A stretch of 35,640 nt of DNA, from positions 1 to 35,640 of IMG/VR virus record IMGVR_UViG_3300047484_000003; one strand, written 5' to 3'. Numbering within the stretch: the first letter of the stretch is position 1; the number at the start of each line of letters is the position of its first letter. The DNA comes from a virus. Lineage: Duplodnaviria; Caudoviricetes. The notes beneath the pieces were generated by a model. It saw only the letters and a list, made by a program, of their open reading frames with translations, had not been told where the DNA came from and made no database searches. Below are positions 1 to 35,640 of this stretch, piece after piece. A program made the position numbers and the translations under genes.

Positions 1-942
1 GTGGTTCCGGTCTCTGACCCGCATATTTTCAGCGAAACCCAGCGCATGGCCCAGATTCAGGCGGTATTGGCCCGCTCGGACAAGGCCCCAGACCTCTATG
101 ACCGCCGCGCCGTTGAAGAAAGACTCTTAAAGCAGCTAAAAATCCCTGCTTACAACGAGTTGCTCAAGAATACGCCGGCACCTAATGAGCTTTCGGCCAT
201 TGATGAGAACGTGGCCATGTCATTAGGTCAAAATGGCTACGCTTATATGCACCAAGACCACTTGGCGCACATCCAATCGCACTTGGACTTCGCGCTTAAC
301 CCGGCATTTGGTGGCAATCCCATCATGGCAAGCATTTACCTGCCGCGGGCACTGGAGCACATCAAGCAGCACATGGTGCTTTGGTATCTCAACCGCAGTC
401 AGGGCTACATGCACAAGTTGCGTGGCAAGCCGTTGGATGAAGATGAGTATCAAAACCAGCGCATGACGCCAGAGATTGACAAGACTTTGGCGCTAGTCTC
501 GCAGCATGTGAAGCAAGACAGTGAGCAAGCCTTCCAGCAGATCCTGCCGCTCGTGCAGCAGCTATTGCAGGCTATGCAGCAACTGACGCCCCAGCCGCAA
601 CTACCGCCCGAGGCCCAGGTGTTGAAGGAAACCAGCCTGGCAGAGACTCAGCGTCGTGCCCAGCGCGATCAGGCTGAGATGCAACTCAAGGGCGCTGACA
701 TGCAGCAGCGTAGTCAGATTGACATGGCACGCATGCAATCAGAGCAGCAACGCGCAGCAGCAAGGGATCAGTTGGATGTAGCGCTTAACGCCACAAACAA
801 TTTGACCAAGGAGAGGATTGAAACTGCCCGTCTGACGCAGCGAGATGAGCAGTTACAAGCAGAGCAGTATGAGACTGCAATCAAGCTTCAGAACGAAGCC
901 CAACGCAACTTAGGAGTGAATCGTGGCCCAACCATCCAATAA
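1..942 (+). CDS. Portal protein, C-terminal part (5' truncated by window)
   Basis: Open from the window edge. Begins VPVSDPHIFSETQR, has a long Gln-rich coiled-coil tail and lies first in the head module upstream of the scaffold and capsid genes. Confidence 0.7.
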   Translation: MVPVSDPHIFSETQRMAQIQAVLARSDKAPDLYDRRAVEERLLKQLKIPAYNELLKNTPAPNELSAIDENVAMSLGQNGYAYMHQDHLAHIQSHLDFALNPAFGGNPIMASIYLPRALEHIKQHMVLWYLNRSQGYMHKLRGKPLDEDEYQNQRMTPEIDKTLALVSQHVKQDSEQAFQQILPLVQQLLQAMQQLTPQPQLPPEAQVLKETSLAETQRRAQRDQAEMQLKGADMQQRSQIDMARMQSEQQRAAARDQLDVALNATNNLTKERIETARLTQRDEQLQAEQYETAIKLQNEAQRNLGVNRGPTIQ

Positions 943-1084
943 CGTGAAAGACATGGAAGCTGTGCCGTATCACAAGCGCATCGCCATGGGAGCCAACCTT
1001 GACGGCACAAGCCTGCAGTCCAAGGGACAGCAACAGCAACCCAAAGCCAAAGGAGGCCTGAGCCAAGCACCCAAGAAAAAGTGA
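923..1084 (+). CDS. Small basic hypothetical protein, 53 aa (MAQPSNNVKDMEAVPYHKRIAMGANLDGTSLQSKGQQQQPKAKGGLSQAPKKK); not in the ORF track
   Basis: AGGAG at 912-916, GTG at 923; the TGA stop overlaps the GTG of the next gene (GTGA); fills the gap exactly. Confidence 0.75.
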   Translation: MAQPSNNVKDMEAVPYHKRIAMGANLDGTSLQSKGQQQQPKAKGGLSQAPKKK

Positions 1085-1266
1085 GAACCATTTCGGATCT
1101 GATCGGCGCATTAAAGACACGCCAGGCTGAAATAGGCCTTGCCCTTGCAGCGGGAAACGCAGCGACATGGGAGGCGTATCAGCGCATGGTCGGAGAACAT
1201 CTAGGCCTGAAGAAGGCGCTAGACATCATTGATGACTTAATAAGAGATGAAGATGAATATGAATGA
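1081..1266 (+). CDS. Hypothetical helical protein, 61 aa
   Basis: Overlaps both neighbours; GGAGG upstream; typical small gene between portal and co-chaperonin. Confidence 0.75.
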   Translation: MRTISDLIGALKTRQAEIGLALAAGNAATWEAYQRMVGEHLGLKKALDIIDDLIRDEDEYE

Positions 1267-1690
1267 ACCAGTAGCGTCTGACGACGCTGAGATGGCTTGG
1301 GCATTTCCGAGCGTAGATCCTGGTGCGAAACCTCTTGGTGGCCGTGTGATGGTACAGATCCGTCGCTCCAAGAAAAGAACCACCAAAGCAGGCATTGTCT
1401 TGGTTGAAGAGACCAAGGAAACAGAGAAGTGGAACACGCAGATTGGCAAGGTTGTCGATATGGGATCGCTGGCGTTTCGCAAGCGCGATTCGATGGAGCC
1501 TTGGCCTGAAGGTGCGTGGTGCCGAGTAGGCGACTTTATTCGTGTGCCTAAGTGGGGCGGTGATCGCTGGGAAGTCAAAGTACCAGGCGAAGACCAAAGT
1601 GAAGATCCGGCGCTTTTCATGATCATTAACGATCATGAAGTTATCGCCAAGATCACGGGCAACCCATTAGAGACGAGGGCATTCCTATGA
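1247..1690 (+). CDS. groES: GroES/Cpn10-like co-chaperonin (start may be 1253 or 1259)
   Basis: KPLGGRVMV...TTKAGIVL...GKVVDMG...CRVGDFIRVPKWGG...FMIINDHEVIAKI follows the Cpn10 motif order. Confidence 0.85.
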   Translation: MKMNMNEPVASDDAEMAWAFPSVDPGAKPLGGRVMVQIRRSKKRTTKAGIVLVEETKETEKWNTQIGKVVDMGSLAFRKRDSMEPWPEGAWCRVGDFIRVPKWGGDRWEVKVPGEDQSEDPALFMIINDHEVIAKITGNPLETRAFL

Positions 1691-2625
1691 GCGCCGAAGA
1701 GAAAGACGAGATCATTGACATCAAGGAAGAGAAGGACGGCTCCGTTATCGTTGAGATGCCCGACACGGGCGATGATGCTGACGATAATGAACCCGTACAA
1801 GCCGCAGAGGGTGGACCTGCCAATGATGAAGATGCTGACCATCAAGACGATACGGAAGCAATTCGTACTGCCAAGCGTAATCGCCGCCGTGCTAAACGCG
1901 ATGCCGCCAAGCAGCATCAGATCGAGAAAGATCATCGGCTATCTATGCTGCAGCGCCAGAACGAAGAGTTGTTATCACGACTGGCCATCATTGAGCGCAA
2001 GACCCATGCCGGCGAAATAGCGCAGATTGACGAGGCCATTCGACAAGCAGCAACGAGTGTTGAATATGCCAAGATCAAAATGTCGCAGGCTCACAGCGAG
2101 CAAGACGGCGACGGGCATACCAAAGCGCACGAGATGTGGTTTGATGCACGCAAGAAGCTTGAGGATCTGCAGAACCTTAAGAAGGCTGTGGCACAACCTC
2201 GGCAGCAGCAGTCATTGCCCAACCCAAGGATTGCCAACTTTGCGCAAGAGTGGCAACAGCGCAATCCATGGTTTGATCCTAACGCCAAGGACTTAGACAG
2301 CAAAGTTACCAAAGACGTTGATGAGCACCTAGCGCGAGAAGGTTGGGACCCAGCCACTGAGGATTATTGGATGGAACTTGACAGACGCTTGCGCCAATAC
2401 GTCCCTCATCGGTACAATAGTCAGGAAGGTGGTTCCTCATCTAAAAACAGGCCTCGTTTTATGCAAGCAAGTACAGGTCGTGAATCAGCAGCGGCAGCAG
2501 GTGGCCGCAAATCCTTTGAGCTTTCAGCAGAGCAAGTGAGAGCTATTAAGGAAGCTGGTTTATGGGACGATGAAAAGGCTAGAAACCGGATCATCCGCCA
2601 GTACGCTACACAACAACGAAGCTAG
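1687..2625 (+). CDS. Putative capsid scaffolding protein
   Basis: Acidic N-terminus, coiled-coil middle, WQQRNPWF motif, short basic helical C-terminus; upstream of the capsid gene. Confidence 0.6.
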   Translation: MSAEEKDEIIDIKEEKDGSVIVEMPDTGDDADDNEPVQAAEGGPANDEDADHQDDTEAIRTAKRNRRRAKRDAAKQHQIEKDHRLSMLQRQNEELLSRLAIIERKTHAGEIAQIDEAIRQAATSVEYAKIKMSQAHSEQDGDGHTKAHEMWFDARKKLEDLQNLKKAVAQPRQQQSLPNPRIANFAQEWQQRNPWFDPNAKDLDSKVTKDVDEHLAREGWDPATEDYWMELDRRLRQYVPHRYNSQEGGSSSKNRPRFMQASTGRESAAAAGGRKSFELSAEQVRAIKEAGLWDDEKARNRIIRQYATQQRS

Positions 2626-2634
2626 GAGTAGGAC

Positions 2635-3183
2635 ATGGAATCACGCTTAAAGAAATCCCTCACTGCCGGTGGCCGCGAGTCACGCGCAAGCGAAGACGTA
2701 GTGCGCCAAGCCGTGCAGGAGCAGTTCCTCTCAGCACAGGACATTGACAAAATGTGGAGTGATGAGTGGACACAATCGGCGCTGCCGAAAGTCCCGGATA
2801 TTCCGGGATGGCATCTTTGCTGGCTTTCTACAACCAACAGTTACGACACCATTGATAAGAGAATCCGACTTGGGTACGTTCCGGTGCTAGCCGATGAGTT
2901 ACCAGGGTTTGAGAATTATCGGGTCAAGGCGGGCGAACACGTTGGGCATATCTCCTGTAATGAGATGCTGCTGTTTAAGTTACCGATGGACGTGTACCAG
3001 AAGGTAATGACACGGTTGCATTACGACAAACCTCGTGAAGAGGCTGAGAAGATCAAAGTGCAGTTAGACAATCTTCAAGGCGCACGGGATAGTCAAGGCA
3101 GGACGCTATTGCAGACGGAAGGGCAAGGACTCGACAGTCTCGATAAAACCCCCATTAACCGGCCCCCGGTATTCGAGGGCTAA
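2635..3183 (+). CDS. Hypothetical head-module protein
   Basis: GGAG RBS; globular core (PGWHLCWLSTTN...RLGYVPV); position within the operon. Confidence 0.75.
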   Translation: MESRLKKSLTAGGRESRASEDVVRQAVQEQFLSAQDIDKMWSDEWTQSALPKVPDIPGWHLCWLSTTNSYDTIDKRIRLGYVPVLADELPGFENYRVKAGEHVGHISCNEMLLFKLPMDVYQKVMTRLHYDKPREEAEKIKVQLDNLQGARDSQGRTLLQTEGQGLDSLDKTPINRPPVFEG

Positions 3184-3197
3184 CTCGGAGTTAGACT

Positions 3198-3806
3198 ATG
3201 TCAGCTACAAGTGCTCCGTTTGGTCTGCGTCCCGCGTTCCACCCCAGTGGGTTGGATCGTGCGATTGCATTCGCAAACCCATTTGATTACTCGACTGGCT
3301 ACGCCTCAAACATTTTCAAAGGCCAAGCCGTCACCCTTGATCCTGGTACGGGATACATCATCAAAACCGCTTCGGGCGGCGCTATTTATGGCGTCTTCGA
3401 TGGTTTTGAGTGGACTGATACCACGGGTCGTCGTCGCATTTCCAACTTCTACCCTGCTAACACCGCCTTCCAGCAAGGCAGTGCGATTGCTTATATCTGG
3501 ACTGATCCACAGATCGTCTATGAAATTCAAGCGGCAGGCTCTATCGCTCAAACCGCGCTTGGTCAAGAGTTCGACATCAGCAACAACGATAACGGCTCCT
3601 CGACTACTGGCTTGTCGCAATGCACGATGTCCACATCGGCAGCATCGCAGTACGCCAGCGCTCAATTGCGCGTCGTAGATCTCGCTCCCTATCCTGGGAA
3701 CGCTTGGGGTGATGCGTACACCATTGTGCGTGTACAGATCGCTGAGTCTCAACTCCTTGGTATCGGCACTGGTGCAGCTATCCAGTACCCTGCCACGATT
3801 CTATAA
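3198..3806 (+). CDS. Putative capsid decoration/cement protein
   Basis: Beta-rich, starts APFGLRP, directly upstream of the major capsid gene, GGAG RBS, highly biased codon use. Confidence 0.6.
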   Translation: MSATSAPFGLRPAFHPSGLDRAIAFANPFDYSTGYASNIFKGQAVTLDPGTGYIIKTASGGAIYGVFDGFEWTDTTGRRRISNFYPANTAFQQGSAIAYIWTDPQIVYEIQAAGSIAQTALGQEFDISNNDNGSSTTGLSQCTMSTSAASQYASAQLRVVDLAPYPGNAWGDAYTIVRVQIAESQLLGIGTGAAIQYPATIL

Positions 3807-3819
3807 GGAGGGCTAAGAA

Positions 3820-4737
3820 ATGGCAGCCCCGATGCGCAGTACCGACTTTCGGAGTATTGTTGAGCCAATCCTCAACGAGTGCTTCGACGGCGTTTATGAT
3901 CAGCGTGCCGACGAGTGGAGCCGTGTGTTCCGCGAGCAGCAAGGCATTCCCCGCAACTACCACGAAGAGCCGGTCCTTTACGGTTTCGGCGCAGCACCGC
4001 AGCTTCCTGATGGCACACCAGTGACCTATCAGCAGGGCGGTGTGCTCTTCCTCAAGCGCTATGTGTACTCGGTGTATGGCTTGGCCTTCGCCTTGACCAA
4101 AGTGCTCGTGGAAGACGGCGACCACATCCGTATTGGTCAGGTGTATGCACGTCACCTTGCACAGTCCTTGATTGAAACCAAGGAAACCCTGTGCGCCAAC
4201 GTACTGAACAACGCCTTCACGGGCGGACAATATGCTGGTGGCGACGGCGTAGCACTTAACAGCGCTTCGCATCCCATCGTTAACGGTACGTTCAGCAACC
4301 TGCTGACCACCGCTGCTGTTCTCAGCCAGACCTCGCTTGAGCAAATGCTCATCCAGATCCGTCAGGCAGTGGACAACAACGGCAAGAAGATCCGCCTCGT
4401 GCCACGCCAGCTTGTCGTTGCTCCTGGCAACATCTTCCAGGCTGAGGTGCTGCTGAAGTCTGTTCTTCGTGCCGGCCAGGCAAACAACGACATCAACCCG
4501 ATCAAGTCGATTGGCTTGCTCGACGAGGGTGCCGCTGTTCTCTCGCGTCTTACCTCTGCCACCGCCTGGTGGGTTCAGACTGACGCGCCTGAAGGCATGA
4601 AGCTGATGATGCGCCGTCGTCTTGAGAAGACGATGGAAGGGGACTTTGAGACCGACACCATGCGCTACAAGGCAACTGAGCGTTATGACGTTGGCTTCAC
4701 TGACCCACGCGCAATGTATGGAACTCCTGGCGTTTGA
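3820..4737 (+). CDS. Major capsid protein (HK97-like fold inferred)
   Basis: 305 aa, strong AAGGAGG RBS, strongly biased codons; motifs DGVALNSASHP, PRQLVVAP, EGDFETDTMRYKATERY, DPRAMYG resemble Mu gpT-like head proteins. Confidence 0.85.
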   Translation: MAAPMRSTDFRSIVEPILNECFDGVYDQRADEWSRVFREQQGIPRNYHEEPVLYGFGAAPQLPDGTPVTYQQGGVLFLKRYVYSVYGLAFALTKVLVEDGDHIRIGQVYARHLAQSLIETKETLCANVLNNAFTGGQYAGGDGVALNSASHPIVNGTFSNLLTTAAVLSQTSLEQMLIQIRQAVDNNGKKIRLVPRQLVVAPGNIFQAEVLLKSVLRAGQANNDINPIKSIGLLDEGAAVLSRLTSATAWWVQTDAPEGMKLMMRRRLEKTMEGDFETDTMRYKATERYDVGFTDPRAMYGTPGV

Positions 4738-4745
4738 CGCAAGTA

Positions 4746-4774
4746 TTGTGAAGTAAAGCAGCCATCGGTAAAAT
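4746..4774 (+). promoter_or_regulatory. Sigma70-type promoter for the endonuclease gene
   Basis: TTGTGA (4746-4751), 17-nt spacer, TAAAAT (4769-4774). Confidence 0.55.
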
Positions 4775-4806
4775 TCAAATGAGCAATCAAATGGAGATTA
4801 CCGATG
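4763..4806 (+). promoter_or_regulatory. Translation-inhibitory hairpin covering the endonuclease start codon
   Basis: CATCGGTAA (4763-4771) is the perfect reverse complement of TTACCGATG (4798-4806), which includes the ATG. TTCA (4774-4777) can pair with TGGA (4792-4795) in the RBS. Confidence 0.65.
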
Positions 4807-5475
4807 CCAGAGAAATGTCATGTTCATAACTGTACCCAATCATCAGTTGCAAAAGGCTTATGCCGAAAGCACTATATGCGGGTCCAGCGTCACGGAGATG
4901 TTGGTGAGACTAGGCCAAACGATTGGGGAAAACGTGAAAAGCACTCGGCTTATAAGTCGTGGTGTGGACTGCGTCGATACCATCGGATGGATATGCAAGA
5001 CTCTTGGAGGGAAGATTTTTGGCAATTTGTCAAAGATGTTCCTGAAAAGCCAGAAGGATCAATTGCATGGCGACCAGACCCAACAAATCCTTGGGGTAAA
5101 GACAATTTTTATTGGAAAGAACGCAGATCTTCTTCAGAAGATTACAAACAATATATGCAAGAGTGGCATCGTAAAGCGAGAGCCGCAAATCCAGAATATT
5201 ATTTGGATCAAGATTTGCGAAAAAAGTATGGCGTCACTTACGAGTGGCACCAACAAACCCTTTCTAGACAAAATAATGTCTGTGCCATTTGCAAGCAACC
5301 AGAAACCGCTGTTATTAGGGGTAAGGTGATTGCAATGCCAGTAGATCATGATCACAAGACCGGCAGAGTAAGAGGTTTGCTTTGCACAAAATGTAATCGA
5401 GGTTTAGGCTTGTTCCGTGACAATAAAGACATTCTCCAGGCTGCGATTCAATACTTGAATTCCTTCTCAACATGA
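4804..5475 (+). CDS. Free-standing homing-type endonuclease with a C-terminal endonuclease VII domain
   Basis: CAIC...VDHDHKTGRVRGLLCTKCNRGLG motif; N-terminal Cys/His finger (KGLCRKHY); visibly AT-richer than the flanks. Confidence 0.85.
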   Translation: MPEKCHVHNCTQSSVAKGLCRKHYMRVQRHGDVGETRPNDWGKREKHSAYKSWCGLRRYHRMDMQDSWREDFWQFVKDVPEKPEGSIAWRPDPTNPWGKDNFYWKERRSSSEDYKQYMQEWHRKARAANPEYYLDQDLRKKYGVTYEWHQQTLSRQNNVCAICKQPETAVIRGKVIAMPVDHDHKTGRVRGLLCTKCNRGLGLFRDNKDILQAAIQYLNSFST

Positions 5476-5485
5476 AAGGATAGTA

Positions 5486-6526
5486 ATGGCTCTGACGAAC
5501 TTCCCCAACGGGATTACAAGCTTCGGAGTTCCTGTGCTCGGAACCATCGGCGGCTTGCCGTTTACTGGCAACTACTACTTCGTAGATCCAGTGAATGGTG
5601 CCGATGGAAACGAAGGCAGTGTGGAACTTCCCCTCAAAACCCTTTATGGTGCTTTGGCCAAATGTACCGCTGGTAACAACGACGTTGTCGTTCTAATCGG
5701 CAATGGTGCAGCCAGTGGCTCTGCTCGTTTATCGACGGCGCTTGCGCAGGAAGTAAACTCGGCAGCAACTTCTGGTGTGCTGACCTGGAACAAAGATGCA
5801 ACCCACCTGATCGGCGTGTGTGCTCCCACACAGATTGCCCAGCGTGCGCGTATCGCTCCTCCCAGCGGCACCTACACGGTTACCACCTTCGGTAGCTCGA
5901 CGCAGTTTGTGAACGTCACTGCAAGCGGCTGTTACTTTGCCAACTTCTCAGTCTTCTGTGGATTCTCTACAGGCGGCGCGAGCATGGTGGCTTGGACTGA
6001 CAGCGGTTCACGCAATGCCTACTCCAACGTAGACATCTACGGCATGGCAGATGCGGCTTCTGCAGGTGGCACGGGTGCTCGCTCCATCAAGCTTTCGGGC
6101 GGTGGTGAGCGCACCTTCATCAACTGCACCTTTGGTGGCGACACGGTCCAGCGTACTGCAGCAAACTACACGCTTGAGCTTTCTGGTGGCACAACGCGCA
6201 ATATCTTCAAGGATTGCGTATTCCCATCATGGGCAAGTGCTGGTGGTGCTGGCGGCGCAGCGATTTATGCTGCTGCTGCGAGTGCGATTGACCGCTTCCA
6301 ACTGTTTGATGGCTGCTCCTTTATTAACGCTGTCCAGTCCACTGGCACGGCGATTACAGATCTGATCTCGTTGCCTGCTTCGGCTGGCGGCATGGTCGTT
6401 CTGAAAGGGTGCGTCACCGCAGGGTATACCGGCCTTGGCACGGCTAACGCTGTCGGCCAGACATACATTGATATGCCTGCTCCGAGCAACAGCGCTGGTG
6501 GCCTTGCTGTTAACCCGTCGGCCTAA
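5486..6526 (+). CDS. Virion protein with predicted right-handed beta-helix (head fibre/decoration)
   Basis: N-terminal TNFPNG anchor; YFVDPVNGADGNEG...PLKTL cap motif; repeated F-x-N/D-C-x-F strands. Confidence 0.6.
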   Translation: MALTNFPNGITSFGVPVLGTIGGLPFTGNYYFVDPVNGADGNEGSVELPLKTLYGALAKCTAGNNDVVVLIGNGAASGSARLSTALAQEVNSAATSGVLTWNKDATHLIGVCAPTQIAQRARIAPPSGTYTVTTFGSSTQFVNVTASGCYFANFSVFCGFSTGGASMVAWTDSGSRNAYSNVDIYGMADAASAGGTGARSIKLSGGGERTFINCTFGGDTVQRTAANYTLELSGGTTRNIFKDCVFPSWASAGGAGGAAIYAAAASAIDRFQLFDGCSFINAVQSTGTAITDLISLPASAGGMVVLKGCVTAGYTGLGTANAVGQTYIDMPAPSNSAGGLAVNPSA

Positions 6527-6533
6527 TGAGACA

Positions 6534-6551
6534 CCGGCCCTTCGGGGTCGG
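6534..6551 (+). other. GC-rich cUUCGg stem-loop without U-tract (stability or processing element)
   Basis: CCGGCCC-TTCG-GGGTCGG in the intergenic region. Confidence 0.6.
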
Positions 6552-6568
6552 ATCTGAAAGGAACAGAA

Positions 6569-7570
6569 ATGGGTCAGTTTAAGCCGATGGTGAAGATGAT
6601 GACCACCGAGCCTTCAGTAGAGTTAAAGCTGAAGAAAGGTGGCATGGTCAAAACACCGAAAAAAGTAACTAAGATGATGAATGGCGGTGTCATGGGCGGC
6701 TTGGCAGCAATGCCGTCTCCTGGCTCCCGCGGTGGTATGGCACCTGCAATGGCACCACGTCGTCCTTCTATGGCAGCACGTCGTGCGGCGATGATGAATC
6801 GCCCCATGATGAAGGAAGGTGGCGAGACCAAAGCAGAGCACGCAGCCGAAATGAAGAAGATGATGGGCACCGAGGCCAAGCTTAAAAAGCATGCTTCTAT
6901 GCCTGCATCTAAGGCTCACAAGGGCCTAAAAACCGGCGGTGTGGTTATGGGCCAGGGTGGCTACAAAAAGGGCGGCGCAGTGCCCAAGAGTGGCATTCTT
7001 CCGGTAGCAGAGTCTGAGCGTGGCGCTAAGTCTTACGTCAAGACCAAGATGGATACAGCGCATGTTGATAAAGCCAAGGGTCCTACTGGCGATGTCAAGA
7101 TGGGCAAGCCTGGCGGTTACAAAACCGGCGGCGTCGTCATGGGTCAAGGCGGTTACAAGAAAGGTGGTGCCGCAAAAAAGGGCTACGCTACGGGGGGTCT
7201 TGTTGATTCAGGCAAACCCGTAGCCTATCCCAAGAAGCCAGCTTCTGCGGCTGTGTCGAATGATCGTCAATCGGGCACCTTCAAGAAAGGTGGCAAAGTC
7301 AAGTTTAACGATGGCGGTGCTGCAGGTCCTGTGAGCAATTACGAGCGTGACATGCTTAAAAAGAATGTCGCTCCCGTGAAAGATCCACAGGCAACTGCAG
7401 CCAAGGCGAGTCGAGATCTTGAGGAAGCGTTGAATCCGATTGGCATCTTTAAGGAGCTTGGCGGCAAGCTTCGTGACAAGTTGCGTGGCCAAGGTGCGGT
7501 AACCGAGACTGAGAAGTCTGTAACGGTATCGCCACCACCAGCCAAAAAGCGAGCCGGCGGCGCGTGCTAA
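6569..7570 (+). CDS. Lys/Gly/Met-rich basic protein with repeated xxGG motifs; probable internal head protein; probable -1 frameshift isoform of 212 aa
   Basis: About a dozen motifs such as LKKGG, YKKGG, YKTGG, YATGG, FKKGG; single Cys at the C-terminus; AAGGA RBS. Confidence 0.8.
   Translation: MGQFKPMVKMMTTEPSVELKLKKGGMVKTPKKVTKMMNGGVMGGLAAMPSPGSRGGMAPAMAPRRPSMAARRAAMMNRPMMKEGGETKAEHAAEMKKMMGTEAKLKKHASMPASKAHKGLKTGGVVMGQGGYKKGGAVPKSGILPVAESERGAKSYVKTKMDTAHVDKAKGPTGDVKMGKPGGYKTGGVVMGQGGYKKGGAAKKGYATGGLVDSGKPVAYPKKPASAAVSNDRQSGTFKKGGKVKFNDGGAAGPVSNYERDMLKKNVAPVKDPQATAAKASRDLEEALNPIGIFKELGGKLRDKLRGQGAVTETEKSVTVSPPPAKKRAGGAC
7174..7224 (+). promoter_or_regulatory. Candidate programmed -1 ribosomal frameshift signal
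   Basis: In-frame A AAA AAG (7174-7180), 6-nt spacer, 8-bp stem GCTACGGG (7187-7194)/CCCGTAGC (7217-7224). Confidence 0.7.
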
Positions 7571-7572
7571 AT

Positions 7573-7599
7573 GCGGGGGCTTCGGCCCCTGCTTTACTT
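7573..7599 (+). terminator. Rho-independent terminator (probably partial)
   Basis: GCGGGGGC-TTCG-GCCCCTGC followed by TTTACTT, 2 nt after the stop codon. Confidence 0.7.
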
Positions 7600-7611
7600 C
7601 AGGAGTCATAA

Positions 7612-8022
7612 ATGGCTAATACAGTTGCAAGTCAAACGCTCCTTGACGGCGAGCGCATGGCAATCATGAAATTTACATTTCAGTGCGATGGCTCAGGCAA
7701 TGAAAGTAAAGTGCTCAAGGTTGATGTTTCAGCGTTAAATCCAAGCGCATCGGGTAAGGCATGTAATGGTGTGGCAATACAAAAAATTCATGCGGCAACC
7801 CACGGGTTAGAAGTTGAAATTTACTGGGATGCTACGACAGATATTTTATGTTGGGCAGTACCACAAAATTCTTTATACACGATTGATTTTGCATCATTTG
7901 GTGGCCTGACAAATAACGCAGGGGCGGGAAAAACGGGCGATGTTTTATTTAGCACGCTTGATGCGGCAAGTGGGGACTTTTACGCCATTACGCTTGAAAT
8001 GGTGAAGACGTATGCCAGCTAA
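7612..8022 (+). CDS. Hypothetical beta-rich virion protein
   Basis: AGGAG RBS; 136 aa; overlaps the next gene. Confidence 0.75.
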   Translation: MANTVASQTLLDGERMAIMKFTFQCDGSGNESKVLKVDVSALNPSASGKACNGVAIQKIHAATHGLEVEIYWDATTDILCWAVPQNSLYTIDFASFGGLTNNAGAGKTGDVLFSTLDAASGDFYAITLEMVKTYAS

Positions 8023-8416
8023 ATCAAAAGCCCAATTTAGGCTGATGAAAGCGGCAGAGAACAATCCCAAGTTTGCCAAGAAGGTGGGCATCAGTCCTGA
8101 TGTAGCGGCTGAATACACCCAATCTAACGTGAAAGGGCGATCTTATGCGAAGCTTCCTGAACAGCTTAAGAACGGCGGTCCGAGCCTTGCGATTGGCCGT
8201 GGTGAGAAGCTACCAGCGGATCGTGGCGCGGGTCTCACGGCCAAAGGCAGAGCCAAGTACAACCGAGAAACAGGATCAAACCTGAAGGCTCCACAGCCCC
8301 AGGGAGGACCTCGGAGAGACTCGTTTTGCGCTAGGATGGGTCCAGTAGCAGAGAAGAGCGAGAAAGGCTCACGAGCACGCGCATCCATGCGCCGTTGGAA
8401 TTGTCCGGGGTGGTAG
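8012..8416 (+). CDS. Small basic phage protein (C-terminal half DUF6321-like)
   Basis: GLTAKGRAKYNRETGSNLKAP...RRDSFCARM...RRWNC motif, recalled from uncultured phage proteins. Confidence 0.65.
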   Translation: MPAKSKAQFRLMKAAENNPKFAKKVGISPDVAAEYTQSNVKGRSYAKLPEQLKNGGPSLAIGRGEKLPADRGAGLTAKGRAKYNRETGSNLKAPQPQGGPRRDSFCARMGPVAEKSEKGSRARASMRRWNCPGW

Positions 8417-9487
8417 ATGGCATATTCAGATACTTACGGCCAGGTTTATAACGTCCAAACGCTGATTGACCACGCAGCACGTCGTTGTGGCAAGTTAGCA
8501 GAAGAGCTAACCAGCGAGCAGTTGGTAGCCGCAAGAGAGATCTTGGGCATGACGCTATCAAGCCTGATCAACATTGGCATCCAGTATTGGGCGATTAAGA
8601 AGGAAGTCATCGGCCTGTCAGTGGATAAGTACATCTATTCGCTGCCTGTAGGCGCTAATGACGTGCTGAATGCGCTCTATCGCACCATGAACCGCCCCTC
8701 GGGTAACTACGCTACGAGCGCAGGGGGCACGGTGTCCTTTGTTGCTGATAACGACGTAGACACTTACTGCCAGCAAACGAGTGCCAATGGCAACATTTCA
8801 GTCGATTTTGGGACCGATAACCCGGTTTATGCGGGATCTATTGGCGTACTACCCTATGTTTCTGGCGGTGGAAGTGCCACCTGGACCTTCACTCTTGAGT
8901 ATTCCACGGATGGTGCCACCTGGAATACGCTTGAAAACGTCGGAACCGTCGTTGTAACGGACAATCAATGGCTCTGGTATGACATTGACCCTGGCCAAAC
9001 GGTTCAGTTTTACCGTATTAGTGCTTCTGGCGGCACGACGTTGGCATTAAGAGAGTGGTATGTCGGCAATAACAGCCGAGAAATCATGATGTCACGCCTA
9101 AATCGTGATGATTACACCAATCTACCGAATAAAAACTTCACAGCCAATCAACCGTACCAGTTTTGGTTCAACCGCACGATTCCTCAGCCTGAAATCTACC
9201 TCTGGCCTACGCCTAATGACCCATTTATTCAAATGACGGTCTGGTATTCCAAGCAGATTATGGATGTAGGCGATCTGACTGACGAGTTACAGATCCCGCA
9301 GCGCTGGTATCTGGCCACGGTTGCCATGCTCAGTCATCAATTGTCGCTAGAGTTGCCGCAGGTGCCGTTAGATCGCGTGCAGTACCTCGAAGCGCAAGCC
9401 ACAAAGTACCTTAATGAAGTCGAGCAAGAAGAGCGTGATCGGTCACCGATCTACTTTGCGCCCAATATCATGCCGTACACGTCCTGA
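8417..9487 (+). CDS. Putative head-tail adaptor with inserted discoidin/F5-8-like domain
   Basis: Helical N- and C-terminal parts with IYLWPTP; central DNDVDTY...VDFG...LEYSTDGATW...FYRI resembles a galactose-binding-like fold. Confidence 0.55.
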   Translation: MAYSDTYGQVYNVQTLIDHAARRCGKLAEELTSEQLVAAREILGMTLSSLINIGIQYWAIKKEVIGLSVDKYIYSLPVGANDVLNALYRTMNRPSGNYATSAGGTVSFVADNDVDTYCQQTSANGNISVDFGTDNPVYAGSIGVLPYVSGGGSATWTFTLEYSTDGATWNTLENVGTVVVTDNQWLWYDIDPGQTVQFYRISASGGTTLALREWYVGNNSREIMMSRLNRDDYTNLPNKNFTANQPYQFWFNRTIPQPEIYLWPTPNDPFIQMTVWYSKQIMDVGDLTDELQIPQRWYLATVAMLSHQLSLELPQVPLDRVQYLEAQATKYLNEVEQEERDRSPIYFAPNIMPYTS

Positions 9488-9489
9488 TC

Positions 9490-9834
9490 ATGTCTGTTTT
9501 TCTTGATACGTCAGGTCTTGCTAGTGTTGCGATTGCAGTCTGTGATCGCTGCAAGATGAAGCGCACCTATGTCGTAATGCGCCCTGATCCTAACTTCCCT
9601 GGCTTGCAGGTATGCAATGAGGGCTGTGCTGATCAAAAGGACCCGTATCGCCTGCCAGCAAGAAAGACAGAGCGCATCAATCTGCGCTTTCCAAGGCCGG
9701 ATCTATCGGTAGCGTTGAATCCCAATAATCTGCTGACGAATGGCTTAAATCAGACGATAATGTCAACTGAAGGCAATACGCAGACGCCAGAAAATAATGG
9801 GAACCTTGACGGTATCTCATTGTCGCCGGAGTGA
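9490..9834 (+). CDS. Hypothetical Zn-binding protein
   Basis: AVCDRC...VCNEGC Cys pairs; position within the operon. Confidence 0.65.
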   Translation: MSVFLDTSGLASVAIAVCDRCKMKRTYVVMRPDPNFPGLQVCNEGCADQKDPYRLPARKTERINLRFPRPDLSVALNPNNLLTNGLNQTIMSTEGNTQTPENNGNLDGISLSPE

Positions 9835-9837
9835 TGA

Positions 9838-11760
9838 ATGGCCAATCAAACCATTACCCAGTTACCAGCAGCAGGCGCACTTACCGGCACTGAGCTAGTT
9901 CCTATTGTTCAGGGCGGTCAAACCGTCCAAACGACTACAGGCGCTATTTCCGCGGTGCCTGTAACCAACTACAGCTTTATCACGGCCACATCAGAGGGCT
10001 TGTTGACCGATGCCCGCCAATTAGTAACAACAGGTGGTGGCATTACGGTTACCGACAACGGTGCTGGCTCAACCATGGCCATAGCCTTGTCAGGAGCGCC
10101 TGCAAGCCTCGTAAACTCGTCGGCGGGTATACAGGTCAAGACAAGCGGATCAACGCTTACAAACCGCGCTGTCCAAGCTGGAACGGCAGGTTTGAGCGTG
10201 GCTGACGGCGATGGGATTTCTGGCGATCCAACAATCTCGCTGACAGGCTTGCCGCTTAACCTGGCACTGTCGTCGGGCACAGGTTTGTTCTCGCGCACAT
10301 CAGGCAATACCTTGGCGGTAGTCACGCTTCAAGGCACGACAGATCAGATTGATATTGCCAATCCTACGGGTGATGCTGCCAATCCGACGTTTAGCATTGC
10401 TGACAACGTCGTGCTGCCAGGTACGGGTGCCGTGGTATTACCCAAAGGGCTGACAGCAGATCGTCTGAGTCCACCTGTTGAAGGTGCATTACGCTACAAC
10501 ACGCAGACAAGCAATTTTGAGGGGTATGGAAGCTCCGGCTGGGGCATCATTCCGACAGGCTCAGGCATTTCATCATTCAGTGCAGGCACAACGGGATTTA
10601 CGCCATCAACACCAACAGCGGGAGCAATAACCTTATCTGGCACGTTAATCACAAGCAATGGCGGTACAGGCCTAGCGTCATTTACTGCAGGCGATACGCT
10701 TTACTACGCCGCTGGCACGGCGCTATCTAAGCTAGCGATTGGTGCCTCATCGAGGATCATGACCTCCTCGGGTACAGCACCACAGTGGACAGACCCGGCA
10801 ACTATTACCGTTGGCACGGCAACTTCTGCCACCACAGCGACAAATATTGCCGGTGGCGCTGCAGGCTCAGTGCCGTATCAATCAGGGTCGGGGACTACGA
10901 CATTCTTGGCGATTGGCACAGCCACGCAGATCCTGAAAGTCAATGCTGGCGCTACGGCGCTTGAGTATGCGGATCAATCAACGCTTGCAGTCGGTACAGC
11001 AACCAATCTTGCGGGCGGCACAACCAATCAGATTGCTGTGCAATCCAATGTAGGTGCAACGACATTTATCACTGCGCCAACAGTAGCAAGCACGGTGTTG
11101 TCATGGTCTGGATCTGCTTTTCAGTGGGTAACGCCAGCCGCAGGAACGGTCACCGCGGTAACCGCCTCAGCACCTTTGGCATCGTCTGGCGGCGCGACTC
11201 CAGACATTAGCCTGGGAACCGTAACGACGGCCAATGGCGGCACAGGCCTGACAACCTATACCGCGGGTGACTTGCCTTACTACGCTACAGGAACGGCCCT
11301 TAGTAAGCTTGGCATTGGCTCAAACACTTACTTGTTGACATCGAGTGGCACAGCACCGCAATGGTCCGATCCTGCGGGTGTAACGGTAGGTACGGCTACT
11401 ACCGCAACCACGGCCAATGCGGTGGCCAACTCGGTGACGTTTACAAATACGGGCGGCGCGGTAGCCGGCACAACTTTTAATGGCTCAGTGGCCAGGACGA
11501 TTGACTATTCAACGGTTGGCGCACCCAAGGCTGACGGCACAGGAGCCTCGGGCACCTGGGGTATTAACATTAGCGGCAGTGCTTCGTCGGCTACTTCAGC
11601 CACAACTGCAACGAATGTAGCCGGCGGTGCTGCAGGCTCGTTGGTTTATCAAACCGGCGCGGCAACAACTTCAACTTTAGCCCTTGGTACACAAGGATAT
11701 GTTTTAAGAGCAGGTGCATCCGCTCCAGAGTGGGCGGTTATTGACGGAGGTACTTTCTAA
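9838..11760 (+). CDS. Tail fibre / proximal fibre protein (Gly/Thr/Ala-rich with internal repeats)
   Basis: LPKGLTADR...GALRYN...FEGY fibre motif, NGGTG repeats, ends DGGTF. Confidence 0.7.
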   Translation: MANQTITQLPAAGALTGTELVPIVQGGQTVQTTTGAISAVPVTNYSFITATSEGLLTDARQLVTTGGGITVTDNGAGSTMAIALSGAPASLVNSSAGIQVKTSGSTLTNRAVQAGTAGLSVADGDGISGDPTISLTGLPLNLALSSGTGLFSRTSGNTLAVVTLQGTTDQIDIANPTGDAANPTFSIADNVVLPGTGAVVLPKGLTADRLSPPVEGALRYNTQTSNFEGYGSSGWGIIPTGSGISSFSAGTTGFTPSTPTAGAITLSGTLITSNGGTGLASFTAGDTLYYAAGTALSKLAIGASSRIMTSSGTAPQWTDPATITVGTATSATTATNIAGGAAGSVPYQSGSGTTTFLAIGTATQILKVNAGATALEYADQSTLAVGTATNLAGGTTNQIAVQSNVGATTFITAPTVASTVLSWSGSAFQWVTPAAGTVTAVTASAPLASSGGATPDISLGTVTTANGGTGLTTYTAGDLPYYATGTALSKLGIGSNTYLLTSSGTAPQWSDPAGVTVGTATTATTANAVANSVTFTNTGGAVAGTTFNGSVARTIDYSTVGAPKADGTGASGTWGINISGSASSATSATTATNVAGGAAGSLVYQTGAATTSTLALGTQGYVLRAGASAPEWAVIDGGTF

Positions 11761-13550
11761 TGCCAGCCACTAATTACACGCCGATTCAGCTTTACCGCAC
11801 GAACACGGCATCAACAACAGCACCAAGCGCTGGTAACTTAAACGCTGGTGAATTGGCCATCAACTACAACGATGGCGGAATGATCTTGTTTGCCAAGAAC
11901 ACGACAGGCAACGTCATCAAGCTGATGAACAACCCGGCGAACTTGCTGTATCCCACGGCTGATGGCGCGGCAAACAAAGCCATAACAACCAATGGCTCGG
12001 GGACCTTAAGCTTTGGCACAGTTGGCGTGGCTGGAGGCGGCACAGGCGCAACCACACTCACTGCAAACAACGTCATTTTAGGTAACGGCACTTCAGCCGT
12101 TCAGTTTGTAGCGCCGGGGTCTAGTGGAAATGTGCTTACGTCCAACGGTACGACTTGGACTTCTGCTGCCGCAGGAGCGTCCTTATCCGGCGTCACCGAC
12201 TCAGCTTCACCCTTTGAGACTTCACTGGGTTATCAAGCTGGCAATGTATCTACAGGGGTTAACAATACTTTTGTAGGCTATCAGGCTGGTCTTGTTACAA
12301 CCACGGGTACAAATAACGTAGCTATTGGCTTTAAGGCACTGGATGCTAATACAACAGCTTCACGAAATATTGCAATTGGAAGTGATGCTCTTGGTGCAAC
12401 TACTTCTGGAGAGTCTAATACTGCCATTGGTTTTCAAGCCCTCACATCAAACACAACGGGCTATTACAACGTAGCTATTGGCCCCACTGCTCTGACTACG
12501 TTAACAACAGGGTCCGATAACATTGCTATAGGAAGAGATGCGCTTAGAGTTGCCACTGGATCTTCTAGCGTAGCAATTGGTAGTCTTGCTATGACCTTTA
12601 CAACAACTGGAAGTGGCGCTGCTTTTGGTTATCGAGCATTATATTCAAACACCACGGGGTATTCTAATGCAGCATTTGGAACAGATGCTTTATTTCAAAA
12701 CACCACAGGAATAAATAATACAGCTTTTGGTAGTGATAGTCTTAAATTAAACACCACTGGCACAGACAATACTGCTATTGGTTATGCGGCATTAGATGCT
12801 AATACTATTGGGTATTACAACGTAGCTATTGGCTCAAACGCCCTCGGCGCAAACACCACTGGCGTAGATAATGTTGCTGTTGGGTACAACGCTTTGGATC
12901 AAAATACGACAGGCTCTGCAAATTCAGCGTTTGGCTTAGATGCCCTCGGCGGTAACACCACCGGCTCAAATAACACGGCTGTTGGTTATTTAGCAGGAAA
13001 TGTATTAACAACAGGAACAGGTAATGTTATTGTTGGTTATGACGCCGATGCAAGCGCAGCAGGTGGCGTGGATCAGATTGTTATTGGAAGTGGAGTTACA
13101 GGACAGGCCAACACAAACGTCACTATTGGCAATGGCACGGGCAAAATCTACAACGCCTATACCGTAAACGCCACTTGGACGCAGACATCAGATGGCACGA
13201 TGAAGAACATCATCGGCCCAGACACGTTAGGCTTATCTTTCATCAAGCGTCTGAATCCCATCAAGTTTACTTGGAAGCCACAAAACGAACTTCCACAAAA
13301 TCATCCGTACTACCGAGAAGAAAACACCCGTGATACCACAACGGTAGTTCATGGTTTAATCGCGCAAGAAGTCAAAGCTGCGCTCGATGCAGAAGGTTGT
13401 ACCACGTTTAACGGTTGGGATCAGGGTAGTGACGGCATTCAATCCATCAGCCGTGAAATGTTCATTTCGCCTTTAGTCAAGGCAATTCAGGAGCTTGCCG
13501 CGCAGGTTGAAGCGTTGCAAGCAGAGATCGCAATATTGAAAGGAAATTAA
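11760..13550 (+). CDS. Distal tail fibre / receptor-binding protein with 14-aa beta-roll repeats and C-terminal intramolecular chaperone (peptidase S74-like)
   Basis: N-terminal GELAINY anchor; many NxAxGxxAL repeats; TSDGTMKNII...LNPIKFTWK...HGLIAQEV...PLVKAIQEL coiled coil. Confidence 0.85.
   Translation: MPATNYTPIQLYRTNTASTTAPSAGNLNAGELAINYNDGGMILFAKNTTGNVIKLMNNPANLLYPTADGAANKAITTNGSGTLSFGTVGVAGGGTGATTLTANNVILGNGTSAVQFVAPGSSGNVLTSNGTTWTSAAAGASLSGVTDSASPFETSLGYQAGNVSTGVNNTFVGYQAGLVTTTGTNNVAIGFKALDANTTASRNIAIGSDALGATTSGESNTAIGFQALTSNTTGYYNVAIGPTALTTLTTGSDNIAIGRDALRVATGSSSVAIGSLAMTFTTTGSGAAFGYRALYSNTTGYSNAAFGTDALFQNTTGINNTAFGSDSLKLNTTGTDNTAIGYAALDANTIGYYNVAIGSNALGANTTGVDNVAVGYNALDQNTTGSANSAFGLDALGGNTTGSNNTAVGYLAGNVLTTGTGNVIVGYDADASAAGGVDQIVIGSGVTGQANTNVTIGNGTGKIYNAYTVNATWTQTSDGTMKNIIGPDTLGLSFIKRLNPIKFTWKPQNELPQNHPYYREENTRDTTTVVHGLIAQEVKAALDAEGCTTFNGWDQGSDGIQSISREMFISPLVKAIQELAAQVEALQAEIAILKGN
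12226..13140 (+). repeat. Degenerate 42-bp (14-aa) coding repeats, N-T/V-A-x-G-x-x-A-L-x-x-N-T-T-G type
   Basis: Direct reading of the translation; roughly 20 units; YadA-head-like periodicity. Confidence 0.75.
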
Positions 13551-13551
13551 G

Positions 13552-13812
13552 ATGTCAGACGTTATTGAAGTACCCACAAAAGAAGAGCTTGACCGTCACT
13601 TTTCAGCGTTGATTGATTCGTGTGGTTTGATTGAAGGTTACGTTGCTGGAGAATATGGCAATAGAACCATCGTGAAAAATGACGCAAATAAGCAAACGGT
13701 AGAGCGCAACACAGGCCACCTGAAGTACATGCGTGATAAGCCGTGGTGGACAGGTTATGACATGACCCGTGTTAACGCAGCAATCACGGCAGGCGATGCT
13801 TACCTCGCCTAA
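13552..13812 (+). CDS. Small fibre-associated hypothetical protein
   Basis: AAGGA RBS; immediately follows the fibre gene. Confidence 0.7.
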   Translation: MSDVIEVPTKEELDRHFSALIDSCGLIEGYVAGEYGNRTIVKNDANKQTVERNTGHLKYMRDKPWWTGYDMTRVNAAITAGDAYLA

Positions 13813-14686
13813 AGGTGGCTCGGAGATTCTTCTTGAAGAACTCCAAAAGCGGGTGGACACAAGCCCTGTCAACATCATACTTTCAACGTGTGATGCAAGG
13901 TTGCTCCACCCTGCTAAACCCAACATTTTGTGGGAACACCTTAGTTACGATCAGGCAGGCGTTACAGGCTTGGCAGATGCTGACTTTGTGTCGCGGTTGG
14001 ACGCCATCGTGTTCGTATCGCATTGGCAGCACGAGCAGTTTAGAAAGCGTGTAAACCTACCCGGCGATAAGTGCTTTGTAATTCAAAACTGCATTAGTCC
14101 TGCGCCAGATCATGACAAGCCTCAAGAAGTTGGATTGATTTATACGTCCATGCCCAATCGCGGTTTAAGCTTGTTAGCTCAGGCTTATCCGTTGATGAGG
14201 AACAAGGTGCCGTTGACGGTCATTTCTGGCACGAAGATCTATGGCAAGAAGTTTCATGAAACGACAGGGCATAAATTCAATCCCTTGTACCGACAACTGA
14301 AAGCCCTTGGTGCAGCGCACTACAATTATTTGCCTAATGAAGAAGTACGCGAGCAACTGACAAAGCATCACATTCTTGCTTACCCAAGCGTGTTTGAAGA
14401 AACGTCTTGTCTTTCTGCTATTGAAGCATTGTCTTACGGATTAAAAGTAGTAACGACGAACTTTGGTGCGTTGCCAGAGACTTGTGGCGTATGGGCAGAT
14501 TATGTGCCGTTAGGCGAGCCGTCAGAGTTTGTTAAGCGTTATGCTCAGGCGTTGGATGACGCAGTAGATGCATGGCAACCTAATACAGATCAGGTTCAGC
14601 ACTACCGAAAGTATTGGACTTGGGACGCAAGACCGCAATGGGAGAGCCTCATTGGACGCTATCGGACGCAGACTCTGGCAGCTTAA
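13796..14686 (+). CDS. Glycosyltransferase, GT-B fold (GT4-like)
   Basis: GGSE N-terminal loop, FVSHWQ, YTSMPNRGL, YPSVFEETSCLSAIEA (E-x7-E), TTNFGALPE. ATG at 13796 preferred. Confidence 0.85.
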   Translation: MLTSPKGGSEILLEELQKRVDTSPVNIILSTCDARLLHPAKPNILWEHLSYDQAGVTGLADADFVSRLDAIVFVSHWQHEQFRKRVNLPGDKCFVIQNCISPAPDHDKPQEVGLIYTSMPNRGLSLLAQAYPLMRNKVPLTVISGTKIYGKKFHETTGHKFNPLYRQLKALGAAHYNYLPNEEVREQLTKHHILAYPSVFEETSCLSAIEALSYGLKVVTTNFGALPETCGVWADYVPLGEPSEFVKRYAQALDDAVDAWQPNTDQVQHYRKYWTWDARPQWESLIGRYRTQTLAA

Positions 14687-15266
14687 AAGCACGGGGGTAG
14701 TGCTAGAGCAATGCCTTGACATCGGCGCATACCGAGGTCAGTTTACGGCAGTGGTCAAAGCGTTGTACCCGGCATGTAAGGTGCAACAGTTTGAGGCAGA
14801 TAAAAGGCAGCGGTCTTACATTCCGTTTGCAAAGTTTGTCTTGTTAGGTGATGCAGATCGTGAGGCTATTTTCTATACCTTGCCAGAGCATACTTGCACG
14901 ACAGGCTCATCAGTGTTTATAGAGAACACCCTCCACTATGCCAAGCCAATTCAACTGACGTTGCCCATGAAGACGTTGGATGCTGTAGCAGACTATTCGG
15001 GTGACTGGTCTAAGGGCTTGGTTAAGATGGACACGCAAGGTTCAGAGTTGATGATTCTGAAAGGCGCGACAAAGTTGCTAGCCAAACGCCCTCGCTTCTT
15101 TTTGATTGAATGTTCTGTACAGCCTTATAACGTAGGTGCGCCGTTGATCAATGAAGTGATCAGTGCTATGAAGGACTACGGCTACACCATCAAAGACTTT
15201 TGGGATATGAGTTACGACCAGCAAGGCAGTTTGCTGCAAACCGACATTTTATTTGAGGCCACATGA
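14652..15266 (+). CDS. FkbM-family SAM-dependent methyltransferase
   Basis: LDIGAYRG, FEAD, KTLD, VKMDTQGSELMILKGA, QTDILF. Probable TTG start at 14652 after GGAGAG. Confidence 0.85.
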   Translation: MDAIGRRLWQLKSTGVVLEQCLDIGAYRGQFTAVVKALYPACKVQQFEADKRQRSYIPFAKFVLLGDADREAIFYTLPEHTCTTGSSVFIENTLHYAKPIQLTLPMKTLDAVADYSGDWSKGLVKMDTQGSELMILKGATKLLAKRPRFFLIECSVQPYNVGAPLINEVISAMKDYGYTIKDFWDMSYDQQGSLLQTDILFEAT

Positions 15267-15922
15267 AAGTTTTAATTGCCACTCCTGCCTTAGACGGGCG
15301 ACTAGATGTTTGGTATGTGAACTCCTTGGTCAATAGCGTCCGAGTAGCGCAATCTAATGATGTGTTTTTGCACCCTGTGTTTTTATCGTATGACGCGCTG
15401 ATTCAGCGAGCAAGAAATGATTTGTTTGGGCTAGCGGTAGAAGAGGACTACGACCAAGTCATTTGGATTGACTCTGATCTTGAGTGGAATCCCATGTGGA
15501 TCATGGAATTGTTGTCACGGCCTGAAGATGTTGTTGGTGGGACATACCGCAAGAAGACAGACGAGTATGAAAAGTATGTGGTCAGGACGGACAGCTTGCA
15601 AGCAGCTTCTTCAGGATTGATAAAGGTTCAAGGTTTAGGCATGGGATTTGTGAAGATGAGCCGCAAAGCCGTGCTTGATCTGTGGGAGAACAGTGAAGAG
15701 TACGAGAATGAAAACAAAGTACGCCGGATGATTTGCAATATTGCTATTGTGGATGGGCAATTGCATTCAGAGGACACGGTAGTGTTTTCAAAGCTTATGG
15801 CACTTGGCTACGATATTTGGTTAGATCCCAAGATGACATGCGCTCATGTTGGGACAAAAAAATTTCAAGGCAACTTTGATCGTTTTAGGCAATCGCTAAC
15901 CAAAAAGGTGTCAAATGGCTGA
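15263..15922 (+). CDS. Glycosyltransferase-like protein, GT-A fold
   Basis: VLIATP, RARN, WIDSD (DxD), GMGF, SED, IWLDP...HVG. Confidence 0.75.
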   Translation: MKVLIATPALDGRLDVWYVNSLVNSVRVAQSNDVFLHPVFLSYDALIQRARNDLFGLAVEEDYDQVIWIDSDLEWNPMWIMELLSRPEDVVGGTYRKKTDEYEKYVVRTDSLQAASSGLIKVQGLGMGFVKMSRKAVLDLWENSEEYENENKVRRMICNIAIVDGQLHSEDTVVFSKLMALGYDIWLDPKMTCAHVGTKKFQGNFDRFRQSLTKKVSNG

Positions 15923-16085
15923 AAAATGGATTCAGAAGGCGGTAAAAAAGCCTGGTGCTTTGCATAAGCAGTTAGGCGTGCCTTCGGACAAAAAGATCCC
16001 CTCAAAAATGCTTAACAAAGCAGCGAAAGCGCCTGGCAAGCTTGGTCAACGCGCAAGACTAGCAAAGACGCTGCGTGGGTTTTAA
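15915..16085 (+). CDS. Small very basic protein, 56 aa (MAEKWIQKAVKKPGALHKQLGVPSDKKIPSKMLNKAAKAPGKLGQRARLAKTLRGF); not in the ORF track
   Basis: AAGGTG RBS; overlaps the upstream stop; ends 2 nt before the next ATG. Confidence 0.8.
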   Translation: MAEKWIQKAVKKPGALHKQLGVPSDKKIPSKMLNKAAKAPGKLGQRARLAKTLRGF

Positions 16086-16087
16086 TC

Positions 16088-16285
16088 ATGAGCGACGACT
16101 TGGACAAGCGGCTCTCTGTTCATGAGGCGATTTGTGCCCAGCGCTATGAGCAAATTGAGAAGCGGCTAGGCGACGGTAGCAGGCGTATGAGGCACATTGA
16201 ATGGTTGCTTTACATCACGATTGCTGCTGTCCTGCTCGGGCCAGGAGTCGCCGCGATGTTCGTTAAGAAATTGTTGGGTATCTGA
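16088..16285 (+). CDS. Small membrane protein (hemolysin XhlA-like / holin-associated)
   Basis: HEAICAQRY coiled coil followed by a C-terminal hydrophobic helix. Confidence 0.6.
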   Translation: MSDDLDKRLSVHEAICAQRYEQIEKRLGDGSRRMRHIEWLLYITIAAVLLGPGVAAMFVKKLLGI

Positions 16286-16286
16286 C

Positions 16287-16559
16287 GTGGCTTGGTCAGA
16301 CGTCCTCAAGGCAGTTATCCCAATCGTAGTGGCTGCGCTTGCTTGGCTGCTCGGACAGGTTGCTTCATTCTCAGAACGTCTCACCAAAATCGAGGGGCAA
16401 ATGCCTGCGCTGATTACTAAAGAAGGCACCCCAACGGATTCACCGATTTCTGCGGAGCGCCGTGCAGTTCTCAAAGAACAGTTGATGACCCACATTAATG
16501 AGTTACAAGTCAAAGTGCGGCTGCTTGAGGAGCGGGAGCGAATCAAGGGAGGTAAGTAA
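16287..16559 (+). CDS. Membrane-anchored coiled-coil protein (lysis cassette)
   Basis: GTG at 16287; N-terminal TM segment VIPIVVAALAWLL; coiled-coil C-terminus. Confidence 0.6.
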   Translation: MAWSDVLKAVIPIVVAALAWLLGQVASFSERLTKIEGQMPALITKEGTPTDSPISAERRAVLKEQLMTHINELQVKVRLLEERERIKGGK

Positions 16560-17044
16560 TGTTTGAGTTACTTGGCGGCGGTTTACTTGGTTCAATATTC
16601 GGTGGTCTGTTCAGGCTTGCCCCTGAAGTCCTTAAGTTCTTAGACAAAAAGAACGAGCGTCAGCACGAGCTATCCATGTTCCAACTTCAGACCGACCTCG
16701 AAAAAATGAGGGGCGAGTTCAAGATGGAGGAGAAGTATGTTGACTACTCGATACAGCAAATGGATACGATCAAGGAGGCGTTTAAGGAACAAGCCGCCAC
16801 CGCAAAAGAGGCTGGCTGGTTCGCTTCTTTTATCACTGCCGTTACCCGACCCGGCCTTACTTGGATTGCTTTTGGTGTTTATGTGGCCGTCAAAGCTGCT
16901 GGGCTGACGATTGCCTTTCAAACAAACGCTAACTGGGCCGAAGTGCTGACCAAGAGCTACGACGAGGATGACTTCGCCATGCTGAACATGATGCTCACTT
17001 TTTGGTTCGTTGGCCGGTCTATTGAGAAGTACAACAAGTCATGA
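16559..17044 (+). CDS. Putative holin (3-TM type)
   Basis: Hydrophobic segments, AVTRPGLTW and FWFVGRS motifs; directly upstream of the lysozyme; GGAGG RBS. Confidence 0.65.
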   Translation: MFELLGGGLLGSIFGGLFRLAPEVLKFLDKKNERQHELSMFQLQTDLEKMRGEFKMEEKYVDYSIQQMDTIKEAFKEQAATAKEAGWFASFITAVTRPGLTWIAFGVYVAVKAAGLTIAFQTNANWAEVLTKSYDEDDFAMLNMMLTFWFVGRSIEKYNKS

Positions 17045-17508
17045 ACGAGGCCAAGAAGCTTTGCAAGGATGTACTCATCAAGCCCTTTGAGGGCCTTGCA
17101 AAGCGCTTGCCTGATGGCCGTGTGACGGCCTATCCCGATCCAGGAACCCGTGGACATCCCTGGACCATAGGCTGGGGCGCTACAGGGCCAGAAATCAATC
17201 CTGGGACCGTCTGGACCATTGAGCAGTGTGAGGACGCGCTAGATCATCATGTTGAGTATTTCGTGCGTGGTTTGCTCAAGATGTCGCCAGGCCTCTCTAA
17301 GGCGCTGCCAAGGCGCATGGCTGCTGTTACAAGCTGGGCCTATAACTGCGGCCTTGGTAACTATAGGGTATCGACCTTCAAGAAGCGCATTGATGCTGGC
17401 GACTGGGATGGCGCTGCCGATCAGTGCATGCTCTGGAACAAAGCCGCTGGCCGTGTGCTGCCAGGACTAACCCGTAGGAGGGCGGCGGAAGCTGCGTTAA
17501 TGCGATGA
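17041..17508 (+). CDS. Endolysin, GH24 phage lysozyme
   Basis: FEG...AYPDP...WTIGWG (E/D/T triad), SWAYNCG, WNKAAGRVLPGLTRRRAAE. Confidence 0.92.
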   Translation: MNEAKKLCKDVLIKPFEGLAKRLPDGRVTAYPDPGTRGHPWTIGWGATGPEINPGTVWTIEQCEDALDHHVEYFVRGLLKMSPGLSKALPRRMAAVTSWAYNCGLGNYRVSTFKKRIDAGDWDGAADQCMLWNKAAGRVLPGLTRRRAAEAALMR

Positions 17509-17897
17509 GTTCAGCAACTAAGTCAGATCCTGGTAAGTGGAAGCGTATTGTTGCCTCAGTCAAGGCTTCAGGCAAGGGCGGTTCGCCAGGCCAATGGAGC
17601 GCCCGTAAGGCACAGTTAGCCACCCTGAAGTACAAGCAGTCCGGGGGAGGTTACAAAGGGCCAAAAAAAGCGGATAATTCGCTCTCAAAGTGGACGAAAG
17701 AAGACTGGGGAACGAGGTCTGGAAAACCGTCCACGCAAGGCCCTAAAGCAACGGGTGAACGCTACCTGCCCAAGGCTGCAAGACAGAAGTTGAGTCCGTC
17801 TGAGTATGCAGCGACCACGCGTGCCAAGCGTGAAGGGATGAGGCAAGGCAAGCAGTTTGTTCCCCAGCCTGAGTCGATCAGAAAGAAGGTGTGGTGA
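17505..17897 (+). CDS. Basic phage protein (DUF5872-like)
   Basis: GQWSARKAQL...YK..GGGY...LSKWTKEDW...GERYLP motif, recalled from uncultured phage proteins. Confidence 0.65.
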   Translation: MSSATKSDPGKWKRIVASVKASGKGGSPGQWSARKAQLATLKYKQSGGGYKGPKKADNSLSKWTKEDWGTRSGKPSTQGPKATGERYLPKAARQKLSPSEYAATTRAKREGMRQGKQFVPQPESIRKKVW

Positions 17898-17898
17898 C

Positions 17899-18534
17899 AT
17901 GACAGCCGCCTATGTAATGACCTACGACAATCTGGTTACTGACATTGCTCAGTACCTAGAGCGCACTGACACCGCCACCCTAGATAAGATTCCCACCTTC
18001 ATTGGGTTAACCGAGCAGAAGCTTGCTGCTAGGCTTAAGATCCTTGGCATCCTTACCGTGCAGACTAGCGCGATGGTGATTGGCAGCAATGTGATTGACA
18101 AGCCAGCACGGTGGCACAAGACGGTGAGCATGAACATCACAGTCGATGGCAGGCGCTATCCTGTCTTGCTGCGTACTGTGGAATACCTGCGCGAGTATTG
18201 GCCAGATCCTGCCGAGCAAGAGGTGCCTAAGTTTTACGCTGATTACGATTACACGCATTGGCTCATCGCACCGACGCCTGATGCAGCGTATAACTTTGAG
18301 GTGTTGTACTACGAGCGGATTCAGCCTCTGGACTCTTCCAATCAAACCAACTGGTTTACGATTTACGCACCGCAAGCATTACTGTATGGCTCTCTCGTGG
18401 AGGCGTCGATGTTCTTGAAGAATTACGATAAGGCTCAGGCCTACCGTGAAGAACTCACAACCATCCTTGAGTCGCTTGTCATAGAGAACAAGCTGCGCGT
18501 TGCTGATCGTCAAGCCGTCGTTGTGGATAGCTAA
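17899..18534 (+). CDS. Putative tail adaptor/tubular protein
   Basis: MTYDNL...IPTFI...PKFYA...IAPTPD...LLYGSLVEA pattern typical of podovirus-like adaptors. ATG at 17899. Confidence 0.6.
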   Translation: MTAAYVMTYDNLVTDIAQYLERTDTATLDKIPTFIGLTEQKLAARLKILGILTVQTSAMVIGSNVIDKPARWHKTVSMNITVDGRRYPVLLRTVEYLREYWPDPAEQEVPKFYADYDYTHWLIAPTPDAAYNFEVLYYERIQPLDSSNQTNWFTIYAPQALLYGSLVEASMFLKNYDKAQAYREELTTILESLVIENKLRVADRQAVVVDS

Positions 18535-18536
18535 TC

Positions 18537-19265
18537 ATGAGCATTTGGTCGGTTTATATCATCACGAACAAACTAAATGCCAAACAATATGTAGGCATTT
18601 CCAAAAACATCAAACAGCGTTGGAATGCGCATTTGTCTGCTAATGGCAGTGCTCCAGCACTCCATGCTGCAATTAAAAAGTATGGGAAAGACAATTTTGT
18701 TTTTTCTCAAATCTGTGACGCATTTGATTTTGAAGCGGCTTGCGATATAGAGCGCCTACTTATTAAGCAGCACAATACTAAGCATCCCAACGGATACAAT
18801 CTGACGGATGGCGGCGAGGGGGTTGTTGGGCATCCCATGACAGATGAGGGCAAGGAAATACGAAGAAACGCAAGTCTTGCGTTTTTAAGTAATCTTTCAG
18901 ATGAAGAGCGTGCGGCAAAGTATGGAACCAAAGGCCGCAAATATAGTCTAGAGCAAATTGAAAAGATTCGCGCTTCAAATAAGGGAAAAAATCTTGGCAA
19001 GAAGGCTTCTCAAGAGGTGCGAGCAAAGCTATCTGCTATCCATAAGGCCCGCCCGCGCAAGCCATTGAGCGAAGAAACAAAGGAAAAAATTAGGCAATCG
19101 TTGCTTGGCCGTAAAATGCCCGAAGCAGAGAAGCCTAAGCATGCAAGTTTTTTAGGCCGCAAGCATACAGAAGAGACTAAAGCAAAGATCCGCGCCTCAA
19201 ATATTGCCACTAAGGCGCTCATGAAGGCTAAGAAACTTGCGGAAGAGGGGGTTGAAAATGCCTAG
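18537..19265 (+). CDS. Free-standing GIY-YIG homing endonuclease with NUMOD3 repeats
   Basis: SVYIITN...QYVGIS...QRW, conserved E and GYNLTDGG; several SEETKEKIR / HTEETKAKIR repeats; AT-richer than the flanks. Confidence 0.9.
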   Translation: MSIWSVYIITNKLNAKQYVGISKNIKQRWNAHLSANGSAPALHAAIKKYGKDNFVFSQICDAFDFEAACDIERLLIKQHNTKHPNGYNLTDGGEGVVGHPMTDEGKEIRRNASLAFLSNLSDEERAAKYGTKGRKYSLEQIEKIRASNKGKNLGKKASQEVRAKLSAIHKARPRKPLSEETKEKIRQSLLGRKMPEAEKPKHASFLGRKHTEETKAKIRASNIATKALMKAKKLAEEGVENA

Positions 19266-20502
19266 CTACAACAGTCCTTTCGACGGCAACGTCATACAGC
19301 CGACTGACGTTTCATTCCGTGCGGTTACGCTGTCTGCCAATACACAGCTAGAGTGGCCAATCAACGGCAACGCCACAGACGATTTTGCAGCGAGGATTAT
19401 GAACGTGACAGCCACTGCTGGTGGCTTGTCGCTTTATATGCCACCTGCTAATCAGGCGTCTGTTGGCCAAGATGCGCTGATCAGAAACGTCGGTGCCACG
19501 ACATTTACAGTCAAGGATTACGAAGGCACGAATACGATTGTCTCGATTGCTGCAGGCGAGGCAAAGTACGTTTACATCACGGCCAACCCTACAGCCACAG
19601 GGACGTGGGGCAACATCGCCTTTGGCACAGGCACGTCGTCTGCTGATGCCGCCACACTTGCAGGTTTAGGCCTGGTAGCAAGTGGCGCAACACTTAATCA
19701 AAGCCACCCGGTCATTTCGCTGGTTACGGGTTCGACCTTTGCCACGACAGATCGCGCACAGACTTACATTTGGGCAGGTGGCGCTGGATCAGCAACGCTT
19801 CCATTGGCAGCAACGCTTGGCAATAACTGGTTTGTGCTTTTGAAGAACAACGGCACGGGCACGCTGACAATCAATACAACGTCATCGCAAAACCTTGATG
19901 GCGCAGTAAGCAAAGCTTTCCAGCCGGGTGAGTCGGCGTTTATTGTATGTACGGGCACTGAGTTCATCACGGTAGGTTATGGGGTCAGCACGCAGTTTGA
20001 GTTTGGTGTGCTGACCAAGGCAGTTACCTCGGGCACTGTCACGCTGACAGCCAGTGAGGCTTCCAACACGTTGATGATCTTTACGGGCACGCTCTCGGGC
20101 AATGTTACCGTGGTCATTCCGCCTGTCGTTAATTTTTATGTAATGAGCAATCAATGCACGGCTCCAGGCGGCGAAACGCTCACAATTGAAACGGGCGCAA
20201 TTGGTGCAAGCACCGCTACAGTGCCAGCATCGGGCCAAGCTAGCTTGTTTTGTGATGGTACTAACGTCTTAAATGCCAATACCACCCAAGCCGGCGGCAC
20301 CGCAATTAGTCTTGTTGATGGCTCTGCTGGTAGTCCATCGCTTAACTTTGGCTCAGAGACCAATACAGGCATCTACAGGCCTGGCGCTGGCCGTTTTGGT
20401 ATTTCAGTCCTGGGCAATCAGATTGTTGACGTAAATGCCAACGGTATGGATGTGACAGGCACGGGCAACTTTACGGGCGGTATCAGCGGGGGCACCTTCT
20501 GA
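19258..20502 (+). CDS. Tail/baseplate-type structural protein
   Basis: Thr/Gly-rich beta protein; DGSAGSPSLNFGSETNTGIYR fibre motif; ends GGTF. ATG at 19258 after GAGGGG. Confidence 0.65.
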   Translation: MPSYNSPFDGNVIQPTDVSFRAVTLSANTQLEWPINGNATDDFAARIMNVTATAGGLSLYMPPANQASVGQDALIRNVGATTFTVKDYEGTNTIVSIAAGEAKYVYITANPTATGTWGNIAFGTGTSSADAATLAGLGLVASGATLNQSHPVISLVTGSTFATTDRAQTYIWAGGAGSATLPLAATLGNNWFVLLKNNGTGTLTINTTSSQNLDGAVSKAFQPGESAFIVCTGTEFITVGYGVSTQFEFGVLTKAVTSGTVTLTASEASNTLMIFTGTLSGNVTVVIPPVVNFYVMSNQCTAPGGETLTIETGAIGASTATVPASGQASLFCDGTNVLNANTTQAGGTAISLVDGSAGSPSLNFGSETNTGIYRPGAGRFGISVLGNQIVDVNANGMDVTGTGNFTGGISGGTF

Positions 20503-22787
20503 TGACCAAAAAGGTCTTCGCGCTTGATACCAATCCGGGCATTCAACGTGATGGAACGCTGTTTGATAAAGAGTTCTATGTGGATGGCCGATGGGTGCGC
20601 TTTCAGCGCAAAAGGCCCAGAAAGATAGGCGGCTATAGGCAGATCACGGATCAACTTGCAGGCCCTTCACGAGGCCTTTATTTAGTTCCGCAGAACACCT
20701 ATAACAACGTCTATAGCGGTTACAGTGATGGCGTGCAGGTATTGCCCATCAACAATAATGGCGTTGGCTCAGGCATTACAGACTTAACCTTTGGCGGGTC
20801 AATCTTGACGACTAACGTCTTGGTTGCAGGCTCTGGTTATGTGGATGCAACGTATACGGGCGTACCGCTTATTTACGTCACATCAGGCACAGGCTCGGGC
20901 GCTACGGCCACCATCACGGTTGCGGGCAATGTAGTCACTGCCGTGACGATTACGGGCGGCGGCTTTGGTTACTTGGTTTACGACAAGCTAACAGCAGCCG
21001 ATGCCAATCTTGGCGGTGGTGGTGGCTCTGGCTTTAGCATTCAGGTGGCGACAGTTGATAGCTGTTTTACGCCAAGCGCTGACAATCTATGGCAGTTTGA
21101 TACGTTTAAGGATTCCTCAGGAAGCGGCCAAAACGTGCTCCTGGCGCATCCGTCGCAAGACTTGACTAACATCAGCGCAGAGTTCAATACGCCTGTCCTG
21201 GCGGCTGATTTTGCCGGTACAAACTTCAAGCCTTTGGGTGTGTTTACTGAGACAGCCGCAACGGTCACTAACGCTTCTACCGCGGTAACACTGGCCACAA
21301 GTAACTTCAATATCGGCGCTGGCCAGTTAGTAACCGGGCCAGGTATTGCTGTAGGTACGCGAGTAGCATCAGTGCAGTTAACTGCTTTGGTATTAGATAC
21401 GCCTGCCACTGCGAGCGGCACGAATGTCACGCTGACCTTTGACAATGAAGTATCAGTCTCGGGCGGTGTGGTCTCGCTGCATCCTTATGTCTTCGTTTAC
21501 GGCAATGATGGATTGATTCGGAATTGCGCTGCAGGCAACTTGGATGATTGGGTGTCTGCCGAGGCCAATGCGGTTAACGTGGCCACAGGGAAGATCGTGC
21601 AGGGCTTGCCAGTGCGTGGTGGCTCTAATTCGCCGTCAGGCTTGTTCTGGTCTCTTGATAGCCTGGTGCGTGTTTCCTTCGCTCCTACGTCGCTAGGCGT
21701 GGCTGGAACGGGCAATTTTGCGGCACCGACCTTTTGGCGCTATGACATCATCACGTCGCAGACATCAATCCTCTCATCGCAGTCCGTGATTGAGTATGAC
21801 GGCATCTATTACTGGTGCGGTGTTGATCGCTTTTTGCTTTACAACGGCGTGGTTAAAGAGATCCCTAATCAGTTCAACCAGAACTGGTTCTTTGACAACC
21901 TGAACTACACGCAACGGCAGAAAGTATTTGCTACTAAGGTCCCACGCTTTGGCGAGGTGTGGTGGTTCTACCCTCGTGGTGACGTGACTGAATGCAATGA
22001 TGCTGTGATTTACAACATCCGCGAGAATGTCTGGTATGACGTGGGGACGGCATTAGGTGCCAGGCGTTCTGCAGGTTACTTCTCGCAGGTATTTCGTTTT
22101 CCGATCAATGCTGGCTGGTTGGCCAACTATACAGGCGGTGTGCTCGACACGTCTCTTACCGACGCAGGTACAGGTTATGCAGACGCTACTTACGCTTATG
22201 AACCGCTAACAGGTGGCTCTGGCTCAGGTGCTACCGCCACGATTGTCGTATCAGGCGGCGTAGTGATTTCTGTGCAGATCAATGACCGAGGCACGGGCTA
22301 TGAAGTAGGTGACACACTGTCAGCCGTACTTGACGGTGTAGGTGCTGACTTTGAGTTGACAGTTAATACCACGATGTCATTTGTCTCGCTTTGGCAGCAT
22401 GAGGTGGGTACTGATGAAGTGGTATTCACGCAAGCCAATGCGATTGAAAGCTACTTTGAGACATCCGATCTTGGTTGGGTAGCTGGTGGACCGTCACAAC
22501 CGTCGCCTGTTGGCGAGAACAAATGGTTGCGTATTGAGCGTGTGGAGCCTGACTTTGTGCAGTCAGAGGACATGGAGTTATACGTCACAGGCCGACCCTA
22601 TGCGCAGGAAGCGGATAGCACGACAGGTCCTTATACCTTCTCGCCAAGTACAGGCAAGATTGACATGAAAGAGCAGCGCCGAGAGTTGCGACTCAAGTTT
22701 GTCAGCAATGTGGCCGGCGGTGACTACCAGTTGGGCAAGGTTATTGTGAGTGCTGATGAGGGTGATGTAAGGGGATATTCCACATGA
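20502..22787 (+). CDS. Putative tail nozzle / DNA stabilisation protein with inserted beta domains
   Basis: PGIQRDGT...WVRF...PRKIGG N-terminus, propeller-like YWCGVDRFLLYNG and EVWWFYP motifs; precedes the internal virion genes. Confidence 0.6.
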   Translation: MTKKVFALDTNPGIQRDGTLFDKEFYVDGRWVRFQRKRPRKIGGYRQITDQLAGPSRGLYLVPQNTYNNVYSGYSDGVQVLPINNNGVGSGITDLTFGGSILTTNVLVAGSGYVDATYTGVPLIYVTSGTGSGATATITVAGNVVTAVTITGGGFGYLVYDKLTAADANLGGGGGSGFSIQVATVDSCFTPSADNLWQFDTFKDSSGSGQNVLLAHPSQDLTNISAEFNTPVLAADFAGTNFKPLGVFTETAATVTNASTAVTLATSNFNIGAGQLVTGPGIAVGTRVASVQLTALVLDTPATASGTNVTLTFDNEVSVSGGVVSLHPYVFVYGNDGLIRNCAAGNLDDWVSAEANAVNVATGKIVQGLPVRGGSNSPSGLFWSLDSLVRVSFAPTSLGVAGTGNFAAPTFWRYDIITSQTSILSSQSVIEYDGIYYWCGVDRFLLYNGVVKEIPNQFNQNWFFDNLNYTQRQKVFATKVPRFGEVWWFYPRGDVTECNDAVIYNIRENVWYDVGTALGARRSAGYFSQVFRFPINAGWLANYTGGVLDTSLTDAGTGYADATYAYEPLTGGSGSGATATIVVSGGVVISVQINDRGTGYEVGDTLSAVLDGVGADFELTVNTTMSFVSLWQHEVGTDEVVFTQANAIESYFETSDLGWVAGGPSQPSPVGENKWLRIERVEPDFVQSEDMELYVTGRPYAQEADSTTGPYTFSPSTGKIDMKEQRRELRLKFVSNVAGGDYQLGKVIVSADEGDVRGYST

Positions 22788-23032
22788 GCCTGGCTGTCGT
22801 TTATGACCCGCGTTACCAAGACTTTGACTCGTGGGCAGCACTCATGTGTGAGGCTTATGCTGGTCAGCAGTTGCAGATACCAGGCCCTGGCGTGGAGTGG
22901 AAATCTTGGGCTGCTGGCCTGAAGGCGATTGACGTGTTTGCCAACGAAGCCATTCCTGAGCCATACGGGTTTGATAACTGGCAGGATTGGGCATCAGCAG
23001 TCGTTGGCGCAGTCAACGCAAGGACGGCATGA
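22784..23032 (+). CDS. Small Trp-rich hypothetical protein
   Basis: ATGA overlap with the upstream gene; 82 aa. Confidence 0.7.
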   Translation: MSLAVVYDPRYQDFDSWAALMCEAYAGQQLQIPGPGVEWKSWAAGLKAIDVFANEAIPEPYGFDNWQDWASAVVGAVNARTA

Positions 23033-23033
23033 C

Positions 23034-26000
23034 ATGGCGTTATATCAAAGCCTAGCATCAGAGACTCATGATCCCTATGGCCAAGAATATTTGGCTCCGG
23101 GTACGATTAGTTCGCTCGCAAAGATCTATGCACCTAGCATGAATCGAGATGCTGCTGTTAAAACTCTGCTATTACTCGGTGGAAGACAGGCGGATGTTGA
23201 TGCGGCTGTACAAGGTTTGTATTTTCAAGGTGAAACGCCGCCTGCTGCAAGTCCAACCGGAGCGTTGTCAACGGCTACAGCCGCACCGTCTGCCGCAAAT
23301 GTAACGGGTGCGCTGTCAACACCAACGTCTGTAACGCAGGCCTTTGTCCCTCCAGATCAATGGGGTGTGGCTGGCGGTGCTTACGACACGCCAGAAGAAA
23401 AGATCAATTACTTCAATCAATACAACGTCACGCCAGAGGCTTTATTAGCTGCTGGCGTTTCACAGGGCGACATTGATTGGATGCGAGGTTATCAGTCAGC
23501 GCCTTATACGGTGGGATTACCAAAGGCTGGCGCTTTGTCCACGGCTACAAATGCTGCGCAAGCCGTTGCAAATACTGCGAGTTCTCGCACGAATACGTCG
23601 GGTGGAAATATTGCAATTCTCGGCGATTCATTGTCATCAACACTTGGCTATGACGCATCAGGAAATTCCATAGGCAGTTTGACTGATGTGCTTGGCAGCG
23701 GCTTTTCAAATATTAGCCGTGGTGGCATGACAACGACTGAAGCGTTAACAGGCATAAAACCTGAAGCGCTTTCGGGCAATACAGAAGACTCAGCATTTGC
23801 AACCACAGGCGGCACATTTCAATCATTTTTAGATTCTTCCCATCCTGGCACGGTGTTGCTGCGATATGGTGCTGCAGACGCTGCCATTTTGAGAGACCCA
23901 GCGCAGACGCTTACAAATTTAGAAACAATGATTCAAATGTCTAATCAAGCTGGGTCTAAGCCTGTGCTTGTAGGCATTCCGCCCGTAGCTACATCAGGCG
24001 ATCCGAGACATGGGGGTTTATACGGCAATTATTTTGATTTTATGCCGCCATTGGTACAGCAAATCAACCAAGGCATGCAAGCCCTCGCAAGCAAATATGG
24101 GCTGCAATACATTGATCTGTCGGGCGTGCAGATTCCTGAAGGTGGCCTGTTGGATGGTTTGCACCCAAATGCAGAAACAGGCGCATTGATTGCAAATGAA
24201 ATTAAAAATCAACTTGCTTCAACTCCGACCAGCGCTCAGACGGTTGGAACGTCGGCAGCGCCTACGGCGGGTGGACTGTCCGGTCTCTCAACTGTAACTG
24301 GCGCAACAGGTGCGGATACTACAACAGCAGGCGCGACAACTAGTATGTCGGTGCCAACTACGACTAGCGGGTTGTCTAGTCTTGATAAATCAGCCGCAAT
24401 AGCAAACGCCAATCTTCCAGAAGAAACAGAGGCGGTAACCGGCGTAAAGCCAAGAACCACAGATGATTTTAGAGCAAGCACCACGGCTGCTGAAAATTAT
24501 TTGATGGCGGTTGATCCGAATATTAAAAGCGCATTTTTCAAACCAGGATCTTCTGATCGTTATACAGGAACCTTTGTAAACACATACAAAGTAGTTGACG
24601 GGAAGATGGTTCCTGTTGAAGCAAATTCTCAGAACGTAGGCGATGAGAATACTGTCTTTATGGTCGGCGGTGCGCCTAGTGGTGATTACGCGGGTCAGCA
24701 GCGCGTAAGTCAAGCCTACATTATGAAAAATGGTGTGCTTACGCCAATAGGCACACCGCAGAACTATACCGCCCCTGAAGATACGCCATTTTTCAGAGAG
24801 TTCTTGATTCAAGGTGTGCTGCCAATGGCGCTCGCCGCTGCTGGTGGATTAGGGTTTACAGAGGTGCTTGGCGGAGCTTTATCAGGCGGTGCTTTAGCAG
24901 GGTCAAGTGCCGCTGCTTTGGGTAGTGGCGCATTAAATTTCGGAGCGCAAATACTTGCTGGGCGAGACCCGGTTGACGCCTTGAAAGGTTCTGTTCTGAG
25001 CGCCGGAGCCGGAATGGTTGCTAACCAGGTGGGTTCTATGCTCCCGCCTGAAATGGCCGCAGTCGGCAAGCAGGCAATAACGCAGCTAATTACAACCGGC
25101 AAGATCAATCCTATAGCCTTAGCCACGAGCGCGGGTCTTGCCTATGCGTCTGACACTTTGGCTGCAGAGACAGGACTAGACAAAGCAACCGCCGGCAAGT
25201 TAGTCAATGCAGGCTATCAGCTTTTTCAGGGCAACGAATTAGGCGCTTTATCCACGCTAATTCAACCAACGGGAACTTCTTCGACAGGAGCGACAAGCAG
25301 TGCTGGGACTGGCGATGTTATTGACGAGTACAACGTCGTCAGCGGCGGCTTATCAACAAGCGCCAACCCGGCTGAAGATGAGTTAATCGCCCGGCAACAG
25401 CGCGTCACGGCTGCAAACCAAGCCATTTCTGACTATCTAGGGCCAGGCAATGACCTGAGTCGTGAAGGGCTTGTTAGTCAATTGCAATCTCTTGGTTTTA
25501 GCGCGGCAGACTCAGAAAATTATGCCAAGCAGGCTGATGCGCAAATCAATCAGCAGCGTGTCGGTGCTGATGTAATGAATCGGTATTCGCGCATTGACCC
25601 CGAGTTTGGCACTCCTGGATTAGATCGTCAGACTGCTGTGGCAGAGATGGTAGCGGCGGGATTTTCTGATGCGCGGGCTAATGAACTTCTCAATGGTATT
25701 GATGCGCAGAATGCCATCAAGCTTGAGAACAAACTTAGCGTTCAATCTGCCTATCGTGACTTCATCGCAGGAACGGGCACAGAAGATCAACTGCGTAGTG
25801 CATTGACCTCAGCAGGTTACAACGACGCAGCGATTAACGACTTGGTAATGAGGGGTCGCGGTGTCATTGAAGGCCAGAAGCTAACTGCTGGCGAAGGTGC
25901 GCAAGAGCGTGCTGCCACGCTTCCTGATATTCGCGCAGAAGTTGCTGCCAAGCCAACATTTAGTGAAGCTTATGCGTTAGCACGAGAAAAACTCGGTGCA

Positions 26001-29000
26001 GGTGCTACGTTCACATGGCAGGGCAAGACGTATGTGGCTTCTTCAGCAGAAGAGCGGCCTGATCTTACTGCTGCGGGCATGGCGGCTAAGGCCATGCAAG
26101 GTGATCCGCAATTTCAGGTGGCGCTCTCAGAGACCGCCTTGCAAAACCAGCGCGGCATCTCCCAAGTGCTTTCTGACTACTCGCAAAAGGGTGGTGACTT
26201 AACACGAGAAAGCGCAATAGACCGTCTCGAAAAGCTTGGCGTAACCAAGGATCAGGCCTCGTTCTTCCTTGACCAGAAAGACGGCAAGATCCCATACACA
26301 TTTGATCAATTTAAGTCAGCAGTACCAACGGCTGATGCTGATTCCTATCGGGCTTACGTTGTCGCCTTTAATGAGTTAAAAAATAAAGGCGCACCAACTT
26401 CATTGATTGACATTTCGGGTTATGCCGCAAGCGGCGCAAGGCCAAACATGCCAGCGCTTATCAATGGCATTTCAACTGCCTTTGGCATGGGGGCAGAAGC
26501 CGCAGGCAACACCCTAAAAGCCTTCGGTACGATGGGTGAGGCCTTAGGCCTTAACACGGCGCAGATGTCGGATTTTGGGCGGAAGCTAGAAAACATCGCG
26601 CAGGAAATGTATCCGCAGGCGTTAATCAATAGTGAGAACGAGGTCAAAGCAAGAATTGCAAGTGCCACGAATGGCAAAGAATTAGGCCGGGCAATTTTTA
26701 ATTCGGTCATTAACAATCCGGGTGCCGTGCTCAAAATGGTCGGGGTTGAAGGTATTCAGGAAGCGCCGAATATTGTGTTGGCGTTAACCACTGGTGGCGC
26801 TTATGGTGCGGTGCGGTATGCGGGCCTTCTTGCTGGCTTAGGCTTGGATGTTATTGAGTCCGCAGGCTTGCAAGGCGCTCAAAAGGTTGATGAAGGTCTA
26901 GCCAAGGGTCTCTCGCGCACAGCCGCAGTAAAGTCTGCGGTAGACGATATGCGAACCGCTGGCGTCACAACGGCGCTTATGACTGCTGCAGCAGACAAGA
27001 TTCCCTTTGGCGGCACCATAGCGAAAACCATCATCAAAGGCTCGGCATCAGAGGGCGCAGAAGAGTATGTGATCGCCAGGGCTACAGGCGCAGATCATAT
27101 GTCTGCTCTTCGACAGGCAGCGTTTGGCGCATTGATTGGCGGTCCAACGGAAGCTTCGTTGCAAGGTGCTGGCAATCTAACGAGCGTTGTTATCAATGGC
27201 GACGCCATGGTTGGCACTTATGCTGACGGCACGAAGGTAACGATTGCTGAGCCTTCAGGCGCGACAGAACTCAAGATTGATGTGACTACGCCATCAGTGG
27301 TGACCAGCAATGTCACATCCACGCTTACATCAGACCTTACGAGCGGCGTTGATCTCAATACGGCTATAAACAACGTCGTCACGGTTAATGCTGGCTCTGA
27401 CCTGTCTGGAACTATTGATAGCACTGTCAAGGTTCTGGTTGATAACAACGTAGACTTGACCCAAGGTGTGAGCGATTTAACGTCTGCAGCCGCATCAACT
27501 ACTGGCGACACGACGACGGTTGTCAACCAGGTTGTTAGTTCGCTTGCAAGCAATAATGTTGACCTAAATGCCAACGCTGGATCAGTCGTTACAGGTGCAG
27601 TGGCCGGTGGATCTTCTGTAACGACTGCAGTTAAAGATACGCTCACTGCGATTACAAACAACGGCGGTACGGCAAGTGGCGCGGCCACGTCAATCATTGA
27701 TGCTGTATCCAATCAAACAAGCGGCGATGCAAGCGCAGTAACGGATGCGGCTAGTACCATCATTGCTAGTTCTAATGGCGATAAGGCCACGACAGTCACG
27801 GCCATTACAGCAGCGGCAAATGCAACGGGCGGCAGTGCAGAGGTAGTCAGCAGCCTTGTCGGTGACGCGGCAAAGACAGGCAATACAGATACGACAGCAG
27901 CAGCGGTTGACGCGGCCATCACAGCAACCAATGGCGCAGCCTTAGATGCAACCGTTACATCAGCACTCAACAATGGTGCAAACGCTGAAACCGTGCTGTC
28001 TACAGCAGCGAATACCTTGGTCACCACGGTTAATGACACGGCATCGGCTGTGACCAATGTATTGAACGCAGCCACATCAAACAATGTTGATGCCAATGCG
28101 GCAGTATCTAGTGTGGTTACGGGCGCAGTTGCTGGTGGTGGCGATACGAGTACCGTGGTGACGGCTGCAGTAGACACGGTTATAGCTCAAGGTGGCGATG
28201 TAAATGATGCAGCAAGTGCCGCAGTGGATTCTGTTGTTAAAGCAGGCGGCGATACTGATGCTGCAGTAACGGCTGCAGTGGATTCTGTTGTTAAAGCGGG
28301 CGGGGACGTTAACGCTGCAGTAACTACAGCAGTTGATACAGTAATCAAAGCGGGTGGTGATACTGGTGCTGCAGTAACTGGAGCAGTAACTGCAGTAGTT
28401 AATTCAAACGGGGATGTTAATACTGCAGTAACGGCTGCAGTTGATACAGTAATTAAAGCAGGTGGTGATACTGATGCTGCAGTAGGTTCAGCGGTAACGG
28501 CAGCCGTTGATGCCGGCGCGGATACGAGTGCCGTTGTGACGGCTGCGGTGGATTCTGTTGTTAATTCAAACGGGGACGTTAATGCTGCAGTAACGGCTGC
28601 AGTAGACGCAGTAATCAAAGCAGGTGGTGATACTGATGCTGCAGTAACGGCTGCAGTAGACACGGTTATAGCTCAAGGTGGCGATACTGGTGCTGCAGTA
28701 ACTGGAGCAGTAACTGCAGTAGTTAATTCAAACGGGGATGTTAACGCTGCAGTAACTACAGCAGTTGATACAGTAATTAAAGCAAGTGGTGACGTTAATG
28801 CTGCAGTAACTGGGGCAGTAACTGCAGCCGTTGATGCTGGTGTAGACGCCAATGCGGCAGTCACGTCAGCGGTAACGTCGGCAGTCACGTCAGGCGGGGA
28901 TACGAATACCGCAGTTAGTTCCGCGGTAACGTCAGCCGTCACATCAGGCACAGACGCTGCGGCAGCAATTACGAGCGGAGTCACGGCGGCCATTGACGCA

Positions 29001-30452
29001 GGCGCGGCTACTGACACGGCGGTGAGCGGTGCTATTGATGGCGCAGTCGCAGCAGGTGTGAATACCAATGACGCAACGAATGCGTCTGTCGGCACGGCGA
29101 TTGTTAGTGCCGTGATCTCCGGCGGTGACGCCAACACATCTATTACCGATGCGGTGTCGGGGGCGGTATCAACTGATGCCGCGAATACTGTTGGCGGAAA
29201 TACTACCTTGCTAGCTGCAGCCGATACAGCCTTATCGACGGCGGCGGTTACCAACCTTGATACCAATCAAGTGGTCACATCCGTGATTGAAGGCGCAGTC
29301 AAGGGCGGTGTAGATACTGCTACGGCCATATCGAGCACGGTTGTTACAGCAGTCAATCAGGGCAATGATGCCGACGCAATAGTCGCAACCGTCACGAGTT
29401 CAAACCCGAATGCGTCAGTGGATGTGAATACGACTGATACGAGTACGACGGTCACCACGCAAGACAACAATATCACCTCGTCGGTAACGATTGACAACAC
29501 GACGGGCGTGACTACCACTGTGAACGTGGATGCCAATACCAACACGGCCACCGTAACTGAGGTGGATACAAGCTCGGGCACGACAACGCAGACAACGATT
29601 ACGTCGGATGGCAATGTCACGACCAATACAAACTTGCATGTCGTACCGCCTGATCTGACGACAGATCAATCAACTGAGAGGCCTGGAAGCTACCCGGAAC
29701 CTACAACAACGAGCACACCGACAGGAACTACAGTAACGACGCCTGAAGTTGCAGCGCCAACGGTAACTGCTCCAACAGTAACTGCTCCTACAGTAACGAC
29801 GCCTGAACCAACAACCAAAACAACGACACCCAAGACGGCAGCGCCTTCAGCAGCAGGTGCTGGAATGCTTGCCGCGGGCATGATTTCTGGGCGAAAATCG
29901 CCAGAGGATTGGTTGGGAGGAAAACTCTTACAATCCAAGGAATTAGGCAAGTATTATGACCCGCTAGCTGGGGTGTTTGATACGCGATTGCCCGTTGTTC
30001 CAGAAACGCCAGTAACGCCTCAAGAGGAAGAAATGCGCTTACCTTACTACACCTACGGTCAAGAGCCGTCCTTCGATGAGATCTTTGGCGAGATCCCTGT
30101 GGGCGTTGAAGAAACTGAGGAAGAACCTGTTTACCGCATGGGCGGTCAGGTGATGAACCCGCAGTTCATGTATGCCAAGGGCGGATTATCACGCGAAGAC
30201 TTCCGTGAAGGTAAGCATGTCTCTGGGCCAGGGGATGGTCAATCGGATGACATTCCTGCCATGCTGGCCGATGGTGAATTTGTCTTCCCTGCTGATGTGG
30301 TTGCAGCGCTTGGTAATGGCTCGACCAAGGCAGGGACAGAAAAGCTTTATGAAATGATGCATGCCATTCGTGCGCGTGCAAGATCCAACAAGCCTAAAGA
30401 CTTGCCGCCACCGGCACTCAAAAGCCCGTTGGATTATTTGAAGAAACGATAG
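23034..30452 (+). CDS. Giant mosaic internal virion protein (~2472 aa): SGNH hydrolase domain, helical repeats, 18-aa repeat array, Thr/Pro-rich linker, C-terminal GPGDGQSDDIPAMLADGEFV domain
   Basis: Uninterrupted ORF; ATG at 23034 after AAGGA; GDSL and DGLHP motifs; first gene of the ejection-protein block. Confidence 0.8.
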   Translation: MALYQSLASETHDPYGQEYLAPGTISSLAKIYAPSMNRDAAVKTLLLLGGRQADVDAAVQGLYFQGETPPAASPTGALSTATAAPSAANVTGALSTPTSVTQAFVPPDQWGVAGGAYDTPEEKINYFNQYNVTPEALLAAGVSQGDIDWMRGYQSAPYTVGLPKAGALSTATNAAQAVANTASSRTNTSGGNIAILGDSLSSTLGYDASGNSIGSLTDVLGSGFSNISRGGMTTTEALTGIKPEALSGNTEDSAFATTGGTFQSFLDSSHPGTVLLRYGAADAAILRDPAQTLTNLETMIQMSNQAGSKPVLVGIPPVATSGDPRHGGLYGNYFDFMPPLVQQINQGMQALASKYGLQYIDLSGVQIPEGGLLDGLHPNAETGALIANEIKNQLASTPTSAQTVGTSAAPTAGGLSGLSTVTGATGADTTTAGATTSMSVPTTTSGLSSLDKSAAIANANLPEETEAVTGVKPRTTDDFRASTTAAENYLMAVDPNIKSAFFKPGSSDRYTGTFVNTYKVVDGKMVPVEANSQNVGDENTVFMVGGAPSGDYAGQQRVSQAYIMKNGVLTPIGTPQNYTAPEDTPFFREFLIQGVLPMALAAAGGLGFTEVLGGALSGGALAGSSAAALGSGALNFGAQILAGRDPVDALKGSVLSAGAGMVANQVGSMLPPEMAAVGKQAITQLITTGKINPIALATSAGLAYASDTLAAETGLDKATAGKLVNAGYQLFQGNELGALSTLIQPTGTSSTGATSSAGTGDVIDEYNVVSGGLSTSANPAEDELIARQQRVTAANQAISDYLGPGNDLSREGLVSQLQSLGFSAADSENYAKQADAQINQQRVGADVMNRYSRIDPEFGTPGLDRQTAVAEMVAAGFSDARANELLNGIDAQNAIKLENKLSVQSAYRDFIAGTGTEDQLRSALTSAGYNDAAINDLVMRGRGVIEGQKLTAGEGAQERAATLPDIRAEVAAKPTFSEAYALAREKLGAGATFTWQGKTYVASSAEERPDLTAAGMAAKAMQGDPQFQVALSETALQNQRGISQVLSDYSQKGGDLTRESAIDRLEKLGVTKDQASFFLDQKDGKIPYTFDQFKSAVPTADADSYRAYVVAFNELKNKGAPTSLIDISGYAASGARPNMPALINGISTAFGMGAEAAGNTLKAFGTMGEALGLNTAQMSDFGRKLENIAQEMYPQALINSENEVKARIASATNGKELGRAIFNSVINNPGAVLKMVGVEGIQEAPNIVLALTTGGAYGAVRYAGLLAGLGLDVIESAGLQGAQKVDEGLAKGLSRTAAVKSAVDDMRTAGVTTALMTAAADKIPFGGTIAKTIIKGSASEGAEEYVIARATGADHMSALRQAAFGALIGGPTEASLQGAGNLTSVVINGDAMVGTYADGTKVTIAEPSGATELKIDVTTPSVVTSNVTSTLTSDLTSGVDLNTAINNVVTVNAGSDLSGTIDSTVKVLVDNNVDLTQGVSDLTSAAASTTGDTTTVVNQVVSSLASNNVDLNANAGSVVTGAVAGGSSVTTAVKDTLTAITNNGGTASGAATSIIDAVSNQTSGDASAVTDAASTIIASSNGDKATTVTAITAAANATGGSAEVVSSLVGDAAKTGNTDTTAAAVDAAITATNGAALDATVTSALNNGANAETVLSTAANTLVTTVNDTASAVTNVLNAATSNNVDANAAVSSVVTGAVAGGGDTSTVVTAAVDTVIAQGGDVNDAASAAVDSVVKAGGDTDAAVTAAVDSVVKAGGDVNAAVTTAVDTVIKAGGDTGAAVTGAVTAVVNSNGDVNTAVTAAVDTVIKAGGDTDAAVGSAVTAAVDAGADTSAVVTAAVDSVVNSNGDVNAAVTAAVDAVIKAGGDTDAAVTAAVDTVIAQGGDTGAAVTGAVTAVVNSNGDVNAAVTTAVDTVIKASGDVNAAVTGAVTAAVDAGVDANAAVTSAVTSAVTSGGDTNTAVSSAVTSAVTSGTDAAAAITSGVTAAIDAGAATDTAVSGAIDGAVAAGVNTNDATNASVGTAIVSAVISGGDANTSITDAVSGAVSTDAANTVGGNTTLLAAADTALSTAAVTNLDTNQVVTSVIEGAVKGGVDTATAISSTVVTAVNQGNDADAIVATVTSSNPNASVDVNTTDTSTTVTTQDNNITSSVTIDNTTGVTTTVNVDANTNTATVTEVDTSSGTTTQTTITSDGNVTTNTNLHVVPPDLTTDQSTERPGSYPEPTTTSTPTGTTVTTPEVAAPTVTAPTVTAPTVTTPEPTTKTTTPKTAAPSAAGAGMLAAGMISGRKSPEDWLGGKLLQSKELGKYYDPLAGVFDTRLPVVPETPVTPQEEEMRLPYYTYGQEPSFDEIFGEIPVGVEETEEEPVYRMGGQVMNPQFMYAKGGLSREDFREGKHVSGPGDGQSDDIPAMLADGEFVFPADVVAALGNGSTKAGTEKLYEMMHAIRARARSNKPKDLPPPALKSPLDYLKKR
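28137..29054 (+). repeat. Coding tandem array, about 17 x 54 bp (18 aa; consensus GGDxxAAVTxAVDxVxxA)
   Basis: Exact DNA duplications at multiples of 54 bp: 28359-28420 = 28683-28744 (offset 324) and 28161-28199 = 28647-28685 (offset 486). Confidence 0.9.
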
Positions 30453-30461
30453 GAGCGCATC

Positions 30462-31475
30462 ATGTCGCTATTTCAAGGTTCCGCACCAGATCCCGTCGAG
30501 TTACAAAAGAGTTCAGTAACCAAGACGCCTGAGTATCTAACCAATTATCTGACGGGTTTATCGCAAGCAGGCATGGGTGCGCTGGGCACGGTAACGCCCG
30601 GCACGGCAGCGACAGATACAGCGCCTGGCACACCGCCAACTGTCACGCCTTTTACTGGCCAGCAGTTGATCGCTGCAAGGCCGGATTTCTATCAAAACCT
30701 GATGTCGCCTGGTGCAGGAACCCTTCCGCAACTATCCGACCTTACTCGGTATCAAACAGCAGCAGATGATGCCTCACGGATTGGTGGCTTGGCCGAGGGT
30801 ATTGAGGCAGCAGACATCTCAAAGTTCTACGACCCATATCAACAAGGCGTGGTCGATGAATTGGCCAGACAGTCCGCCTTAAATGTGCAGCGCAACCTGT
30901 TACCGTCCTTGCGCGGTGCGTTTGCTGGCCAGGGAGCCTTTGGTAGCCAACGCTATGCCGGCGCAACAGGACAGGCTTTAGGGGACGTTCAGGCGGCATT
31001 ACTTGGCAAGCAAGCTGAAACCATGTCAGCAGGTTATAAGCAGGCCTTAGAGGCAGCGCTACGCGAGCAGGCAACGCAGCAGGGCCTAGTAGGTGGATTA
31101 AGCTCATTGGCTAATGTTGAGTCAGGCGCGGCACCAGCAGCGATCAAGCAACTGGCAGACATCGGCAAAGAAGGGCTGGCTTACGAGCAGTCAATCCTTG
31201 AAGCGCCACTTAAGCGTGCTCAGAATGTGGCTGAAATCATGCGCGGCTACACTTATCCAACGTCACTGGAAGAAACGAAGGAAGAGTTGCCGACGCAGCT
31301 TAGTCCATCCGTTATGTCACAAATTGCTGGCCTTGGCACACTTGTTGGTGCGGCCTTTCCGAAAGGTGGCGGTGGCCTTGGCGATATTATTAAGGACATC
31401 TTTAAGACGGTGCCGGGCAGCACGGATGGTACTGACACAACAGTATTGAGTGACCTCGCAGACTTTGGTGGTTAA
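30462..31475 (+). CDS. Putative DNA ejection / pilot protein
   Basis: AGGAG RBS; Ala/Gln/Gly-rich helical; FYDPYQQGVVD...GAFGSQR; hydrophobic Gly-rich C-terminal segment. Confidence 0.6.
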   Translation: MSLFQGSAPDPVELQKSSVTKTPEYLTNYLTGLSQAGMGALGTVTPGTAATDTAPGTPPTVTPFTGQQLIAARPDFYQNLMSPGAGTLPQLSDLTRYQTAADDASRIGGLAEGIEAADISKFYDPYQQGVVDELARQSALNVQRNLLPSLRGAFAGQGAFGSQRYAGATGQALGDVQAALLGKQAETMSAGYKQALEAALREQATQQGLVGGLSSLANVESGAAPAAIKQLADIGKEGLAYEQSILEAPLKRAQNVAEIMRGYTYPTSLEETKEELPTQLSPSVMSQIAGLGTLVGAAFPKGGGGLGDIIKDIFKTVPGSTDGTDTTVLSDLADFGG

Positions 31476-31476
31476 C

Positions 31477-33021
31477 ATGACTACACCCAGAAGCGGTCTT
31501 GCCAATCTGCCTGTTAGCTACTTTGGTCAATCGACTGAAGAGCAGACCAAGATTGAGGATCTGCAGCGTATCCAGCAAGAGTTAAGAGATGCCCTGCAGA
31601 ACCGGCAGCAGTTGTTTGATCCAGTGCTTCTCGCTATGGCACAAGGGTTCTTAGCGCCTACCAGGACAGGATCGTTTGGTGAATCATTAGCCAACGTCGC
31701 TGAGAAGGTTGGACCTGCGCAAGCCACCGCAGAAAAGCAGCGCCTTGAGCGATTAGGCATGGAGCGTGAATTAGCTGCGGCTGACTTAGCCCTGACCCAA
31801 GCCGCTGAGATGGATAAGCGCATCCTTCCCAAGTTAACGGGTGCCACTCTTCCAAAACCTGCAGAACCTGGCAAACCTGCAGAACCTGCTGCAGAACCCG
31901 CGGTTCAGGTCGGAGCACCTCAGGCCCCTCGTGCAGAGCCAAAGGCTGAAGTCTTGCCACCCTCAGCACAAAAGACTGGATTAAATAGTCTGACTGATCA
32001 AGACTTAGTCATGATGTCGCGCAATCCGCGTTACGCACAAACAGCAGAATTTATACGCAAGCTGCGTGAAGACGAGCGGCAGGATCTTGCGTTTGTTGAT
32101 GGCATATTATTGCGCAAAAGTGATGGGAAAATTATTGCCGACCTTCGCCAGGATAAGCCTGATGTCTTCCCGACTCATATGGGAGACATGCGGATGACGC
32201 CAAGACAATTTGCAAGGTATGAAAAGGCTTTAAGCGAAGGTGGCAAAGACGCTGCTGATAAATTCCTCACAGGCCTTGGCTTACGCACAGTAGCCCAGCA
32301 GGCAGCAGCGGCCAAGGGCGAAGAAACATCCGCAACAGAAACGGCTAAGGCAGAAGTTGGCCGCACGCAGCAAGCGATTGAGCAAGGTGATGTCACTAGT
32401 CGCATGTCTCAATATCGCCTGCTTCAAACGATTGCTAGTGGCAAGGATGCAAGTCAGATCTTCGGTATTCTGAATCGACCTACCGTAGGGGCCGCTATCA
32501 CAAGGCTAGTCAATGATGGTATTCGAGCAGACTCTAAGACTATCCAGCTTGGTTCCCTTGCTGATGCCCTGCGGAATGTTGGCTTAGAGCAAGAGACGAT
32601 CAACAAATATGAGTTGGCACTCAATACGATGGCCAACATTCAATTGCAGATGGCCAAGCTTGCACAGGGTCAAGGCTCCATTTCTAACTTTGAGCGCGAG
32701 TTGTTTGCCTTGGCAGCAATATCACCGCAGGACAACCCGGCGACTATTTTGCGCAAGGTCCAACTCTTGCAGGCGCGTGCTGAGTTTGATCGAGATCTTG
32801 GCCGGGTGATACGCAAGTCTAAGAAATCGCTTGATGCATTCAAAGACGAGAATGAAGATCAATACAATTCCATGGTGCAAAGCTATTTGGACCGCGTGAG
32901 TCAGATTGCTCAGAGCGTCAATATTCCTTTACCTAAGCCTGGCGCACCAAGACAGCCGGGAGCGGCACCAACCACTGCAGGCCAAGACATTCGTAAGCGC
33001 TTGGGCATAACAACTCCATAA
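31477..33021 (+). CDS. Putative internal virion / ejection protein
   Basis: Helical; LAMAQGFLAPTRTGSFGESL N-terminal and GQGSISNFER C-terminal motifs. ATG at 31477. Confidence 0.6.
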   Translation: MTTPRSGLANLPVSYFGQSTEEQTKIEDLQRIQQELRDALQNRQQLFDPVLLAMAQGFLAPTRTGSFGESLANVAEKVGPAQATAEKQRLERLGMERELAAADLALTQAAEMDKRILPKLTGATLPKPAEPGKPAEPAAEPAVQVGAPQAPRAEPKAEVLPPSAQKTGLNSLTDQDLVMMSRNPRYAQTAEFIRKLREDERQDLAFVDGILLRKSDGKIIADLRQDKPDVFPTHMGDMRMTPRQFARYEKALSEGGKDAADKFLTGLGLRTVAQQAAAAKGEETSATETAKAEVGRTQQAIEQGDVTSRMSQYRLLQTIASGKDASQIFGILNRPTVGAAITRLVNDGIRADSKTIQLGSLADALRNVGLEQETINKYELALNTMANIQLQMAKLAQGQGSISNFERELFALAAISPQDNPATILRKVQLLQARAEFDRDLGRVIRKSKKSLDAFKDENEDQYNSMVQSYLDRVSQIAQSVNIPLPKPGAPRQPGAAPTTAGQDIRKRLGITTP

Positions 33022-33029
33022 GGCATACC

Positions 33030-34394
33030 ATGGAAGATAAAGACATCCTGCCCTTCCTTAATTCGCTCTCGCCAGAGCAGGCTAAGTATGCCGATCTGAT
33101 CGTTACGGAAGCAGAAAAGCGTGGCGTCCCACCAAGATTTGCTTTGGCACTGGCTTGGCAAGAAAGCAAGCTAAATCCGGGTGCCATGGGTACCAAAGAT
33201 GAAGTGGGTCTTATGCAAGTGCGACCAGGCACGGCCAAACAGTATGGCTACGACCCAAAAGAGTTGGCTGATCCGGTTAGAAATATCAGCATCGGTGTTG
33301 ACATTCTGCGTCGGCACTTGGATCGCTACGACAATGATCCGATGTTGGCTGCGATTGCCTACAATGCCGGCCCTGAACTCACTTACTTATCTGATCCGAC
33401 AAAGGGAAAACTGCCAGAGTCCACAGAGAATTATGTCAGAGACATTTATAAGCTTGGCGGCTTTACAGATATGCCGAAACCACCAGGGCAAGAAGATCAA
33501 GGCGACCAGGGCGGCGGCAAGAGTAAAAGCGCCGCTGAAGAGTTTCTGAGTAAGTTTCAGAATCCAGAAGCGAAAGCTCAAGCTTTAACTGATTTGATGG
33601 CTATGGGTGCCGGCGCTGCTGGCGCTAAGGTTGCAGAGGTTGGCTCGGCTACAGCATCAGGCTTGCGTGACGTGCGTGACATCCTAGCTGCACAAGCGGC
33701 TGCTGCTAGGCAAGGAACGCCACCAGCCCCTATCCCTACCGATCCGATGCACACCCGGCAAATGCAGGGCACGACGGATGGTGGTGCAACAGGTAAGGCG
33801 CGACAGACGACGTTTAATACTGCAACGTCACAACAAGCTGCCGCCGCTAAACAGCAAGCAGACATCATGCAGCAATTGCAGCGGCAAGGTGTTATTACGG
33901 GTGATGCCAAGTCTGTGATGGCCAAGGCTCCTGGTTTAACGTCTACACCTTCTGGTGTACTTCTTCCCTCTAGCCAGGTTTATGCAGACATCCCTCCACC
34001 GCAAGGAACGACGCCACCGCAAAGACCTTCCTTAATGCAGCGCACCCAACAGACCACTGCTAATGTTGGCAGGGCTATGGGTCGAGGCATGACGGCACCA
34101 TTCAGGTCACCAATGATGGCAGGTGCTTTGGGCGGTCTTGCTGCAGCAGAGGGCGGGCAAGAAGCCTATACAAGACTGAAAGGCGGGGATGATCCTGGCG
34201 CGGCCATCGCTGGCGCTGGTGCATTGGGCGGACTGGCTACGTTATTCCCTAACCCTGCGGTTAGGGGTGTAGGACTAGCCACGGCAGTTGCCAGTCCGAT
34301 TGCAATGTACCTTTACGATAAGGCCAAGAAGGCACAAGAGACCGGCGCTGGCTTACAGCCTCCCTCTATTTATGCGCCGATGTATTTGAGATAA
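33030..34394 (+). CDS. Virion-associated lytic transglycosylase (N-terminal SLT domain) with Ala/Gly-rich membrane-like tail
   Basis: AWQES, GLMQV, NISIG, AYNAG, ENYV motifs of the GH23 family. Confidence 0.88.
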   Translation: MEDKDILPFLNSLSPEQAKYADLIVTEAEKRGVPPRFALALAWQESKLNPGAMGTKDEVGLMQVRPGTAKQYGYDPKELADPVRNISIGVDILRRHLDRYDNDPMLAAIAYNAGPELTYLSDPTKGKLPESTENYVRDIYKLGGFTDMPKPPGQEDQGDQGGGKSKSAAEEFLSKFQNPEAKAQALTDLMAMGAGAAGAKVAEVGSATASGLRDVRDILAAQAAAARQGTPPAPIPTDPMHTRQMQGTTDGGATGKARQTTFNTATSQQAAAAKQQADIMQQLQRQGVITGDAKSVMAKAPGLTSTPSGVLLPSSQVYADIPPPQGTTPPQRPSLMQRTQQTTANVGRAMGRGMTAPFRSPMMAGALGGLAAAEGGQEAYTRLKGGDDPGAAIAGAGALGGLATLFPNPAVRGVGLATAVASPIAMYLYDKAKKAQETGAGLQPPSIYAPMYLR

Positions 34395-34680
34395 CGCGCT
34401 TCTTGTGGCAATCCTTGCACTCTGAATACCAACCCCCTCTGGAACGCTTGTAATAGCCCTCAGAGGGCTTTGTTTGGCCGCAGGCACTACAGACCTTCAT
34501 ACCCTCCTGGAAGCCTTCCCTGCGCTCAAATAAGCGCTCTGGTGGCCATCCTTGATCTAACCGCCATCGGAGGGTGTAGAAGCTGATTCTTGAGCGCTTG
34601 GCCCACTCTTTGAGGGTAAGTGTTGTCGAGCCGATGGTGACTTCTCGGTTGTCGTAAATCGGCTTTTGCATCGGTTGCAT
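34366..34680 (-). CDS. Small DNA-binding protein: HTH-like module plus Cys4 finger
   Basis: TLKEWAKRSRISFYTLRWRLDQGW and CSAC...CKDC; both module types often accompany HNH endonucleases. Confidence 0.6.
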   Translation of the reverse strand: MQPMQKPIYDNREVTIGSTTLTLKEWAKRSRISFYTLRWRLDQGWPPERLFERREGFQEGMKVCSACGQTKPSEGYYKRSRGGWYSECKDCHKKRVISNTSAHK

Positions 34681-34796
34681 TCTCGCCTCCGTTCCACATA
34701 AAAGTATTTGTTAGTAGGTTCCCAAAAGGTCCTTGATTCAAGGACGATTGTCTTGACTGACAGTCCTGACGGGTCTGTGCAATGTGGGCATAGCAT
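34557..34796 (-). CDS. NrdR N-terminal-like Zn-ribbon protein (no ATP cone)
   Basis: MLCPHC...VLESR...RRRECNRCKSRFTTTE; AAGG RBS. Confidence 0.7.
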   Translation of the reverse strand: MLCPHCTDPSGLSVKTIVLESRTFWEPTNKYFYVERRRECNRCKSRFTTTEKSPSARQHLPSKSGPSAQESASTPSDGG

Positions 34797-34837
34797 CGTT
34801 AAGTGCCTTTCTTAGTTCTAATACGTTCCAAGCCAGA

Positions 34838-35023
34838 TCATGCAAAAGCTGATCGGCAAGTGCTGCATCGGTTTTCATTTGATTCTGCATGGTGTCGTGC
34901 AGGCGTTTGATAATCGCTAGACGCTTGTCGTAGAGCGAAGTCAAGGTCTTCATCCATTTGCTCCGGGTAGTCCACAAGTTGACGCAGCATGCGGTAGCGC
35001 ATCGCATCCAGGTAAATGTCCAT
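34838..35023 (-). CDS. Hypothetical protein
   Basis: DAMRYRMLR resembles the common phage DAxRYRxLR motif; overlaps neighbours heavily. Confidence 0.4.
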   Translation of the reverse strand: MDIYLDAMRYRMLRQLVDYPEQMDEDLDFALRQASSDYQTPARHHAESNENRCSTCRSAFA

Positions 35024-35210
35024 GTCGTATTAGTCTCTGTTTAATGTTGTCGGGTATGCGTGGCAGCGGTGCCCAGGCTACAGCCCAATCAGCCCATGTG
35101 CCCATCACACAAACACCGCCGCTGTTGAGTAGCAGCATCTTCACGCCCAAGGGCGGTGGGTGATCCTCTGGTAGCCGCCACACTGCTTCGCCGGCCAAGT
35201 AATCCTTCAT
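34950..35210 (-). CDS. Hypothetical protein (DUF551-like)
   Basis: WRLPEDHPPP...AWAPLP; ATGA overlap with the upstream gene. Confidence 0.6.
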   Translation of the reverse strand: MKDYLAGEAVWRLPEDHPPPLGVKMLLLNSGGVCVMGTWADWAVAWAPLPRIPDNIKQRLIRHGHLPGCDALPHAASTCGLPGANG

Positions 35211-35533
35211 GCCCTTGTAGCCATGTTAAACGGGTCGTGGTAATTGATCTTGAATTGCTTGACTCTCTTCATCTTGTTTCGCCTTTCTGCAGCGTAATAG
35301 ACGTAAGCCCATCCTAATTTCTTGCAGATCGATGACTGTCGGAACTCGCGCTCGCGCACAATCAATCCCTCTTCCAGCAGCGGCATGAGTGAGTTTGAGA
35401 TTGATTTTGTCGTCACTCCCAACTTGCTGGCAAGGTCCTTCAGCGTAACCGGCGACGTTCTGGTTTGCATGTACTTCAAACAGGCTTGTCCGCGGTCTAT
35501 CTTGGCTTGCACTCTCAGTTTGTGAATGCTCAT
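35207..35533 (-). CDS. Winged-helix HTH DNA-binding protein
   Basis: PVTLKDLASKLGVTTKSISNSLMPLLEEGLIVR; GAGGGG RBS. Confidence 0.75.
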   Translation of the reverse strand: MSIHKLRVQAKIDRGQACLKYMQTRTSPVTLKDLASKLGVTTKSISNSLMPLLEEGLIVREREFRQSSICKKLGWAYVYYAAERRNKMKRVKQFKINYHDPFNMATRA

Positions 35534-35640
35534 TGCTCACCCCTCGCTCTGTTAATCGGCGTCGGCGCAGCAATCAATTCGCGCAGCGAGTCCATCGTTT
35601 TGTAGCGCGGATTAGCGCATTGATCAGTGGCTATACGGCT
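35530..35640 (-). CDS. C-terminal part of a probable Cro/XRE-type HTH protein (truncated by window)
   Basis: Open frame from the edge, SRIATDQCANPRYKTMDSLRELIAAPTPINRARGEQ, ending in an ATGA overlap with the next gene. Confidence 0.45.
   Translation of the reverse strand, partial: SRIATDQCANPRYKTMDSLRELIAAPTPINRARGEQ

Follow-up and report, generated by a model that had tools for sequence, protein, structure and literature searches.

The question raised by this locus is whether one phage gene is translated into two proteins, and what the shorter of the two could be for. The gene lies at positions 6569–7570 (plus strand) of the window, i.e. the whole analysed stretch of 35,640 nucleotides, and its 0 frame encodes a product of 333 amino acids. 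A first-pass annotation had proposed that this gene contains a dnaX-type −1 frameshift which is programmed and truncates the product, a proposal favoured by all of the comparative tests on the heptamer, the stem, and the Cys of the −1 frame. Comparison of the gene sequences provides very strong evidence that a −1 frameshift is programmed here, and the conserved heptamer and hairpin very probably yield a 212-residue protein ending in Cys beside the 333-residue one, both predicted to be floppy, basic head cargo or scaffold. Because the 0 frame is intact, such a frameshift is invisible to gene callers.

The gene, its predicted products, and its genome setting

The slippery heptamer A_AAA_AAG lies at 7174–7180 (plus strand), in phase within the codons GCA AAA AAG at 7172–7180, and conforms to the pattern X_XXY_YYZ. 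After a 6-nt spacer, the 5′ arm GCTACGGG (7187–7194, plus strand) pairs with the 3′ arm CCCGTAGC (7217–7224, plus strand) across a loop of 22 nt, as assigned by folding and comparative pairing. For the 81-nt region, the folding energy is −32.3 kcal/mol (z −3.1), and none of 200 shuffles is equally stable. Translation of the −1 frame gives the tail KKGLRYGGSC followed by a stop (7174–7206, plus strand), predicting a short product of 212 amino acids; the tail Cys codon (7201–7203) and the stop TGA (7204–7206) are both within the loop, outside the paired arms. The long form ends in KKRAGGAC and a stop (7544–7570, plus strand). The phased heptamer, the 8-bp stem 6 nt past it, the −1 reading to the TGA with its 212 amino acids, and the only Cys of the 333-residue product at its very end had all been claimed in the first-pass annotation, and they are found as described.

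An assembly artefact in the A-run was considered and rejected, because no indel is listed for contigs of four public runs and the site recurs in 176 genes. Two metatranscriptome runs contain contigs of relatives that span the site, a kind of evidence that cannot show transcription or slippage. A Shine–Dalgarno-like purine stretch (7160–7169, plus strand), which ends 4 nt before the heptamer, is a candidate stimulator only.

The 333-residue protein has a net charge of +39 and a pI of 10.2, is rich in Gly, Lys, Ala, Met, and Pro, and is of low complexity and predicted to be disordered; an AlphaFold2 model of it has a mean pLDDT of 54.5 and a pTM of 0.19. Two conserved modules stand out in the homologue alignment. 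The N-terminal one (residues 1–25; 6569–6643, plus strand) is common to both isoforms and nearly invariant, which is partly so by construction because many homologues were gathered using that block. The second (residues 206–244; 7184–7300, plus strand), with invariant columns from A207 to G242, belongs to the long isoform only. Homology between the two modules was considered and rejected, since the KKGG end alone aligns, with a probability of 15%. As the slip site is just before the second module, the short form would retain the N-terminal module as well as the basic GG repeats, and be without the second module and the C-terminal third.

The family comprises 533 clusters at 50% identity. Searches against Pfam (E 0.01), PHROG, PDB (E 1), and Rfam gave no match, the ESM Atlas returned only viral clusters without names, and sequence searches detected no homologue in cultured phages or in solved structures. 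The N-terminal block is matched in GenBank only by MW202545, an uncultured genome in which the frameshift signal is present too. A match in Arthrobacter phage Lakshmi was discarded as chance, being on the strand opposite to the annotated gene there.

The viral record of 35.6 kb encodes GroES, a capsid protein, SU10-type adaptors, a lysozyme, and an SLT protein, according to Pfam and PHROG searches. The major capsid protein (3820–4737, plus strand; Pfam PF25209) is 76% identical to those of the Caulobacter phages RW, RLK, KcrB, and GB2A, and approximately 41% identical to those of HTVC023P and CRP-901. The recoded gene sits in the head-to-adaptor block, between the capsid and SU10-type adaptor genes. 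It is directly followed by a terminator-like hairpin (7573–7592, plus strand), and the start of the next gene is 20 nt further on; a loose rule, applied without a control, detects a hairpin at most 45 nt past the stop in 63 of 64 representatives. The gene is absent from phage RW, in which 17 kb around the capsid was checked and tblastn gave no match; as the capsids are 76% identical, the protein seems to be dispensable for building such a head. Metagenomes that cover at least half of the stretch are from lakes and freshwater, and 9 of 13 bin contigs carrying the gene are labelled Betaproteobacteria, a weak hint of a betaproteobacterial host.

Some neighbouring genes merit mention in their own right. 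An endonuclease VII-type gene (4804–5475) lies immediately 3′ of the capsid gene, a position at which RW carries a different nuclease-like gene, and a GIY-YIG-like gene, judged by eye, is found in the tail block (18537–19265). Two glycosyltransferase-like genes and an FkbM methyltransferase gene are located behind the tail fibre genes (13769–15922). Just upstream of the recoded gene, 5486–6526 encodes a 346-residue protein without a family match, with eight Cys, of which four are invariant among the matched homologues; it is a possible partner of the cysteine of the recoded product.

Conservation of the heptamer, the stem, and the shifted cysteine

The loci fetched in total provided 189 distinct complete genes, 49 open readings being left out. 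An in-phase heptamer is present in 176 of them and four are inverted; of the rest, seven are without the second module by the search rule and two without the site, and three of these nine genes do contain the heptamer on other checks. A sample drawn by the N-terminal DNA pattern alone consisted of 119 loci and, with 43 incomplete ones excluded, 74 distinct complete genes, 71 of which carry an in-phase A_AAA_AAR. A protein motif located the site in 58 of 64 representatives taken at 70% identity, and every one of these 58 has a heptamer there, compared with 12 of the 519 Lys-Lys pairs elsewhere in these genes and with 4.4 expected from synonymous re-draws. The conservation that the first-pass annotation had proposed to check in homologues is thus evident both in the representatives and in the complete genes.

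In a lineage with a 274-residue product, the first Lys is replaced by Gly, yet a perfect heptamer, G_GGA_AAG, is kept. According to the accessible part of PMC5009743, G_GGA_AAG and A_AAA_AAG are highly shift-prone in E. coli and A_AAA_AAA is much less so; this weaker form accounts for 62 of 113 clusters at 80% identity. A second in-phase A_AAA_AAG within one gene, also leading to a KKVC-stop, was observed in L093, L127, and L160, and likewise in L247, L250, L271, and L291 of the sister subfamily described below; three isoforms are therefore possible in such genes. In L160, the Cys is missing from the first tail and present in the second.

The stem can be followed through the family as well. 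At the 46 of 58 sites with a short loop, 84.8% of cells pair, vs 34–53% when slid. RNAalifold did not recover the stem on these 46 sequences, and it did so on the 39 left after removal of seven with a stem offset by one base. The pair formed by the four-fold wobble bases of an Ala and a Val codon is Watson-Crick in 39 of 39 (UA 15, GC 15, CG 9). For counts of change, a quick tree was used with 56 representatives at 80% identity, of which 55 were scored. On this tree (55 rows), 16 changes are counted for the 5′ base, 16 for the 3′ base, and 16 for the pair, indicating that the two bases always move together, and the compensatory stem changes anticipated by the earlier annotation are borne out.

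The spacer is 5–6 nt in 43 of 58 sites, and in genes one codon shorter, in which the stem is offset by one base, it is still 4–5 nt. Six genes (L081, L093, L097, L104, L111, and L160) keep the stem over a loop of 53–58 nt, with the 3′ arm now at another Pro-Val codon pair; the region L081:8943-9050 folds at z −3.6. Compared with synonymous re-draws, the stability of the stem is moderate, with a mean z of −1.6 and 21 of 58 sites below −2. A Shine–Dalgarno stimulator at the dnaX distance is not supported, as pairing at least 8 nt from the site shows no excess (observed −5.08 vs null −5.07 kcal/mol). Closer in, Shine–Dalgarno-like pairing is in modest excess (47/58).

Cys is the last residue of the −1 tail in 48 of 58 representatives, vs 4.7 expected from synonymous re-draws, and is found anywhere in the tail in 54, vs 9.1 expected. 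Across 113 clusters at 80% identity, the tail ends in Cys in 88, has it inside in 16, and is without it in nine, two of which are also without Cys at the end of the long form; a tail Cys is thus present in 104 of 113 clusters. The GG-x-C ending itself was counted by hand in only 62 of 113, the other endings including KKVC (17 clusters), KKSC, KKAC, KKIC, and KKSVC. In 95 of 113 clusters, one of the three final residues of the long form is Cys, and 18 clusters have no end Cys there, the division being 59 with and 54 without for distant representatives (of 113), and the spacing from GG to Cys is one, two, or three residues about equally. With the long form often lacking an end Cys and with this varied spacing, the two ends need not mirror each other. 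The mirrored GG-x-C ends claimed in the first-pass annotation therefore hold for the protein of the window and not across the family; likewise, its suggested −1 GGxC-stop is conserved as to the Cys and not as to GG-x-C. Judged by these alignments, what is conserved is a Cys in the terminal or a nearby position, and the short form shows this trait more consistently.

Six of nine tails that have lost the end Cys have one at tail position 5 instead, vs 0 of 47 otherwise, a shift that amounts to only four independent pairs (p 0.25). Of the 84 internal Cys in the family proteins P0245–P0393, 36 have a GG motif on either side and so resemble a C-terminal unit followed by the next repeat; such GG-flanked Cys could mark processing or linkage sites.

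A few genes have the arrangement inverted. In L113, L312, and L313 and in L310 and L311, frame 0 stops at KKC, the heptamer and stem are kept, and the second module and a Cys-ended C-terminus are encoded only in the −1 frame, so that the long form of those genes needs the slip. These two groups, five assemblies in all, are 60% identical to each other, each being closest to a non-inverted gene, and a single origin of the inversion was not rejected (AU p 0.47). A sister subfamily was represented by 58 distinct genes and 40 representatives. Its heptamer is found in 13 of 17 KK[FYC]A[DEN]G motifs, all 13 leading to a KKVC-stop, and at 13 of 348 other Lys-Lys pairs. In three of the 40 representatives, the reading frame ends at KKC and a conserved −1 extension of 61–62 residues follows, and neither type of site is present in 28. 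The genes L225, L228, L236, and L240 carry the 61–62-residue extension after the KKC-stop; its end is conserved and its indels are in frame. The close relatives L226 and L229 of these genes have neither site nor extension. L144 and L159 are short single forms ending in Cys.

Proposed mechanism and competing readings

Tandem tRNA slippage at X_XXY_YYZ heptamers, stimulated by a 3′ stem, is an established process. The heptamer, the stem 5–6 nt on, and the short −1 tail with its Cys are all under selection at synonymous positions. In the proposed mechanism, as in E. coli dnaX, two tRNAs would re-pair at the heptamer with the ribosome held up by the stem. We predict with high confidence that tandem slippage happens at this site. 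The two isoforms would then act as a disordered repeat scaffold in two lengths, like CsoS2A and CsoS2B of the alpha-carboxysome, and the slip rate would set the ratio of the repeat region to the anchor module. The Cys might serve as a disulfide handle that joins chains once the particle reaches oxidising water.

A structural purpose of the conserved Cys is likely, as a prediction. Its use as a disulfide handle linking chains is a tentative proposal, for which metal binding and enzymatic conjugation are alternatives. In the capsid protein, Cys21 (3880–3882 in the window) occurs in 61 of 66 capsid sequences, and the four cultured phages that were checked are without it; it was rejected as a general disulfide partner, being absent from the sister-subfamily capsid that was read. 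In a single case (L213:4652-5563), position 21 of the capsid is Ser and the long form is likewise without an end Cys.

The competing reading with the largest share of probability, although well short of an even chance, is that two functional isoforms act in the infected cell, outside the virion. It keeps the signal, slippage, and isoform steps and replaces the scaffold and disulfide steps only. The very basic product could bind DNA or ribosomes, form condensates, or take part in metal or redox chemistry via its Cys; the lack of homologues in cultured phages and solved structures, the absence of the gene from RW, and the terminator-like hairpin after the gene are all consistent with such roles. 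The position between capsid and adaptor genes, however, is retained in the window, L081, and L224, and the large late proteins of the window contain GG motifs as well, which counts against this reading.

A second reading, that the slip is real and merely limits the dose of the full-length protein, would make the short product waste and its Cys a by-product of frame 0 and the stem. The tails are always short (4–11 residues), as would be expected by chance in 38.8 of 58; nine of 113 clusters have no tail Cys, and the GG of the −1 frame stems from a G-run that also forms the stem. Against this, both wobble bases that the Cys and stop codons in the loop need are T in 50 of 56 cases each. The Val codon of the loop is GTT in 50 of 56, vs 254 of 887 Val codons elsewhere, a preference that matches the wobble base required by the −1 Cys-stop. 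In addition, the 113 clusters contain 54 different tail sequences, most with Cys, which arise from differing frame-0 contexts; Cys is restricted to the short form in 16 clusters, and what the inverted genes make by default is the short form with its Cys end. A purely dose-limiting slip is accordingly improbable.

It is still less probable that both products come from slippage of RNA polymerase on the A-run, rather than from ribosomal frameshifting. Seven A's are present at 90 of 176 sites, which would suit a slipping polymerase, but the runs are limited to 6–7 A's, whereas efficient slippage in vivo was shown with nine, as far as the available part of PMC5009743 goes. Transcriptional slippage of the Thermus dnaX type needs approximately nine A or T, and G_GGA_AAG has no such run while still allowing the tRNAs to re-pair; the conserved codon phase and the 5–6 nt spacer also speak for the ribosome. 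Finally, the reading without any recoding, in which the hairpin serves pausing, an RNase site, or protein binding and the heptamer reflects a codon habit, can account for the covariation by the hairpin alone and is nevertheless extremely improbable, because the heptamer is rare at other Lys-Lys pairs (12/519), the inverted genes cannot make the invariant second module unless a slip occurs, and nothing would explain why the −1 Cys-stop is retained.

Relation to known systems and significance

The predicted truncating frameshift has close counterparts in bacteria. E. coli dnaX (tau/gamma) and the window gene share A_AAA_AAG, a 3′ stem-loop, and a truncating shift leaving a short form without C-terminal domains. 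The −1 frame of dnaX adds one residue, unlike that of the phage family, which adds a tail of 2–9 residues with a selected Cys. The proteins are unrelated, and an upstream Shine–Dalgarno stimulator of the dnaX type is not supported in the phage family; in the part of PMC5009743 that is accessible, this stimulator is placed 9–14 nt upstream in dnaX, occurs in about half of the IS elements, and is not universal in the class. The same part of that source describes some bacteria with a reversed dnaX arrangement, which the inverted phage genes resemble.

The nearest functional parallel might be CsoS2. According to the accessible parts of PMC5009743 and 10.1101/2023.07.07.548173, a −1 frameshift in CsoS2 gives a short form of 570 of 869 residues without the C-terminal module, the isoform ratio sets the size of the carboxysome particle, and the protein binds Rubisco and the shell, with its Cys pairs located in the repeats. 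CsoS2 and the phage family have in common a disordered repeat protein and a frameshift-truncated isoform (both predicted for the phage), a similar ratio of short to long form (a median of 0.65 in the phage family), and, as far as those parts of the sources extend, a patchy occurrence of the shift and no Shine–Dalgarno stimulator. Sequence homology to CsoS2 was not found for the phage protein (Pfam E 0.01, PDB E 1), and a selected Cys in the CsoS2A tail is not mentioned in the accessible text, whereas the tail of the phage family has one. By this analogy, the isoform pair may somewhat more readily be taken to work like CsoS2A and CsoS2B than not.

Among phages, the frameshifts of lambda, T7/T3, and A2 extend the protein at the ORF's end (PMC5009743, PMC10885494, in their accessible parts). 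Like the G/GT and capsid-extension frameshifts, the one proposed here is a heptamer-driven −1 shift in a late gene that gives two products; the phage family, however, mostly truncates mid-gene, and a lengthening layout of the lambda, T7, and A2 type is confined to a few relatives. Identification of the gene as a G/GT tail assembly chaperone was rejected, as the gene is between the capsid and adaptors and its shift lies mid-ORF, whereas such chaperones are encoded by a pair of genes located between those for the major tail protein and the tape measure, with the shift where the first ORF ends. A C-terminal extension frameshift of the capsid, as in T7/T3 and A2, was also rejected, since 3820–4737 is without an in-phase heptamer.

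In copA of E. coli, a truncating −1 shift yields a small separate product (PMC5009743, accessible part). This shift is, like that of the phage family, truncating and of bacterial type, and the copA product is a copper chaperone. Its metal site is encoded in frame 0, outside the shifted tail. The internal proteins of T4 and the cargo of encapsulins are basic or disordered, carry short targeting motifs, and are packaged in a shell. We know of no frameshift in either, and homology of the phage family to T4 internal proteins or encapsulin cargo peptides was not found.

A search mainly of openly accessible main texts returned no published description of the gene family or the selected Cys. The accessible parts of PMC10885494, 10.1101/2025.10.02.679949, and PMC11053796 do not mention the family, and that of PMC11053796 contains the word frameshift 0 times. 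The mechanism itself, a truncating −1 shift as in dnaX and CsoS2, is of a known kind, and on these searches the novelty lies in the gene family and its selected Cys.

Truncation of a disordered late protein mid-gene contrasts with the phage frameshifts that extend tail chaperones or capsids. Here the shifted frame is under selection for one residue, and the inversions, the compensated heptamer, and the relocated Cys offer natural controls. The cassette of 60 nt is ready for a reporter and comes with a series of naturally occurring variants in heptamer and stem; the diagnostic C-terminal peptide and the single Cys provide a handle on the protein family. It is a speculative and rather doubtful idea that, with Cys placed at two, and sometimes three, chain lengths, the slip rate sets a covalent internal mesh or loading by GG/Cys conjugation. 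If this were true, mesh or conjugation loading would tune head filling, stability, or DNA ejection, and such tuning would operate in one of the most abundant groups of freshwater phages.
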